From an uncultured Armatimonadia bacterium (GTDB lineage Bacteria > Armatimonadota > Zipacnadia > CAVVLO01): 64,000 bases of DNA. A program made the position numbers and the translations under genes. Shown one piece after another: positions 1 through 64,000 of this stretch. The DNA lies in contig CAVVLO010000002.1 in the NCBI GenBank assembly GCA_963749155.1, positions 1-64,000 on the forward strand, given 5' to 3'. Position 1 is the first letter of the stretch, and the number at the start of each line of letters is the position of its first letter. The notes below the pieces were generated by a model that ran no database searches, was not told where the DNA came from, and was given only the letters and a program-made list of their open reading frames with translations.

Positions 1-57
1 TGCGAGGAGAAGGGAGCGGCAGGCGTGAGTCGACTACTCGAACTCGTGCAAAGGTCG

Positions 58-2444
58 TTACGAAGGCCCATCCGGCTGATCCAAGAGCTCCGGGCGCCCC
101 AGCTTGTCCAGTTCTGCTTGAGCCTTGGCGACGAGGCCCTGTTTCTGATAGACGAGGGCCAGGTTGTAACGCGCCCTTTCATCGTTTGGGGAGAGCTTGA
201 GGGCCTTTAGGAGCTGCACCTCGGCTTCCGACCACTTGCCCTCGTCGATGTACACAGCGCCCAGGTTCGTGAGGACTCGGGGGTCAGTCGGGTCCAGTTC
301 CAGCGCCTTCTGGTACTGGGCAAGGGCCTCGGCGGATCGCCGCTGGGCTCGGTACAGGTTGCCCAGGTAGAACCGGGCCAGCTTGCTCTCTGGTGTCAGC
401 TCCAGACACTTGCGGTAGTCCTGTTCAGCTCCCGCGTATTGCTTCTCGGCAGATCTGAGCTTGCCCCGGCGCAGATAGGCGTCCCCAGGATCAGCGCCGG
501 GGCCGGACCTTGCTTGTCGAGCTTGGCGATCGCCAGGCCTGCCTCTTCGAGCGCCTCCTCGCCCTGCCCCTCGGCCATGAGACCTTCGGCAAGCGCCAGG
601 TGAGCGCTGGGCGAGTCCTCGAGCGCAACGGCCCGCCTATACTCAGCCACAGCCTGCGCGGTATCGCCCAGGTTCGAGTAGACGACTCCCAGGTTGAAGT
701 GCAGGCGCCCGTAGTTCGGCGCCAGGCGGCCAAGCGACTGGTATGCTGAGAGCGCCCCCTCATAATCGCCGGTCATGTTGAGCACGTGGCCCAGCTGGTA
801 GTAGGCGTCAAGCGAGTACGGATCCAGCCTGAGGGCCTCGGTGAGCTGCGTCCCGGCAAGCTCCCACACGCTCTGCTGGCTGGCTAGTCTTCCCTGCTTC
901 AGGTGGTAGCCAGCAGCGAAGGCGCGCACCACCGCTACGCTGCCGAGGACTGCAGCCAGGGCTATCACTACCGACGCTGCTGCCAGCCGGCTGGCCGGCC
1001 AGGCGTTCCCTCTGGCTGTGATAACTGAGGTGCCAGGAGCTTCGCTGCGGTTACTCCGGCTCTGCTGTTCTGCCACCGTAACTAGCGCGAGCAGCAACCA
1101 GAAGAACAGGCCGCCGAACACCCACCTTAGCGTCACGCCTGCCAGGTTCTGCACCATGAACGCCACAAGCCCGCCAAGCGCCCCGCTGGCAAGGTAGCGC
1201 CAGCGGGCCTCGGCCAGGCGAGCCGCCCTCACCGCCGTTACGACGCAGGCAACTGCAAGCCAGAGGAGCAGCCCCAGCCCGATGAGGCCCGTCTCGGCCG
1301 CGGTCTCCAGGAACTCGTTGTGGGCGTGATCCACCATCGTCGCGGCGCCGGTCGAGTAGAACTCGGGCGACTCGAACTCGGGGAAGTGGATCTCGAAGGT
1401 GCCAAGGCCCGCGCCCGTGACGGGATGGGCCTTGAACATCGCAAGCGCCCCATGCCAGATACCAAGGCGCTGCACGTTCGAGGCTTCGTTCGTCTGGAAC
1501 GAAGAGGCAAGTCGTGAGGACATCGACACGGGACTGTGGCCGAGTGTCCAAAGGGTCGCCACCGCGAAGGCGAAAGCCAGCCAGCCGATCCTCAGGTACC
1601 ACGCCTTCCCGGTCTCTTCCGTGGTTGCTCGCTTCAGGCTGAGCAGAAGCCCAGTAACCACGAGCCCCAGCGCCAGCCCAAGCCACGCCGCCCGCGTGTA
1701 GGTGAAGAGCAGGCAGACATACATCAGCAGGGCCAGCGTGCCGGCGGCGAGCCGCCCTGCCCTCGTCTCCGCCTGCACGTGCAACACCACCGCCAGTGGA
1801 AGCAACAGTACCAGCCAGGCCGCAAAGAAAGTGGGATTACCGAAGGAGGAGAGCAGGCGTAGTTCCCTCGGGTACCACTCAATCCAGTCGATGCCCCAGT
1901 GCTGGAGCAACCCGTAGACGCAGGTCAACAGTGACGCGCTCATCACCACTGCCAGCAGCCGGCCCAGTTGCCCTCTCTCGGCCGCCAGATCAACGACCGC
2001 GATATAGAGCAGCGCGTAACCGGCGAGGTGGCCGAGGGCAGTGAGACTGGCGTACAGATAGCCTGACAGCAGCCCCGAGACGACATCCCAGGCGAGCATG
2101 CAGGCAAGGGGCAGGAACAGGGGCGAACGTCCCAGCCTGAGCCGCTCCCCGCGCATCAAGCGGACCGTCAGGAGGACTGCAAGCGCGATCGAGCCGAGGC
2201 CGAAGAGCAGGTCTTTGATGGCGTTGGCGTTCGCCGTGCCCGGCCAGATGGCAAGCGGCACCAGGAAGACCATCAACAGCACGATGGTCTCGCTCGCGCC
2301 CGTGAGCCAGCTCTTGGGGTTGGCGGGGTTTGGTTGAGTACCCGGATGTCTCCTTGCCACGACCCGATGGCCTCCCCGGTGCGCCTTAAGTCGCACACGT
2401 TCTGGCTGTCGTCCTAACGCTGGTTTCGGTGCAGGGCTGTGCAT
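58..2444 (-). CDS. O-antigen ligase (Wzy_C)-like membrane protein with C-terminal TPR repeats; split by a frameshift near 490-510; true start probably downstream of 2444
   Basis: Multi-TM ORF 396..2444 has SSFGNPTFFA, TYTRAAWLG, RLGIW, GAGLGTF and HAHNEFLE motifs, then TPRs. A second frame continues TPRs (DAYLRRG...ARFYLGNLY...ARYNLALVY) to the stop at 58. Confidence 0.85.
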
Positions 2445-2653
2445 ACCTGCTGATAAAGGGACAGCTCCCCCGTGGCCTCAGTGTCCGGGTGCCCAGGTCG
2501 CCTGCCCCCCGGAGCCCCTTGACTGGCAGCTGTGACATCAGCAGGTGAGCACTATGCCAGCTGCAAACCCCGCCAGGGCAGCTAAGAGGGCGGCCGGATC
2601 CAGAGACCGACTGATCGCCAGCGAACCGCCAGGCGGACATGGAGGAGGCCATT

Positions 2654-2815
2654 ATGACTGCTACGCCAGGTATTGCATCACGATCGCTGGGAGCAGTGCG
2701 ACTCGAAGCAGCCCACTTTGCTGGCGAGGTCAGTGATCGCTGCTGGCCCAGGACGCCCCAACTGAAGACCGAACCCGCCTTCGGGAGCGGCCGAGGGGCT
2801 TTCAAGCCGCACTAG
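2654..2815 (+). CDS. Possible 53-aa small protein (MTATPGIASR...)
   Basis: Strong SD GGAGGAGG at 2641-2648, ATG at 2654, TAG at 2813-2815. Below the ORF-track cutoff; no recognised family. Confidence 0.3.
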   Translation: MTATPGIASRSLGAVRLEAAHFAGEVSDRCWPRTPQLKTEPAFGSGRGAFKPH

Positions 2816-3119
2816 CTTACAAAACGCGGTTTTCGTTGTCGCGGTCTTCCTCGAGCAATCGAGTGGCCAAACCTTGCCGCTCGCGGCCCCATTTCACATC
2901 GAGAATCCGGCGAATGAATGGACCGAGTGGCGCGAGTATCGCCAGGAATTTTACGGATCCCAAGTTGACGCAGCCCTCTTGGGACGATCGAGCGTCCAGG
3001 CTCTGCCGAGTGGGCAAGCGCTGGAGCAGGCAGTCATCCCACCGCTCAGGCCCGCTGGGGCGCGCTTGAGGGCCTGTGGGAGGCACGGCCGCCCGCGCTT
3101 CGGCCCAAAGGGCTGATAA

Positions 3120-4080
3120 CAGTGGTTGCGCCTTCCCGGACGCTACTAGATGGCGCTGTGGAGCCAAATATGGCGGCCAGTCATTTATGGTTGGGACTTT
3201 GTGGCCTGGAGAGCGAAAAGCCAGGTTTTTGGGGGGTTTCGGCAGCCAGCCTCGTACCGCCAAGCCGCACCGGTACTGGGATACCAGAATCAGCGGTCGC
3301 AATTGGCCGGATGCCATACTAAGTTATAGAACCAGTTGCGGCCCGACGCGAAGGTACCGGTCACACACCAGGCCTTCTGCAAGGGCAGCTACCGCACCAA
3401 CCCATTGCAAGTCGACCGGTGTCCTGGAAAGCCAGGGGCAAGGGCGCTCTCACCAGAGACAAGCCTGGGCGCGTGATCGTGCCCAGGACGCAAACGCAAG
3501 CGACTGGACGGCAGTCGCGACGAATCGCATGAGCAAGTTGGTGAGCACACTATGGGCCAAAACTCGACGAACGACTATGAAGCAGAGCTTGGACAAGAGG
3601 CAGCGCCTTCCCGCACGCCACCGGATGGCGCTGTGGAGCCAAAGACGGCGGCCAGTGATTTATGGTTGGGCTTTTGCGGCCTGGAGAGGGCAAATTTGAG
3701 GCTTGCGGGGCCTTGCACGGCCAGGCCCATGCCGCCAGGCCGCGCCGGTATTGAAAGGTGCATTGGGCGGACACAAATTCTACCGATGCCACACTGTGTA
3801 TTGAAGGCTCAGTTGCGGCCCGATTCGAAGGCGCCGGTCACGGACCAGGCCTTCTGCAAGGGCAGCTATCGCACGAACCCATCGAGAGCCGACTGGTGTA
3901 CCGGTAAGCCAGGAGCGCTCTCACCAGAGACAAGCCTGGACGTGTGATCGCGCCCAGGACGCTAGCCCAAGCAACAGGACAGCAACCGAGTCGAATCGCA
4001 GTCACGAGTTGGTGATGGAGTATGGGCCAAAGACCTGTGAACGATTACGAAGCAGAGCTCAGACAAGTGGCTACGCCAGA
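3120..4080 (+). repeat. Degenerate tandem repeat, period ~470 bp (about two copies plus the start of a third)
   Basis: TATGGGCCAAA at 3551 and 4021; CAGTTGCGGCCCGA at ~3333 and ~3810; CTCTCACCAGAGACAAGCCTGG at ~3447 and ~3918; GATGGCGCTGTGGAGCCAAA at ~3149 and ~3624. Confidence 0.9.
3552..3947 (+). CDS. Hypothetical 131-aa protein encoded by the repeat unit; the upstream copy (3122-3475) is broken by a stop and frameshift
   Basis: Several synonymous third-position differences between copies in this frame (GAC/GAT, TAC/TAT, ACA/ACG, ACC/ACG, TGT/TGC). Both copies end at the same TGA. Confidence 0.45.
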   Translation: MGQNSTNDYEAELGQEAAPSRTPPDGAVEPKTAASDLWLGFCGLERANLRLAGPCTARPMPPGRAGIERCIGRTQILPMPHCVLKAQLRPDSKAPVTDQAFCKGSYRTNPSRADWCTGKPGALSPETSLDV

Positions 4081-4249
4081 TATCGTGAGGCGTTATGCGC
4101 TGGTGCTCCAGGTGCTCAGGAGAGCCAGAGGGCGCATGGCAGCGGCCCTTGCCCCGGCTGAAACAAGCTGTCCCGGTACTGGAGGTGGTAGGCGATGCGG
4201 TCAGAGCCTGAACCGCAGCAGCTGCCCGAGGAACTCACCGAGGAGCTAG
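4022..4249 (+). CDS. Small basic protein (75 aa) upstream of the recombinase operon
   Basis: SD-like GGTGATGGAG before ATG. N-terminus MGQxxxNDYEAEL is shared with 3552..3947, with synonymous changes. Confidence 0.45.
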   Translation: MGQRPVNDYEAELRQVATPDIVRRYALVLQVLRRARGRMAAALAPAETSCPGTGGGRRCGQSLNRSSCPRNSPRS

Positions 4250-4412
4250 CTCGATGGCTTGCCAGCATGGCTGTCGAGATAGTGCTGAAGAAGCGCCCTG
4301 GCGCCGACGCGAAGGGAGGTGAAAGTCAAGCCCCACCAGCTAGCGAGGGGTGACGTTCTGCTTTCAAACAAGCAGAGTTTAGTATAACCGTGACTCCAAT
4401 TGTTGTATGTTA

Positions 4413-4421
4413 TGCTATAAT
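4413..4421 (+). promoter_or_regulatory. Extended -10 sigma70-type promoter for the recombinase operon
   Basis: Perfect TGnTATAAT (TGCTATAAT) in an AT-rich patch about 255 bp upstream of the first recombinase ORF. Confidence 0.65.
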
Positions 4422-4675
4422 TGCTAGGGGTGCCTGGGAGCTGGTTTTCAAAACGTCCGAGGGGCGGAATCGCGAAATCGCGTTCCACTTGCCAATAAAG
4501 GCCCCCTCAGACGCCAGGAACGGACCGAGCGTGGCATCACGCCTGGCTCCCTGAAACCAGCCCCAGCGCTCTGGCAGAGGAGGTGAAGAAGTCACACTGG
4601 CTCATGAAGGCAGAACGCGAACGCAATACCCGGCCAGTCCGGGCAATCTCACCGATCCTGGATCGGTGACAAGGA

Positions 4676-5221
4676 GTGAAGAAGATAATGGTTACTGCAA
4701 AGCGAAGGGTCGGACTCTATACCCGAGTTTCGACTGACGATCAAGCCAAAGAGGGCTACTCACTGGGCGCCCAGCAACTGGCGTGCCGGGAGTATCTCGA
4801 CCGACTTTACGGCCCCGAGGATTACACCGTTGAGCTCTTCAGTGATGAGGGGCTCTCGGGCAGGCTCGGGTTCCTTCCAGACCACGGCCCCAAGCTCCGG
4901 CCAGGGCTGGTAGCTCTTACCGAAGCCATCGACAAGGGTCATCTCGACGCCGTTATCACCTGGCGCCTGGATCGCCTCAGCGACGATGGACGGGTCTGGT
5001 CGGACTTCCTCCGCGACCAGGTGGAGAAACACCAGCTCGACTTCATCTCGGTAAATGAGAATCTCGATCCCACGACCCCGATGGGCAAGTTCACCGTACA
5101 TATGCTGGCTATCTCGGCCCAATTCTTCGCGGAGTCCACGGCCGAGAATGACAAAGAGTCGATGCAGCAGCGCCGCGAGGCCGGCTACTCAACCGGCGAA
5201 GGAAGGAAGGAGACCATATGA
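4676..5221 (+). CDS. Serine recombinase catalytic-domain-only protein 1 (start may be ATG 4688)
   Basis: YTRVSTDDQ, DEGLSG, RPGL, WRLDRLSD, TPMGKF and helix E. Ends before any DNA-binding domain; ATGA overlap with the next gene. Confidence 0.9.
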   Translation: MKKIMVTAKRRVGLYTRVSTDDQAKEGYSLGAQQLACREYLDRLYGPEDYTVELFSDEGLSGRLGFLPDHGPKLRPGLVALTEAIDKGHLDAVITWRLDRLSDDGRVWSDFLRDQVEKHQLDFISVNENLDPTTPMGKFTVHMLAISAQFFAESTAENDKESMQQRREAGYSTGEGRKETI

Positions 5222-5760
5222 AGACAACTAGCCACAACCGACCTCATGTCGGTCTTTACACCCGAGTTTCGACTGACGAACAAGCCAGAGAGGGCTACTC
5301 ACTGGGCGCCCAGCAACTGGCGTGCCGGGAGTATCTCGACCGACTTTACGGCCCCGAGGATTACACCGTTGAGCTCTTCAGTGATGAGGGGCTCTCGGCC
5401 AGGCTCGGGTTCCTTCCAGACCACGGTCCCAAGCTCCGGCCAGGGCTGGTAGCTCTCGCCGAAGCCATCGACAAGGGTCATCTCGACGCCGTTATCACCT
5501 GGCGTCTGGATCGCCTCAGCGACGATGGACGGGTCTGGTCGGACTTCCTCCGCGACCAGGTGGAGAAACGCCAGCTCGACTTCATCTCGGTTAGCGAGAG
5601 GCTGGACCCCTCGACAACCATCGGCAAGTTCACCGTGCGTATGCTGGCTATCTCGGCCCAGTTTTCTGCGGAGTCCACGGCCGAGAATGTCAAAGAGTCG
5701 ATGCAGCAGTACCGCGAGGCCGGCTACTCAACCGGCGAAGGAAGGACTGAGGCCATATGA
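5218..5760 (+). CDS. Serine recombinase catalytic-domain-only protein 2
   Basis: Near-identical core to protein 1 (YTRVSTDEQ, WRLDRLSD). SD AAGGAG; ATGA overlaps at both ends. Confidence 0.9.
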   Translation: MKTTSHNRPHVGLYTRVSTDEQAREGYSLGAQQLACREYLDRLYGPEDYTVELFSDEGLSARLGFLPDHGPKLRPGLVALAEAIDKGHLDAVITWRLDRLSDDGRVWSDFLRDQVEKRQLDFISVSERLDPSTTIGKFTVRMLAISAQFSAESTAENVKESMQQYREAGYSTGEGRTEAI

Positions 5761-6344
5761 AGACAACTAGCCACAGCAGACCCCGGGTCGGGCTCTACAC
5801 CCGGGTCTCAACTGATGAGCAAGCCAAAGAAGGCTACTCCTTGGGCGCCCAGCAACTGGCGTGCAGGGAGTACCTCGACCGGCTCTATGGACCCGAGGGT
5901 TACAGCCTCGAGCTCTTCAGTGATGAGGGGCTCTCGGGCAGGCTCGGGTTCCTTCCAAACCACGGCCCCAAGCTCCGGCCAGGGCTGGCAGCTCTCGCCG
6001 AAGCGACCGACAAAGGCCAGCTGCAGGCGGTTATCGTCTGGAAGCTGGACCGCCTGGCGCGAGATGCGCGGGTGATGCTGGAGTTCCTCCAGGATCACTT
6101 GCAGAAGCGCCAGGTCGCCCTGATCTCAGTCAGCGAGAAACTGGATCCCTCATCGGCCTTCGGTAACTTCATCGTCGGCATGCTGGCTATCTCGGCCCAA
6201 CTCTTCGCGGAGTCCACGGCCGAGAACGTCAAGGAGTCGATGAAGCGACGGCGCGAGGCCGGCTACCCGACCGGAAGGGTCGGTTATGGCTGGCGTCAGG
6301 GTTACCTGCCCGATGCTGCCGTAGAGGAAGGTGAAGCGCGATGA
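5757..6344 (+). CDS. Serine recombinase catalytic-domain-only protein 3
   Basis: YTRVSTDEQ and canonical WKLDRLAR. Extends to GRVGYGW (start of the LSR linker), then stops; ATGA overlap with 6341. Confidence 0.9.
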   Translation: MKTTSHSRPRVGLYTRVSTDEQAKEGYSLGAQQLACREYLDRLYGPEGYSLELFSDEGLSGRLGFLPNHGPKLRPGLAALAEATDKGQLQAVIVWKLDRLARDARVMLEFLQDHLQKRQVALISVSEKLDPSSAFGNFIVGMLAISAQLFAESTAENVKESMKRRREAGYPTGRVGYGWRQGYLPDAAVEEGEAR

Positions 6345-8135
6345 TTGAGCCGCGGACCAGGCCAGGGATCACGCCCGAACCGGGGCAAGCCGAAGTGGTA
6401 GAGCTGATATTCAGGCTCTACCAGGAAGGTTATGGGCTGGAGTCCGTAGCGCTACAGCTGGAGGGGAGGGGGATACCCTCCCCCTCCGGCCAGCGGCGCT
6501 GGCACGCGGGCGTGGTAAGCAGGATACTCAAGAATCCAGTCCACGCGGGGCTGATAGCCCACGAAGGACAGTTGCTCAGGGGCGCTCACTACGAGCGGCG
6601 GCTGATCGAGCCGGAGGAGTTCATCGCCGTCCAGAAGCTGTTCGACCGATATCGCAAGTTCTCTCCCCGCACCAATGGGTGCACCCGGGCGCCGCTTGCC
6701 CGACTTGTGCGCTGCGCCGAGTGCGGTAGCCAGATGGGCTCTTGTCACTCGAGCGAGAAGTCTGTTGGGTATCGGTGTATGGCGACCCGCCAGCGACGTG
6801 AGTGCAGCTCGAAGCCCTACGCACGAGGTGAATACCTCGAAGCCGCAGTATTCAAGGTGCTCGTTGAACTTGGCAGCACGCCCGAGGTGCTGAAGCAGGC
6901 AAGAAGTGAAGCCCATCACTTGCTTGAGCAACAGCGAGTCAGTGGCAATGATGATGGAGTTCGCGTCCACCGAGAACTCGAAGAGCTTGAACGGCGCGAG
7001 GCGAGGTCGGCAAGAGACTACAGTACCGGCGTGATGCACGAAGAGCTATGGACGAAGACCGCCGAAGCACTCCGCCTCGAACGCGAACGCATCGAAAGCC
7101 GGCTTGCCCAGCTTGAAGTATTGGCCTCCCACGGACGAGGGCCTGTTGATGAGTTCGCAGAGGTTGAAGCGCTGCTGGGTGACTTGCCCAGGCTTTGGGA
7201 GGAAGCCGGTCCCGAGCGCAAGCGCGCGCTATGCGAAAAGCTTATTGAACGTATCGAGGTGGGGCAGGCTGCCGGGCAAGCTTCACGTCGTACTGAGGCT
7301 CAAACAACTGCAGCCGGTCGAGTTCAACCTGCCTGTTGGCAAGCAGTGGCGCAGAGCGCACAGCCCCGAGACCCGGGGCGGGCTTAGTCGACGCGAGCTT
7401 GCCTACCTGGCGCGAGTGGCCGAGGGCTATTCTGATCGCCAGATAGCGAGCCTGTTCGGCGTCGGTCGCGATACCGTTACCTGCTATCGATTAAGGGTCT
7501 ACAAGGTCCTGGGGATTCGAGACAGGGCCGAGGCAGCAAGACTCGCTGCCCCCCAGCTAGAGGAGTGGCGCGAGTTGCTGCCCCTGGAAGGGCGCTGTCA
7601 GAAGTCGACCAGACCGCCCCGAGTGCTTACCGGGTCATTGCTGGCTACGCTCAAGGCAGCGGCAGCAGGCTGCACGGCGCGCGAAGAGGCCCTTGAGCTT
7701 GGTTGCCCCAGAAGCACCATAGAGGGGCGACGAAGCTGGGTGTTGAAGAAACTGGAATCAGCTAGCATGGAGCAGGCCATCTCCAAGGCTCTTGACCTGG
7801 GCGTTATCAGGCCCGAGGAGCCCTCGGTAGAGCTACTAATCTGCGCCTGCAAGCAGCTTGTCGGGGAGGCGGGCAGAGCCCTGCGTGAGCATCACGGGCT
7901 TGGTGAGCCAACTCCTCTGCAGCTAAGTTACCTGGAGCTGCTGCGCCAGGGGCTCAGCGGACCCAGGATCGCCAAACGATACAAGGTGAGCGATGTGGCC
8001 GTGAATGCCACCTTGCGCCGACTCTGGAAGACCCTCGGAGCGGACAACCTTAAGACCGCACTGGAGAGAATCCAGCAACTAGGGCTACCCACCACTACAT
8101 CTGATGCCATAACAGGAGCTGAGAGTAATGCGTAA
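6341..8135 (+). CDS. Large serine recombinase C-terminal half (recombinase domain, zinc ribbon, coiled coil) probably fused to three LuxR-type HTH domains; ORFs 6341..7387 and 7104..8135 join by removing one G at 7261-7264
   Basis: AEVVELIF...RWHAGVVSRILKNPVHAG; CAECG...YRC...C; LIERIEV. Then HTHs LSRRELAYLARVAEGYSDRQIA, LTGSLLATLKAAAAGCTAREEA and PTPLQLSYLELLRQGLSGPRIA. Confidence 0.8.
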
Positions 8136-9768
8136 GCAAGGCAAGTCAAAGCGAGGGCAGCCCTCTGCAGCAGATCCTGCGCAGAAAGCCCGGGCTGTCG
8201 GTTATGTCCGCTGTTCAACCGAAGACCAGGTCCAAGTCGACTACAATACGCTCGAGTCTCAGAAAGACTACATCAGGAGCTATATCGCCGCGGTGCACCC
8301 CGAATGGGAGCTCCTCACTTTCTACGAGGACGCCGGCTTCTCGGGCGGCAATACCAAGCGGCCGGCGCTGCAGTTGATGCTTGCCGATGCGCGCGATGGG
8401 CAGTTCGACTTCGTCGTCACCTACAAGCTGGACCGCATCACCCGCTCACTGTCCGACTTCTTCGAGCTCGACAGCCTGCTCGAGCGTAACGAGGTAAGTT
8501 TCATATCGGTGAAGGAGCAGTTCGACACTTCGGCCCCGATGGGCCGGGCCATGCGCAACATCGCCCTCACCTTCGCCGAACTCGAACGGGAGCTCATCGC
8601 CGAGCGCACGCGCGACAAGATGATGGCACTCGTGAGGCAGGGACGTTGGCCAGGCGGCACGCCACCCTTTGGTTATTCGGTCTGCGACGGAGGGCTAACA
8701 CGTGACGAGAACGAGGCGCCGATCGTGAAGCTCATTTACGAGGAATACCTTAGGACTCGGAGCCTGGCCGCCATCCGCGACAAGCTCGTGGCCCTCGGCA
8801 TAAAGCCGGCCAACTGGAGCACCAAGACCAACCCTGACAAGCGCGTCGTGCACCGCTGGTCCAAGCAGAAGGTAAGCTACATCCTGCAGAATCGCACCTA
8901 CTGCGGCGAACTGAACTATGCTGGCGAAAGGACCGAGAATACCCATCCCGCGATCATAGACCTGGAGACTTATGAACTGGCTCAGCAGCTGTTCGCAGAG
9001 CGTTGTCGTAAACCCAACCTGACTGTAGCCTATGAGTTCCTGCTCACAACCAAAGTCTACTGCGACCATTGCGGGTGCAGGATGTCGCCCCGAGCTACGA
9101 TGCACCCCAACCGGAAGAAGAGCTTCACCGCCTACTATGAATGCTACCGCATAGGCCGCTACCAAGGTATCGAGTGCGACGTCAGGCGCATCAACGGCGA
9201 GTTGCTGGACCAGCTGTTTCTCAACCTCATCGGAGAGCTTGCTGTCGATGAGGAAGCCCTTAGGAAGGCCGCCGCCGAGACCTTGCTCGAGACTGATGCC
9301 GCCACCGCTTCACTGAGGCAAGAGGGGCTGGAACTGGGGCGCAGGCACGACGACCTGCAGGGCAGACTCGAGGAAGTCCTCCAGGCCATCGAGCAGGGTC
9401 TGCGAAGCGATGCCATCCAGGGCAGGCTGAGGAAGCTGGAGACGGACTTGCGTAAAGTGGTGGCTGAACTGGCTGAGGTGAAGCTCAAGCTGCGCGAGGC
9501 CTCGCCCCTCGCTCTGGATGTGGTCGAGGCGAGGGCACTCTTCGCCGAACTAACGGAACTCCTGCCCTTCTGCACGCTGGATGAGAAGCGCCTGCTGGTG
9601 GACGCCCTCGTGAAGCGCATAACCGTCCAGAAAGACAAAACGGTGATCTTCGAGCTCTTTGCAGGCTCAGAAGAACACCGCGTTGTCCAGAACGTTAAGA
9701 GTGGTAGCGCCAAGGGGATTCGAACCCCTGTTACCGGAGTGAGAGTCCAGCGTCCTAGACCGAGCTAG
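8128..9768 (+). CDS. Full-length large serine recombinase (integrase)
   Basis: YVRCST, DAGFSGG, KLDRITR, FAELERELIAERT, GGTPPFGY, ILQNRTYCG, CDHCG...YYEC, coiled coil, LVKRITV. Confidence 0.95.
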   Translation: MRKQGKSKRGQPSAADPAQKARAVGYVRCSTEDQVQVDYNTLESQKDYIRSYIAAVHPEWELLTFYEDAGFSGGNTKRPALQLMLADARDGQFDFVVTYKLDRITRSLSDFFELDSLLERNEVSFISVKEQFDTSAPMGRAMRNIALTFAELERELIAERTRDKMMALVRQGRWPGGTPPFGYSVCDGGLTRDENEAPIVKLIYEEYLRTRSLAAIRDKLVALGIKPANWSTKTNPDKRVVHRWSKQKVSYILQNRTYCGELNYAGERTENTHPAIIDLETYELAQQLFAERCRKPNLTVAYEFLLTTKVYCDHCGCRMSPRATMHPNRKKSFTAYYECYRIGRYQGIECDVRRINGELLDQLFLNLIGELAVDEEALRKAAAETLLETDAATASLRQEGLELGRRHDDLQGRLEEVLQAIEQGLRSDAIQGRLRKLETDLRKVVAELAEVKLKLREASPLALDVVEARALFAELTELLPFCTLDEKRLLVDALVKRITVQKDKTVIFELFAGSEEHRVVQNVKSGSAKGIRTPVTGVRVQRPRPS

Positions 9769-9779
9769 ACGATGGCGCC
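9702..9779 (-). tRNA. tRNA-Glu(CTC)
   Basis: Reverse complement GGCGCCATCGTCTAGCTCGGTCTAGGACGCTGGACTCTCACTCCGGTAACAGGGGTTCGAATCCCCTTGGCGCTACCA: acceptor stem, anticodon CTC, TTCGAA T-loop and encoded CCA. Confidence 0.97.
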
Positions 9780-9790
9780 ACGCGGCGATG

Positions 9791-9819
9791 ATGTTAGCAG
9801 AAGCCCCCAGGGGCGTCAA
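9791..9819 (-). promoter_or_regulatory. sigma70 promoter of tRNA-Glu
   Basis: TTGACG-N17-TAACAT with extended TG. Confidence 0.75.
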
Positions 9820-9874
9820 CACCTCTCAGAGGCTCCCCCAGGGGCTTCCACCTTCTCATAAAGCCTACTGCTGC

Positions 9875-10129
9875 CTAGTTGCAGCTACATCCGCTGCAGC
9901 CACAGTCCGAACCTTTGTCCTCGGCTTCGTCGCTCTCGAGGAAAGCGTTCAACTCGGCTACAAGGGCCTCCACGTCCGTCCCGTGCGCCTCGGCGCCCAT
10001 CTCCAGACTCTCCATACTCGAGATTGGGCAACCGATGCAATGCATCCCATGCTTCAGGAAGATAGGCGCTGTCTCCCGGCTTATCTTCAGTACTTCCGCG
10101 AAAGTCATATCCTTTGTCACTTTTGCCAT
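9875..10129 (-). CDS. DUF1858 (hybrid-cluster-associated redox disulfide) domain protein
   Basis: VTKDMTFAEVL...FLKHGMHCIGC...ESLEMGAEAHG; Cys-rich tail. Confidence 0.85.
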   Translation of the reverse strand: MAKVTKDMTFAEVLKISRETAPIFLKHGMHCIGCPISSMESLEMGAEAHGTDVEALVAELNAFLESDEAEDKGSDCGCSGCSCN

Positions 10130-10145
10130 CTAACTTTCTCCTCCA

Positions 10146-11910
10146 TCAGAACTGGCTTTGCCAGTTGGTTAACTGCAAGAACTCGTCCCAATGGGTCGCA
10201 CTCGACCAGTCCAGCAGGTCGTAGTCGTCATCATAGGCCGACCCATTGTTCAAAACATAAAGCGCTAGCCCTTCGGCATCGATTGAATCAAAAGTCGAAT
10301 GTATCTCGTTTATCACGGCATTCGACACTGCGCTCCTTACATTATCGAGCGCCGACTGCACTCCAGCATCGCTGATCGTCTCCAGCTTATCCGCCAAATC
10401 ATACAGATCGCAAGTTGCAGTCGAGGTATTAAAATCCTCTGCGCCCTGCAAGGCAGTTGCCATCAAGCCCTGATCATTTGGGAATCGGGCAATCAACGCG
10501 TTTGCCAACTGGTCTACTGCAGCAGCCAGGCCAGTCATCTGGCTGAGATCGATTGCCGAAAGCGTCCTGTTGCTGGCGCCTGGATTGTAGCTGTCTGCGT
10601 ATAAATCTACAATCGCTGAAGCCAGTTGTGCTGCAGTAGCAGTTGGATTATCAAGCATCCACTCGATGACAGTGTCATAGGGAAGTCCGTAGGCTGGCAC
10701 TTCGTCTTCAGAAACCACAGCATATTCCGCATAGTCTTTCATTGCGTAACAGACTTCTGCAAAGCCCATCACGCAAGCGTCCATATCCAGTATCTCGACA
10801 TCGCCAGCAGTTGCCAGAGCGCTCTTGAGTTCAGGCAGATTGAGCCAGTCACCGCCATTTGTAGAGTCCTGGCAGATAGCCCGGGTGGGTATCTCCTGGA
10901 CTGCGCGGTAATCCCAGCCTGAGCCGTGATCCCAAAGCACCAGGCAATAATTATCGGCCGGATAATGCTCTTTGGCCCAACTGATGAAATTGGCCAGTGT
11001 AGTCGCACTGCCCATGTTCTGCTCGGGCAAGGTCTCAACGATAGTCGAATTGAGCACACTCAGATTGGTATCTGGTTGCATCTCATAACGCCAGGTGCCT
11101 GTATCGCCAATCCGGTCCCACTGCACGACGACCTTAACGGGGCCTTCAGCCTGAGCCAGCCCATATTCCATTTCTTGCATATCCATCGAGGCATAGGAAT
11201 CCAGGCTGTTGTCGCCATCGAGATAGACCAGGAAGGTCCAGGCGGAGCTTGTAACCGTCACATCAAGCTCGGTGTGGTAGGTGCTCCAGTCCGCGGTTAT
11301 CTTGCCGCTTGCCGATGAGACACCCGCGCCCAGCGCGGCGGTAAAAAGACCGTTGCTATCAATGTCGCCGATGCTTCCGATGACATCCCAGGTCACTGTG
11401 CCCGGGAGCACGATACGAGTACTCCTCGCCCCGGTTCCCAAACTCGTCTACCCCAGCGGCTTCGAACTGCACCTGGGCGCCGGCCGGGATGGCGTTCACG
11501 TCACGGTTCTCTGGTGGCAGAATCACGATGTCAGCAATAGCGCCCACCACAACAGTCACATTGGCAACAGCCACTTTACTCCCAACAGTCGCTACAACTG
11601 TACCGGTTACAGGATCATCGGTGCTGGTTGTTGTGGTAACGCTAAGCAGGCCCTCTCCATCGATGGTGCCGATCCCTCCCGTGACGCTCCAATCGGGATT
11701 TACAGAAACCGGGTTATCTTCTGAATCATAGGCGGTAGCCGTAAACTGGTAATCGGCGCCCGCTATCAGGTTGCCCGAATCGGGCGATATCTCGAGCCTG
11801 GCGATGGAACTGCCGCCGCCTCCCCCACCACAGCCTGCAAGCAAGGACGCGACGAGAATCAGACAACCTAGACCGACCAGTTTGGGCATAAGGGCTGAGC
11901 GCACTGTCAT
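10146..11910 (-). CDS. Clostripain-family (C11) cysteine peptidase lipoprotein with Ig-like repeats; frameshift near 11430
   Basis: Lipobox LLAGC after SD GGAGG; WTFLVYLDGDNSL, catalytic WDHGSGW and DACVM. ORFs 11359..11973 and 10146..11441 join in a G-run. Confidence 0.85.
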
Positions 11911-12023
11911 CTGCGCCTCCATATAATAATATGCTGCGCTAACTTTACCAGATAGGACTGTGCACGTGAACACTGCAGAGCCTCGGAAGGTTTCCTACTG
12001 GAAAGGTAGACGTTTATTTGAGG

Positions 12024-13379
12024 CTAGAGTTCTGGCACGGAGAAACTAATTTGCCGCGTCTTGCCCTGACTGGCGGACTCCTGGCGGCTGCTGATCACCT
12101 TCAGCAGCTTACCCTCCCGTCTTAACTCGAACGGCTGTCCTGTTGTAGGTTCGGCGGGCAGCCTCCATCCGAGTTGAGCCTCGATCTCCGCAACTGAAGT
12201 GGGTACCCGGCCCTTTTCCTGCTGGAAGGCTAGTGCTGCAAGCGCCACCCTTGCGCAGGTACAATAGGTCTGTGTATCCACGAACCTTCCAAGCGCCTCG
12301 GCCTCGACCGGTAGCATCGATCTCGAAATCAGCGCATACCATGGGGCGTTGGGAAGGTTTACATCAAGACCCGCAACTGCGGCTGGCCTGTCGGGAGCCT
12401 GTTCATAAACCAAGCAGCGCTCTATCAGCCCTGCCATCGTATCGAGATAGTAGTTCTCGTCCTTTGCCAGGGCCCAGACATGCGGGCTGAGTAACGGCAC
12501 ACTGAGCCACCTGGCCTGCCATGTGACTGGTTCCTCCGCTACGGCATTGGCGAAGGTGACCTGCCTGCCGAAGGTCCACCTGCTGTTCCGCATCTCATCG
12601 TAAATCGCAACCGTCATCGCACGCGCGCCTGCGAGTGTACGGGCCAGACCGGAGAAGCTGGTGTACTCACCGAGAGAGTCAAATTCCCTCTTGAGTACAC
12701 GCGGAGAAGGCGTCGACTCCCGCAATGACGCCTCGAGCGAGGCAAGGGCGATAGCCAGGACTGCCCTTTGGGTGAGGCGCACGATGAGCTGGGGCTCCTC
12801 CCCCAACGCGCTGGCAAGGGCCAGGCCTGTGACAAAGCTGGCCATTGCCGCGTCGGCTTTCCTCTCGGCTGCCAAAATAATCGTCTGCGTAGCCTGCAGC
12901 TGGGCCAGCCCCTTAAATCTGCCTGACTGGAGGAAAAATGGGAAGGGTTGCGACCAGTCGGTGGGAAGGACCGTGCGCGGCTGCCTGACGCCCTGCGCGA
13001 TGAGCGCCAACGCTTCAGAGTTGCGGGTGACGAAGAGCTTAGCCTCCGAGAGTTGCTCCGGCGTGAGCTTCCCGTCACGGACCAGGTCCGCCATCGCGTT
13101 GAGGAGTTCACTTTTCAGCTTGTGCGACTCCAACTCCTCACTGGCTTCCAGGAAGTAGGTGAAGCCGTTCGTGGCCTCCGGTTGGGGTGGCGGTGCAAGG
13201 CTCGCGACACTCACTGGCATACCGGCGGTCTGCAAGGCGGTGATTCGGGCAGATAGACGCCCCTCCTGGCTTCTGCCCATCACGTAGAAGACTACCTGCA
13301 GCAGCAGGAAAACCGCGAGCACCACCAGGGCTACCTTCAGCCGCCTGTGGAAAGCGCTTGTCTGTTGCTCAAGTGTCAT
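12024..13379 (-). CDS. Membrane-anchored hypothetical protein, array paralogue 1
   Basis: N-terminal TM, PPPQPEATNGFTYF, AKDENYYL, CARVALAAL...PAEPTTGQP...FSVP. Confidence 0.8.
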   Translation of the reverse strand: MTLEQQTSAFHRRLKVALVVLAVFLLLQVVFYVMGRSQEGRLSARITALQTAGMPVSVASLAPPPQPEATNGFTYFLEASEELESHKLKSELLNAMADLVRDGKLTPEQLSEAKLFVTRNSEALALIAQGVRQPRTVLPTDWSQPFPFFLQSGRFKGLAQLQATQTIILAAERKADAAMASFVTGLALASALGEEPQLIVRLTQRAVLAIALASLEASLRESTPSPRVLKREFDSLGEYTSFSGLARTLAGARAMTVAIYDEMRNSRWTFGRQVTFANAVAEEPVTWQARWLSVPLLSPHVWALAKDENYYLDTMAGLIERCLVYEQAPDRPAAVAGLDVNLPNAPWYALISRSMLPVEAEALGRFVDTQTYCTCARVALAALAFQQEKGRVPTSVAEIEAQLGWRLPAEPTTGQPFELRREGKLLKVISSRQESASQGKTRQISFSVPEL

Positions 13380-13417
13380 CTCGTACCTCCGCCAGACAGC
13401 AGTGACCTCGGTTCCAT

Positions 13418-14790
13418 CTTACACCCCCGGTACGGAGAAACTAATCTGCCGCGCTCTTGCCCTGGCCGGCGTTCTCGGTCAGCACAGACTCCACCCGGAG
13501 CAGCTTGCCATCGCGAACCAGCTTGAAGGCCTTGCCGGAGCCGGGATCGAGGGGGAGCTTCCAACCGAGGGTCTTCTCCACCTCGTCGAGCGAAGTCGGA
13601 TCCTCCCCAGTCTTCTGCTGGAAGGCCACGACCGCCAGGCCGCACCGGGCGGAGTTAAGCTCGGCCTGCACCTCGGACGGTACTCTCGAGTATGTTCAGC
13701 GGTCATCGGCAGCAGCACGGCCGACGATTACGACGGGGGAAGTGGATATGCGGGCTCTTGCACGAGGGCGGCGGTCCAGGGGGCCTTCTCGACGGGCTAG
13801 ACCTGCGTCCAACTGGCTCTGCATAGCGGAGAGGTAATAGTTCTCGTCCAGCGCGTAGGAAGACACGCATCATGCCCCGTGATGAGAACATGTAGCAAGC
13901 TGGAGGCCCTTCTGGTTGTTCCTCGCCTGAGAGCTCCGCCAGGGAGGCTCGCCACTCGCGCAGTAGACCGAAGCACCAAAGTCCCGAGGCGCGCTCTGCC
14001 TCGAGGCGCTGGCGTCAGTCGCCGCCAGATTATCGAACTGGCCGAACTCCTCGAAGGCAATCCTCAGGGTCTGCTGAGAGGGCCTCGTCAGCGCAAGCAC
14101 CTGCTCGCAGCGCATCGACCGCGATGCTCTGGCAGGCCACCTGGATCAGCACTGGTGCATCCGCTGGCCCCTCCCCGGCGACCTCGGCCAACCGCAGCGC
14201 CTGGAGAGGCCTGCATCGCTGCCGCCGGCTGGCCGTCGCGCGGCGAGTAGCACCGCGTTGCCGCAACCTCACGTCGGGTCAGCGTCGCGCAGCCCAGTGT
14301 TGCCGCGGTAGCGTGAAGGCGTATCGGCGTCATCCCAGTCCGCCATCGAACGGACGTGGGGCTTCTGAGCCCTGCGCGCATCAGCGAGAGGGCCTTCCCG
14401 CTGTGCTGCGGATCGCCTGTCCGAGCAGCGGCCAGCTCTTCGGGAGCCAGCTTACCAGCCAGCACAAGCTTGGGGTGCCATAGAGCGCGTCCTCTCGTCT
14501 TTGGCGAGGTCGAGGGCGTGCCAGCCTGCGATAAAGTCGACTCGCCCCATTCTGCTCGGCGGGAATGGGCGGCGGCTTGGCCAGGTCCTTCCCAAGACGG
14601 TAGGCGCGCCCTGGGCCTTCAGCTCTGCGATCCTCGCGTCCACCTTCGCCAGAAGAGCATCCATCCACGAGAATATACAGCGCGATGCAGAGAGCCCGTA
14701 ACTCACCAGAGCCGCGCAGGCAGCAGCACCAGCCACCTGGCCAGGCTGGTCTTCCCCGCCTTGTCAGGTGTCTTCCCGTTGCTCCGTCAC
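13418..14790 (-). pseudogene. Heavily frameshifted array paralogue 2
   Basis: Family motifs are scattered over frames: DARIAELKAQGAPT, ALDENYYL, ARCGLAVVAFQQKTGEDPTSLDEVEKTLGWKLPLDPGSG, FSVPGV. Confidence 0.75.
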
Positions 14791-14811
14791 TGCTCTCACC
14801 CCCTTACCATC

Positions 14812-16317
14812 TTACACCCCCGGCACGGAGAAGGTGATTGGTAGCGTGACCCTCGTACTCTCATAGGGCGCCAACTTTGGACGTTGCCCTCCTGGTTGCT
14901 GGACGCTGGGCTGTCCAGGGGCAACCTGCATGAAGACCGGCAGGGGCCCCACTGGAGCCTTGGGCTTGGCAGGCTTGACAGGCTTGGCTGGCTTGTGGAG
15001 GTAGGTTGGCACCTTCAGGCTGCTGGTCACAGTCAGTCGCCCCTTGTCTCTCGTCAGAGCGAAGGTTTTACCGGAGCCGGGATCAAGGGGGAGCTTCCAC
15101 CCGAGTGTCTTCTCCACCTCGTCGAGCGAAGTCGGATCCTCCCCAGTCTTCTGCTGGAAGGCCACAACCGCCAGTCCGCAGCGGGCGGCATTCAAGCGTG
15201 TTTGGATCTTGATTATCCTCTCCAGTTGCCAATCTAGACTGATGCGCCACGGGGCTGAGACATAAGCATACCAGGGCCAGAGCTCACTAGAACGCAGGGG
15301 AAGCGGGCAGTCAGTTGGGTCGGCGGCCCACTGGCGCAATGCTTGCTGGCGCACTCGAAGCCAGCCCAACAGTTCCCTCTCGTCGCGGGTCGCAAGCCAT
15401 TCCAGCAGGCATGTCGTGTGCCCGGGGGGGCTCTGAAGGCAGATCCACGCCGGCGGGTCGGGGGTCCAGAAGCTGCTAAGACCGTGAGTGGGAGACAAGG
15501 GATACTCTCCCGACCTGAGCGCCTCGTAGCGCCAGACAACCAATGTGTATTCGTCATCCAGCGCCTCGGCCTGTTCGGCGAGGAGGTCGAAGCGCCCAAG
15601 TGCCTCATAGAGGGCAACCGTCTTACGCTTTGAGGGCGTCGTAACTCGGAGGACAAGCTCCAGGTTCCCCAGTTCCTTCTCGAGCGAGCTGGTCGCGGTT
15701 AGCAGCGAGATGCAGCCGGGCTCCTGGCAGAGCGACCTCTGTACGGCCAGATCCAACTGTAGCGCATCAAACGCCTCATCGGGCTTCCCGTCCATCGCCC
15801 GGACCAGCGAATACAGGCCCAGGAACCTGGACAGACTGCGGGTTCTGTGAAGGTGTGGAAACTGCGCACCGGTACCGGCTTGCCAGTCCACCGGATAGAC
15901 GGACGCCGGACACCTGGCGCCTTGCTCGATCAAGGCAAGTACTTGCTTCCTGCTAGCGAGCAGCTTCCTGCCTTTGGCAAGCGCCACAGTATCGAGCTTG
16001 TCCTCCCAGCGAAGGCCCCTCTCGAGTTGGCTATAGACAAAGTCAGGCGACGGCAGCTCCGTGCTGCGGGTCTGCTCTGCTGCCTTGAGGAAGTAGGTGG
16101 CGGCGTTCTGCTCGGGTGGCAGGGCCGGGCGCACAAGGTCGGCCCACTGCGTCGGTATGCCCTGGGCGCGCAGAGCCGCGACATCCTGGGCCAGGCCCCG
16201 CTCCTCCAGCTTCAGTGGAACAAGGAAGACCAGCTCGAAAGTGACGACCAGCAACACGACCGGCAGACAGCCAAACAGGCAACAACCTCGCGCAAGGCGC
16301 TTCAGGACTCGCTTCAT
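14812..16317 (-). CDS. Array paralogue 3
   Basis: TM, PPEQNAATYF, PVDWQAG, ARCGLAVVAF...PLDPGSG, Pro-rich linker, FSVPGV. Confidence 0.8.
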   Translation of the reverse strand: MKRVLKRLARGCCLFGCLPVVLLVVTFELVFLVPLKLEERGLAQDVAALRAQGIPTQWADLVRPALPPEQNAATYFLKAAEQTRSTELPSPDFVYSQLERGLRWEDKLDTVALAKGRKLLASRKQVLALIEQGARCPASVYPVDWQAGTGAQFPHLHRTRSLSRFLGLYSLVRAMDGKPDEAFDALQLDLAVQRSLCQEPGCISLLTATSSLEKELGNLELVLRVTTPSKRKTVALYEALGRFDLLAEQAEALDDEYTLVVWRYEALRSGEYPLSPTHGLSSFWTPDPPAWICLQSPPGHTTCLLEWLATRDERELLGWLRVRQQALRQWAADPTDCPLPLRSSELWPWYAYVSAPWRISLDWQLERIIKIQTRLNAARCGLAVVAFQQKTGEDPTSLDEVEKTLGWKLPLDPGSGKTFALTRDKGRLTVTSSLKVPTYLHKPAKPVKPAKPKAPVGPLPVFMQVAPGQPSVQQPGGQRPKLAPYESTRVTLPITFSVPGV

Positions 16318-16329
16318 CTCGCCAACCCC

Positions 16330-17739
16330 TTAGCGCGCAGGCACGGAGAAGGTGATGGGCTCCATCGGGCATAGCTCTGTGCCAGGGGCAACCTGGTCGC
16401 GTTGCGTCGGTCCACCGGGCAATACTGGAGGAAGTGGCGTATGCGATTCGACCGTGCGCTGGCTCTGTATGACCAACTCGTCGCCCTGCTTCACCAGCTT
16501 GAGCGGTTCGCCAGTTGCCGGATCGTCAGGCAGGTCCCAGCCCAGCCTCGCTTCGATCTGCGCTGCAGAACCAGGCAATTGGCCTGTCTGCTGGCGATAA
16601 GCGAGCGCAGCCAGCGCCACTCGCGCGCAGCTTATTCGCGCGAGGGTGTCGACTCCCTTGGCGATTGGCCTCGAGAAGACCGGGGTGATGATGCGCGTCA
16701 GCACCGCGTACCACGGGGCGGTGTCCTCGACCACCTCAGCCAGGAGAGGGGCTTTGGCGGGGTTCTCGACATACTGCCGAGCCGACTCAATCTGTCGAGC
16801 CATCTCGTCCAGGTAGTAGTTCTCATCCTTGGCGAGCAGCCAGCGGCCGGGGCCAACCCCTCGCAGGATTAGCCACCTGACCGCCGTGGTAGACGACTGC
16901 CCCTCGTCCGAGACGCCCATCAGTTGGCCAAAGGAATACTTACCGCTCCGGAGGTCTTCGAAGACTCCAAGGCCGAAAGCACGTTCTCCTTCCAGCGCGC
17001 GCACCAGCGACTGCAACTCGTCGGTCTTGCCCAGCATGTCATAGGCCCGCTTGAGTGCTGCGACCGAGGGGCGCGACACCTTCAGCGACGCCTCAAGCGA
17101 ATTCAAGGCTATCGCCTCCATCGCTATCCGCACAAGCTGGCCGATAAGCGTCCAGTCATCCTGGGATGTGGCGGCCAGGCGCATCCCGGCGATGAAGCTC
17201 TCCATCGCCGCATCGCCTTGGCCCGAGGCCGCAAGCACCACCGTCTGGGCCGCCTGTACCCGGGCCAGCTCGCGGACCTTGGCCCAATGACCGAAGGTAG
17301 CCCCAGTTCCCTTCTCCCAGTCCACGTGGAAGACCGTCCGCGGCTGCTCGTTGCCCTTGGCGATCAGCGTCAGCGCCTTGCTGTTACGGCTGAGTATGGC
17401 TTGTACCTGCGCAAGCTGCTTGGCGTCCAGTTTGCCCTCGAGCACCAGCCTGGGAGCGTTGGCCAGCAAGTCTTTCTCGTCATTCTGGAAGCTTAGTGCC
17501 GCGTCGGCCTCGAGGTAGTAAGTGGCGCCGTTGGTCTCCGCAGGCTGGGGCGGAAGGGCAAGATCGGTATACTTCGTGGGCATCCCCTCGGCCTTGAGGG
17601 CCTCGAGCCTGGCTTGCAGCTTGCTGTATTCGCTTCTCCCAAGGAGGTAGAAGACCAACTGCAGCAGCAAAGCGAGGGCCAGGATGACAAGCAGGCCTGA
17701 GAGGACGCAACTGCCAAAGCTTCTTTTCTCGGTTTCCAT
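16330..17739 (-). CDS. Array paralogue 4 (start at ATG 17739 by homology to 19311)
   Basis: TM, TNGATYYLEA, AKDENYYL, PDDPATGEP, FSVPAR. Confidence 0.8.
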   Translation of the reverse strand: METEKRSFGSCVLSGLLVILALALLLQLVFYLLGRSEYSKLQARLEALKAEGMPTKYTDLALPPQPAETNGATYYLEADAALSFQNDEKDLLANAPRLVLEGKLDAKQLAQVQAILSRNSKALTLIAKGNEQPRTVFHVDWEKGTGATFGHWAKVRELARVQAAQTVVLAASGQGDAAMESFIAGMRLAATSQDDWTLIGQLVRIAMEAIALNSLEASLKVSRPSVAALKRAYDMLGKTDELQSLVRALEGERAFGLGVFEDLRSGKYSFGQLMGVSDEGQSSTTAVRWLILRGVGPGRWLLAKDENYYLDEMARQIESARQYVENPAKAPLLAEVVEDTAPWYAVLTRIITPVFSRPIAKGVDTLARISCARVALAALAYRQQTGQLPGSAAQIEARLGWDLPDDPATGEPLKLVKQGDELVIQSQRTVESHTPLPPVLPGGPTQRDQVAPGTELCPMEPITFSVPAR

Positions 17740-17808
17740 ACCCAATCGCCCCTTGGCTGCCCTGAAGGCAACCTTCACCGGAATTACGCCTGGGTGTGAG
17801 GCCTGGTT

Positions 17809-17895
17809 TCAGGAAGAAGTCAGTGCACCTGAGAAAGACCAGCTCGAAAGCGACAGGCAACAACCCCGCGCAAGGCGCTTCAGGACTCGCTTCAT
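17809..17895 (-). pseudogene. Relic 5' end of a paralogue-3-like gene
   Basis: MKRVLKRLARGCCL is identical to the start of 16317, followed by an internal deletion and a stop. Confidence 0.8.
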
Positions 17896-17907
17896 CTCGC
17901 CCGCCTC

Positions 17908-19311
17908 TTAGCGCGCCGGAACGGAGAAGATGATGGGCTCCATCGGGCGTGGCTCTGTGCCAGGGGCAACCTGGGCACGTTGCGTCGGTCCGCCGGGCGA
18001 TACTGAAGGAGACGGCATACGCGACTTGATCTGCCGCTCGCTCTGTATGACCAACTCGTTGCCCTGCTTCACCAGCTTGAGCGGTTCGCCAGTTGCTGGA
18101 TCGGCCGGCAGGTCCCAGCCCAGCCTCGCTTCGATCTGCGCTGCAGAACCTGGCAGTTGGCCTGTCTCCTGGCGGTAAGCCAGCGCAGCCAGCCCCACTC
18201 GCGCGCAGTTGATATGAGCGAGGGTATCAAGCCCCTTGTCTACCGCCCTGCTATAGACAGGCATAATAATCCTGGTAAGAATCGCAAACCAGGGCGCTTC
18301 CCTCTCAGGTTGGTCCGCAGGAGAAGGTGCCTGGACCGGATTCTCTACATACTTCTGGATTTGCTCGATTTGGGCTCCCATTACATCAAGGTAGTAGTTC
18401 TCATCCTTGGCAAAAAGCCATCCCGTCGGGCTGAAAGACGAAGGCCTGAATATCGAAGAGAGCCAGCCAGGCGAGTCGAACTCCATCCCCTGTAACTCCT
18501 CCAAGTCCAGTTTGCCGGACCGGATATCTTTGAAACTAGCCAGCCCAAAAGCGCGTTCTCCCTCAAAGGCGCGCACCATCGCCTGCAACTCGTCAGTCTT
18601 GCCGAGTGCGTCGTAAGCCTGCTTGAGAGCTGACTTTGAAGGGGTCGAGAGCTTGAGTGAGGCCTCAAGCGAGCGCAGTGCGATCTGTTGGATTGCAATC
18701 CTGACCATTTGAGTTATCAAAGTGCGCTCTTCACTGCTGGCGGTTTCCAGTTTTACGCCTTCCTGGAAACTCGCCATCGCGGCATCCGGGTTGCCATCGG
18801 CTGCCAGGACCACAGTCTGGGCCGCCTGCACTCGGGCCAGCTTGCGCAGCTTGGTGAGATGCATAAAAGATACTTGCATGCCCTCTTCCCAGTTTATGGG
18901 GAAGACAGTCCTCGGCTGCTGGTTGCCCCTCGCAACAAGAGCCAGAGCCTTATGATGACGCTCAAGACTGACTTTAGCCTTGCCAAGGGCTTCAGCGTCC
19001 AGCTTGCCCTCGAGCGCCAGCTTCGGCACATCAGCCAGCATATTTTCCTCGTCGGCTTCAAACTTCAACGCTGCATCGGCTTCGAGGTAATAGGTGGCGC
19101 CGTTGGTGGCCGCAGGCTGGGGGGCAGCAGCCAAATCTGTCCAGGTGACGGGCATCCCCTCGGCCTTCAAGACGTCAAGTTTGGCTTGCACCTCGCGCAA
19201 CTCAACCTTCGCAAGGCCATAGAAGACAAGCTGAATAAGCAGCGCAAGCGCAAGCAGCACCAGGAAGCTTGAAAAAATACAACTGCCAAGACCCATCCTC
19301 TCACGTTCCAT
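17908..19311 (-). CDS. Array paralogue 5
   Basis: Colinear homologue of paralogue 4, with the last ~100 aa nearly identical. Confidence 0.8.
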   Translation of the reverse strand: MERERMGLGSCIFSSFLVLLALALLIQLVFYGLAKVELREVQAKLDVLKAEGMPVTWTDLAAAPQPAATNGATYYLEADAALKFEADEENMLADVPKLALEGKLDAEALGKAKVSLERHHKALALVARGNQQPRTVFPINWEEGMQVSFMHLTKLRKLARVQAAQTVVLAADGNPDAAMASFQEGVKLETASSEERTLITQMVRIAIQQIALRSLEASLKLSTPSKSALKQAYDALGKTDELQAMVRAFEGERAFGLASFKDIRSGKLDLEELQGMEFDSPGWLSSIFRPSSFSPTGWLFAKDENYYLDVMGAQIEQIQKYVENPVQAPSPADQPEREAPWFAILTRIIMPVYSRAVDKGLDTLAHINCARVGLAALAYRQETGQLPGSAAQIEARLGWDLPADPATGEPLKLVKQGNELVIQSERQIKSRMPSPSVSPGGPTQRAQVAPGTEPRPMEPIIFSVPAR

Positions 19312-19391
19312 ACTAGATCGCCTCTTTGGCTGCTCTCTGGCAGCCTTCAGTGGAATTACGCCTGCCGAGGCGCGAGGGTTTCGGAAGGAGG

Positions 19392-20724
19392 TTAGTGGGC
19401 GGGTGAATCGAGCGTTACCAGAGCCTGGATTGGCGAGTCCTGCATCATAGCGGTAGCAGTGCTTGCAAGTGTGGCCTGGCGTCCATCGAAGGAGTATTCC
19501 AGAGGCTGTCCAGTCGCCGGATCCTGAGGGACTTCCAGTCCAGATATTTGTTCTGCTGCTGCCAGGGAAGCAGGCCAGTTACCAGTCTTCTGGACGGCCA
19601 AGGCCAGTACCAGCAAGCCGCGCTCGCAGGCAAGACAGGCTTCAGCAGACAGCGCTGTGTGAAGTGAAGCGGCATAGATAAGCCATCGTCATACGCGTAA
19701 AGAGAGAACTGGTCGGCTGGTTCAGGTCTATATCATAAGGCTTTGCGTATTGCATGGCCGAACGCAAGTCTGGGGCAGCCCTTACCTTGAGCAGCAACTC
19801 GCTTTCCTGGCTTAACAGCAAGCGGGCATCTCTCAAAGCCAGATAACGGAGCTGGGGAGGACAATGACGGGCAATCCAGGAAAACTCGTAAAGTGAACCA
19901 GTGTTTTCGAGCAGATTGGCAAGAGATTCTTCACCAGTCACATAAGGATTGGGATTAGCCAGGAATTCCAGTCGGCGTCCAGAAGCAGCTTCTACCCAGT
20001 TGGCTTTGGTATCAGCCTTACCAAGCTCGGTATAGAAGGTCCTGAGTGCCTGCTCCGAGGGTGGCGCCTGAACAACTAGCAACTCGAGCAGTCGCAGTAG
20101 TGTGCGCTCGGTCGAAAGCTGCATAAAGGCCCCCAGCAAGTCAGGTTGCCTGGCCAGTTGGGTAGCGAGGAGATGCAATTCTTGCAGCGTAGCCAGCACT
20201 GCATCGCCTTGACCTTTCCATATCAGGAACAAAGCTTTGGCTTCCAGCAAATCTACGGCATGATCAAGCACAATACGTCGAGTGTCTGGCGCGCGCCCCT
20301 CTTCCTGAAAGGCTTCGAATCGGGCCCCTGGAAGCCGCACCCCCTGTTCGACGAGCGCCAGAGCCTTCTGCTGTTTGGCGAGTTCAGCTTCAAGTGCAGC
20401 CAACTCGTTTAAGGAAGGTTGGGCATCAAATAAGGGTTCTAGAAGTTCATCGAATTCTGTATGCGGAAAGGGAAGCGCCTGAGAGACCTGCAGGGCGGAC
20501 TCGTAGAAGTTGGCGGCGTTCTCATCCAGAGTCACCCCAGTGGTACTGTGAGCGCCAGACCGGGCAGCACTCAGCAGTTGCTCGCACTCGTGTTCGAAAG
20601 CTCTGTACTCGCGCTGGGCAAGGAAGGTGAAGACCAGATAGTAACCAACGACAAACAAACAACTCGCAGCAATTACCAGAGCTAACAACTTGCCAATTCT
20701 ACGTAGCCACCGAGTCCAGGTCAT
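19392..20724 (-). CDS. Array paralogue 6 (divergent; frameshifts near 19630-19680)
   Basis: TM, DENAANFY; C-terminal frame LALAVQKTGNWPASL...PQDPATGQPLEY. Confidence 0.7.
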
Positions 20725-20784
20725 AAGGCCAACATCTCCTGTTACCCGGGTTCGAGACTAAATCGGTAACTCCTGCAAAGATTG

Positions 20785-22117
20785 TTATCTAATCCGGAGG
20801 GAGAAGCTGGGTGGGTAGGGCTTGCCCGGCTCGCCAACACTGGAGACGGTCAGCTTGCCGCCCTCCAGCTTCCAGTTCAGCGACTTGCCGGTGAAGGGGT
20901 CAAGGGGAAGCTTGCGCCCCAGCTTGCGCTCAACGTCAGCGATGGACTTGGGCAGCCAGTCGGAAGTAGCCACCGCGCCCGCCGAGAGGGCTACTTCGGC
21001 GCAGGCGAGGTCCGCCGCGAGCCTGGTCCTCTGCGTATTGGTCGCCCTGGAAGAGCCAGACACTGGAAGCGAGTCCCCCCAACAAATTGGAGCGCCCCGG
21101 CCAGCCGCTACGCGCCTCCGTCTCCAGTGCCCTCGCCTGCTCCAGGCGCTGCCAGGTCGGCATCCGCTTGCGGGAGAGCGCCTCGAGCTGCACTAGCACA
21201 GGCACGGCGCGACGCCCACACTTCAGCGCCAGCCAACGCCCGAGGGCACAGTTGTCGGCGACGAACCGAAGCCAATCTGGCGCGTGGTCACTGAGCACAG
21301 CGCCGTGCGTCCATGCCTTGCCTTCAGCCAGCCAGTCGAGCCAGTCACCGTAGTCGGCGATCGAAAGCGCGCAGGCCCGCTCAGTCAGGGGGAAGGCGTC
21401 AAAGCCGCGCAGTAGGTCAGCCAACCACAGGCACTGAGTGGCCGGCAGGCGCACCCCATCCAGCACGTGTTGTAGGAAGGAAACGCGCGAGGCGCGGTAC
21501 ATCACCACCGCGATAACCCTCGGGGCATACGGCTCTGACCTATAGCACGAATCCAGATCCCAGAGCAGCTCGAACGTCTCGACCCCTGCGCCATAGCGTC
21601 CTTCGAGCAGTTGGAGGGTATAGAGCGCCTTCAGCTTGTTTCTCAAGCCGATCAGTGCAAAAAAAGTGTCCGGTGAGACCCCCACCCTCCCTACCTCGAC
21701 GGGAAAGCGACACTCGGGACGCCTGGCTGCCTCGCGCACCAGCGATAGCAGCGCTTCCAGTTGGGGCTGGACGGTCTTGGCCGACGCGATGGCCTCGGGG
21801 GTCGTCTGGAAGATGAGCAACTCCTTCAGCGCCTCGCCAGAGGGGTCCATCGTTCTGGCCTGCCTTGCGGCCTTGAGGTACAGCGGCGCGGCGTTCTGGT
21901 CCTCCGGGGGCATCGGCTGCTGAAGCTGCTCTGGCGTCTTGAGGTAGCCCGTGGCGCGCCAACCGTCCAACTCCTGCTCCAGCAGTCGCGCTTGCCGGTT
22001 GGCCAGCAGCGTGAAGAGGCCCTCTTCGAGCAGCACCAGCGCCACCAGCAACAGCAGCACTTTCATCAGTGTATGCCAGAAGGAATAACCAGTGGTCTTA
22101 GGGCGGGGAGTTTCCAT
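20785..22117 (-). CDS. Array paralogue 7 (divergent; frameshift(s) near 21050-21110)
   Basis: TM, PEDQNAAPLYLKA; C-terminal frame LPKSIADVERKLGRKLPLDPFTGKSL. Confidence 0.7.
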
Positions 22118-22134
22118 TGCCCCTCAGCGCAGGG

Positions 22135-23154
22135 CTAGACGCTGAACTTCACCTCGATGATGTCGCCATCTCTGACCTCGTAAGGCTTGCCTTCCATCCG
22201 CACAACGCCTGCCTCGCGGCATTGTTTCATACTCTTGCCATGCGCGACGAAGTCATCGAAGCTTACGACCTGGGCCCTGATGAATCCGCGCTCAAGGTCA
22301 GTATGGATTGTGCCTGCCGCCTGCGGAGCCAGAGTGCCTTTGCGGATAGCCCAGGCCCGGCATTCGTCCTCGCCTGCAGTAAGGAAGCTGATAAGCCCAA
22401 GTGCCTCGAAAGTCGCCTTCGCCACCACTTGCTGCGCCGTGCCTTCCATCCCAAGCTCCTCGGCGAAAGCAAGCTGATCTTCTTCAGGTAGCTCGGTCAG
22501 TTCGGCCGCGACCGAGAAGGGGAAACCGATCACTCGCCGTTCGCCAGCCACCTCTTCGAGCCCCTCCCGGTCGAATTTGCCTTCCTCCTCGGTATTTACC
22601 AACAGCAGTTGGGGCACCTCGGTGGTCAGTCCAAAGCCGCGCAGCAGCTTATCTTCCTCTGGAGTGAACTCCACCAGGCGCAGTGGAGTCTCGGTCTCCA
22701 GCGCCTCTTTGCACTTGCCCAGCGCCGCCGCAGTGGGCGCGTCAATTGGTTGCTTGCGACTGCGTTCGAGTACCGATTCAATCAGCATCAGATCGCCGAG
22801 AACCATCTCGGCGTCCAGATTCAGCAGGTCGCGGACGGGATCGGGATCTTCTCCAGCCGAGTAATTCTCGAAGGCCCGCAGTATGTGGAGGAACAACTCG
22901 CTTCCGCCAAGTGAGCGCACATAGCGCTCGAGTTCGCTGCGCCGGCCTGTCCCCTTGCCAGGCGGTAAATCCACCCGCCTGACGTTGAACTCGGCGTAGA
23001 CCTTCTTCTTGGGGTGGAAAACTTCTGCGAGGGCGTCCACGCGCTCATCTCGCACGTGCACGGAGGCTGCTTCCGCCTCATGATCTGCGCCTGAAAGTGC
23101 TCTTAACAGACTGCCCTTACCACATCCGGCAAGTCCGATGACTCTGGCTTCCAT
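22135..23154 (-). CDS. YchF-like (Obg family, DUF933/TGS) ATPase, divergent
   Basis: GLAGCGKGS P-loop, V.D.RVDAL, LISFLTAGEDECRAW, IHTDLERGFIRA, EGKPYEVRDGDI. Confidence 0.85.
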   Translation of the reverse strand: MEARVIGLAGCGKGSLLRALSGADHEAEAASVHVRDERVDALAEVFHPKKKVYAEFNVRRVDLPPGKGTGRRSELERYVRSLGGSELFLHILRAFENYSAGEDPDPVRDLLNLDAEMVLGDLMLIESVLERSRKQPIDAPTAAALGKCKEALETETPLRLVEFTPEEDKLLRGFGLTTEVPQLLLVNTEEEGKFDREGLEEVAGERRVIGFPFSVAAELTELPEEDQLAFAEELGMEGTAQQVVAKATFEALGLISFLTAGEDECRAWAIRKGTLAPQAAGTIHTDLERGFIRAQVVSFDDFVAHGKSMKQCREAGVVRMEGKPYEVRDGDIIEVKFSV

Positions 23155-23291
23155 TGGGAGAGACTCCTTTTCAGGCCTGGGTAAAGCCTGAGGCCATTAT
23201 AGCCAGCACAGGCAGAGGGGCGAAAGGGCTGACTCAGGGTCTAAGCTGGAAAAGCGAGTCGTCGCGCTCAGGTTCGGCCGCGCTGAAACGC

Positions 23292-23720
23292 TTACGCCCG
23301 AGCGCATACAAGCCAGGCTTTCGCCGCAAGACTGCCCCCCAGATAAGCCAGGCAACCTGCCAGCAAGATTACCGGGAGCAACCAGCCAAGCTCGGTTGGG
23401 ATGACGGTTTCGAAGCGCCAGGCGCTGGTAACGACAGAATAGGAAAACAGAAACTGCGAACCATAGGCCAGGGTTGAATAGGCCATCACCGCAAGAGCCA
23501 TACCGCCAAACCAGCCCCTGGAGAAGAGCGCCCGCGAGGCCAGCATCCCAACCAGCATCACCAGCAGCAGCCCTAGGCCAATAATCAGCGCGATGGTCAG
23601 ATTTTGCCAGTCTACGCGAGCGGTCAGATAACGCCTTAGCTGGGCAACGACAAGCCAGGTGGGCGGCCCAATCAGTCCCACCATCATCACGATGAAGCCG
23701 GTAAACGCCAGGAACCTCAT
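23292..23720 (-). CDS. Hypothetical 4-TM membrane protein
   Basis: SD AGGAG; four hydrophobic segments. Confidence 0.6.
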   Translation of the reverse strand: MRFLAFTGFIVMMVGLIGPPTWLVVAQLRRYLTARVDWQNLTIALIIGLGLLLVMLVGMLASRALFSRGWFGGMALAVMAYSTLAYGSQFLFSYSVVTSAWRFETVIPTELGWLLPVILLAGCLAYLGGSLAAKAWLVCARA

Positions 23721-23807
23721 CAGAGGTCATCACTCCTGAGGACATCTTACCACCTTCAGGCTTTCCCAGGGTTTGTTGCCTCCTTGTCACGAAAATGAAA
23801 AATCACG

Positions 23808-23836
23808 TTGACACATCCTTGCCCCTCTTGCATAAT
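23808..23836 (+). promoter_or_regulatory. sigma70 promoter of pckA
   Basis: TTGACA-N17-CATAAT. Confidence 0.75.
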
Positions 23837-24021
23837 GTACTCTTCAGAACGTCCTTTCGACCGGGCCAAGGGAATAGTTAGGGGGGCAGCCAGGCGAGGA
23901 CTTCGCTCCAAACTTTGCTCCCCAAGAGACCTGTTGATATCAACAGGCTTCCAGTCAGGGCGCGCGCAAAGCCCCTGAGGCGACGACTTCCTTCGGACCG
24001 GCATTTAGCGGGAGGTTTTTT

Positions 24022-25621
24022 ATGGGACCCACCTGGGATGACCAGTGGCGCCGCAAGCTGGAAGCGCACGGGCTGCGCAATTTCGGCGAGGTACACTGGA
24101 ATGCAAGCACTGGCGAACTATACGAGCACGCCGTCCGCAGGCGTGAGGGGCTAATCGCCCACCTCGGCGCTCTTTGTGTCCGCACTGGCCACCACACTGG
24201 CCGGTCTCCTAATGACAAATTCATCGTGCAAGAACCTACCAGCGAAAACAACATCTGGTGGGGCAACAACGTCTCCTTCAGCCCTGAGCAGTTTGACAGG
24301 TTACATTCACGCCAACTCGCATACCTTCAGGGCAAAGACCTTTTCGTGCAGGACTGTTTCGTCTGCGCGCATCCCAAATACAAGATGCCCATCCGCGTCA
24401 TAACTGAAGATGCCTGGTGCAGCCTGTTCGCCCGCAACCTTTTCCTGCGTATCTTCGATGATGAAGAGCTGGTAAACCACGAGCCGGAGTTCACCATCCT
24501 CCATATGCCTCACTTCCACTCGATCTCGGAAGAAGATGGCACTCGCTCTGAGTCCTTCATCATCCTCAACTTCGAGAAGCGCCTGGCCATTATCGGCGGT
24601 ACCAGCTATGGCGGCGAGATCAAGAAGTCGATGTTCACCATCCTCAACTACTTGCTGCCCGAGAAGGGCGTGCTGCCGATGCACTGTTCGGCCAATATGG
24701 GCCGTGAGGGCGATGTGGCGTCTGTTCTTTGGGCTGTCAGGAACCGGCAAGACAACCCTCTCAGCCGATCCCAAGCGGATGCTGATTGGCGACGATGAGC
24801 ATGGCTGGGGCGTGGATGGCATCTTCAACTTCGAAGGCGGTTGCTACGCCAAAGTCATCAAACTATCGGCCGAGAAGGAGCCGCAGATTTACTCCTGCAC
24901 CCGGCGCTTCGGCACTCTGATGGAGAACGTAGCCATCGATCGCATCAGCCGGCGCGTAGATTTGGACGATGATTCCTTCACCGAGAACACCAGGGCTGCT
25001 TATCCCATTGGCTATATCCCCAACGCCGTGGAAAACGGCCGAGGCGGCCATCCTAGTCATGTCGTCCTCCTGACCTGTGACGCCTTCGGAGTAATGCCTC
25101 CGGTGGCCAAACTTACCCACGAGCAGGCGATGTTCCACTTTATGTCGGGGTATACGGCCAGGGTCGCGGGTACCGAGAAGGGCCTTACCGAGCCTGCCTC
25201 GACTTTCAGCGCCTGTTTCGGAGCGCCCTTCCTGCCGAGGCATCCCTCGGTCTACGCGAAGATGCTAGGCGAGAAGCTGGCCCAGCATGGTTCGGAGTGC
25301 TGGCTGGTGAATACTGGCTGGAGCGGTGGCCCTTATGGAGTAGGCGAGCGGATGGACATCAATCACACGCGCGCCATCATTGACGAGATCCTCGCTGGCA
25401 GGCTTTCGAAGGTTGCAACAAGGACCGACCCGAACCTGAACCTTGAGGTGCCTGTGACCTGTGAAGGGGTGCCAGATGAGGTACTTGATCCTCGCGCAAC
25501 CTGGTCAGACAAGAAACAGTTCGACCTCACAGCGGTCAAGCTTAAAGAAGATTTCCAGGCCAATATGGCCAAGTTTGACGACGACTTTGCTCGTGAGATA
25601 GCGGCCCACGGCCCCAAGTAG
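24022..25621 (+). CDS. pckA: Phosphoenolpyruvate carboxykinase (ATP); frameshift near 24721
   Basis: [52 protein letters not shown]. Confidence 0.95.
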
Positions 25622-25635
25622 AATCTGCAATCAAC

Positions 25636-25675
25636 AAAAAAACGCCGGGCCCCCTGGGGTCCGGCGTTTCGTTTT
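25636..25675. terminator. Bidirectional intrinsic terminator between pckA and purQ
   Basis: A-tract, AAACGCCGGGCCC/GGGTCCGGCGTTT stem, T-tract. Confidence 0.85.
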
Positions 25676-25695
25676 ATTTACAAGTTGGTCAGCCT

Positions 25696-26505
25696 CTACC
25701 AGTCGGCAAGTGAGGCAAAGATACCCAGGCCGTCGCCCTGGCGCTCTTCGCGGGTCCAGTCGGGCATAGTATAAGGCGAGACTACACGCTCTGGATGGGG
25801 CATCAGCCCCAGGACATTGCCCTCTGGATTGGTGATACCTGCAATATCATAGAGGGCGCCATTTGGGCTAAAGGGATATTCTCCCTCCGCGAAAGCGCCA
25901 TCGGGCTTAACATAGCGGAAAGCTACCTGGTCGCGTTCGAGCAATCTCTCAAGCAATTCTTCCTCTCTGCCTGGGGGCAACACGAAACGCCCCTCGGCAT
26001 GCGCCACGGGAAAGACTACCGGCCTGTCCTTCGGCAAGCGGGTCGTCCATTTGCAGGTGTTGCTGGTAACCGCCAGATCGGCGGGGCGACAGACGAAATG
26101 GGCAACCTCGTTGGAAACAAGCACAGCTTCGGGATGCTCGCTCATCGGGCCATTGAAGGCGGGTAGCAAGCCCAGTTCGACAAGGATCTGAAATCCGTTG
26201 CAGATACCGATAACACCCTTCCCCGCTTCCACGAACCTTACCAGATCGCCAGAGAGCTTGCTCTTCATCCGTGCCGCGAGGATAGCGCCTGCGCGCACGC
26301 TATCACCGGCCGAGAATCCCCCTGGCAAGGCCAGCACGTCATAGTCATCCAGCTTGCGCCAGAGCGTCCTGTCGACGTCCTCTGAAAGGGTAAGCTGCTT
26401 CAAGTGCACCAGTTCGGCTTCAGCGCCAACCAGCTCGAAGGCCTCTTTGGTCTCCTGCTCGCAGTTGGTGCCCTCTATCCGTAGCACACACACATGCTTG
26501 GCCAT
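25696..26505 (-). CDS. purQ: FGAM synthase glutaminase subunit
   Basis: GTNCEQE, PGGFSAGD, GICNGFQIL, AHAEG, MPHPER. Confidence 0.95.
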   Translation of the reverse strand: MAKHVCVLRIEGTNCEQETKEAFELVGAEAELVHLKQLTLSEDVDRTLWRKLDDYDVLALPGGFSAGDSVRAGAILAARMKSKLSGDLVRFVEAGKGVIGICNGFQILVELGLLPAFNGPMSEHPEAVLVSNEVAHFVCRPADLAVTSNTCKWTTRLPKDRPVVFPVAHAEGRFVLPPGREEELLERLLERDQVAFRYVKPDGAFAEGEYPFSPNGALYDIAGITNPEGNVLGLMPHPERVVSPYTMPDWTREERQGDGLGIFASLADW

Positions 26506-26508
26506 AAC

Positions 26509-28851
26509 TCACAACCCCATATAGCCTGGCACGAAACTCGTCCAGGCCGCGGCAAGCTCAGAGACTGCAACATCCACCACAACCAGTTCGCCATCGCTCA
26601 CGACCAGCTGCTGAGGCTCGGTGGTGGTTCCAATTCGTGCCGTAGCGGTGCCTGCTAGTGCCTGTTCAAAGGCAGCAGCGTGCTCTTCAGCTACTTCTAC
26701 AAGCCAGCGTCCATTGGATTCAGAGAGAAGTCTGACTTCGGGGGGCAAATCTGGCCCAGGCACTTGGGCAAGGTCCAGCTTCGCACCCACCTCGCCTCCA
26801 ATTGCCATTTCGGCAATTGCAACACCAAGTCCACCCTCGGCCAAATCGTGGCAAGCCAGCACCAGGCCCTGGTCAATGGCAGCAAGTAGACCTTCCATCT
26901 TGGCTGCGAAGCTTGCTGGATTACATTTCGGCACTTCTGCGCCCTGACCCCCGACAAGTCCAAGGAAGGCCGAACCAGCCAGTTCATCGGCCGTCTCGCC
27001 GACCAGATACAGCGCCGAACCGGCGCGCTTGAGATCGCTAGTGACGGCCTTGCGCAGGTCATCTATCAACCCAACCGCCATAATAACCGGGGTTGGCGGG
27101 ATGGAACCCAGCGCGCCTTCGTTGTACAGGCTGACATTGCCCGAAACGCAAGGCACTTTCAGCGCGTCGGCAACGAGGAACATCCCATCGGTTGCGCGGA
27201 CGAAATCGCCCATCCGGTCAGGTTTCTCGGGATTGCCAAAACACAGGTTGTCGCAGAAGGAATGGGGACGCGCGCCTGTCGCAACCAGATTGCGGAAGGA
27301 CTCTTCTACCGCCGAGGCCCCGCCCCAGTAGGGATCTTGACTGGTGATAAAGGGATTGACATCACTCGTCAGCGCAAGCCCTTTGAAAGTATCGCTGCGC
27401 GGTTTAATGAGTGACGCATCGCCCGGCCCGGGCCGAGTGATGGTGCCCTGCAACGGCTTGAGTACCGTCTTGCCGCGCACCTCGTGATCATACTGGCGGA
27501 TAACCCATTCCTGGCTTGCGATATTGGGTTGCGCCATCAAGGCAAGCAACGTCTGGCCGAGGTCGGCAGGAACTTCGTAGTGTTCTGCCTGAGTTATCCA
27601 CTCGCGCGTGACATAAGGCCGATTGTAGCGAACGGCGCCACTATAGAAATCGAGATCGAGATCGGCTACCTGCACCCCTTCGAAGAACAACTCGGCCCGG
27701 CCTGTATCGGTTATCTCGCCTATCACAACCGCCTCAACATCCCAGAACTTGAAGAGGGCCAGTATCTCGTCGACAAGCTCAGGTTTGATGCTGAAGAGCA
27801 TCCGCTCCTGCGATTCGGAGACCCAGATCTCCCAAGGGGCCATCCCCTTGACCTTGAGCTTCAGCTTGTCCAGTTCCACCTTGAGGCCAAACCCGCCTCC
27901 ATGGGCTATCTCGCCGGCACATGAGGAAAGGCCTCCCCCGCCAAAATCTTTGCAGCCTGAGACCAATCCCTGGTCGATAGCCTGCAGAGTGGCGTGGATG
28001 AGCGGCTCCTTGGTGATGGCATCACCCATCTGGACAGCCGTCCTGGCCGAGCCTTCGCGCTCGGCGGAAAGCTCCTGAGAGGCAAGCGAGCTGACGCCGT
28101 GGATGCCATCGCGCCCGGTGCGTCCGCCAGCCATTACCAGTATCTCGCCCACCGCGTTCGCATGGGAGGGAATAATTTTGTTCTTGTCAGCCAGACCCAC
28201 GCAACCGACGTTAACCAGGCAGTTGGTAACATAGCCCTCGTGGTACTTCACGCAACCAGCCACCGTCGGGATACCAACCCGGTTGCCGTAGTCGCGGATA
28301 CCGTGGACAACCCCTCGATAGATAAAAGTGGGGTGTTTAGTGCCCTCTGGCACCTTCTCATCGGGGAAGTCCAGCGGCCCGAAGAACAGTGGGTCTACTA
28401 GTGCAATCGGCTGGCCGCCCATACAGACGACATCGCGCAAGATGCCGCCGATGCCGGTCTCGGCGCCGCCAACAGGCTCGAGCGCGCTTGGGTGGTTGTG
28501 CGATTCCAGCGCCACCACGTAAGCGTAATCCTCATCGAAGTCTATAACCGCCGCATCGGCATTGATAACGACCAGATTCTGTGGCGCTTCGATGGTGAAG
28601 AGATTACCTTTGAGCACATTCCAGGAGGACTTGTAGCAGCAGTGCTCGCTCCAGGCCTGGGCGATGGCTTCCATCTCAAGGTCGGTCGGATCGCGATCAA
28701 GGCCCTGGAAGAATTCCTGAACACGCTTCATCTCATCCAGCGACAGAGCAAGTTGCCGCTCGTCGCTTATGATCATCAGTTCATCGTCCGAGGCCTCGCG
28801 GACTTTTATGTCCCAGAGCTCGAAGGGAAGATCGCGCTTCTCGTAAAGCAT
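26509..28851 (-). CDS. purL: FGAM synthase small PurL subunit
   Basis: WSEHCCYKSS, ESHNHPS, GGILRD, SESQERM, QYDHEV, SGNVSLYN. Confidence 0.96.
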   Translation of the reverse strand: MLYEKRDLPFELWDIKVREASDDELMIISDERQLALSLDEMKRVQEFFQGLDRDPTDLEMEAIAQAWSEHCCYKSSWNVLKGNLFTIEAPQNLVVINADAAVIDFDEDYAYVVALESHNHPSALEPVGGAETGIGGILRDVVCMGGQPIALVDPLFFGPLDFPDEKVPEGTKHPTFIYRGVVHGIRDYGNRVGIPTVAGCVKYHEGYVTNCLVNVGCVGLADKNKIIPSHANAVGEILVMAGGRTGRDGIHGVSSLASQELSAEREGSARTAVQMGDAITKEPLIHATLQAIDQGLVSGCKDFGGGGLSSCAGEIAHGGGFGLKVELDKLKLKVKGMAPWEIWVSESQERMLFSIKPELVDEILALFKFWDVEAVVIGEITDTGRAELFFEGVQVADLDLDFYSGAVRYNRPYVTREWITQAEHYEVPADLGQTLLALMAQPNIASQEWVIRQYDHEVRGKTVLKPLQGTITRPGPGDASLIKPRSDTFKGLALTSDVNPFITSQDPYWGGASAVEESFRNLVATGARPHSFCDNLCFGNPEKPDRMGDFVRATDGMFLVADALKVPCVSGNVSLYNEGALGSIPPTPVIMAVGLIDDLRKAVTSDLKRAGSALYLVGETADELAGSAFLGLVGGQGAEVPKCNPASFAAKMEGLLAAIDQGLVLACHDLAEGGLGVAIAEMAIGGEVGAKLDLAQVPGPDLPPEVRLLSESNGRWLVEVAEEHAAAFEQALAGTATARIGTTTEPQQLVVSDGELVVVDVAVSELAAAWTSFVPGYMGL

Positions 28852-28853
28852 CG

Positions 28854-29105
28854 TCAGTCCGCCTTCTCCAACACGATTGAATAGTCGTGCACCACCGGAT
28901 TGGCCAGCAGCTTGTCACAGGCTAACTCGGCCGCTGCCAGCACTTCTTGCTCGGTTGCACGTTCCAGCAGCAATTGGTAAGTGCGCACAAAAGCTACACT
29001 GTCCACCTGGAGGCCGAGCAGGTCGAGAGATTTCTGTACATTCTTACCCTCGGCGTCCAGCACTCCGGGCTTCATTTTGACCGAGATAGTGGCTAGCATC
29101 TTCAT
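28854..29105 (-). CDS. purS: FGAM synthase PurS subunit
   Basis: KPGVLDAEG, CDKLLANPVVHDY; SD AGGAG; adjacent to purL. Confidence 0.92.
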   Translation of the reverse strand: MKMLATISVKMKPGVLDAEGKNVQKSLDLLGLQVDSVAFVRTYQLLLERATEQEVLAAAELACDKLLANPVVHDYSIVLEKAD

Positions 29106-29143
29106 AAGCGGCAACTCCTGACATCGGTGGTGGGATCTCGGGG

Positions 29144-29172
29144 ATTGTAGCAAGGGCCTCCGGCACGGTCAA
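29144..29172 (-). promoter_or_regulatory. sigma70 promoter of purSLQ
   Basis: TTGACC-N17-TACAAT with extended TG. Confidence 0.7.
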
Positions 29173-29218
29173 ACCGGCCCAGAGGGGCAAAAGGCGCCCT
29201 GCGGCAGGGCAAAAAAAG

Positions 29219-29857
29219 CTATTGATGGATGCTCGCTGGATAGCCCATCCCGGACAGCTTGCGCTTCAGTTCGTCTGCGCCTTCCTTCGTCTTGAAAGCG
29301 CCAGCCTGCAGGTGTAAATCCCCTACAGCGACGGTTGAGATGCCAGCCTTGGCAAGGTCCTGGCGGGCTTTCTTGGCCGTATCAGCACTGCCAAAGGGCC
29401 CGATGCGCACACGGAACAACTCGGTCGAAGCCGCTTCAGGCTTGGCCTCTGTTTCGGGCTTCTCCTGGTCGGCTGCTGGCTTGTCAGCTTCGGTTTCTGG
29501 CTTGGGTTTCTCGGCGTCCGCCTCGGTTTTGGGCTTGTCGCCAGGTTTGTCGTCGTCGGTCTTGTTTTCCTCTGGTTTGCTGTCCTCTTCCTTATCTTCT
29601 TCTTCGGGCTGGTCAAACTGGGAAGCTGCCTGCGAACCTTTCAACACAACTTCCACTTTGGGCTGGGTCCAGGTTGGCGCTTGCAGAGGCGCCGCTTTCG
29701 ATTCCAAACCTGGGTTACTTTCGGCAGTCTGTGGATTTATAATCCGCTTTCCCACCAGGGCGCCCAGGGCAAAAGCGAGGATAAACAAGGCCGCGACAAT
29801 AGCTATAAGTTTATACAGGTGCGCCTGTGGTGAAGCTTTCGGGTCAAACAGATTCAT
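29219..29857 (-). CDS. SPOR-domain protein (TM, acidic linker, SPOR repeats)
   Basis: FRVRIGPF...A and LQAGAFKTKEGA. Confidence 0.85.
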   Translation of the reverse strand: MNLFDPKASPQAHLYKLIAIVAALFILAFALGALVGKRIINPQTAESNPGLESKAAPLQAPTWTQPKVEVVLKGSQAASQFDQPEEEDKEEDSKPEENKTDDDKPGDKPKTEADAEKPKPETEADKPAADQEKPETEAKPEAASTELFRVRIGPFGSADTAKKARQDLAKAGISTVAVGDLHLQAGAFKTKEGADELKRKLSGMGYPASIHQ

Positions 29858-31250
29858 CCTGGTTCCTCCCTGCTGTCTCTAGTTTCGACGCAAGGGCCGC
29901 AGCGCCTTCTTTAAGTCCTTCAGAGAAGGTTGGATGCATATGGCTAGTCGCGGCAAGCTGGCCAGCGGTCATTTTCTGAGCCACAGCCAGAGTAGCTTCT
30001 CCAAGAAGCTCTGAGGCCATCGGGCAGAGCAGCGTTATGCCCAGCAGCCTGCCAGTTTGCCCCTCAGCCACAAGCTTGATAAGTCCGCTCTTTTCTCCCA
30101 TCGCTGCAGCCCTGCCAAGTGACTTCAGAGGCACAAGCTCGGTCAGGACTGGCTTGCCTGTTGCTTTGGCTTCCGCTTCGGTAAGGCCAACCCGGGCCAG
30201 CTCGGGGAAGGAGAAGACACAACCAGGGATGACTGGCTCTGCCTGGGGTGACCTTGCCCCTGTCAGCCCGGCAACCAGTCGCTCAGCGTCCTGGAAGGCC
30301 TTGTGCGCCAGAAGAGGCGGCCCAGCGACATCGCCCACTGCAAAAACGCCAGCCACGTTAGTATTGCCCTCAAGGTCCACAGCCAAGAAACCTCGCGCAT
30401 CCAGTTGCAAGTCCAAAGCTTCGAGGCCCTCGGTATTCGGCCTTCGCCCAATGGCGACCCCCAGTAAATCGGTTTCGAGTTGCACAGGGCCTTTAGGACC
30501 TTCGAGCGCAAGCTCAAGCCCGGTGGCAGTCTCAGAAACGCCGGCCAACCTGGTGTCAAAATAACCAGAAATACCTTGCTCCTTGAAAGCGCGCAGCAAG
30601 ACTTGGACCGCCTCGGGTTCTTCTCTTGGGAAGGGCGCAGGCAAAGCCTCAATCAAGGTCACTTCGATACCGAGGGCGGCGAAGAAGAAGGCGAATTCGG
30701 TGCCCTGGTAACCTGCGCCAAGCAGGGCTACCCGCCGAGGTCGCTCTTGCAGGTGGAATAACTCATCACTGGTGAGCAGTCGCGGGTGGCCTTGTTCAAG
30801 CCCAGGAATCGATGGCCAAAGAGGCTGGCTGCCAGTTGCGATTACCAGGCGCCCGCAGGCAAGTTCCTGTTCTCCGACAAGCACTCGGTCAGGCGCAACC
30901 GCCTGACCCCATCCCTCAAAGACAACCACCCCTGCCTCGCGCAGAGTGTAAGCCAGGCCCTTGCCTGCCGCCTGGCTGGCCTCGAAGCCTTTCTGCATCA
31001 AAGCCCGGAAATCCAATGCGGCAAGATCGATCTCAAGTCCGGCTTCAGCCAGTTTCGATGCGCCTCGAAGTTGCTCTGCCACGTGGAGGAGTGCCTTGGT
31101 GGGAATACAACCTCGATTGAGACAGACGCCTCCAAGGTCCTGGGGCGAGGAGACCAGCGCGCACTTGAGACCTGCTTTCGAGGCCAGCAAGGTGGCCATA
31201 TAACCGCCAGGGCCCGCTCCCAGTGCGAGGAGGTCGAACTTCTCCATCAT
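29844..31250 (-). CDS. lpdA: Dihydrolipoamide dehydrogenase family oxidoreductase
   Basis: GAGPGGY, GGVCLNRGCIPTK, LLAHKA, HPTFSE. Confidence 0.88.
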   Translation of the reverse strand: MMEKFDLLALGAGPGGYMATLLASKAGLKCALVSSPQDLGGVCLNRGCIPTKALLHVAEQLRGASKLAEAGLEIDLAALDFRALMQKGFEASQAAGKGLAYTLREAGVVVFEGWGQAVAPDRVLVGEQELACGRLVIATGSQPLWPSIPGLEQGHPRLLTSDELFHLQERPRRVALLGAGYQGTEFAFFFAALGIEVTLIEALPAPFPREEPEAVQVLLRAFKEQGISGYFDTRLAGVSETATGLELALEGPKGPVQLETDLLGVAIGRRPNTEGLEALDLQLDARGFLAVDLEGNTNVAGVFAVGDVAGPPLLAHKAFQDAERLVAGLTGARSPQAEPVIPGCVFSFPELARVGLTEAEAKATGKPVLTELVPLKSLGRAAAMGEKSGLIKLVAEGQTGRLLGITLLCPMASELLGEATLAVAQKMTAGQLAATSHMHPTFSEGLKEGAAALASKLETAGRNQDESV

Positions 31251-31894
31251 TCAACCTCGGGGGAGGGTGCTCCCTGCGCCAGTTCGGAAATCAACCGCTT
31301 GTAGTTATTCTGGGCGGGGGCATCCTCAGGGAACCGTTTTACTATCTCAGCCCAGACGGGCAAGGCTTCCTGCTTCTTGCCAGCTTTCTCCAGCATATGC
31401 GCGAGCATCTTCCAGGTGGTCACAGGTGCATCACGCTGTACCGCTTGCTGGTACATCCCAATGGCATCATCATACTGCTTCATTCGGAAATACTGCATTC
31501 CCAGAGCCGCCCATAGCTCCTGGCGTTCGGGCACTTTGGAAAGTCCGTCGCGCAAGACTTTAACTGCTCTGTCAGCCCCGTATTCCGTCCAGCTAAGCCA
31601 GGCCATCACTTCCCAGGCTTCGGTGTCTTTGGGATCAAGCGCAACGATGTTGCGTTCGATGGCAATGGCTTCGCGATAATCCCCCTCATGCCAGGCGGCA
31701 TCCGAGATCGCCCAAAGCTGATTTACCAGCGTAGCAGTCATCTCTTCATCAGCCTGCAGCAGGCTTGCCTGGTGCGAAGTCAGTGGCAAGCCAGGATCAA
31801 GCTGCAACATTGCATAAGCGCCAGGACTGGTGAAATTAGCCAGCCCGGCAAGCAGCAGCAGGCCCCCTCCGATAAAGGGCGCAGCGACCTTCAT
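31247..31894 (-). CDS. Secreted/membrane TPR protein (start uncertain)
   Basis: Hydrophobic N-terminus and helical TPR-like repeats. Confidence 0.7.
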   Translation of the reverse strand: MKVAAPFIGGGLLLLAGLANFTSPGAYAMLQLDPGLPLTSHQASLLQADEEMTATLVNQLWAISDAAWHEGDYREAIAIERNIVALDPKDTEAWEVMAWLSWTEYGADRAVKVLRDGLSKVPERQELWAALGMQYFRMKQYDDAIGMYQQAVQRDAPVTTWKMLAHMLEKAGKKQEALPVWAEIVKRFPEDAPAQNNYKRLISELAQGAPSPEVE

Positions 31895-32100
31895 CCCTTT
31901 CCACCTGCCTTCTTGTTGCACGCCCGCATTATAACAGGGCATATTCGCAATTCAGTAGCTTCATTATTATTAAAAACAACAGTATTGCCGTTACCGTTAT
32001 CGTCTCGACAGTCTAGGTTGTACTTTCGAAGCCTTCTCGCGTTATATGCCTTCGGCCTTGGGGCAGGCTTTGGTGTCCCTCTTGCGAACACTGGTATGAG

Positions 32101-32583
32101 GTGAGTTTTGTGAATGGAATAATCGTAATTCTAATCTTGTTGCTTCTAGTCAGCAGTTGCTCGGCTGATTTTGTTCCCCGGCTGCTTGCCTTTCGCGCTG
32201 AGAGGGCCACCTTCGAGCCAGGACAAAATATAAGGCTCGAATGGGCCTTCACCAATACAGGCGATTCCCCTGCTTTAAAGCCTTATAAGATATTCGTCCA
32301 TGTTCGTCCCGCAGGCCAGCCAGATGGTACCCCTCCGATGCTTGGAGCCGATTTCGAGCCCCTTGCCGCAACCTGCTGGTGGGAACCGAACGCGCTAATA
32401 CGTGAGAGCTGCAACCTGGGGATCCCGGCTGACTGTCCAGAGGGCGACTTCTCCTTATTCATTGGATTCTACGATCCCGCCACCGGCGACAGGCTGTTAC
32501 TGGACAATCCGGAGCTCGAGAGAGAACCTTCCCGGACCCTGGTAGCCACTCTGCATGTCTCGAAGACCCCTGCTAATGCTTGA
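32101..32583 (+). CDS. Secreted Ig-like beta-sandwich domain; may be the N-terminus of the next ORF via a frameshift near 32567
   Basis: Signal peptide; YKIFVH...W...G.FSLFIGFYDP. Confidence 0.6.
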   Translation: MSFVNGIIVILILLLLVSSCSADFVPRLLAFRAERATFEPGQNIRLEWAFTNTGDSPALKPYKIFVHVRPAGQPDGTPPMLGADFEPLAATCWWEPNALIRESCNLGIPADCPEGDFSLFIGFYDPATGDRLLLDNPELEREPSRTLVATLHVSKTPANA

Positions 32584-34669
32584 TCCTCTAGAACTAAACA
32601 TCGGCGAACTCGCCTCTCATCCCCCTCTTGCAGAATTAATCAGAGAGCGGCTTGCTGGAAAAACCCGCGTAGAACTGCCTGGGCAGCACTTGACAGCGAG
32701 TTTTGCCCAGAGAGCGCCCTACCCGCTTAAGCTGACTTTTGGCGACCTGAGCTTTGACGGCTGGCGCGGCTTTGCGCCCTGGGCAGTGAAATTTAGAACT
32801 GCCCCCGATGGGCCAGTACAGTCGGCGGTTGATGGAGGAGGCTTGTCTTTTGAGCCAGCCGAGCGAGCTAACGGCGCCTTGCGTTGGCAGGCTAGTGCCC
32901 AGTCCGCTGGGGAGGAAGTCCTGCGTTTCGTGGTGGAAGCAAGCCTGGCCGAAGACGAGTTACTGCTCCGCATAAAAGATGTGTCCGAGGCGCCGGGCTA
33001 CCTGCTGCTCAGCTTGCAACTGCCCGAACTGGCCTCGGTTGCCGGCCCTGAGGCAGCTTTGGTGCTGCCTGATTTTAGTGGCAGGCTGGTGAAGGTCGAG
33101 GACGCCACGCCTGGGACTCACAGGCTCGCGATGACTCCTCAGACCATCTGGCCTCTTGTGATCGCAGCGACCGCAGAGGGGGCAGCCGTTGTCAGAGTCG
33201 ATTCTCCAGATAGCGAACTGGGCGCCGAAATCGATGAAGAGAAGCAAGGTAATCGAGGCGCTGCACGGGCGGTACTGAACTACAGGCCGGTCACCCAGCC
33301 TCCGGCCGCGCCTATCCGGCTGGATGAGGAACTCACCGCTCGCATCACTCTTGTGCCCTCGGAGCACGGCACGCTGGACTCGGCCTGGGTGAGCGCGGCC
33401 AAACGACTGAGGGACGAGCTTGCGGCCACACCCAACCCGCTCTACCACGGCGCTTATATCTACAAGATCTTCTGCACGGCGCCGGGCGAGCCTGCCGAGA
33501 ACGCCACAACCTTCCCCGAGGCGCTCGAGCTGATCCGACGCGTTGCCGAGGTGACTGGCGGGGCCAAACAGGTCGTCTACCTTGTCGGCTGGCAGTACGA
33601 TGGACATGACTCGAAGTACCCGGCGATCTCGGAGGTCTGCGAGCGGCTGGGCGGACGCGAGGCACTGCTTGCACTGATTGAGGACGCCAAGGCCTACAAC
33701 GCGACGGTTTCCTTCCACGACAACTACGACGACGCCTATATGGACAGCCCCGACTGGGATCCCAATCTTGTCGCCTGGGACTGGCAGGGCAATCTGCAGA
33801 AGGGCGGCATCTGGGGCGGCGGGCAGTCTTATGTCCTTGCCAATGCCAAGTATGCGGCAGAAGCAGGGCTCCAGCGCGTTCAGCGCACCTGCGCGCTGTA
33901 TCCGGTGGAGGACAGCTACCATATCGATGTCTTGTCGGCAGTACCCTTTCACCACGATTTCCGCCCCGAGGCCCCCGAGAACGCCTCAGCCAGCATCAAA
34001 GGCAAACTCGCCATCGTGGACGAGTTCCGCCGCCACGGGCTGGACGTAACAAGCGAGTTCCTGACTCAGCCTTTTGTCGAGAGCATCAACCATTACTGGC
34101 ACTTGCCACGTGTGGGCGGTACAGGGCTGGGTGGAGAGTCGATACCACTACTTTCGGCGCTGCTGCACGGCAAGGTGACCTGGGGAGGTGGCAACCAGGG
34201 AGAAGACCATTACCTGGCCAACGTTGCCCTCTATGGGGCCACCTTCTCGGCCGACTGGCGCAAGCAGACAAACGAGTGGTCTATCGCTGAGACATACTAT
34301 TTCTGCACGGTGCCCTGGGCGGCTTTCTCGGACAGGCTAATCAGCGACATAACGCATGAAGGCAGCCTCTGGCGCGTGACCTATGACGAGGCAAACTACG
34401 TCGAAGAAGATACCCAAACCGGCGAATATCGAGTTGTGCAAGAGGGCTGGCCTCTAATCGAGAACGGAGTGTGCAGACTGCGCCAGGAGGGCAGAGCGCT
34501 CGTATGTGCCAGGCAAGAAGGAGTGGTTACCCTTCCCCCTTGCTGGCCTGAAGGGGCTGTGCTAAACGTCCGGCATCTTGGAGACGGGACTCAGATTCCC
34601 TTTGAGATAACAACTGAAGGGCTGCGGTTCGAGGTAGATACGCTTGTACCCATCGAGGTTATCTGGTAG
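32555..34669 (+). CDS. GH101-like (endo-alpha-N-acetylgalactosaminidase family) glycoside hydrolase
   Basis: YLVGWQYDGHDSKYP, SFHDNYDDAY, HIDV, VTSE motifs. Confidence 0.65.
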   Translation: MSRRPLLMLDPLELNIGELASHPPLAELIRERLAGKTRVELPGQHLTASFAQRAPYPLKLTFGDLSFDGWRGFAPWAVKFRTAPDGPVQSAVDGGGLSFEPAERANGALRWQASAQSAGEEVLRFVVEASLAEDELLLRIKDVSEAPGYLLLSLQLPELASVAGPEAALVLPDFSGRLVKVEDATPGTHRLAMTPQTIWPLVIAATAEGAAVVRVDSPDSELGAEIDEEKQGNRGAARAVLNYRPVTQPPAAPIRLDEELTARITLVPSEHGTLDSAWVSAAKRLRDELAATPNPLYHGAYIYKIFCTAPGEPAENATTFPEALELIRRVAEVTGGAKQVVYLVGWQYDGHDSKYPAISEVCERLGGREALLALIEDAKAYNATVSFHDNYDDAYMDSPDWDPNLVAWDWQGNLQKGGIWGGGQSYVLANAKYAAEAGLQRVQRTCALYPVEDSYHIDVLSAVPFHHDFRPEAPENASASIKGKLAIVDEFRRHGLDVTSEFLTQPFVESINHYWHLPRVGGTGLGGESIPLLSALLHGKVTWGGGNQGEDHYLANVALYGATFSADWRKQTNEWSIAETYYFCTVPWAAFSDRLISDITHEGSLWRVTYDEANYVEEDTQTGEYRVVQEGWPLIENGVCRLRQEGRALVCARQEGVVTLPPCWPEGAVLNVRHLGDGTQIPFEITTEGLRFEVDTLVPIEVIW

Positions 34670-36056
34670 CGGCATACTGTTAGGCTTGCTCTTCTTGCTG
34701 GCTGGATCTTGCTTGGCCCAGCCGCAAGAAGAAGCTCCGGCCTGGCGTTTTGGCGCTTTTCCCGCTACGCCAGATCCAAGACTCGGCGCGGCTGGCTTCA
34801 CGTTTGCCACCGAACTTGGCCTGACCTGGCACCGCAACCAGGTCGCAGCTTTCTGGACGCTGGCCCAGCCCTCTGGAGAGGCGAGAGAGAAAGGCAATTT
34901 CGACTGGACCTTGCTTGATCTTTATTGCGGTCTTCCGAATCCAGGCCTCGACGTCCTTTGGTCTCTGGCTCCCTGGAATCCCCTGGAGCGACCTGATCCC
35001 TCTACCTTCGATGAGCCCGCCTGGCGGAAGTTCGTCACCGCCCTTATTGAGCGCTACGATGGCGATGGCAAGGATGATGCGCCTGGCAGTCCGAGAGTTG
35101 AAGCCTGGCAGGTCGTAAATCGGCCTAACCAGCTTGGCCTGTCTGCTTCTTTCTATGGGCAACTTGTGAAAGCAACACGCGAAGCGGCAAGAGAAGCCGA
35201 TCCGGCAGCCAAACTGGTCCTGGGCGCCTGGGGCGGCTCTGACCTGGCGCCCGAACAAGCGATGCAGGGCTGGCCAACCTACTTCAGCCAGGTGCTGAAG
35301 GTGCTCTCTGACGAGGACTTCGACGCTGTGGCGCTAGAGTGGTTTGGCGACGCCAGGGTGGCCTCCGTCAGCTTTGCCGACTATATCCAACTGGTCAGGA
35401 CGCAACTGGATACCGCAGGCTTCGCGGACAAACCTCTATGGGTCACTTGCACAGGCACTTTTACTGGGCAAGTTGAAGGCCTGCGCGGCAGCCAGTCGGA
35501 ACAGGAACAGGCCACTGCCCTCTGCAAGCGGTTGGTGACTGCCCTGGCACTTGGGTGCGAGCGATTCGCCTGGGGCTATGGCCTGGCAGAAAACTCCGAA
35601 GCCAATACGCCTCTCCTCAGACAGACTGGCCTGGTCTTCGATGGCAAGGGTGAAGCTGACAGAGGCCCTCTTCGCCGCAAGCTGGCCTTCTACACCTACG
35701 GCCTGTTGATCTCCGAGCTTGCCTCTGCCTCGCCTGAGGGCATCTTGCGACAGCAGCTTGCTCCGGCAAGCGCCTGGGTTGTAGCTTTCGACCGGCCAGA
35801 GGGCCAACTCCTTATCGTTTGGTGGGACTGGTGGAAAGACGGCGCAACCGAACGTGCCAGGCTGACTAGCGAGCTGGAAGTAAACGTGCCTGAAGTGCTG
35901 GTGACCCCTGTGCTGGCTGATCAGCGGGGCAGGTTCTCCTCCGAGCGAATCGAGACTGACACTGGGTTGCTCACCCTCGAGCTTGGTCCTGTGCCGCTGC
36001 TAATCGAGCTACCGCCTCCCCGCTCGCAGGATACTAGCCCTCAGGCGAGAAATTAG
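34644..36056 (+). CDS. Secreted GH39/GH5-like TIM-barrel protein lacking catalytic glutamates
   Basis: FDWTLLD, ERYDGDG, WQVVNRPN, PLWVTCTG. Confidence 0.7.
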   Translation: MYPSRLSGSGILLGLLFLLAGSCLAQPQEEAPAWRFGAFPATPDPRLGAAGFTFATELGLTWHRNQVAAFWTLAQPSGEAREKGNFDWTLLDLYCGLPNPGLDVLWSLAPWNPLERPDPSTFDEPAWRKFVTALIERYDGDGKDDAPGSPRVEAWQVVNRPNQLGLSASFYGQLVKATREAAREADPAAKLVLGAWGGSDLAPEQAMQGWPTYFSQVLKVLSDEDFDAVALEWFGDARVASVSFADYIQLVRTQLDTAGFADKPLWVTCTGTFTGQVEGLRGSQSEQEQATALCKRLVTALALGCERFAWGYGLAENSEANTPLLRQTGLVFDGKGEADRGPLRRKLAFYTYGLLISELASASPEGILRQQLAPASAWVVAFDRPEGQLLIVWWDWWKDGATERARLTSELEVNVPEVLVTPVLADQRGRFSSERIETDTGLLTLELGPVPLLIELPPPRSQDTSPQARN

Positions 36057-36145
36057 GAGAGCGCGCCGCTGACGCAAGGCGCCCGCTTGTGTTACGATTG
36101 AGCACCTCGGAGAGCCTCACCGATGGCTTTGAAGGAGTGGTCGCC

Positions 36146-38062
36146 ATGCGTAAAATCGTCGCTCTAAGCCTACTAACGCTGGTTCTGGTTTTGGTGATTA
36201 CCAGCCTCATCCAGGCCGAACCTGTGCGTTTTGGAGTCGCCGTGAGGGCCTGGCCTACTGCCGATGTGCCCGCGACACCGCTCTTTACTGAAGCCAAAAC
36301 GCTTGGCGCCGAACTCTGCCGGGTGCTGGTGCCCTGGTCGCTGGTTCAACCGACCCCCGATACCTATGACTGGGCTAGCCTGGATTTGATGGTGGCCCAG
36401 GCCGCCGAGGCAGGCATCCAGTTGGTACCAGTGGTCGCTGCCGCCCCCGCCTGGGCACTGCCTCTCAAAGACGCCTCGCTGCCTTTCGCCGAGTTTATGC
36501 GCGAGGCAACCACCAGATACAAGGGCCAGATTGCCTACTGGCAGGTTTGGACCAACGAGAACCTGGGCGTCTACTGGGATGGCGAGCCAAATCCCACCAG
36601 TTATGCCAAGCTCCTGCGCGCAGGCTATCTGGCCGCCCACAGGGGCGATTCCGCAGCAAGTGTCGTGCTTGGTTCTCCCTGGGGCGCTGACACCGGTTAT
36701 CTGACTGGCCTGTATGAAGCAGGCGCAGGCCCTTATTTTGACATCGCCTCGCTCAACTTGTTCACCTATCCTAACGCTCCCGAGGCTGACTTGCCCGAGT
36801 CGCCGGCGATGCCTGGCCAGCTTGCGACTTTCCGCGATGTGATGACCGCCCAGGGTGATGAAGCCAAGCCGCTCTGGGTAACTAGCCTGGGTTGGCCTAC
36901 CAGTGAAGTCGCCACTCTGGAGCGCCTCTCGGCCATCTTGCCTCCGATGCTGCCGCTGGCCCTGGCCGAGTTGGTAACCGAACCTCACGTCCAGCAGGTT
37001 GCTGTTTTTCACGAGCCTGAGCTGCCTGGCTCCGAGGACAGGCGACTTGAATATGTCACCCGCTGGGTCCAGGAAAGCGGTCTGCGCTGCAAGGTCGTCG
37101 ACACTACCGAACTGACTCTTGCCGCGCCGACTGATTATGCGGCCTGGATTTTCCCGCAGGGGCAAGTCTTCCCCACTGTGCTAAAAGAACCCCTGCTTGC
37201 TTTCCTGCGCAGTGGCGGCCTGGTTGTCTGTGCCTTTGACCGGCCTTTCGCCAAGCTCGCAGTCAAGACGAAAAAGGGCGACTGGGTCGTTACTCCCAAC
37301 GAGCAACTGCCCGAATGGGAAGCCTTGCTGCGGTACCAGACCAGCCCGGTGCCCGAGGGAGAAGGCCTGATTACTGCCGAAACCGATCCCGAGCTTGGTA
37401 TGCAGCTTCCCGACCCGCATCTGGCAAGCCCCTGGGTGGTCCAACCAGGCCAGCTTGGCTCTGGAGATATGTTTATCCCGCTGATTTGGTCGAAACGAGA
37501 AGAGCAGTCACTTGGTATACAAGCGGCCTTCATCCGATATGACAGCGACCTGAAGGGTGGGCTTACCTTGTTGCTGACCCAGGTAGCTGGTGGCGGCGTC
37601 TCGGAGGAACTGCAGGCCGATTACCTGCAGCGCGCCCTGACCCTGGCCTTCGCCAAAGGCGCAACGGGAGCCTTCTGGTACGAGTTGCAAGAGCCCCTTG
37701 TGGCGGGTGAAGCCGAGACACTTCACTTCGGCCTGCTGCGCGCTGATGGCTCTCGTAAACCTGCTTACGGTGCTTATCAGGTGATGTCAAAAGCACTGAC
37801 GGGACGGCATTTCATCGGCGCAGTCGAGTTGGCCAAGGGCGTTTTCGGTTACAACTTCGCCACCGAGGACGATCTGGATGTCACCAGTGTGCTTTGGACC
37901 AATGGCACGCCGACTGAAATCACTGTCAATGTCTCAGGTCACCAGGTGGATGTGCTCGATGAAAGGCTGCGTCCAAGGGAATTTTATCGCCAGGGCGACA
38001 AGCTGACCTTCACCGCCAACGGCAAGGTCACCTTCCTCGTCAGCGCCAAGAAAGTAAACTGA
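36146..38062 (+). CDS. Secreted GH39/GH5-like protein with an inserted domain; nucleophile Glu absent
   Basis: YDWASLD, WQVWTNEN, KPLWVTSLGWPT, QADYL, FWY, HFGLLRADGSRKPAY. Confidence 0.7.
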   Translation: MRKIVALSLLTLVLVLVITSLIQAEPVRFGVAVRAWPTADVPATPLFTEAKTLGAELCRVLVPWSLVQPTPDTYDWASLDLMVAQAAEAGIQLVPVVAAAPAWALPLKDASLPFAEFMREATTRYKGQIAYWQVWTNENLGVYWDGEPNPTSYAKLLRAGYLAAHRGDSAASVVLGSPWGADTGYLTGLYEAGAGPYFDIASLNLFTYPNAPEADLPESPAMPGQLATFRDVMTAQGDEAKPLWVTSLGWPTSEVATLERLSAILPPMLPLALAELVTEPHVQQVAVFHEPELPGSEDRRLEYVTRWVQESGLRCKVVDTTELTLAAPTDYAAWIFPQGQVFPTVLKEPLLAFLRSGGLVVCAFDRPFAKLAVKTKKGDWVVTPNEQLPEWEALLRYQTSPVPEGEGLITAETDPELGMQLPDPHLASPWVVQPGQLGSGDMFIPLIWSKREEQSLGIQAAFIRYDSDLKGGLTLLLTQVAGGGVSEELQADYLQRALTLAFAKGATGAFWYELQEPLVAGEAETLHFGLLRADGSRKPAYGAYQVMSKALTGRHFIGAVELAKGVFGYNFATEDDLDVTSVLWTNGTPTEITVNVSGHQVDVLDERLRPREFYRQGDKLTFTANGKVTFLVSAKKVN

Positions 38063-38086
38063 GCCTGCCTGACAGCTGACACTGAG

Positions 38087-38116
38087 AAAAGGTGAGTCTT
38101 CGGACTCACCTTTTTT
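38087..38116. terminator. Bidirectional intrinsic terminator
   Basis: AAAAGGTGAGTC-TTCG-GACTCACCTTTTTT. Confidence 0.9.
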
Positions 38117-39872
38117 AGTTACGCCCGAGCCACTTGGCCAGGTCGCTTGCACTACGAGTATTGAGAATAGCTTTTGCCTCAGCCCACCCTCGCCGGGCCG
38201 TCCATACGCCGTATTCCATAAGTTGAAGCTGGGAAGCATGATGAGCATCCGTGCCCAAAGCCAGCAAGCACCCTTGTTCGATGGCGCGCCGACAGTGCGT
38301 ATCTGACAGGTCTAACCGCTTCGGCTGAGCGTTCACTTCGAGCGCCTTGCCTTCTTCGGCAGCGACTTTGAAAACTTCTTCCAGATCCACGAGATACGGT
38401 TCTCGCTCGTTGATTAGCCGGCCCGTGGGATGGGCGAGAATCCTCACCAGGGGGTGCTGCAAGCCTTTCACCAGACGCGCTGTCTGCTGCGGCTCGGGCA
38501 GGTTGAACCGGCTGTGTACGGTCGCAAGGACGAGGTCGAGGCGCTCCAGCACTATATCCGGCAGGTCCAGGGTGCCATCCGGATGCAGGTCCACCTCACA
38601 GCCGGAAAAAAGGGTGAGGTCAGGAAACTGCTTGCGCGCCTTTTCAATTGCCTCAAGCTGTCCTAGCAAGCCTTCGGCGTCCAGTCCACCGGCCTGATGC
38701 TGGGAGACCGAGTGATCAGTAATAGCCAGGTATTCATAGCCTCGGGCCAAGGCTGCCTCACAGAGTGCTTCCAGACTGGACTGCCCATCGCTTGCCGTGG
38801 TGTGAAGGTGCAGGTCGCCGCGTATCTCTTCCAGCTCAACAAGCTTCGGCAGCCTGCCTTCTTCGGCCGCTTCGAACTCCCCCGTCGCCTGGCGTAGCTC
38901 AGGCGCAAAGCAAGGCAATCCCAACACTTCATAAACGCTCTCTTCGGTCTCGCCGGCCACTCGTGCATCGTCCTCCTCGCGGAAGACTCCATATTCGTTC
39001 ACTTTGAGACCTAGCTGCTTCGCTATATGGCGCACTCGAACATTATGGTCCTTGTTGCCGGTGAAATACTGCAGCGCAGCCCCGAAACTCTCCTCGGGCA
39101 CAGCTCGCAAGTCGACCTGCAAGCCGTTGCCCAGTATGACACTGGACCGGGTTGGCCCATGAGAAAGCACTCTGTCGACTCGAGGATGCCCAACAAAGGC
39201 TTCCATTACAGGCCCAGAGTCCTCACAGGTGACCAGCATATCCACATCGCCGATGGTTTCCTGGCGCCGGCGAAGACTGCCTCCGATGATTGCCTGCTGG
39301 ACGCCTTTAACCCCGCGTATACGTCTCAGCAAGTTTTCTGCGTGCTCTCTGGCCTCATCAAGTCGGAATCGCTGGCTGTGCCTGGCGGCCTGTTCAATGG
39401 CCATAAGGACGTTCTGCTCCAGCTTCTCACCAAAACCGGCAAGCTGGCGCAACTCTCCGTTAGCAGCAGCGGCCTGCAGTTGCTCGATGGTGGTGATACC
39501 GAGTTCCTGATAAATCTGGGCGGCGCGTTTCGGGCCAAATCCCTGCAGACTTGCAATCTCAAGCAACCCTGGGGGGAACTCTGCCCGCAGCTTCTCGAGG
39601 TAATCCAGCTTGCCCGTGGTGATGAGTTCGGTCAGCTTCTGCCCAATCGCCTCCCCGACGCCAGGCAGAGCTTCCAGAATGCCCTCGGCCAGCAGTTTAC
39701 TGGCCGGCTCGCTCAGGGTCTGAAGCGCCCGCGCAGCTCGCTCATACGCGCGCAGCTTGAAAGGGTTCTCCTTCTTCAACGCCAGCAGTACAGCGATATC
39801 TTCCATCGCCCTGGCCAGTTCGAGGTTGGTAAGTTCGTGGCTTTCTTGGAAATAATCGTCATCCGGTGGCAT
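38115..39872 (-). CDS. polX: DNA polymerase X / PHP 3'-5' exonuclease
   Basis: [53 protein letters not shown]. Confidence 0.95.
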
Positions 39873-39894
39873 AGTCTTTCCTCCTCCGGTGGTA

Positions 39895-41547
39895 TCAGGG
39901 AGCAAGTACCAACTGACTGAAATCTTCTTCGGGCAGCCTGCCTGCCTGGAGCAGTCCCCCTGTGACCTGATCCCAAAGCCAACTGAGCGAAGCGGCTGGT
40001 CGCTCTGACTTGAGCCGCTGGACCAGTTGCCTGATTTCCTCAGGTGTCGCGGCAACTGGTCTGGGCAACGCCTCTTCTGTTTTACGGAAATGGAAGACCA
40101 GATCATGCTTGTTTGGCTTGCCCGTGTTTATCTGATTATACGACCGTTGCCCGACTACCACCCGGGTTGGCGCCCCTCCCGCGAAAGCGAAGCCTGCCTG
40201 CCGCACAGCTTCCTGCAAGGCCCAGAGAGCATCCCACCGGCTGTTCTGGTAACAGAGGGAGAGCCACCGGCCTGGCTTCAGCACCCGCCGGCACTCAGCC
40301 AGGGCGGCGGTCAGCCCCTTTTGCCAATCCTCAAGGTGCTTGCCTTGAAACCGGTTTACGACCAGCTCGCTCCTGTCCCAGTCAGCAGGTAGACCAAGCC
40401 AGGCTTCAAAGAGGAAGTTAAGCTCGGAATATTGCACACTGTCTGCATAGGGCGGGTCGGTCAGCACATAATCTACCGACTCATCTGCAAGCTGTGAAAG
40501 GTCTCTGGCGTCTGCCTGAGCCAGCAGGGCCGGAGGTTGACCGGCAAGCTCCTGCTTAGCCAGTGCGAGCGCCCTGGCGACACTTTCGGCTTTGCCGAGG
40601 AACAGATTCCAGACATTGTTTTCACGCTGCACGGGAGGCACATAATAGGTGCCTCTGAGAGTGTTGCCATTGCTCAAGGTGCACATCCGCGTGCAGCCCA
40701 GCAGGTTGCCGGAAAAGGCCAGCAGCAAGGGACGCCTTTGGGCCTCTGGCAGCGCCTCTATGCCAGCTTTCAGCTTTCCAAGCACTGCCAGAGCGCGTCC
40801 AGTGAAGAGCTGCGCAAGCTCAGCTATTCCTGCTCTATGCAGTCTTGCGGTCTCCTTCCCTACCGGAAAACGCGCCTTGGGTACACTCTCCGGTACCGGT
40901 AAAGCCTCTGTTGCGCGCCACAGGGCAAGGTCTGCCTGGAAAGCCGGGGCGGTTAAGCCCCGTGAGGCAAGCTTTGGCTTGCATCCTGCCAGGCACTCAT
41001 ATCGCAGCCCAACTGGCTCTGTGTCGCCCACAGGAAGGGCCTGGCCCAACTTCGCGCCACAGCTCTCACAGCCCTCTTGCCTCTGTTCAAGCAACTGGCT
41101 ATGTCCACATTTGGCGCACTGGAAACGGGTGGCGTGGACATAATAACGAGCGCTGGCCTGGCCTCCACAGCGGTCGCAGGTGGTGGCATACAACTCTTGA
41201 AACTGCGCGACAAGCTCTGCCTTGAGGTGCTCCAGTCCGAGTCTCAGGTCGCTTGCGCTGGCGGGATCAACAAGCTGCCTGGTCAGCCAGACAGCGAGGG
41301 GTGAGAGATCATAGGCCACAGCTTGCCTGCCAAGTGAACGTGCCGCAAAAGCGGTGCCCCCAGCCCCGCACATAGGATCAAGCACTACTTCGCCCGGATC
41401 CGTGAAATACTCGATGAGCTGCCTGAGCGCCTGGTGAGGTTTTTTCGAAGGATAAACGTGCAGGTCGTAAAGGGGCGAACGCCGATTGCTCACGCTAATC
41501 TCGGCGGGAGGTGAAAGGTGCTCTCCGCGCTTGTCAGCGGAGGCCAT
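39895..41547 (-). CDS. Amino (N6A/N4C) DNA methyltransferase with zinc-ribbon insert
   Basis: YPSKKP, DPMCGAGGT, CxxC clusters, TDPPY, RVLKPG. Confidence 0.85.
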   Translation of the reverse strand: MASADKRGEHLSPPAEISVSNRRSPLYDLHVYPSKKPHQALRQLIEYFTDPGEVVLDPMCGAGGTAFAARSLGRQAVAYDLSPLAVWLTRQLVDPASASDLRLGLEHLKAELVAQFQELYATTCDRCGGQASARYYVHATRFQCAKCGHSQLLEQRQEGCESCGAKLGQALPVGDTEPVGLRYECLAGCKPKLASRGLTAPAFQADLALWRATEALPVPESVPKARFPVGKETARLHRAGIAELAQLFTGRALAVLGKLKAGIEALPEAQRRPLLLAFSGNLLGCTRMCTLSNGNTLRGTYYVPPVQRENNVWNLFLGKAESVARALALAKQELAGQPPALLAQADARDLSQLADESVDYVLTDPPYADSVQYSELNFLFEAWLGLPADWDRSELVVNRFQGKHLEDWQKGLTAALAECRRVLKPGRWLSLCYQNSRWDALWALQEAVRQAGFAFAGGAPTRVVVGQRSYNQINTGKPNKHDLVFHFRKTEEALPRPVAATPEEIRQLVQRLKSERPAASLSWLWDQVTGGLLQAGRLPEEDFSQLVLAP

Positions 41548-41561
41548 ATGCCACTCGGAGG

Positions 41562-41771
41562 CTAGCTTGCGCCTTCGGTTTGGGTGTTCCGGCGCAATTC
41601 CTCAAGGAGTTTATCGGCCTTCTTCAAAGCGGAGTCGATTTTGCGCTCCACATTGCCGGCACTCTTACCGCGGCGCTTGAAGTACTCTACCAGGCTAGCG
41701 ATGGCGAGTGCCGAGGCCACCAGCACCACAAGCCAGGCGAGTAGATTCATACCCTTGCCGCTACGGCTCAT
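41562..41771 (-). CDS. Small single-TM coiled-coil protein
   Basis: SD GGAGG; TM segment then charged helix. Confidence 0.6.
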   Translation of the reverse strand: MSRSGKGMNLLAWLVVLVASALAIASLVEYFKRRGKSAGNVERKIDSALKKADKLLEELRRNTQTEGAS

Positions 41772-41839
41772 AGGACCCTCCAACCAGTGAGAACAACGAA
41801 TAAGCGCTGAGTTAGTATAGCCGCTTGATGCCCCTGTGG

Positions 41840-42718
41840 TCAACGCGCAGCGGGCGCTTTCCTTGTCATGGGAGCAAAAATACAGGCGCGCGGGGCTTCT
41901 GACTTCGCCAGGTTATTTACGCCAACCAGTAGATCGCTACGATTCAGTCCCAAAGGTTCGGCAGCTTGCCTTACAGCCTGGTCAGTCTGACCAAGGGAAG
42001 CGGTGCGGGCAAGCAGCAAATGGAGCATCATCCGGGTCGGCGAGACCGATAAAGACCGCCGCTCGAGGTCGGTCACTGCGCTCCTGGCCGCTTTGGAGGC
42101 GTCGCTGGCCTCTTCATCACTTAGTCCGGCTAGCATAATCCTGCTGCCTTCAGCGGCCCACTTCAGGTCAGCAGGCTGGGTAGGCAGTGCCCCTTCCTGG
42201 GAGCAGAAGGCTGTCAGGTGCTCGAGCAGCCTGGCTGCCCGATGACCGCGCTGGGCGAACAGCTCCTGGATGGGTGTGACTTTGAGTTGCTCGGAGGGGG
42301 GCAACTGGTCCCATATCACGAGGTCGAAGCAACCTTTTGCAAACTCGACGAGTTCGGCCGAGAGCCCTTCGAGGTTAGCCGAACCAGGGCGCATCGGATC
42401 AGCCATCAGAATCAGCACCGAAAGCTCCGAAGAGACTTTCCCCACCTCGGCGGCAAGTGCTGTCCCGCCTCCGCGCTGCCATTCTTCGACTCCCGCAAGC
42501 GCTATCACGTGAGTGACTCCAGCCAGTTCGCGCTTCAACTCGCGACGCCAGCCAGCTTCACTGCGCAGCAACAGGAAATCAGCGTTGCGGACGAGTCCTG
42601 GCCGGTCCGAAGTAATAAGCACCGAGCGCGCGCCGGGCAGCACCACTTCGCTACTCAGCACCCATTCGCCGAGTTGCTCCATCGCCAGTATCAGCGTCTT
42701 GTTTGAATCCGGCATCAT
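41840..42718 (-). CDS. Degenerate FtsZ/tubulin-like protein
   Basis: Colinear resemblance to the FtsZ GTPase and C-terminal domains, but with no GGGTGTG and no T7 NxD. Confidence 0.6.
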   Translation of the reverse strand: [292 protein letters not shown]

Positions 42719-42819
42719 CCACGCCTGCCCTGCAAAACTCTCTTGCCGGCAGTATAGCACGCCTTCTGTTCCAGTCGACTTGTTTGACACATAAGAGGCC
42801 CTCTCCTAAGATGCCGCCG

Positions 42820-44137
42820 ATGAGTGAATATCTCGAAACCGCCGCACTTGCCGATTCCTTCGCGCGTTCGCTCAGACCTCGTGGCAGGCTGACTGTGCCG
42901 GGCGGTCTGTTGCGCGCGCTTTGGCGCTATCTGGCCGAGCAACTGGGAGAGGACTGGCAAGAGCACCGGAAGCCCCAGCTCGCGGCCAGGGTGCAGGCGC
43001 TTTCGTCCTGGTATGCGGATCGCTCTCAGCCCTTACCGCCCGATCCGGATTATCACGCGGCGGCTTATGCAGCCTATTTCGTGCCGATGAACTTCCCCAA
43101 GCTGGAGGTCCTGCTGCCTGACTTGCTGCGCGCCAATCTGCTGAAGCCAACTCTGCGAGTGCTGGATCTGGGCTCTGGCCCCGGCACGATTGGATTATCG
43201 CTTATTGATGCGCTAGCGCGCCTGCGGCAGCTCTGGCCAACCGAACAACAAGTGCCCGAGTTGACTCTCGACCTGCAACAGGTCGACCTGGATGCCGAAT
43301 TTGTTGAGGCTGCCCATTGGCTTATTAACTATTACTCAAATCAGTTTGAAGGCGTAAATTGCTGCCTCCACCCTACAGTGACAGGCTCACTTCTGGATGA
43401 GGCAGTGTGGCAGTCAAGTCCAGGGCAAGCAATACGACCTGATAGTCTTCTGCAATGTACTAAATGAGTTATCGACGCTTTCCTGGCCTGAGAGGGCCGA
43501 ACTGGTGCAACGGTACAGTGAAGCACTGGCTCCCGATGGCACACTGGTGCTTATCGAACCTGCGGTAGAAGAAGCTTCGCTAGGAGTGAGAGAGGTACAG
43601 ACAAGCTTGATAGAAGCAGGCTGGACGCTTTTTGCTCCCTGTTATATAACCGCTGAGACCTTCACGCCTGAGGCCTGCCGAAAGTGCTGGTGGGTCGATG
43701 GAGAAGGAGTTGCCCCGATTCGGTTGATCCAGGAGCTAGGCCTCATGCGGCTTAACACTCGTTTTACCTGGGCGCTGCTGCGCAAGGATGGGCGCAGCCG
43801 ACATGAAGCCCTGCTGCAGCAAGGCTTCGAGATACCTGCTTTCGAACCCGGAAGAGAAGAACTGGTGGGTTTCTGCGCGGGCAGCAACCTTTACCGGGAC
43901 AAACACTTCAGGTACAAACTCTGCGATGCCAGGCATGGCGCCAATTATGTCCATCTGCTTGGATATAAACAATTGATTAGTGACTCTAATCAGCAACTCC
44001 GTGCTCTTCGCCCAGGAGACCTGGTATGCGTGCATCCCGCCGAATTCACGACGCGCGATGATGGCACACCGGTCAGCAGTGATTGGGTAGTCCACGTTGG
44101 GCGCACAAGCGAATTGGCAAAGCTGGAGTCACGCTAG
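42820..44137 (+). CDS. Class I SAM-dependent methyltransferase (Rsm22-like); frameshift near 43415
   Basis: AYAAYFVP.NF.K, VLDLGSGPGT, YDLIVFCNVLNEL, LVLIEPA, APC. Confidence 0.8.
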
Positions 44138-44284
44138 ACGCATTACGTTTCATTTCTGTAAACAACCTCAATCCTTCTGTTACATCTGATACCCTTTGAA
44201 CACTTGGACAGGCGCCTTGGCTGCCTGACTCTTCCTTGGATTCCTTTTTCGCCGAAAAACTTGTAACAATTCGTCTCGCTACAG

Positions 44285-44312
44285 TTGACAAACTGTAACA
44301 GACTGCTATGAT
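44285..44312 (+). promoter_or_regulatory. sigma70 promoter with an overlapping inverted repeat
   Basis: TTGACA-N16-TATGAT with extended TG; ACAGTT-GACA-AACTGT covers the -35. Confidence 0.6.
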
Positions 44313-44582
44313 GATAATAGTTTAATGAATGTGGCTCGAAGGCGCCGGCCCTTACTGCCCAAACACCAAGGCTTGCCAGTCGAGTGATCGCAGCACTTCA
44401 TCGCAGCAACCATCGCAGTCCTTCTACACAGCCTTGGCCAACGGTTCGCCCGGTTTCATTAGCTGGGCAATTTACTGTAATGGTGGCCCTTCCACAGCCA
44501 AACGCCCAGCTTTGCTGTACCTGCAGTTTATCAGCCAAACAAGGGCTTGGAGGCCCTGATTAATCTTAGGGAGAGTGGAAAG

Positions 44583-45623
44583 ATGAAACTCGGTTATCTC
44601 TTATTTGTTGTGTTGTTTGTTCTGTCGCTTGCTTTTGTAGCAGGCGCCCAGACGCTTGATTGCTCCGGTCGCCCAGGCGGCAGTGGTGGAGGCTGCGGCG
44701 GAGGCTGCGGTGGAGGTTGTGGGCAGCCTTGCGATGGCCTGGTAACGGTCATAAGCGATGATGCTTGTGTCGTGACTGATGACAACGTTAACTGGAACCA
44801 TGCGGTCGAGATCGACTTTCCTATCTGGCCAAATGAACTGACGGACACCTACGGCGCGCAGTACATTTGGGCCTGCCAGCTTCCGGTACCGCTGTCTTAC
44901 TTCGGCCCTTACCGATTCACCAAAGTATTCTACCTGCCGCGCAGTCGCAGTTATGACGGCTGGATCAAGGCGACCGCCGACAACTGCTACATGATGTATG
45001 TGAATGGTCAGTTCATTGGCGGCACTTGTCAGTCAGAGCTTCCTAGTGGCGATCCACTGGAATATATGACCAACGCAGGTGGAGTCGAGGTTGACCCGCG
45101 TCAGTGGGCCATTCCCGAGGAATTCGTGCTGGATGAGACCGTCCTGCATCCTGGCTGGAACTGCATTGACTGTTATGGGACCAACTGGCTGACCTTCTGG
45201 CTCAACGGCAGACAGATGAACGTAAATCCAGGCGAGGGCAATCCCGCAGGCGTCATCTTTGCTGCTCAGATCCATCACGATTGCTATACCTCAATCAAGA
45301 TGACTCCCCAGGCGCTCAACAACACCAGCAGCGGCAAGTATGTGAAACTTCATATTGCGAAGGCGCCCGAATCTTGGCACACCGGTTGGCAGAATCTTCT
45401 GCTTAACGGCGAGATAGCTCCTCTGGAGGCCAAGAGCCTGGGCGGAGCAGCTTGCGCTGGCGCGCTGCAGGTCGTCTACTCGCGTCAGGCTGTCGAGGAA
45501 TGGCTTGCTGCTAATGTCTACAACGCTGGCACCTGGGAAGGGCGTTATACCTTCTGGGTGGAATATGATGGTTTCTTCGGCGAGGACAATATCAAGATAA
45601 TGGATCCGCCGAAATTCAAGTAA
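44583..45623 (+). CDS. Secreted protein with a Gly/Cys repeat and a galactose-binding-like jelly-roll domain
   Basis: Signal peptide; GGGC x3; ATADNCYMMYVNGQFIG...LHPGWN...NPAGVIF. Confidence 0.7.
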   Translation: MKLGYLLFVVLFVLSLAFVAGAQTLDCSGRPGGSGGGCGGGCGGGCGQPCDGLVTVISDDACVVTDDNVNWNHAVEIDFPIWPNELTDTYGAQYIWACQLPVPLSYFGPYRFTKVFYLPRSRSYDGWIKATADNCYMMYVNGQFIGGTCQSELPSGDPLEYMTNAGGVEVDPRQWAIPEEFVLDETVLHPGWNCIDCYGTNWLTFWLNGRQMNVNPGEGNPAGVIFAAQIHHDCYTSIKMTPQALNNTSSGKYVKLHIAKAPESWHTGWQNLLLNGEIAPLEAKSLGGAACAGALQVVYSRQAVEEWLAANVYNAGTWEGRYTFWVEYDGFFGEDNIKIMDPPKFK

Positions 45624-45649
45624 GTGATAACTGGCCCTGGGTAATATCA

Positions 45650-45684
45650 AGACGGCGGGCTCCAAGCCCGCCGTCTCTCTTTTT
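45650..45684 (+). terminator. Intrinsic terminator
   Basis: AGACGGCGGGCT/AGCCCGCCGTCT stem plus T-tract. Confidence 0.85.
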
Positions 45685-45735
45685 GTCAGCCCTATGTATA
45701 ATAAAGGTATTCTCTTGGAGAAGGAGCCTGCGCAT

Positions 45736-46629
45736 ATGCCGTGGACTGGAGTCATACCTGCTGTCGTAACTCCCTTTAACTCAGCGGGAGAACTCGAACC
45801 TGCACTGCTGGAAGGGGTAATTGAATATCTATTGGAGGCAGGTTGCTCTGGCCTGTTCGTTGCGGGCACTCGTGGAGAGGCAATTACCCTGTCAGCCGAA
45901 GAGCGCGCAACCGTCTTGCGGACTACAGTCGCCAGGACGGCTGGCGCGGTGCCTGTCTTCTTTGGGATAGGCATGGCTAGCACCAGAGAGACCCTGCAAT
46001 ATGCGGCAATGGGGGCTGAATACGGCGCTGATGTGCTTGTAGTGGTAGAGCCTTACTTTTTCAAATACTCGCAAGAAGAACTCCAGGCTCATTATGCCAC
46101 GATTGCAGAGGGCGCTACCCGCCCAGTTATGGCCTACCATCTGCCTCAATTGACAGGCAACTCGCTTGCGCCCCAAACCCTGGCCAGGCTGGCTCTCCAT
46201 CGCAACCTGGTCGGCGTGAAGGACAGCGGGCCCGACCTGCTCAACACAAGAGCATATCTGGAGCAGACCCCGGATGACTTCACTGTGCTGGTAGGGAATG
46301 ATATCGCCATACCCGCGGCCCTGCTAATGGGCGCCCATGGTATCATCTCGGGCCCCTCCAATGTGTTGCCTCGGCTCTATGTAGCGCTCTTTGAAGCTTG
46401 CCAGAGTGGCAACCTGACCGAGCAACAGCGCCTTTATGGGCTGGAACTTGAATTGCTTCAGGCCTTGACTGGATATGGCAGTCAGGGGGCTACTACCAAG
46501 GAAGCAATGCGCTCACTAGGTATCGATGCAGGGTTGGCCAGGCGCCCTTCCCTGCCCTCATCGCCTGAAAACCAGGCCAGGCTAGCCCAGCGTGTGCTTG
46601 ACCTCGAACGGAGGCTGGCTGGCAATTGA
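45736..46629 (+). CDS. Dihydrodipicolinate synthase (DapA/NanA) family aldolase
   Basis: PAVVTPF, GTRGE, YHLPQLTG, GVKDS. Confidence 0.9.
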   Translation: MPWTGVIPAVVTPFNSAGELEPALLEGVIEYLLEAGCSGLFVAGTRGEAITLSAEERATVLRTTVARTAGAVPVFFGIGMASTRETLQYAAMGAEYGADVLVVVEPYFFKYSQEELQAHYATIAEGATRPVMAYHLPQLTGNSLAPQTLARLALHRNLVGVKDSGPDLLNTRAYLEQTPDDFTVLVGNDIAIPAALLMGAHGIISGPSNVLPRLYVALFEACQSGNLTEQQRLYGLELELLQALTGYGSQGATTKEAMRSLGIDAGLARRPSLPSSPENQARLAQRVLDLERRLAGN

Positions 46630-47691
46630 AGCGTAGCCTCTCCAGGCAAGAATCCCAAAGCCTGCGCTGGTATTTACAGCCAAGACTCGCCGGCAGTCTG
46701 TTGTTTTCCTGGGGCGCCCTGGTCTGGTACCTGCAGGTAAATACTCTGGTACTCGACCTTGCGCGCATAAAAGCCCTTCTGGCCTACATAATCCTGTTGC
46801 TCTTTGCCTGGCTTGCCCTTGCTTCGGCGCAGCATACTCGGGAACTGACTGGCCAGGGGAGGCCTTTGCTGATAGTCGCCTCGTCTCTGGCTACGCTACC
46901 TAGCCCTTGGAGTGATTTATGCCAAGCTGACCGTGCTACCAGAGACCGTTCCCTTTGTCCACAAGTTCGAGCAGGTGGAACTGCCCGCCGAGGGGGGCAC
47001 TGTCTCAGGTTTCTACTTCTCACCCAAAGCCCCCAAGTCGGCAGTATTGCTTGTGCATGACCTGGGCGCCCAGTCCCATACGCCGGCGATGGCAACTCTG
47101 GCCGACCAACTGGCTCAACAGCACGCGGTGTTGACTCTCGACCTGCCAGGCCACGGCCGGAGCGGAGGGCAAGCGGGAGGAGACGTAACTGGGCTATTAT
47201 TTGAGGCAGTCAGTTTACTGAAGCAACGCGCCTTGGGCGCTCCGGTAGTTGGCCTTGGGGTTGGATTTGGGGCTATCTACCTCCTTGCTGCCGAGAAAAA
47301 GGAACCTGCCTTCCAGTCCTTGGTGCTGGTAAGTCCTGCCTATTCTGATGCGCTAGTTCAGCAATTCTGTACTCGTTCGGAGGGCCCGGTAGTGCGCTAT
47401 ATGTATCGGGTAGCAGGCATCAGACTGGCGCGCAAGGTGACCTGCACGGCGCCCGAGACTCTGCTTGCCTCGACAAAGGCCTTCCCTCGCACTCTGCTGA
47501 TTGCTGGCAAGAGCGACGGCGTGTTCCCTCCGGATGAAGCCGAACAAATCCAAAAACAGCTTCCCGCAGGCTCAGCCAAATTGGAGTTGCTGCCTGGCTC
47601 TCATGGGGAGGCCCTGTATGCAGACCAGCCAGACGAGTTCTACACACTGATTGAGAAGTGGCTTGCAGAAACAAGCTCTGGCCCTGACTAA
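46626..47691 (+). CDS. Membrane-anchored alpha/beta-hydrolase fold protein; frameshift near 46900
   Basis: N-terminal TMs; VLLVHDLG, DLPGHGRSGG, GVGFGA, GKSDGVFP, GSHG. Confidence 0.7.
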
Positions 47692-47783
47692 CTGGCCAGG
47701 CCTGCAAAGCCTGCCTCTCTCCTGCTATAATCCATCGCCGGCGCGAAGTCCACACCTCGCTTGCCAAACCACAAAGGGCATCT

Positions 47784-49428
47784 GATGACTGATACACCTG
47801 ACAAAGAATTGCTTGCCGAGGCTGAACAGGCCCCCAAGCTTATGGCTACAACCGGCCGCGCAATGGCCGGCGCGGCTGCCATTATGATGATTACGATATT
47901 CCTTGCGCGCATATTGGGCGTGGTGAGGGAGAGCGTAACTGTCTATGTCTTCGGTAGCGCCTCAATGGAGATGGCCGCTATCGAAGCCGCGCTTACTGTG
48001 CCCAATCTTATTTTTTACCTGGTTGCAGGAGGGGCGGTACGCAGCGGCTTTGTGCCCGTTTTCACTGGCTTTGTCGCCAAGAAGCAATATCGTGAGGCCT
48101 GGGGACTATTCAGCAACTACACTACTTTCCTGGTAGTAGTCGGAGGCCTAGTCCTGACGCTATGCGTGGTGTTCGCAAGGCCTCTGGTGCATATCGCGGC
48201 GCCTGGCTTTGAAGGCTCTCAGCTTGATATGGCCGTCCAGCTTACCCGGTGGATGCTTCCAGTGCAGCTCTTCTTGCTGCTTGGAGGCCTTTTTGGAGGC
48301 CTGCTTAATACTCTGGGGGTCTTCTGGACACCGGCTCTTGCGCCCATTCTTTACAATGCTGGCATAATTGGCTGCGTGCTGGTGCTTAGCCCCAGCCTGG
48401 GGGCACTCAGCTTTGCGGTCGGGATGCTGGTTGGCGCAGTAGGTGGTCATTTCCTGATCCAGTTGCCCTCCCTTTTCATCCACAAGATCCGTTTCTGGCC
48501 TAACTTCCATTGGAGCGATGAAGGCTTCAAGACCGTACTAAAAATAGCAGTACCTATTATCGTGGGACTGACGGCTGTTGAGATAAATGGCCGCGTCAAT
48601 ATCGCTCTTGCTTCCTGGATTTCGAATGAAGCGGTCGTCGCGCTGGGCCGGGCTTTCAGAGTCGCAAGGCTTCCTGATGGCATATTCGCCATGGGAGTAG
48701 GCATTGCAATGTTGCCAGCGCTTTCTCATATTGGCGCGATGGCCGAGATGCAGCGTTTTAGAGATACTCTGGCAACTGCCTTGCGGGCCATTATCGTGGC
48801 AACGGTCCCTTCGGCGGCCTTGTTGTTAGTGCTTAGAGAACCAGTAATGGCTTTGATTTATCAGCATGGCGACAAGGTAAGGCCAGAGGACATCCGCCTG
48901 ATGGCGATAATCCTGGCCTTTTACGCCTTGGGCATCGTACCGCTGTCACTTCGGGTAGTGCTGACACGTGCCTTCTATGCGCTCAAGAATAGCTGGGTTC
49001 CTGCAGTGGTAGGCTGTATCGAAGTAGTGCTTTGCATAACGCTCAACTTTCTTACAGTGAAACATTTCGGCGCCTGGGGACTTGCCCTGGGCACCTCTAT
49101 CGCCAGCCTTGTCGCCATGGTTATAATGTTTTGGGCTTTTTACAAGAAGGTCGGCCCGCTTGGCGCCCGCAGGATGGGCAGTGGGCTCATCAAGACTGGG
49201 ATGGCCGCTGTCGGGATGAGCGTTGTAGCCAGTTTCACCTATGAGGGCCTGTTTGCCGTACTTCCCCAGGGGCTGATGGGGATGGCTCTCTCGTTTTTGG
49301 TGGCGACCTGTCTTTCGGTTGCCAGCTACCTGGCCTTTTGCAAAGGCCTGGGCGTTGAAGAAATCAATCTGGTACTTTCCGGCCTGACGCGTCGGTTCAG
49401 GCCAAAATCAAGCACTACCCAAGGTTAG
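47784..49428 (+). CDS. murJ: Lipid II flippase
   Basis: ARILGVVRE, VPN...GGA..SGFVPVF, LPDGIF, RAFYA; many TMs. Confidence 0.92.
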
Positions 49429-49431
49429 GTA

Positions 49432-51243
49432 ATGGAACAAGAGCTTACCCATATTCGTAACTTCTGCATCGTGGCGCATATCGACCACGGCAAGTCGACG
49501 CTGGCTGACCGGCTGCTCGAATACTGCGGCAATATCAATGCGCGCGAGCGGCGCGACCAGTTGCTTGATCAGATGGACCTGGAGCGCGAACGCGGTATAA
49601 CAATCAAGGCCAGCGCCGCTACCCTGCAATATCAGGCTGATGATGGTCTCACCTATGAACTCAACCTTATCGACACTCCCGGCCACGTAGATTTTTCCTA
49701 CGAGGTATCGCGCAGTATGGCGGCCTGTGAGGGCGCTTTATTGCTGGTGGATGCCGTGCATGGTATCCAGGCCCAGACCGTGGCCAACTGCTATCTTGCC
49801 CTCGAGAACAACCTCGAGATAGTGCCTGTCATCAACAAGATAGATATGTCTTTTGCAGACATTGCGCGGGTCTCTGAAGAACTGAAGGAATTCCTGGGAT
49901 TCCGGCCTGACGAAATTGTCCTGGCAAGCGCTAAAGAAGGCATTGGCACCAAAGAGGTGCTGGAAGCCATTGTCAAACGCCTGCCAGCCCCCAAAGGAGA
50001 TCCGGACGCTCCTCTAAAAGCTTTGATCTTTGATAGCGCTTATGACTCCTATGTTGGGGCAGTTGCGCATATCCGCCTGGTTGACGGAAAAGTCCGCAAA
50101 CGCGATATGTTGAAGATAATGTCCACTGGCAAGCAGTTCGAAGTGGACGAGGTGGGCATCTTCACCCCCAGGCTTCAGCTTGGCGAACAGCTTTCCGCGG
50201 GCCAGGTCGGCTATGTAGTAGCAGGCATCAAGGAAGTGCGAGACACTCGCAGTGGTGACACCATCACTTCAGCGGTCAATCCTGCCGAAACACCTCTGCC
50301 TGGCTATAATGACGTGAAGCCGATGGTCTTCTGTGGGCTATATCCGGTCAACGGAGAAGACTATCCAGTGCTTGCAGATGCAATTGAGAAGCTCAAGCTT
50401 AACGATGCCTCCTTCTCCTTCGAGCCAGAAAGCTCGGTCGCTCTGGGATTTGGTTACAGGTGCGGCTTTTTGGGCTTGCTGCATATGGAGATCTCGGTCG
50501 AGCGGTTGAGGCGCGAATTCGACCTCGAGCTAATAGCCACGGCGCCGAGCGTTGTATATCGCGTTTACCTGACGTCTGGAGAAATGCACGAGATAGACAG
50601 CCCAGCCAAGTTTCCGGTGGCCGAGCGCCTGGCTGCGCTTGAAGAACCAATCGTGCTAATGAAGATCTTCACCCCAGAGGAATATATAGGCTCCTGTATG
50701 GAACTTGCTCAGGACAGGCGGGGCCTCTTCCAGGATATGCACTTCGATACCCGCGACCGGGTGACCTTGACCTACAAGCTGCCCCTGGCCGAGATGCTGA
50801 TGGAGTTTATGGATCAACTCAAGAGCCGCACTCGCGGTTATGCCAGCTTCGATTATGACTTCTGCGAATACACCAAAGCAGAATTGTCCAAGGTCGACGT
50901 GATGATTAACCACGAAGTGGTTGACGCGCTTTCCTTCATCACCCACAAGAGCCTGGCCGAACGGCGTGGCCGGGCCCTGGTGGACAAGCTGAAGGAAGTC
51001 ATAGACCGGCAGCTCTTCGAGGTGCGTATACAGGCGGCGATCGGCTCGCGTATCATCGCCTCGGCCAAACTGACTGCTTACCGTAAAGACGTAATAGCCA
51101 AATGCTACGGGGGCGATATTACCCGCAAGCGGAAGCTGCTGGACAAGCAGAAAGAAGGCAAGAAGCGGATGAAGCAGATAGGCAAGGTGGAGGTGCCGCA
51201 AGAGGCCTTCCTCAGCGTGCTCAGGCTCGAGCGGGAGCAATGA
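49432..51243 (+). CDS. lepA: Elongation factor 4
   Basis: [37 protein letters not shown]. Confidence 0.98.
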
Positions 51244-52369
51244 GCGCCGGACTTTACGTCCACTTCCCCTTTTGTCGGCGCAAGTGCCCCTATTGCTCCT
51301 TCTACTCGGTAGAATCGCCAAACCTTGGAGCGAGCGAAGCCTGGGCCTGGGCCCTCAGTCGCGAAGCCCTGCTCAGGGCGCCTGGATGGGGCAGTTTCGA
51401 CACTTTTTATCTCGGAGGTGGCACGCCTTCACTGCTGTCTCCAGCCCAGCTCGAACTGCTGGTAAGGCAGCTTGCAGGCAGGCTTGACCTTTCGGTTTTA
51501 ACTGAGGCGACCCTTGAGGCTAATCCCGACAGCCTGAGTCAGGAGTTACTGCAAGCAGCCAGAGAGTCAGGTTTCACGAGGATCAGCCTTGGCGTACAGT
51601 CGCTTTCGGATGACCACCTTCGAAGGCTTGGCCGGTTGCATAACGCAGGCAGCGCCAGGCGCGCTGCCAGTATGGTAACCGAAGCAGGCCTCGATTTGAG
51701 CCTGGACCTGATTTTCGGCTTCAAAGGGCTCTCCCTCGGCGAATGGGAGCAGACCCTGGACGAGGCACTCAGGCTCGAGCCAGCGCATATCTCCTGTTAT
51801 GCCTTCAGCCAGGGACCCTCCCCTGCCTCTCCCCATCCAGCCAGCGACAAGGCCCAGGTAGATCAATATGAACTGGCCTGCGAGCGACTGGGTAAAGCAG
51901 GCTTGCTTCCGTACGAGCTCAGCAATTTTTCAAAGCCCGGCAGCGAAAGTCGCCACAACCAGAAATACTGGTCTGGAGAGCCCTATTTGGGACTGGGGCC
52001 GGCAGCCCATTCTTATGATGGAAAAGCCCGCTGGTCGAATTCGGCAAGTCTTGCCAGTTGGCATAAGGCCCTCGGAGAATGGATACTGCCCACAGTCGAA
52101 AGAGAACAACTGACCGGAGCAAGACGCCTGCCGGAGTTGATTTCTCCGGCCTGAGAGCGCGCGAGGGGCTGGATCTGGTCCAGTTAGAAGAAGCTTGTGG
52201 GCTAGCCCTTGGCCAACAGGCAAGCACGGAACTTGCCCTGCTTGCCGCTGAAGGGCTGCTTGTCAGCACCGGCGCAGGCAGACTTGCCTGCACTGCCAAA
52301 GGCCGCCTGTACAGCGATGCGCTTGCTTTAAGGCTGGTTCAGGCAGCTCGAAAGGAGGAAACAACGTGA
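51240..52369 (+). CDS. hemW: Radical SAM heme chaperone; frameshift near 52120
   Basis: [34 protein letters not shown]; follows lepA. Confidence 0.88.
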
Positions 52370-53511
52370 TAAAAGGCCTGACACTCAGCCGGATTTCACT
52401 CGATGCCTTCAATAAAGACAGGCTTTGGAGCTTCCTCCTGGGAGGCAGTCTGATCGCCCTGGCCCAACTCTGGGGCTGGCTGGTGAGACTTGCTCCGAAT
52501 AGTGTCGCTCACTGGATTTTTGAGTCTATCGGAGCGACCCTCTTCCTCACCGGACTGGTCTGGTTACTCGCCCTCAGAGCCCGTCTGACCTGGCAGCGTT
52601 TGGGAGTCAGTTTGCTCATCTGCCTGTTTGTTGGCCTGGCTTACAGCGCTTTCTCGATGGTGGTCGATCCCCTGACTATCAAGCGAGCCCCTATTGACAC
52701 GCTGGATCCTGAGGTCAGAGTACATCGAATATTATTTTGGGTTATATCAGGCGCAATGGCCTTGCTGCTGATTGTGCTGGGCAGCTATCAGGTGGCAAAA
52801 AGCGACCTGATCTCGCCTTTCCGCAACAAGCTGATAGCAGCTCTGGGGCTGAACGTGATGGCCGCGAGTTATGTAACTGGTGAATATGTGGGCCTTATCA
52901 CTCCAAGTCGGGCGTTTTATCTGCGAGAGACCTGGTTGCTGGCAATGGATGTTTGGGTCTTGCCCCTGCTGGCTGGAGCGATGCTGCTTGGCTCTACTTT
53001 CGGCACGAAATACGACACGCGCCAACTGCTGCGCAGTCTGATTGGCTGGATATGGCTGCCCATACTGGCCTTCCTGGCGCCCAGAATTCACCTCTATCAG
53101 CCCTTCTGGTTCCTATTGTCAGCCTTGATTGCGATGGAACTTATCCGTAATGGCCAGCCACTGCCTGGGCATGGTTCGACCAAGCGCCTCGGCGGGGCAG
53201 GTGGCGTAGCGATAGGAATTGCTCTGCTTGCGCAGGGCTCAAGCCAGGTACCTGTGCCTCAGCTTGGCATATTGTTGTTGTTATCAGGCCTTACTCTGCT
53301 GTTATTTGCACGGACCAGTGACGAATTTCACGGGCGCAAAGGAGTCGCCCTTCATCCGCTTGGCAAGCAGAAGGGCGGACTTGTGATTGTGGCAGGTAGA
53401 GAACTGGAAGTTGCAACCGCCAAAGACAGGTTCGACCCAGGAGACGGGCTGGCTGTGGGCGCCTTGCCAGAAGGCGATTTTGTAGCAATACCTTTGGACT
53501 TCAAAGGCTAG
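52366..53511 (+). CDS. Polytopic membrane protein, possible NfeD-like C-terminal domain
   Basis: Many TMs; C-terminal GRKGVALHPL...GGLVIVAG. Confidence 0.6.
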   Translation: MIKGLTLSRISLDAFNKDRLWSFLLGGSLIALAQLWGWLVRLAPNSVAHWIFESIGATLFLTGLVWLLALRARLTWQRLGVSLLICLFVGLAYSAFSMVVDPLTIKRAPIDTLDPEVRVHRILFWVISGAMALLLIVLGSYQVAKSDLISPFRNKLIAALGLNVMAASYVTGEYVGLITPSRAFYLRETWLLAMDVWVLPLLAGAMLLGSTFGTKYDTRQLLRSLIGWIWLPILAFLAPRIHLYQPFWFLLSALIAMELIRNGQPLPGHGSTKRLGGAGGVAIGIALLAQGSSQVPVPQLGILLLLSGLTLLLFARTSDEFHGRKGVALHPLGKQKGGLVIVAGRELEVATAKDRFDPGDGLAVGALPEGDFVAIPLDFKG

Positions 53512-55432
53512 CTGTCACCAAGCTCAGGCACTAGCTCTCGGACTTCTCCCTCGAGCGCCTGCAACACGCGTCTTCCGGCATCGGGGATGCCGTGCAAGCC
53601 CCAAAGCCCTTTTTGGGGAAGGGGCGCCTGGGTCATCAGATGGGTGGCCTGACTATGCTGTCGCACCGCGTCCTGAAGCTCTGCAAGCGCCCTGGTCCTG
53701 AGCGTCCCCTGAGCCTCGGGGTCTTCTTCCAGCTTCAGTTCTGCCTTCATCACCAGCGCTTTGGTATGGTGATATACCCCATGCAGGAGTAACTCCGTGA
53801 ACTTTACCGCGTTCAGTTCTGCCGCTAGTCGCAGGCTCCCGCGCTTGGGGGACCTGGCGCTAAAGACAGCAGCAAGCTCAAGAGCCTCTTGTAACAATTG
53901 GCGAGATTCGCGTAACTCCGCTAAGCAGTTGCTGGCCTTCCTCAAGTGAAGTGAAGCGCGGCACTTTTATGTCGTGATGCCTGGCAACCCCGGCCATCGC
54001 TCGCTCCAGCCCAAAGTAGAACGCTTCGAGTTGCTCGGAAGGTTCGCCGTAGAGTCCAAGGACATAGTCTTTAACCAGCTCTTCTGGCGCCGAGGAGACC
54101 TTCCAGAGGCAGCGCGAGAAAGCATAAAGATTGAGCCCGTAAGCGATACTCGAGTATTCGCCAAAGATAAGGCAGTACAATCCTGTGATCGCCATCCTGC
54201 GGTACACTTCCGCATCCTCAACTATAACGCTGGTAAGAGGAATCGCCTGGCTGCCAAACAGGATAGCGTCTCCATAATATTCGAGCAGGCAGGCGCGTCC
54301 TTCAAAAGAGGGCAGCAAGCCTTCCAGCGCCTGGACATAGCCCTGATTCGGTTCTCCACACTCGCCAGCCAGACTCTCGCCATAGCTGCGTTCTCGCGGC
54401 GCATATGCCAGCAAGGTCCTGGACGAGGGAACCGAGCTAAAATCAGGTTTCAACGTGTCATGATAGGCCAGATAATCTACGGCAAGGGCTAGCTGTTGAT
54501 TATCCAGTTCCTGGGCTACTGCGTTCACGACACGCAGATATTGCTCCGAGGGGGATAGAGAAGAACAATCTGGGCAGAAGCACCAGCTCCCCCCCATAAC
54601 GTCTTCGCCCCAGAGATGCAAAACATTGGCCAGTGGAAACTGTTTTACGTGCTCGCAAGCAGCCTTGGCTACTAGCTGAAGAGCCTCGGGGGAGGAAACA
54701 CAAAGGTTGCCAGTGGGGGTGCGGTTGCCCTGCTTGTCGGCGCGAAAATACTCGGGATGCTGCTCGAACAATTCGCGAGGCAGCAAAGTTGGGATGATAT
54801 GCCCGCCCACCTCGTGGGCGATGCCTCGACTGCGCATATCGCCAGCCAGCTCACAACAGACTTCTGGCGTCCTGGCAGACAGAAACTGATTGAGACCGCG
54901 TTTGCCCATCCAGTCGAGCCAGGCGCGCTCGGAGTCGAGATGACGTTTACGCTCGGCCGGTCGGTCGAAATGGACATGATGGGTGTCTTCCCACAGTCCT
55001 CGCAGTAGAAATTCGGGATTTTCTTCCGTCTCGCCGATTGGCAGATGAAAGCTCCGGCGTATCCGGCACAAACTCGCCTTCTGGCCCAGGCAGGATGAAC
55101 CGACAGCCTGCCAGCTCCAACAGGCGATAAGCGGCCCGGAGCACGCCTTGCCTGCCTCCGCCTCCAACCATTATCCGGTTCGCCATCACGGTTACCGTGT
55201 TGCGGTCTGGAGCCAGCTGCCAGCCTGGTTCTGGTTCGCCATCGCCTACCACTAAAACTGGCCCGCGATAATCTTCTCCGACCAGTGGCAAAGGCGCGCC
55301 GGTCATCTGCTTCAGATAGCGCTGCAGTTCGCTTGCCGCGAAGTGCGCAACTTCACTTGAGCCTTCTGGCACGAGCAGGCTGAAGCGGCTTTTGCCTCCA
55401 CTGGCAACAAGACACTGGTCCGAGGCCACCCT
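53508..55432 (-). CDS. DUF4838-like glycoside-hydrolase-related protein, split by two frameshifts (near 55030 and 53940)
   Basis: AASELQRYLKQMTG, RAAYRLLE..GCRF..PG, FEQHPEYF, LCVSSP, YLAYHDT. Confidence 0.7.
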
Positions 55433-56448
55433 CAATCCTCCATCACGATAAGCGATTTGACCGAATCAGGTTCTTTGAGGGAGAAGAGCGCCTGAGGCCC
55501 TTCATCCAGCGAGAAGCGCTTCTTGATTAGAGGCGCAACCTGGACGCGCCCGGAGGCGATAAGGCGCAAGGAACGACTATTGGTGAAGGGATTTGTGAAG
55601 GAACCCCGGATTGTCAGCTCTCTCAGATAGACATCATACGGGCTGAGGGGGATGGTGGCCTTGGGATCTCCGACGCCGAAGAACAGCACCAAACCCCGGT
55701 TGCGCACGAGTTCCAGCGCCTGAGCTGCAGTCTGAGTGCGACCGACTGCCTCAATGATGACTTCAGCCCCCTGAGGCGCATGCGAATAGACCACCTGCTT
55801 CAAGTCCTCAGTGGTTGGATCTACAACGATGTCCACCCCCAGCTGGAGGGCCAGCGCGCGCTTCTCGGGCAGCGGATCGCTGACGATGACAGTCGAAGCG
55901 CCGGCGCTACGAGCAAGCTGCGCCAGGATAAGCCCTATTGTGCCTCCCCCCAGGATAACTACCCTCTGGCCTGGCTGTATCTCGGCCTGGTCAATGCCAT
56001 GCACACAGCAAGCCACCGGCTCGGCGAAAGCCGCTTCAGCATAAGACAGCCCCTCAGGCACTGGCACCAGTTGATTCTCCGGTACGGCGCAGTATTCGGC
56101 ATGGCCCCCATCGCGAGTAACCCCGATAGAGATACGGTTGAGGCAGTGTTGCTTTATGTGTTCCCAGCAAAACTCGCATTGATTACACTGGATATTGGGA
56201 TCTACTGCTACCCGTTGGCCAACTCTCCAGTTTGTCACCGCCTGGCCAATCTCGACAATCTCACCGGCAAACTCGTGGCCAGGTATCACGGGGAACGAAC
56301 CCCAGAATTCGCCTTCATACATATGCATATCGGTGCCACAGATACCCGAAGCGTGAACCTTTACCAGCACTTCATTGGGTAACAGCCTGGGGTCGGGCGC
56401 CTCGGTCACAATCGCAGAACGCGCCTGGGGAAATACCATCGCTTTCAT
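55432..56448 (-). CDS. Zinc-dependent sugar/polyol dehydrogenase (MDR family)
   Basis: GICGTD, GHEFAG, CxxCxxC, AEPVAC, GGGTIG. Confidence 0.92.
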   Translation of the reverse strand: MKAMVFPQARSAIVTEAPDPRLLPNEVLVKVHASGICGTDMHMYEGEFWGSFPVIPGHEFAGEIVEIGQAVTNWRVGQRVAVDPNIQCNQCEFCWEHIKQHCLNRISIGVTRDGGHAEYCAVPENQLVPVPEGLSYAEAAFAEPVACCVHGIDQAEIQPGQRVVILGGGTIGLILAQLARSAGASTVIVSDPLPEKRALALQLGVDIVVDPTTEDLKQVVYSHAPQGAEVIIEAVGRTQTAAQALELVRNRGLVLFFGVGDPKATIPLSPYDVYLRELTIRGSFTNPFTNSRSLRLIASGRVQVAPLIKKRFSLDEGPQALFSLKEPDSVKSLIVMED

Positions 56449-56594
56449 TATTGCATCACTCCCTGAAAGGACAGGCCGACCCTTGCTGAGCCTGGGCTGG
56501 TTTCTTCTGCTCTGGAGCCGAGTCCTCCTGCCAGGGCAGGGCTTTACTCTCTCGGCGCGAAAAGTCTTCTATCCACGGGGGGGAGGCAAGCCTT

Positions 56595-59500
56595 ATGAGC
56601 AATTTCCTGACATCAGGCCAGGCCTTGGTAGTAAGTATTGCCCTGGTCTTATTTCTAACTACCATCTCCAATGCCCAGACAGACGCCGAGTGACGAGTGG
56701 CTGGCTGGCAATGTTGCCCTCGGTGCGCTATACACTTACAGCTTCGATCCGCCTCCCGCCAACGACGTGGCGCTAAACAGACTGACCGACGGGGTGCCAC
56801 GCACTCCATATGCGGCCAATCTTCCTGCGGGCCAGTCAGTCACCCTTGACCTGGGCAGACCTCTGGACAGGCTGCAACCGGGTTGCCCTGCACTCCTGGG
56901 CGGATGCCGAACACGGTGTGGCTGCCAGTGGGTTTCTCCTTGAGGCAAGTTTGGACGGCGCGGTCTTCGTGGAGGTAGGCAGACTGCCCAAAGCAACAGC
57001 TCTTGGGTGGACTCTTGCCGAGGCTGACCTGCCCGCCGTTTACTGCCCGGTATGTGCGCATCACGGCCTTGCAATATGAATCGGCAAGCCAGTCCACGGT
57101 AGACGAGATCCAGGTCTTCAGGGCCAGGCCCCCGGTTAGTGGCCCCAGGCCAGAGCGAGTAGCAATCTTTAAGGATGCCTCCTTGAAAGCTGGGCCTGGC
57201 GCTTCCAGTCCAGACTTCCTCGCCAGCCTGCTCGAGGAGGCCGGACTCGAACCTGTCTTGCTAGGTGCTGCGGAGCTTGCAAGTCCGGCCTCGCTAAATC
57301 CGGCTTCTTGTCCTGTGCTGGTATTGCCTTATGGAGAGTACTTCCCTGTCACGGCGGTAGAAAATCTGCGCCGCTATCTGATGAATGGGGGCAGCTTCTT
57401 CTCGACTGGAGGTTACGCCTTCAACGAGTCCTATGTGCCAGAGGGGCAGAAGAACGAGCTGACAGCTACGAACTGGGATCTGGAGCAGGGACAAGCTGGC
57501 AGCGAACCTGAAGGCTGGCATATTGCTGGCATCTCCGCACTTGACACTGAGGTCTTCCACACTGGCCAGCAATCGCTGCGGGTCGAGAATCCAACCGAGC
57601 CGATGGGAGGCTCGCAGGCCGCGCTGGAATTGCCAGGCCTTGAGCGAGGCAAGCAGCAAAGCTTCAGGATGAAACTCTGGACAAAAACCGAAGCCATCCA
57701 GGGGCAGGGATTTGCCTATATCGCCGTCTACCAGCTGGATCAACAGGACAATATCGTCGCCTGGCGTGATTATGTGACACTAAGAGGCGGAGATCAGTGG
57801 AGTGGTGTCGCGCCTGAGGCAAGAGACAAGGACTGGCGCGAGTTTAGCTTCGTAGTGGACAAGGCGCCTGCTGCAGAACGCGCGGAGCTCCGGGTGGGCC
57901 TCTACCAGGCCAAAGGCAAGCTCTGGGTGGACGACATCAGCCTGGAGCCTTTCTATCAGATAAACACAGCAGATGGCCGGGTGCAGGATGGGCTGCATTT
58001 TAGCGATCTGCAGATCGGTGTTTTCGATCCTGCCTTCGCCTTGAAGCGCGTAACTGAAGCCCGAGCGCTGCCTGGCCAAAACTTGCTGCCGCCGGATTTC
58101 AGACTGGAAGGGCCTCTGGAAGGATTCGCGGCGGTGGGATACACGGGGGGTGATGGTCCGGCTGGAATCAGGGCGCGCTGGATTCCGCTGGTTGAAACTT
58201 ATGACAGATATGGCCGAGTGCGAGGTCCGCTGATCTCAATGATGCATATGTACGCTGGGCTTTACAAGGATTCGACCTGGGCCTTCTCGGGAGTGACGAA
58301 CCAGGACCTTTTCACCGCCCAGCAACCAGAGCTTTGCGAGGCTTTCGTCAGTGTTGTGCGCCATATGCTGAGGGGCCTGTTCCTCAGCCGGGTTTTGCCT
58401 GAGCCTGCCTGCGTGCGTCAGGGCCAGGAAGCAAGCTTCAAGGTGCTTGTCACCAACTCATCCTGGGATGAACACGCAGTCGATGTGGAGCTGGAACTGG
58501 CAAACTCGGCCGGAAAGAGAATAGAGCTTCAAAATCAATCAGTTACGCTAGCCCCTCAGTCGGAACAGGAGCTGACTTTCAACTGGGCACCCGAGCGTTA
58601 TGAGGAAGATTTTTACATCGCCGAGGTGCGATTGTTGTCAGGAAGCCAATCCCTCGACCAGGCATCAAGCGGGTTAACTGTATGGGATCCAGCAACACTT
58701 GCCAAAGGGCTCAAGCTGGATTATCAGGACAACTATTTCGAGATCGAAGGCCGGCCCCAGTTCCTTGAAGGCTGCAAGACCGCGAGCTTCTACCTCGACG
58801 AGATACCCCAAGAGAATCCTGGCTATTGGGAATATATGTTTTCGAAGATGAGCGACAATGGCCTCAACCTTTATGGAGTGGTAGGCACAGATCGCACCTA
58901 CGACAACTTCCGAGATCCGGCTCCCAAAGCGCTTGGTCGCCTGGATAGTCTTGTTCAGACTATGGTCAAACACGGAGTAACGCCGGTCTTCCACCTGGGT
59001 TACGGCCCAACGACGACCGGCGACTGGAAGGCAAATGCCGAATATGACCGGAAACTGGCTGAACGTTATAGTGAAGTCCCCACTTTGCTTGCGCACTTGT
59101 CAGGCGACATACCCCTTGAGGTAGCAGACAACGAGGTTATGAACGAAGCTTTCAGGGCCTTCCTCAAAGCGAGCTATGCCACTGATGAGGCGCTCCAGCA
59201 GGCCTGGGACTCGGCAGAGGCAACCTTGGCAACCGCTTCACTGGAAGGTTACACCTACAACACCTGGCCCTGGAACAAGGCCTGGGACGATGTAAAAGCC
59301 CGCGACGTGCTGCTCTTTGCGATGGGCTGGTGCCGCGCCTGGCACGAGGAGATGGCTGCCGGAGCGCGAGAAGGCAACCCTGACAAGAATTTGTTGCTGA
59401 CCTCCGAATTCTGGTTCCAGCAGATACTGGACCAGCGCAACTGCGGAGATATGCTGGATTTCTCGGTCACCAATGTTGGACTTGGTGACAGAGAGACAGT

Positions 59501-61010
59501 GTTCGCCTATTCGCCTGCTTACCTGGCCTTCAGCGATCTGCGCAATGAAGGCAAGAGCTTCACCATCGGCGAGTTCGGCGCCCAGGTGCATCCGGCCTTC
59601 GAGGGGCGCGGTTATAGCTGGGAGACGGAGACAGGGGCAAGCCAGCGCTATCATCTCATCGCCCACCATATGTTCGTGATGGGGGGGTCGATGATAAACG
59701 ACTGGGACTGGCAGGACCTGGACTACTATACCTTCCCCTGGGGTGTGGTCCACGAAGGCGATCTGGCCGACAAAGACCTGCTTTACACGTATCGCAACCT
59801 GGGCGTCCTGTATCGCTATTTCCAGCCCGCCTGGCAGCCTCCAAAAGTCTGGTGTCTGCTTGAAGACGATCACCGGTATGGAGGGCAGTACTTCAAGGTC
59901 ACGCAGCATCTGATGGACGCGTTGGACCTGCTCTCGCGCTCGCACGTGGATTTCGCCGTGGCCAATAGCTGGAAACTGGATACTGTGCCCAAAGACGCCG
60001 AAGTGTTGTTCTGGCCCATACCGTATTCGCCTTCGGATGAGACGGTTGCCAGGCTCAAAGAGCGAGTCGAGGCAGGGGCTACGCTTATCGTAACTGGCGA
60101 TCTGAGTTTTGGTCCAGAGAAGCGGCGCACCCGCCAGTCGCGGCTGGAAGAACTGTGCGGGGTGCGTTTCGAGGCAGAAGCCTGGCCTGCGCTGCAGTAC
60201 CCGCGCGATGCGGAGCAGCAGATTACGGCAAGTGACGGCTTTACCTGGCAAGGCGCCCCAGCGATCCGCATAAGCCTGGCAGGAGCGAAGGCGCTCGCTA
60301 GCGATGAAGAAGGCCGGCCTGTTGTCACCGAGTTCGCTCTCGGGCAGGGCAAGGTGCTCTTCTCGGCCGATCCCCTCTGCCTGCATTCCACTGCCAAAGA
60401 AAAAACCCGGCAAGCTGAAGGGGCAAAGGTCTATTCCTGGTTGCTGAGGCAAGCTGGCGCACCTCGGTTGGCCTTAAGCCCTGACGACCCCGATGTGCGC
60501 GTTAGCACTCTGCCGACAAAGGACGGCACCGAGGTCGTGGGCCTCTATAACGCCTCGGACGACCGCACCATCACCGTGAGGGTTGACGCTTTCGGCCACC
60601 AGGCCAGCCTTACGCTGCCGCCGCTCTTCCCCGCTCTGATAGCCTACAAAGAAGGAAAACTTGTAGCGCTTGAAGCTCATGGCGAGGTTACGGTGGACGG
60701 AGTCCAGGTGAAGCAGGGCGAAGCTTTCGCTGGATTGCTCTCGCTGGATGGGAAAGCGCTTTCGGCCAGCCAGGCCGTGTTGGTGTTGCCCTTCTCCTCG
60801 GGGCACCTGCAAATGGCTGGCAGTTGTTCTGGCTGGATTGCCGGGGAGCTACAGGCAGGCAAATTCGCCGAATATGACAGGGGAAGTCTGGGTTCGTCAC
60901 TCTTGCTGGACGAGAATCTGGCTACCTGCCTGGTAATATTGGCAAACCCCGAGACTGAAGCCCAGGCCAAACAGGCTGTGGAAGCTCTTTTCCCAAGGGT
61001 ATCAAAGTGA
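56595..61010 (+). CDS. Large secreted multidomain GH42-like glycoside hydrolase (discoidin, CBM-like and trimerisation domains); 5' part frameshifted
   Basis: SD GGAGG and signal peptide at 56595; TLDLG...ARYVRI...DEIQVF; FRAFLKASY...LQQAW; IGEFG. Confidence 0.65.
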
Positions 61011-61044
61011 CACAAAAGGAGAGTATCGCTTGAGAGCTTTCTCG

Positions 61045-61863
61045 ATGCCGCTTGGGCTTGCCAGTTATAGCCTGCATTGTCATCTGGGACGTCACCCAGA
61101 CTCAGCCTGGGCCTCGCCTTATGACGCCTTCTGGGTACTGGAACAAGCCAGCCAGCTTGACCTGCACGGTGTCCAGTTCAGCCCGAAGCATTTCGAGCTG
61201 GATTTCCACCTCCTGGAACGTCTGGGGCAACGAGCACGAGAACTTGGGCTCTATCTGGAGCTAGGGGCTAACGGTATCGAACCGCGCAGGCTGACCAAAT
61301 TGCTCGAAGGTGCTTCAGTCGCTGGTGCTCAGGTGGTGAGAGTGACTCTTGACGTCGACCTGAGCGCGCCCTTGCCTCCCCAACTGGAGACCGCCCTTGA
61401 AATTTTGCGCCAGGTCAGCCGTTCAGCCTGTCAGTATGGGGTATTTCTGGCGATTGAGAACCACCAGGACTTGACCAGTGAGGAACTGTTAAGGCTGCTG
61501 GAGCAGGTAGACAGCCCCTATGTTGGCGTTTGCCTGGACTTCGGCAACAACCTGGAACTGGGCGAAGCGCCGGAAGATACCGTACTGCAGCTTGCCCCCC
61601 ATACGGTTAGCGTGCACCTTAAGGACTGCCAGCTTCCCCCTGGGCGTGATCCTGAACGCGCTGGCCGGCTGGCGCTTGGAGAAGGCGACCTGCCCCTGCG
61701 GAAGCTAATCGAGTTGCTGGTCGAGAATTCCGAGGTGGACAGGTTGTTAATCGAGACACCTTTCACGCCCTATGAGGGCGACCTGGAGCGCAGCCTGAGG
61801 GAGGAGCAGGCGCAACTTGCGCGCAGTGTAGAATACTCTCGCAAGCATCTGCATCTTGGCTAG
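61045..61863 (+). CDS. Sugar phosphate isomerase/epimerase (xylose-isomerase-like TIM barrel)
   Basis: AIENH, CLDFGN, VHLKD, LGEGDL. Confidence 0.88.
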   Translation: MPLGLASYSLHCHLGRHPDSAWASPYDAFWVLEQASQLDLHGVQFSPKHFELDFHLLERLGQRARELGLYLELGANGIEPRRLTKLLEGASVAGAQVVRVTLDVDLSAPLPPQLETALEILRQVSRSACQYGVFLAIENHQDLTSEELLRLLEQVDSPYVGVCLDFGNNLELGEAPEDTVLQLAPHTVSVHLKDCQLPPGRDPERAGRLALGEGDLPLRKLIELLVENSEVDRLLIETPFTPYEGDLERSLREEQAQLARSVEYSRKHLHLG

Positions 61864-61866
61864 AAC

Positions 61867-62762
61867 CTATTTCGGCTTGGTACCAGGCGCATGCGAGCCA
61901 TAAAGTGCTTTCGAGTTCATTCGCGCATAGTGGTAGAGATACTGCTGAGCGTATCCCGCGTTAGGTCCAAACTTGTCCCTTGCATAGCCTGCCAGCTTGC
62001 CGTAATTGCTGGTGTCAGGGGCGTCGTAATGCGTAACAAGCAACCGTTTTATCCAGGTGTCCACGGGAAGGCTTCGTATTGCGCCAGGGCAAACAGGCAG
62101 ACGCAGTCAGCGACTTTTTCTCCTACACCAGGCAAAGTGGTCATCAACTGCTGGCTAGCGGGATAAGGCAGTTGCGCGAGCTCGGTCAGGTCTAGCCTGC
62201 CACTGGCTGCGATTTCGGCCACCTGGGCGACAAACTTCGCGCGGAAGCCCATCCTGGTCGTGCGCAGCAGGGGCTCCCCCATTGCCGCCAGTTCGGCTGG
62301 GGTTGGGAAGCAGCAGAAGGGTTGCTGGCCTTTTTCGATAGCCTGGCCCCCGAGGTCGCACATCGAGTCGATGTTAATCATTATCTTGGGTATGTTGCTG
62401 GCCGCCGAAACTATGAAGGAGATCAAGCATTCGAACAAGGGTTGCCTGACCAGGCGCAGCCCCCAAAACTGCTCCTTTGCCGCTTCCAGCAGGGGATCCT
62501 GGGGGAAAGTGCTTGCTATATCGGCAAGAGAAGCCTCCAGGCCGAGATAACGATTAAGTGTTTTCGGGTCGGCCAAGCCAGCCAGAGGCTTTGCAAACAA
62601 CCGCTCTCCCTGCTGAGAGAGCCGATAAAGAGTACTACCGGCAGGGCCAATCCAGGCGCCATCAGGCTCCGGACGCCACCTGAAGGTCTGGCCTGAACCC
62701 AGAGTATGGGCGAGGTTGAAGTCGCGGGCTTCCAGTTCGAAAGTTTTGGTAGACTTGCTCAT
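61867..62762 (-). CDS. 8-oxoguanine DNA glycosylase (OGG1-like HhH-GPD); frameshift near 62065
   Basis: SGQTFRW, ECLISFI, FPTP, GFRAK, LPGVGEKVADCV, FP(V)DTWI, AGYAQQYLY. Confidence 0.9.
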
Positions 62763-62869
62763 CGTCCGCCTATTATACGGGAAGTACTGTCCCAGAAAAG
62801 GGTCCGGTGGTGACATTAGGGCGAGGCATCGTGTAAACTGCCAGTCTAGTCCCAGGGGAGGGAAAGCAA

Positions 62870-63439
62870 GTGCATCCAAGGAAACCAGAGGTCAAAGTCC
62901 AGGTGCTCAGGCGCTTTGAAGTGTCGCCTGTGCTAAGGCTAGCTATAGGTATCCCGACCTTCGCGGCGCTGACCGCGCTGGCAGCTCATGTGCGTTTACC
63001 CCTGCCCTTCACTCCGGTGCCAGTAACGCTGCAGGTATTTACGGTTCTACTGGCTGGAGGAATGCTTGGCGGTTTTGGTGGCGCAGCTTCGATGGCGCTT
63101 TATCTGGCGCTTGGAGTACTCGGATTGCCTCTCTTCGCCGGCCCTGCAGGGCTTGCCGTGCTGTCCGGCCCAACAGGGGGCTATATACTGGCCTTCCCCG
63201 CTGCGGCCGCGCTGGTTGGTTTACTGACAGAGCGCTATTCCGGTTTCGCCAGAACGAGCCTTGTGACTTTCGCTGGAGTTGGCGTTATCTATCTGGGAGG
63301 CACCCTCTGGATGGGCTGCGTGCTTGGCGTCGGTATTGGGAAAGCCCTTCAGCTTGGGGTCCTTCCGTTCATCGGAGTAGATATTCTGAAGGCGCTTGCC
63401 GCTGCCGGTCTTGGCTGCTGGTACAAGAAATCGACCTGA
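62870..63439 (+). CDS. bioY: Biotin transporter substrate-binding component
   Basis: PFTPVPVTLQ, GLPLFA, GPTGGYI, PFIGVDILK. Confidence 0.93.
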   Translation: MHPRKPEVKVQVLRRFEVSPVLRLAIGIPTFAALTALAAHVRLPLPFTPVPVTLQVFTVLLAGGMLGGFGGAASMALYLALGVLGLPLFAGPAGLAVLSGPTGGYILAFPAAAALVGLLTERYSGFARTSLVTFAGVGVIYLGGTLWMGCVLGVGIGKALQLGVLPFIGVDILKALAAAGLGCWYKKST

Positions 63440-63514
63440 TTCTTCAACTGGATTGAAACTTTTTGCCACCCAGAAGCTCTTTATACACGTGACACTCTAT
63501 CAAGGTGCAAGTCG

Positions 63515-63781
63515 ATGAAAAGGTCCTCTCTGATAATTGGGATAGCTGTGATAGCACTGTTCGTGGTGCTCTTTGCCGTTGGTGGCAAGAAGCAACCCGC
63601 TGCGAACGGGCCTGACTCGGGTATGAAAGTGTGCAATGAGATGGCTCTTTCAAATCAGGATTCCAGCGCAGCTCCAGTCGACGATGATCTTTGCATCAAG
63701 CAGGACATGAAGCGAGCCGAACAGAAGACCGAGACAGAGACTCAGACTAACCAGGCGGTAAGCAAGAAGCGCTCGGTCTAG
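63515..63781 (+). CDS. Small secreted/membrane-anchored hypothetical protein
   Basis: Signal-like N-terminus. Confidence 0.55.
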   Translation: MKRSSLIIGIAVIALFVVLFAVGGKKQPAANGPDSGMKVCNEMALSNQDSSAAPVDDDLCIKQDMKRAEQKTETETQTNQAVSKKRSV

Positions 63782-63955
63782 AGTGTCTTGCTCCATCAAG
63801 CCATAAAGCATATACCTGCCCTGTCCTCTTGGCGAGTCGATCTCAAGATCGGCTCGCTTTTCCTTTCAAGCCCAGTTTGAACGAGAGACAATCCAAAAAG
63901 AAAGACCGCCGCGCCTTTTGAGCGCGACGGCCTGATGAATCACTTGCCAGCTGGA

Positions 63956-64000
63956 CTACTGGACTTCCAGCTTGAAGAAGCCTGTTGGGGCTCCCACCAG
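63956..64000 (-). CDS. C-terminal fragment of a gene entering from the right edge (...LVGAPTGFFKLEVQ*)
   Basis: Open frame to TAG, followed by a hairpin at ~63904-63932. Confidence 0.4.
   Translation of the reverse strand: MVGAPTGFFKLEVQ

Follow-up and report, generated by a model that had tools for sequence, protein, structure and literature searches.

Serine integrases are treated as self-contained single proteins, both in mechanistic work and in genome engineering. Large serine recombinases (LSRs) like SPbeta SprA and the Bxb1, phiC31, A118/LI and TP901-1 integrases carry a catalytic domain, helix E, a recombinase domain and a zinc ribbon with an inserted coiled coil, in that order, and all described LSRs are, to our knowledge, single chains; our full-text literature search found no natural split LSR. 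CcrA and CcrB of SCCmec are two serine recombinases encoded in one operon, and both are full-length single chains. A split has been made artificially: phiC31 integrase divided at residue 307 was not reconstituted non-covalently and was active only after intein splicing, as reported (PMC6868429).

We analysed a window of 64,000 nucleotides (the whole stretch of DNA studied here), and the features listed in Table 1 probably belong to an element integrated at a tRNA-Glu gene and constitute its recombination module, in which a single-chain LSR (gene 5) is accompanied by a conserved two-gene LSR (A3 and B) and by two impaired catalytic paralogues (A1 and A2). Judged from its sequence, A3+B is a previously undescribed two-gene variant of LSR. 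It has the LSR domains in the LSR order, both catalytic and body, but distributes them over two polypeptides from overlapping genes instead of placing all of them on one, and B adds three LuxR-type HTHs; gene 5 is a standard member of the family. As with CcrA/CcrB, one end of an integrative element carries two neighbouring serine recombinase systems, a likeness that here consists of co-location only; unlike CcrA/CcrB, one of the partners is split and has spare catalytic-domain genes. The engineered phiC31 integrase (PMC6868429) likewise consists of an N-terminal and a C-terminal polypeptide, but the natural site differs, following immediately on helix E and the initial strand of the recombinase domain, and no intein is involved.

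Table 1. Features of the recombination module, in positions of the window
Feature	Coordinates	Strand	Basis or remark
A1, truncated catalytic-domain paralogue, 177 aa	4688..5221	+	ORF call, Pfam, alignment
A2, second truncated catalytic-domain paralogue, 180 aa, A1 type	5218..5760	+	ORF call, Pfam, alignment
A3, full catalytic subunit (candidate), 195 aa	5757..6344	+	ORF call, Pfam, alignment
Tandem array, three units, exact 539-nt period	4709..6274	+	self-comparison
B, N-terminal part as assembled: recombinase domain, zinc ribbon (4 Cys), coiled coil	6341..7387	+	Pfam, model
GGG run, frame break inside B	7274..7276	+	one base more than contigs of X1, X3, X5
B, C-terminal part, shifted frame: three LuxR/GerE-like HTH repeats	7275..8135	+	Pfam, homology
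Gene 5, intact LSR, 546 aa	8128..9768	+	ORF call, Pfam
tRNA-Glu(CTC)	9702..9779	-	probable integration target of module

The same-strand ORFs described in the initial annotation were seen again in the ORF lists, together with their ATGA overlaps at 5218, 5757 and 6341, an 8-nt overlap at 8128-8135 and SD-like GGAG or AAGG runs 4-11 nt 5′ of every start. Genes 1-3 do encode the catalytic domain alone: Pfam found Resolvase (PF00239) and nothing else, with no C-terminal HTH of the small serine recombinases (resolvase/invertase) in A1-A3 and no DNA-binding domain in A1 or A2. The start of A1, whose 5′ end is unlike that of A2 and A3, had been placed at a GTG at 4676 that lies inside the SD run, and the ATG at 4688 is likelier, giving a protein of the length of database gene call P0004. 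Gene 5 is an intact LSR as proposed, with Resolvase, Recombinase and Zn_ribbon_recom (E 8e-39, 4.5e-19 and 1.3e-8) on 8128-9765 and no stop within its frame, and is 69% identical (257/371) to an LSR paralogue at a second locus of the same genome (C1). Its last 22 codons are antisense to the tRNA-Glu(CTC) gene, and A, B and an LSR are co-located at three genomic loci (the window, C1 and G372).

Gene 4 (B) had been read as a single frame from 6341 to 8135 encoding only the recombinase, zinc-ribbon and coiled-coil half of an LSR. Those domains are present in 6341-7384 (PF07508, E 6e-15; PF13408, E 7e-11), but three HTHs and a frame break had been overlooked: the frame opened at 6341 stops at 7387 after an out-of-frame tail of 38 codons, and the end at 8135 belongs to another frame (ORF 7104-8135), in which Pfam detects the LuxR/GerE-type HTH (PF00196, E 5e-17). 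Short Logan contigs were used for the cross-sample check of this site and of the array, and in those of X1, X3 and X5 one base fewer at 7274 yields a single B frame of 597 codons; a recent mutation or an error in the assembly would account for the extra G. The C-terminus of B is homologous to those of its C1 paralogue, of P0123-P0125 and of the G372 B, and C125, C128, C146 and C155 are invariant in the alignment of relatives. Two long helices span 181-228 and 234-263 in the B model (pLDDT 74.7), which Foldseek matched to the SPbeta, Bxb1, phiC31 and A118 integrases, best to 9dxh (E 4.5e-10).

The separation of A from B recurs beyond the window. In all four readable loci of the clade the break falls in the same linker: the window; C1, with an A of 190 aa and a B 46% identical (142/310) to that of the window; G372, a complete genome of another class, with an A of 193 aa and an intact B carrying three HTHs; and L039, a metagenome contig with A and the start of B, overlapping by 8 nt. 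Across these loci the overlap of A and B ranges from 4 to 14 nt, and a GGAGG-like SD lies inside A, at most about 6 nt upstream of the B ATG, in each of the four. In an exhaustive search of cluster representatives with B(1-311), the fragment P0001 being left out of the ranking, the four best matches (P0123, 617 aa; P0124, 583 aa; P0125, 593 aa; P0126, 258 aa; 34-40% identity) align from the N-terminus of B (target residues 1-9), that is, they are B-only proteins, and the next matches are mostly fused, with alignments from about residue 190-200 (for example P0128, 815 aa, and P0129, 784 aa). Conversely, the stand-alone A proteins P0003, P0006 and P0007 have 191-196 aa and end 8-20 residues past GYGW. 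Both halves change more slowly at non-synonymous than at synonymous sites (A3 against the C1 A, pN 0.32 and pS 0.75; B against the C1 B, pN 0.37 and pS 0.77). The proposal of a natural LSR split into catalytic and DNA-binding subunits is thus borne out at the four loci and, P0001 aside, in the four closest B representatives, and the search for homologous loci found A next to a B-only gene in C1, G372 and L039, with fused forms among more distant relatives.

Those fused LSR-HTH proteins of the same class (loci L006 and L120; P0128, P0129) have a homologous catalytic domain, recombinase domain, zinc ribbon, coiled coil and GerE-type HTHs, and the linker YGWR...RP.I.PEP is still recognisable in them; unlike the split A and B they form one ORF of 675-861 aa, and at the two loci read, L006 and L120, the neighbour is an upstream tyrosine recombinase gene in place of the downstream LSR of the window. 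The comparison of the four split loci indicates that the A|B split is not decay but a conserved arrangement. Because the A family is rare (of 401 genomes sampled from the phylum 2 have a split A, G000 counted, as does 1 of the 53 from the G372 class), this conservation rests on few lineages.

The catalytic genes are spaced start to start by 539 and 539 nt with zero indels, A1 being 93% and A3 81% identical to A2; identity among the copies is mosaic, and the unit junction shows GGAAGG microhomology. Among the three, only A3 looks like a working catalytic subunit: it retains Y-x-R-V-S, DRLAR and the C-terminal GRVGYGW strand, matches PF00239 (E 9e-27) and can be aligned with TP901-1 integrase and Gin. 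All 6 A-type sequences share Y-x-R-V-S and D-R-L-x-R without change, and the active-site residues presumably have the roles established in work on gamma-delta/Tn3 resolvase. A1, A2 and P0005, an A1-type orthologue from another sample, carry Asp at the second Arg of DRLxR (DRLSDD against DRL[AGS]R, with Arg in 6/6 A-type sequences). Moreover, A1 ends in GYSTGEGRKETI before its stop, and both A1 and A2 terminate in GYSTGEGR(K/T)E(T/A)I, short of the invariant G-x-G-W strand and missing the invariant P171, G176, G178 and W179; P0005 has the same GEGRKETI end and stop. Lacking a catalytic Arg and this strand, A1 and A2 are unlikely to cut DNA or to dock on B, and the initial idea of three stand-alone catalytic subunits serving as alternative modules does not hold for them.

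The initial annotation had required purifying selection on the extra copies, and dN/dS between A1 and A2 is 0.30, a number that is weakened because gene conversion among the copies can mimic constraint. The two differ by 14 amino acids against 22.1 +/- 2.4 under neutral simulation, with 1 of 5000 simulations as low, and constraint on them is, by these estimates, relaxed but non-neutral. Alignment with relatives indicates that the A copies exchange segments by gene conversion, A3 included, and the 3′ segment is lineage-specific and common to A1-type and A3-type copies (P0005 and P0003). A different dead paralogue, A′, truncated and with the catalytic Ser changed to Ala, immediately precedes A in G372, where it is intact at 167 aa, and in L039, where it has one in-frame stop; dN/dS between these two loci is 0.37 for A′ and 0.12 for A (dS 0.84 for A). 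Because a dead paralogue thus also stands upstream of A in the other lineage, it is possible that A1 and A2 are non-catalytic accessory proteins.

It may be that the initial annotation was right in full, and that A1 and A2 function as subunits of a heteromeric recombinase, non-catalytic or alternative, that bind A3 or the downstream LSR and set its activity or direction, but we consider this doubtful. Both ORFs are intact and the period is exact despite 7-19% divergence, and neutral mutation, when simulated, creates a stop in 65% of sets (A1/A2) and in up to 95% (against A3). The A1 type is retained in P0005, residues 38-100 differing at 6 of 63 positions between A1 and P0005 and at 11 of 63 between A3 and P0003; in X1, 18 of 520 nt differ in the contig over an A1/A2-type copy, against 78 of 895 in B. 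The low dN/dS and the independent A′ point in the same direction. However, A1 and A2 have no strand to tether them to B and no catalytic Arg, each carries private changes at positions invariant across the A family, the paralogous C1 module has no extra copy, A′ of L039 is interrupted, and gene conversion can produce the appearance of constraint. A1 and A2 inherited their ATGA overlaps and SDs with the duplicated unit, so these features do not point to selection. Nor do we think that the triplication or the frame breaks arose in assembly, which is very improbable: the assembly has seven contigs and an estimated contamination of 5.87%, the 7274 break is a difference in homopolymer length, and the array is covered by the assembly and by short contigs only, but the A copies differ by 7% and 19% and so are not collapsed or expanded identical repeats. 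Three Logan contigs of run X2, which may be the source sample of the assembly, are 100% identical to 4928-5200 (A1-specific), 6288-6438 (the A3|B junction) and 6426-6576, a contig of X1 links the A1 5′ end, an A2-like body and the start of the next copy, and A1-type (P0005) and A3-type (P0003) proteins occur separately in other samples.

Everything upstream of the intact LSR could also be the functionless wreckage of a once-fused LSR, produced by frameshifts and slipped tandem duplication. Frame breaks occur in B at 7274, in the C1 B (after HTH1), in the C1 LSR and in the G372 LSR, which means that decay has set in for some copies at least, and the A|B break might in principle be an ancient lesion that has been tolerated; moreover, the fused relatives are the common form in the class, and A1 and A2 are truncated and impaired. 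We nevertheless regard this reading as improbable, since the break recurs in one linker at every readable locus, each of which supplies B with an SD and a start codon, split forms cover 34-75% identity in B, both A and B are under strong purifying selection, and the 7274 break is missing from three related contigs. Programmed ribosomal frameshifting, which would fuse A and B into one protein, is suggested by two adjacent, overlapping genes in different frames, and is the least probable of the alternatives: the shift needed varies, with B at +2 relative to A in the window and at +1 in the other three loci, a stop 3-5 codons upstream of the B ATG closes the B frame in three of the four loci, the A|B junction of the window shows no obvious slippery heptamer, and B has its own SD and ATG at every locus.

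In the two-gene LSR that we favour, A3 would supply the catalytic domain, helix E and the first recombinase-domain strand (GRVGYGW), and B the remainder: recombinase domain, zinc ribbon, coiled coil and the three extra LuxR-type HTHs. The gene anatomy, the conserved split and the selection estimates are observations; from them we infer that A3 and B associate, that the pair is active and that A1 and A2 may have some role. Translation of A3 and B would be coupled through the ATGA overlap and the B SD inside A3 and be followed by non-covalent association, in which the C-terminal strand of A3 probably completes the recombinase domain of B; B would then position A3 on DNA, and A3 dimers and tetramers would cut and rotate subunits as in any serine recombinase, next to gene 5 as an ordinary single-chain integrase. 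Prediction of the hetero-oligomer, which the initial annotation had suggested, gave B(1-180) with A3 a score of 0.32 (best control 0.00). Among solved complexes 116 of 157 scored at least this high, as did 2 of 215 mismatches, but scores of 0.60 or less were rarely right; at least 87% of contacts are shared between runs, with partner pLDDT of at least 71. The score thus exceeds the control and gives the association weak support, and because full-length LSR structures exist the pass may reflect likeness to them. A1 and A2 would be products of a tandem duplication that copied the 5′ 539 nt of gene A by way of the GGAAGG microhomology. Either gene conversion with A3 now keeps them open while they slowly decay, or they are non-catalytic partners that bind A3 through helix E and damp it. 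Recombination directionality factors, a conceivable role for A1/A2 or B, bind the coiled coil of an integrase and switch its direction; their families are diverse and are not known to share a signature. A tentative extension is a multi-subunit recombinase of A, B with its three extra HTHs and, in several lineages, one or two dead paralogues (A1/A2, and A′ in G372 and L039), which would enter the A oligomer as a built-in brake or directionality switch; we know of no such protein-level control in serine recombinases.

If the two-gene reading is true, the catalytic head and the DNA-binding body of an LSR can assemble non-covalently and are kept apart under selection, and the natural cut point is pinpointed after helix E and the first recombinase-domain strand. 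Such genes would then be a natural source of components for recombinases whose heads or bodies can be exchanged. Moreover, two sub-lineages have impaired head-only paralogues in front of their catalytic gene, a hint that decoy subunits may exert control.

Reading of the open frames bears out the gene coupling that the initial annotation had described for 4676..9768 as a multi-subunit serine recombinase operon, with ATGA overlaps at 5218, 5757 and 6341, an 8-nt overlap at 8128-8135 and SD-like purine runs ahead of all starts. Pfam finds the Resolvase catalytic domain alone in each of the first three genes (tandem copies A1, A2 and A3 of a catalytic-domain gene, A), as had been proposed, and the fifth gene is indeed an intact large serine recombinase (LSR) of 546 aa with all three LSR domains. 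The fourth gene (B, the DNA-binding body) does carry the recombinase domain and zinc ribbon attributed to it, but its frame is not open from 6341 to 8135, and an HTH region had been overlooked. Rfam over 1-12000 gave nothing but the tRNA.

Features of the recombinase module, its neighbours and related loci (window positions unless a locus is named)
Feature	Position	Strand	Assignment
O-antigen-ligase/TPR membrane protein gene	396-2444	-	Pfam Wzy_C
A1 ORF	4676/4688-5221	+	Pfam Resolvase catalytic domain only
A2 ORF	5218-5760	+	Pfam Resolvase catalytic domain only
A3 ORF	5757-6344	+	Pfam Resolvase catalytic domain only
B first-frame ORF	6341-7387	+	Pfam Recombinase + zinc ribbon (6341-7384)
B second-frame ORF (other frame)	7104-8135	+	Pfam GerE/LuxR HTH (7104-8132)
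LSR ORF	8128-9768	+	Pfam, all three LSR domains (8128-9765)
tRNA-Glu(CTC)	9702-9779	antisense	under final 22 LSR codons
LSR-into-tRNA stretch, window	9702-9768
LSR-into-tRNA stretch, L004 (paralogous locus on contig C1)	3941-4425
LSR-into-tRNA stretch, L160 (locus of genome G372)	5393-5466
Clostripain-family gene, just past the tRNA	10146-11441	-	Peptidase_C11

We searched for homologous loci with separate catalytic and DNA-binding genes, and those on another contig of the same genome (C1), in the complete genome G372 from another class of the phylum and on the metagenome contig L039 are all split as in the window. PF00239 matches in the own genome lie at 6 places, 4 in the window and 2 on C1. 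At the C1 locus, A (190 aa) and B are followed by a frameshifted LSR and tRNA-Gln; the C1 B is a 548-aa ORF with recombinase domain, zinc ribbon, coiled coil and HTH1, followed by a frame break and HTH2-3. In G372, A' (167 aa, a different and dead A-type paralogue) comes first, then A (193 aa) and B, which is intact and has three HTHs, then a frameshifted LSR and tRNA-Asn. On L039, A' and A (193 aa) precede the beginning of B, which overlaps A by 8 nt. At 4 of 4 junctions A ends 8-15 residues past G-[YF]-G-W-R, and B always starts a few residues before R-x-R-P-G-[IV]. Programmed frameshifting could also join A and B across such junctions, a reading that we rate low; a GGAGG-like SD lies within about 6 nt upstream of the B ATG in all four, and the B frame is closed by a stop 3-5 codons upstream in three of them. 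Between G372 and L039, dN/dS of A is 0.12 at dS 0.84; A3 and the A of C1 differ by pN 0.32 vs pS 0.75 (saturated), and the two B sequences of this genome, with 142/310 identical residues, by pN 0.37 vs pS 0.77.

The same division was seen in databases. When B(1-311) was searched against 1.84 billion protein representatives, the best matches, the fragment P0001 aside, were four B-only proteins (P0123, 617 aa; P0124, 583 aa; P0125, 593 aa; and P0126, truncated at 258 aa), whose alignments begin at target residues 1-9, followed mainly by fused LSRs that match from residue ~190-200. Among the fused proteins, P0128 (815 aa) and P0129 (784 aa) likewise end in the three HTHs, and stand-alone A proteins are also known (P0003, P0006 and P0007; 191-196 aa). 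Among 79 genomes of the class, the split form was found in the present genome alone; fused LSR-HTH genes occur in 21 others, their open frames spanning ~534-861 aa, mostly 675-745. Split-type A (E below 1e-80) was present in a 401-genome sample of the phylum only in this genome and G372, and in 1 of 53 genomes of the G372 class. No relative was found in an initial metagenome scan with B or in a scan of viral contigs, and in a genome-contig scan with A3 all matches were generic LSRs, with identity of <=35% except for 44% over a short stretch. Shared junctions, database relatives, surveys and selection figures together show a clade with an inherited split and both halves under purifying selection; the A/B split is conserved and not debris. 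To our knowledge, described LSRs are single chains. Full-text literature searches, judged mostly from listings and abstracts, gave no natural split serine recombinase. In one report, phiC31 integrase halves split at 307 did not complement without intein splicing (PMC6868429). Directly upstream of fused LSR-HTH relatives in two other genera lies a tyrosine recombinase gene (locus L006, 1-540; locus L120, 1-516), and at one of the two an rve-type transposase follows further downstream.

The frame of the window's B changes near 7274. In the B of C1 the coiled coil runs straight into the HTH region with no frame change there, and this protein aligns with window frame 1 up to ...RIEVGQAA and with frame 2 from KLHVVLRLK... 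on. Moreover, contigs of three sequencing runs (X1, X3 and X5) have one base fewer at 7274, within the GGG run 7274-7276, the X5 piece showing just 4 further differences from the window in 232 nt; contigs of run X2, which match the window at 100%, do not extend over 7274. Because relatives lack this base and the B of C1 is in one frame here, B is by nature one protein of about 597 aa, in which three LuxR-like HTH repeats follow the recombinase domain, zinc ribbon and coiled coil. In the window it carries a one-base insertion, which may be either a real mutation or an assembly error.

In the structure model of B (pLDDT 74.7), the helical and beta elements of the recombinase domain and zinc ribbon are present, together with two long helices (181-228 and 234-263), and Foldseek matched it to SPbeta SprA (9dxh, E 4.5e-10) and to the Bxb1, phiC31 and A118 integrases; A3 aligns with the catalytic domain of TP901-1 integrase and with Gin. 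Complex prediction of B(1-180) with A3 scored 0.32, the best of 3 controls scoring 0.00; of solved complexes 116 of 157 attain that mark, and of mismatches 2 of 215, but most passes <=0.60 are wrong. Contact agreement between runs was at least 87% and partner pLDDT at least 71, and the prediction gave no interface. Since full-length LSR structures exist, the pass may reflect likeness to them, and the prediction weakly suggests that A3 and B may associate. From the position of the cut, the GRVGYGW strand of A3 would complete the recombinase domain of B.

The order A-B-LSR recurs in three genomic loci, and in all three the LSR ORF enters a tRNA gene on the opposite strand, Glu in the window, Gln on C1 and Asn in G372. 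Thus target DNA supplies the final codons of the integrase, whose last residues would differ after excision. The window and C1 LSRs are 69% identical (257/371), and their likeness stops at the tRNA 3' end (...QNVKSG vs ...QNVKDG), which places the module right at the terminus of elements inserted at tRNA 3' ends. Beyond the tRNA itself, the window has no second copy of the 3' or middle part of tRNA-Glu (<=3 mismatches), no convincing att repeat emerged from short blast across the genome (a 20-nt match on contig C5 is not a tRNA), and these tRNA-repeat and att searches did not find the other (left) end of the element. We found no evidence of cooperation of A-B with the LSR.

Around the module, GC falls to 0.54 in 10001-12000. 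Window 1-2843 shares 98.4% identity with C1:953944-956789, a stretch that borders the paralogous module in the same relative orientation. The end of C1 (956786-982451) is crowded with large repeats, both inverted and direct (6.9 kb and 3.1 kb, about 97%), and a 0.3-0.9 kb repeat family at this end also occurs on C3, C4, C5 and C6, often near contig ends. The window contig starts exactly where a 6.9-kb repeat begins on C1, so the assembly probably broke on a repeat. Just upstream of the recombinase genes, 3121-4077 (partly to about 4100) is a second tandem duplication, its two units of about 470-477 nt being 76-84% identical, while a third shares the first ~60 nt only. Its small ORFs start MGQ..NDYEAEL and have no Pfam match, Rfam gives no RNA family there, and Pfam found nothing for the small ORFs at 3552-4246 or a 405-aa ORF of C1.

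A1-A3 form a tandem array without indels in which both spacings are exactly 539 nt, copies 1 and 3 being 93% and 81% identical to copy 2; it was measured by repeat search and blastn, because Tandem Repeats Finder, with a longest period of 500, below the 539-nt unit, gave 0 rows. The duplicated unit begins ~20 nt ahead of the ATG and reaches codon ~170, and the array junction (...ACCGG followed by CGAAGGAAGG...) has GGAAGG in common with the continuation of copy 3 (ACCGGAAGGGTC), which fits a slipped or illegitimate tandem duplication. SD, ATG and ATGA stop of A1 and A2 travel with this unit and thus are no evidence of design. The 5' end of copy 1 is unlike those of copies 2 and 3, whose N-terminus (MKTTSH.RP.VGLY) resembles that of the A of C1 (MKPLTRPRVGLY) and is hence the older one. 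We rate low that the triplication or the frame breaks are artefacts of assembly, where the read evidence consists of Logan contigs (best share of words among runs 0.14). P0005, from another sample, is of A1 type, with the same 5' end, DRLSDD and the GEGRKETI stop, and in an X1 contig the A1 5' end is linked to a body of A2 type (18 differences/520 nt) and to the start of the next copy, which fits another copy number or another mosaic in a relative, though contigs cannot count copies. Residues 38-100 group A1, A2 and P0005 against A3 and P0003, and at residues 102-156 P0005 groups with P0003; this switch indicates that copies exchange segments within the lineage.

The triplicated head gene is real, and two copies are impaired. 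Three alternative catalytic modules, as first suggested, do not hold up, because A1 and A2 have Asp for the second Arg of DRLxR, which is Arg in A3 and in 6/6 A-type sequences, and end before the invariant G176, G178 and W179; they also have Ser at the invariant Pro171. Over 159 aligned codons A1 and A2 differ with dS 0.154, dN 0.046 and dN/dS 0.30, and show 14 amino-acid differences against 22.1 +/- 2.4 expected under neutrality, a value as low in 1 of 5000 simulations; neutral simulations created a stop in 65%. The differences are clustered, and private changes fall at sites invariant throughout the A family (E21D, L149F and V158D in A1; G61A, L149F, F150S and R165Y in A2). These copies may be either remnants that conversion keeps open or decoys under weak selection, and a real accessory role for them seems doubtful.

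A' of G372 and L039 lies directly upstream of A and overlaps it, and is derived from A (37% identity, 56/150 aligned residues) while differing from A1/A2. Ala replaces its catalytic Ser (Y-x-R-T-A-S), and the protein stops short of helix E; the ORF is intact in G372 but interrupted by one in-frame stop in L039, with dN/dS between the two of 0.37, against 0.12 for A. Upstream of A' in L039 (7-1026), a 339-aa ORF has two stretches resembling excisionase-type HTHs, with no Pfam match at E <=0.001. The C1 module has no impaired head-only paralogue.

The initial observation is thus partly confirmed and its interpretation partly supported; whatever is said here on the activity of the recombinases, we infer. 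What stands firm is a conserved two-gene LSR, its body carrying three HTHs, beside a standard tRNA-targeting LSR. With A1/A2 in the window and A' in G372 and L039, an impaired head-only paralogue ahead of A arose or was kept at least twice, and this recurrence is the strongest hint that dead heads may control the A oligomer.

Follow-up and report, generated by a model that had tools for sequence, protein, structure and literature searches.

Large serine recombinases (LSRs) are the leading tools for large DNA insertion, and their main limitation is a fixed target specificity. The locus described here shares with the canonical enzymes (TP901-1, A118/LI, phiC31, Bxb1) a catalytic domain, the Recombinase and zinc-ribbon domains that follow it and a putative helical arm, as well as a position next to a tRNA gene. 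It differs from them in that the catalytic domain is on a separate polypeptide, encoded by one to three tandem gene copies, and in that the DNA-binding chain has a C-terminal extension of ~290 aa with three LuxR-type HTH modules. We know of no characterised phage integrase with such a tail. Resolvases and invertases, like the zinc-finger recombinases and recCas9, combine a catalytic domain with long helix and an exchangeable HTH or other DNA-binding module. In these small enzymes and engineered chimeras the modules are covalently joined, whereas here they are separate natural gene products; the split point lies at the linker that engineers use for chimeric fusions. CcrA/CcrB of SCCmec, and XisF with XisH/XisI, are similar in having paired recombinase genes, or a recombinase with accessories, in each element; to our knowledge, in neither system is an enzyme split or extended by a LuxR tail. 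Multi-targeting LSRs offer a precedent for an added C-terminal domain: in them DUF4368 follows the zinc ribbon and coiled coil and has been tied to the choice of target (PMC10083194). These LSRs are single-chain enzymes, and the appended part here consists instead of tandem LuxR/GerE HTH modules. The modules are predicted to have the four-helix fold of the DNA-binding domains of LuxR/GerE/NarL transcription factors. Unlike those factors, the tail has no receiver or ligand-binding domain, and its three tandem modules, two of them below the Pfam cut-off, end a recombinase chain. The arrangement recurs in relatives of this bacterium, and as far as we found the literature holds no earlier description of it.

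We analysed a window of 64,000 nucleotides from an uncultured Armatimonadia bacterium (positions 1 to 64,000, forward strand, of CAVVLO010000002.1, assembly GCA_963749155.1). An initial annotation had read 6341-8135 as a recombinase DNA-binding half fused to three HTH domains, and had suggested that the protein could be an architectural factor, a targeting subunit or an autoregulator. Our preferred reading, to which as a whole we give a probability of about 0.5, is that 6341-8135 encodes one protein of ~597 aa once one base is removed, and that this product is the DNA-binding or targeting subunit of a naturally split LSR. The features of the locus are as follows.

4022..4249, + strand: small conserved ORF, 75 aa, with the motif TPD[IA]V[RE]RYA..L[EQ][VI]L.RA
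4688..5221, + strand: cat1, a stand-alone Resolvase ORF (Pfam Resolvase, E 1.1e-26)
5218..5760, + strand: cat2, a second stand-alone Resolvase ORF (Pfam Resolvase, E 8.4e-25)
5757..6344, + strand: cat3, a stand-alone Resolvase ORF adjoining the DNA-binding gene (Pfam Resolvase, E 9e-27)
6341..7273, + strand: putative DNA-binding subunit, first part, with Recombinase (~6386-6646) and zinc ribbon (~6692-6862) by Pfam, then a putative helical (coiled-coil-like) stretch and LIERIEVGQAA, the C-terminal motif of the recombinase
7274..7276, + strand: GGG run with one G in excess compared with relatives; frame break that separates the recombinase part from the HTH tail
7275..8135, + strand: putative DNA-binding subunit, tail, with the last recombinase strands and then three LuxR/GerE-type HTH modules
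~7389-7565, + strand: HTH1 (Pfam GerE, PF00196, 39.6 bits alone, cut-off 23.5)
~7632-7799, + strand: HTH2 (GerE 15.7 bits, under the Pfam cut-off; AF2 fold match)
~7914-8081, + strand: HTH3 (GerE 16.0 bits, under the Pfam cut-off; Foldseek match when folded alone)
8128..9768, + strand: LSR-B, an intact canonical LSR, 546 aa, with an 8-nt overlap with the tail ORF
9702..9779, - strand: tRNA-Glu (CTC) (ARAGORN; Rfam tRNA, 58.4 bits)

The ORF at 6341-7387 (348 aa) has a Recombinase domain (PF07508, E 6e-15, 55.8 bits, cut-off 21.1) followed by a recombinase zinc ribbon (Zn_ribbon_recom, PF13408, E 7e-11, 42.7 bits, cut-off 25.3), in the order seen in LSRs. Residues ~175-300 align with the equivalent region of relatives and terminate in a conserved F..lW..l..ER motif. 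The Pfam scan found no Resolvase catalytic domain in this ORF, which sets it apart from LSRs, where that domain lies on the same chain. The Pfam results thus agree with the idea of a recombinase DNA-binding half without catalysis, and all three families named in the initial annotation (Recombinase, Zn_ribbon_recom and GerE) were matched. The ATG at 6341 overlaps the cat3 stop (ATGA) and has a Shine-Dalgarno-like gaggaagg 9-10 nt upstream. Its frame is closed by a stop at 6332-6334, two codons 5′ of the ATG (zero codons in the paralogue). Over 6288-6576, metagenome contigs X2 and X3 are identical to the window. The tail frame, 7104-8135, reaches 61.7 bits for GerE and has no usable start of its own: no ATG, GTG or TTG is present between TTG 7245 and GTG 7416, and the latter falls inside HTH1. 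The suspicion that the second ORF has no convincing start was therefore well founded.

The frame break had been placed at GGGG 7261-7264, where deletion of one G was proposed to yield the ~597-aa protein. The joined protein stands, but the site has moved. Contigs X1 and X4, from two other public runs, each have one base fewer at 7274, in GGG 7274-7276, and in neither is there a change at 7261-7264. X1 covers 232 nt with 4 other differing letters, and X4 is 3244 nt long, at ~88-90% identity to the window. With one base missing at 7274 in both contigs, the supported junction therefore reads ...LIERIEVGQAAGKLHVVLRL, rather than ...G-RLPGKLH, and the paralogue (EVGLAQGAVSIRVLF) and orthologues (VGRADGRVRVRLKL) align to it gap-free. 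Since the housekeeping gene pckA in the same window is also frameshifted (at ~24705, where the Pfam PEPCK_ATP match passes from one frame, positions 2-213, to another, positions 214-465), the extra G probably stems from an error of the assembly or from a very recent mutation. A search for a public run with the strain's own reads found none, the best share of sampled words being 0.11. One observation counts against our preferred reading: in P0002, a 75% identical, 5′-partial relative on a 1661-nt contig, the gene call terminates exactly at ...IEVG, which hints at a stop or break at the same junction in another relative.

We then considered the nature of the tail. Only HTH1, one of the three modules, exceeds the Pfam gathering score; all three have four helices in AF2 models. 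HTH2 (AF2 residues 116-178) superposes on the DNA-binding domains of RhlR, TraR, GerE and NarL with Z of 11-13.4 and rmsd of 0.8-2.0 Å across 62-67 residues (RhlR: Z 13.4, 0.8 Å, 63 residues). When HTH3 was folded alone, the Foldseek matches listed were all of LuxR/GerE/NarL type, with E of 0.005-0.09 and a TM score of 0.80-0.81 for GerE. By Pfam score for HTH1 and by predicted fold for HTH2 and HTH3, all three modules are of LuxR type, and the earlier description of three tandem LuxR/GerE-like repeats is borne out.

Bridging the break by a four-letter codon (GGGC or GTGG) was rejected, since both words occur again in frame at other points of the ORF, and the two sides were searched separately as queries. 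A protein search of 1.84 billion representatives gave 5229 matches at E<=1e-3, of which 10 reached E<=1e-30. Three proteins, P0011 (617 aa), P0012 (583 aa) and P0013 (593 aa), are the closest relatives of full length; each has three HTH modules and none a Resolvase domain. Query residues 3-308 align with their residues 3/9-308/314, and these proteins therefore begin at the Recombinase domain; the fragments P0014 and P0113 begin at the same methionine. Another Armatimonadota genome, G372, has an intact, stop-free copy of 594 aa with three HTH modules and no Resolvase domain. The search for this domain architecture, which the initial annotation had proposed, thus found intact proteins, and homologues carry the LuxR-type tail fused rather than as a separate HTH protein. 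Judged by these sequences, the catalytic-less recombinase arm fused to an HTH tail is a real, conserved family.

The same tail is also found on whole enzymes. P0016 (815 aa) is unsplit, with Resolvase, Recombinase, zinc ribbon and three HTH modules, and this form is ancestor-like. The more distant relatives, 680-860 aa long, are ordinary fused enzymes that carry this tail too. Among the 149 nearest representatives, 91 have the tail and 79 have both catalytic domain and tail. A word-based search of proteins for longer versions of the tail gave a single one, P0001 (688 aa, fused). A metagenome scan with the single protein found no relative; repeated with alignment A3, it found 5 loci, all outside the split clade, and L024 among them is a fused relative with the tail. 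The closer alignment A8 gave 3 loci, of which L048 has the coordinates of the G372 locus, L047, and hence is not independent. The split clade is rare, occurring only in G000 and G372 among the 401 Armatimonadota genomes sampled and 101 relatives of G372. In phage records no match covered >55% of the G372 protein, and therefore none carries the tail.

Directly 5′ of the DNA-binding gene, the window encodes catalytic domains that the earlier reading overlooked. The ORFs cat1, cat2 and cat3 lie in tandem, each joined to the next ORF through an ATGA overlap, in a region with a tandem repeat of period 539 nt; a 475-nt tandem repeat has no further copy elsewhere in the genome. ATG 4688, the start of cat1, is preceded by AAGGAG, with in-frame GTG 4676 as an alternative, and the Shine-Dalgarno-like gaaggaaggagaccatATG lies 5′ of the cat2 start. 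In the alignment, cat1 and cat2 have DRLSD where the family has DRLxR, the second Arg being replaced by Asp. In contrast, cat3 retains YTRVS...Q and DRLAR, and ends in GRVGYGW...GEAR. Its closest solved relative is the catalytic domain of TP901-1 integrase (3bvp, E 3.5e-13), and it shares 50-53% identity with the catalytic ORFs of the paralogue and G372. R-V-S and D-R-L-x-R are retained in cat3 and in the gene-proximal catalytic ORFs of the paralogue and G372, that is, in 3 of 3 loci. The extra copies are altered: Arg to Asp in cat1 and cat2, Ser to Ala in G372. We take the altered residues to correspond to S10 and R71 of Tn3 resolvase. Both are essential in that enzyme (PMC2794168). The catalytic copies are under purifying selection, with dN/dS of 0.24-0.44 (0.44 for cat1 versus cat2) and Fisher p from 0.007 to 1e-11.

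We read the context at three loci: the window, the C1 paralogue (L008) and G372 (L047), leaving out the contexts of P0011-P0013. At each, a stand-alone Resolvase ORF, present in one to three tandem gene copies, overlaps the start of the DNA-binding ORF (by 4 nt in the window, 23 nt in the paralogue and ~8-11 nt in G372), and the split module is followed by a canonical LSR abutting a tRNA gene. Contig X4 keeps the ATGA and has a net +9 nt just 5′ of it, with the frame preserved. Such overlaps in adjacent frames, together with the fused P0016, could point to programmed ribosomal frameshifting that joins the catalytic and DNA-binding ORFs into a recombinase of ~790 aa. This is very improbable. 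Read from coordinates, the window would need a -1 shift, but the paralogue and G372 a +1 shift; the gap between the stops of the two frames is only ~7 nt in the window (6335-6341); and by eye neither that gap nor the 23-nt overlap of the paralogue has a homopolymer or an X XXY YYZ run. Moreover, each downstream ORF has its own start codon and Shine-Dalgarno-like sequence. With no slippery site in the window or paralogue and no conserved shift direction across the three loci, we rejected a frameshift gene.

The locus could also be the decaying remnant of an ordinary fused recombinase, its split, tandem copies and frameshifts being signs of pseudogenisation with no functional piece. The reading frame is broken at 7274 in the window and between HTH1 and HTH2 in the paralogue; LSR-B is likewise frameshifted in both the paralogue and G372, and the extra catalytic copies have changed active sites. 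Genes that are imperfect in 2 of 3 loci could reflect decay rather than error, and this counts against our preferred reading. Decay is nevertheless improbable. The split lies at the same linker in three loci that have diverged to synonymous saturation (window versus paralogue: pS 0.755-0.769, pN 0.32-0.37), with frames open on both sides. Intact proteins of 583-617 aa occur in at least 3 further 50%-identity clusters, and dN/dS is well under 1. In the window, each ORF of the locus is preceded by a Shine-Dalgarno-like sequence and an overlapping stop-start junction, and the frameshift in pckA points to assembly error.

A naturally split recombinase would account for these observations as follows. 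The DNA-binding half would comprise the Recombinase domain, the zinc ribbon with helical arm, the C-terminal strands and the three LuxR/GerE HTH modules. The catalytic domain and long helix would be made apart, from cat3, translationally coupled through the ATGA. The two proteins would assemble on DNA without a covalent link, and the assembled pair would carry out catalysis; cat1 and cat2, which lack a catalytic arginine, would probably modulate the complex instead of cutting DNA. Because catalytic domains are encoded directly upstream, "targeting subunit" appears to fit best among the three roles first suggested, with "architectural factor" and "autoregulator" as possible rivals. The tail most likely supplies extra DNA contacts, at accessory or extended sites or at the element's own promoter. 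Since it is present on catalytic recombinases of 680-860 aa, it would be primarily a recombinase accessory and not the mark of a transcription factor. A stronger version, in which this is a natural multi-subunit, non-covalent serine recombinase with dead paralogues as built-in regulators and a tail that reads accessory sites, much as the arm-binding domains of tyrosine integrases do, is tentative.

We know of no natural split serine recombinase, and a literature search found no precedent for one; assembly without a covalent link therefore lacks precedent, and this counts against the split reading. So does the fact that in known enzymes a covalent linker places the catalytic domain on DNA. Complex prediction was run with cat3 and the 308-aa DNA-binding part. 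The pair scored 0.35, against 0.00 for the best of 3 controls; the runs share at least 75% of contacts, and the partner pLDDT is at least 72. Of 157 solved complexes 116 reach the mark, as do 2 of 215 mismatched pairs; the passes at <=0.60 comprise 18 of the 157 solved complexes and both passing mismatches. The prediction lends weak support to a complex of cat3 with the DNA-binding part, and a pass for the halves of a split gene may reflect only their likeness to solved full-length recombinases.

A different view is that the protein is an inert, recombinase-derived DNA-binding regulator or architectural protein that controls LSR-B (its directionality, its choice of site or repression of the module), with its recombinase domains and LuxR modules contacting att-like or promoter DNA. 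The stand-alone catalytic proteins would then either modulate LSR-B or be remnants, without ever making up an active enzyme together with the subunit. We consider this less likely, though several facts fit it. The polypeptide has no catalytic domain; LuxR-type modules are typical of transcription factors; and a complete LSR-B, with its 3′ end in a tRNA gene, adjoins it in 3 of 3 loci and could account for the whole of the catalysis. Catalytic residues are missing from the extra catalytic copies, and the relative L020 (G019:C17) has a recombinase DNA-binding part with four HTH modules and no catalytic domain in the 8 kb read. Yet the gene-proximal catalytic ORF retains the nucleophile serine and both arginines at all three loci, and purifying selection has been maintained on it while synonymous divergence reached saturation, which would not be so for an inert leftover. 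The occurrence of the same tail on ordinary catalytic recombinases also argues against a regulator.

The linker at which this family is naturally cut has long been the site where engineers attach foreign DNA-binding modules to catalytic domains. If the split reading is true, the covalent link would be dispensable, and the family would offer a scaffold for swappable targeting subunits or inducible assembly and the first natural precedent for a recombinase with an exchangeable targeting subunit. If the protein is an inert regulator instead, it would document the recruitment of a recombinase DNA-binding half as a DNA-binding factor. The LuxR-type tail, in 91 of the 149 nearest representative clusters, points to undescribed added DNA contacts or regulation.

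In the split reading, the small ORF, the catalytic genes, the DNA-binding subunit and LSR-B would form the integration/excision apparatus of a small mobile element at a tRNA. The small ORF at 4022..4249 matched no Pfam or PHROG family, and its best Atlas match, 0.78, is below lead level; it is possibly an accessory factor. NCBIfam equivalogs gave no pass, the best partial matches being CcrB, CcrC, CcrA and XisF: LSR-B scored 137.3 against CcrB (cut-off 900) and 125.9 against XisF (cut-off 375), and the G372 DNA-binding subunit scored 40.9 against XisF. Scanning 2800-10200 for promoters and terminators yielded no useful signal, with 1 promoter-like site against 1.3 expected and 5 terminator-like sites against 6.1 expected, and the tRNA was the sole match in the Rfam scan. 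Only chance matches of 9-13 nt came from the search for a repeated tRNA-Glu 3′ end, the expected sign of the far end of the element. The 3′ end of LSR-B overlaps tRNA-Glu, which is the probable integration target of the element. In the paralogue and in G372 an LSR-B orthologue stands at the corresponding position, and the adjoining genes there are tRNA-Gln and tRNA-Asn, respectively. The motif of the small ORF recurs at both loci in small ORFs 5′ of the catalytic gene (L008, 8233-8412, - strand; L047, 12061-12219, - strand).

The recombinase arm described in the initial annotation lies between three tandem stand-alone ORFs for the Resolvase catalytic domain (cat1-cat3) and a canonical large serine recombinase, LSR-B. 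We compared its genomic context with that of a paralogous locus on contig C1 of the same genome (L008) and an orthologous locus in G372, another Armatimonadota genome (L047).

Features of the recombinase locus
4022-4249: small ORF (53-75 aa across loci) with a shared motif, upstream of the catalytic genes; counterparts at 8233-8412 (minus strand) in L008 and 12061-12219 (minus strand) in L047
4676-5221, plus strand: cat1, Resolvase catalytic-domain ORF (Pfam, E 1e-25 to 1e-27 across the three copies)
5218-5760, plus strand: cat2, Resolvase catalytic-domain ORF (same Pfam range)
5757-6344, plus strand: cat3, Resolvase catalytic-domain ORF (same Pfam range)
6341-7387, plus strand: recombinase-part ORF (Pfam Recombinase, E 6e-15; Zn_ribbon_recom, E 7e-11)
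to 8135, plus strand: HTH-tail frame, overlapping 6341-7387 (Pfam GerE, 61.7 bits)
8128-9768, plus strand: LSR-B, intact large serine recombinase, 546 aa; its 3′ end overlaps tRNA-Glu
9702-9779, minus strand: tRNA-Glu(CTC), overlapped by the LSR-B 3′ end

The catalytic ORFs repeat with a period of 539 nt and overlap by ATGA at each junction, and the cat3 stop overlaps the start of ORF 6341-7387 in the same way. Pfam finds no catalytic domain in the latter. The tRNA-Glu gene is the sole match of an Rfam scan at the locus, and the complement of its 3′ part codes for the last ~22 codons of LSR-B (9702-9768). A recombinase 3′ end also overlaps a tRNA gene in L008 (tRNA-Gln) and L047 (tRNA-Asn).

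The tail frame was thought to lack a credible start, and indeed there is no ATG, GTG or TTG between TTG 7245 and GTG 7416, which is inside the first HTH module (HTH1). The initial annotation joined the two ORFs by deleting one G from GGGG at 7261-7264; the joined protein stands, but the site does not. This strain's reads were found in no public sequencing run (top word share 0.11). We aligned contigs from four public runs (X1-X4) to window positions 6200-8200. X1 (232 nt, spanning 7106-7338, differing from the window by 4 letters and 1 gap) and X4 (3244 nt, ~88-90% identity, spanning 6242-8163) are both one base short at 7274, within the GGG of 7274-7276. Since neither has a change listed at 7261-7264, they support the joined reading ...LIERIEVGQAAGKLHVVLRL, about 597 aa. 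The deletion at 7261-7264 regains the same frame, but three residues differ. The supported reading aligns gap-free to the paralogue, EVGLAQGAVSIRVLF, and to the orthologues, for instance VGRADGRVRVRLKL. The gene call of P0002, a 231-aa database protein 75% identical to that of the window, stops exactly at ...IEVG, the window's break junction.

As judged from sequence, the extra G at 7274-7276 is probably an assembly error, since frameshifts also affect the paralogous locus and one of the window's housekeeping genes. In pckA (PEP carboxykinase, 24022-25621), a 1-nt insertion near 24705, just before the P-loop motif, splits the frames and leaves Pfam PEPCK_ATP positions 2-213 and 214-465 in two separate frames, which indicates assembly indel errors or genuine gene inactivation. 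L008 carries two further frameshifts, in its LSR-B (about 4485) and in its tail between HTH1 and HTH2 (6064-6125). The LSR-B of L047 is frameshifted at about 8713 through a missing T in a TTT run, and only the window's LSR-B is intact among the three loci.

All three tail modules proved to be of the LuxR type, as had been proposed. HTH1 by itself scores 39.6 bits against Pfam GerE (cut-off 23.5). HTH2 (15.7 bits) and HTH3 (16.0 bits) fall under this cut-off and are assigned by predicted-fold matches. The 286-aa tail was modelled with AF2 from a 12-row alignment (mean pLDDT 80.8), and the model contains three modules of four helices each (residues 39-97, 120-175 and 214-269). Its top Foldseek matches are LuxR-type domains, though with E values of just 0.013-0.14. 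In VIA-align, model residues 116-178 (HTH2) superpose on RhlR (Z 13.4, rmsd 0.8 Å, 63 residues) and also on TraR, GerE and NarL. When HTH3 was modelled alone (pLDDT 75.6), every Foldseek match listed was a LuxR/GerE/NarL DNA-binding domain (E 0.005-0.09, probability 1.00), with a TM of 0.80-0.81 to GerE.

This catalytic-less form is conserved. With the 308-aa recombinase part as query, an exhaustive search returned 5229 matches at E<=1e-3, of which 10 reached E<=1e-30; the nearest was the fragment P0002. Three fused homologues are intact: P0011 (617 aa, 40% identity), P0012 (583 aa, 39%) and P0013 (593 aa, 34%). Each has three HTH modules and no Resolvase match, and the alignment begins at their residue 3-9, so there is no space for a catalytic domain. 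The fragments P0014 and P0113 have the same first methionine as this family. The unsplit counterpart is P0016 (815 aa, 33% identity), which combines three HTH modules with a catalytic domain. When 401 Armatimonadota genomes were scanned with a profile, the stop-free G372 protein (E 1.5e-221) was the one orthologue of full length. Another locus, in G019 (G019:C17:1-8000, match from 3107-3922 on), combines, in a 744-aa frame, a 5′-shortened Recombinase domain with a zinc ribbon and four GerE-like modules; no catalytic domain was detected within the 8 kb read. By its sequence it may represent an independent second case of the catalytic-less form, or else a remnant.

More widely, the tail is matched (E<=1e-3) in 23 of 61 genomes of the source's class, the source included. 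The best matches sit in open frames of 670-745 aa with Resolvase, Recombinase, zinc ribbon and two, sometimes four, GerE-like modules. We scored the 149 representative clusters nearest the window's recombinase part with local HMMs: 91 have the tail, 117 the catalytic domain and 79 both, and 12, some of which may be fragments, have the tail without the catalytic domain. A cultured Abditibacteriota strain carries a fused member of ~819 aa, annotated "hypothetical protein", on a plasmid, and coverage of the query by phage records never exceeds 55%. The fused relative P0015 (544 aa) has RVGG in place of the expected nucleophile motif RVS. The best partial NCBIfam matches, CcrB, CcrC, CcrA and XisF, are all far under their equivalog cut-offs, none of which was reached. 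In PMC10083194, DUF4368 is noted as an accessory domain at the C terminus of multi-targeting enzymes. In searches of full text outside subscription journals we found no account of a recombinase with a LuxR tail or of a natural split serine recombinase, a weak absence given that scope.

The split is common to all three loci, which share the order small ORF, catalytic gene(s), DNA-binding subunit, LSR-B, tRNA. The window has three catalytic ORFs. L008 has one, and its recombinase part reads in frame into HTH1; L047 has one good and one truncated, degenerate copy next to an intact 594-aa DNA-binding subunit. In each, a catalytic ORF extends past the start of the DNA-binding ORF, whose frame is closed 2 codons (window) or 0 codons (paralogue) 5′ of that start. 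Each start in the window is preceded by a Shine-Dalgarno-like sequence. X2 and X3 match the window at 100% across 6288-6576, and the ATGA is also present in X4, where the sequence immediately 5′ of it differs by a net +9 nt. These contigs could share an organism or campaign with the window; they therefore argue against a long-read artefact at the junction but give no independent evolutionary support. Programmed frameshifting, which would join the catalytic and DNA-binding ORFs, is very improbable, since the offset differs between loci (window, -1; L008 and L047, +1) and no slippery run was seen.

We put at roughly one half the probability that cat3 and the ~597-aa protein form a split enzyme. 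In such an enzyme the catalytic domain and long helix would come from cat3 and site recognition from the ~597-aa protein, with the partners coming together on DNA. The tail, judging by its fold and its occurrence on catalytically complete relatives, may add DNA contacts or serve autoregulation. A complex prediction for cat3 with the 308-aa DNA-binding part scored 0.35 (best of 3 controls, 0.00), with at least 75% of contacts agreeing between runs and partner pLDDT of at least 72. The mark used is reached by 116/157 solved complexes and 2/215 mismatches; at scores of 0.60 or under, it is reached by 18/157 solved complexes and both passing mismatches. The model gives weak support to association, and because each partner corresponds to one half of a split gene, the pass may simply mirror solved full-length enzymes. 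The main rival, rather unlikely in our estimate, is that the ~597-aa protein is an inert DNA-binding regulator acting with LSR-B.

We presume, through the DRLGR motif, that the motif positions of these ORFs equate with S10, R68 and R71 of Tn3 resolvase. R-V-S and D-R-L-x-R are retained in the gene-proximal catalytic ORFs of the loci; cat1 and cat2 of the window have DRLSD, and the extra, truncated G372 copy has R-T-A. According to PMC2794168, mutations of S10, R68 and R71 in Tn3 resolvase abolish recombination. The dN/dS between cat1 and cat2 is 0.44 (dS 0.20, Fisher p 0.007), and the other two pairs give 0.29 and 0.24 (p 5e-10 and 1e-11). Between window and paralogue, pS is 0.755-0.769 (synonymous saturation) and pN 0.32-0.37. 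Decay of the locus appears improbable.

The small ORF, a candidate accessory or directionality factor, matched no known family. Its motif TPD[IA]V[RE]RYA..L[EQ][VI]L.RA is common to all three loci, and a 44-nt stretch is 86% identical between window and paralogue, though the flanking genes are saturated. A tandem repeat at 3076-4077 (period ~475 nt, ~2.1 copies, 77-84% identity) has no family match and occurs nowhere else in the genome. Its units two and three open with the first ~19 small-ORF codons (MGQ..NDYEAEL); what is duplicated is thus the gene's 5′ end together with upstream DNA. Window 1-2843 is 98% identical to G000:C1:953944-956789 of the source genome, a duplication of at least 2.8 kb that lies upstream of both recombinase modules and includes a Wzy_C/TPR (O-antigen-ligase-like) gene. 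The window's contig, C2, begins inside this repeat, which may represent cargo common to two related elements whose integration modules were swapped, or an assembly-breaking repeat.
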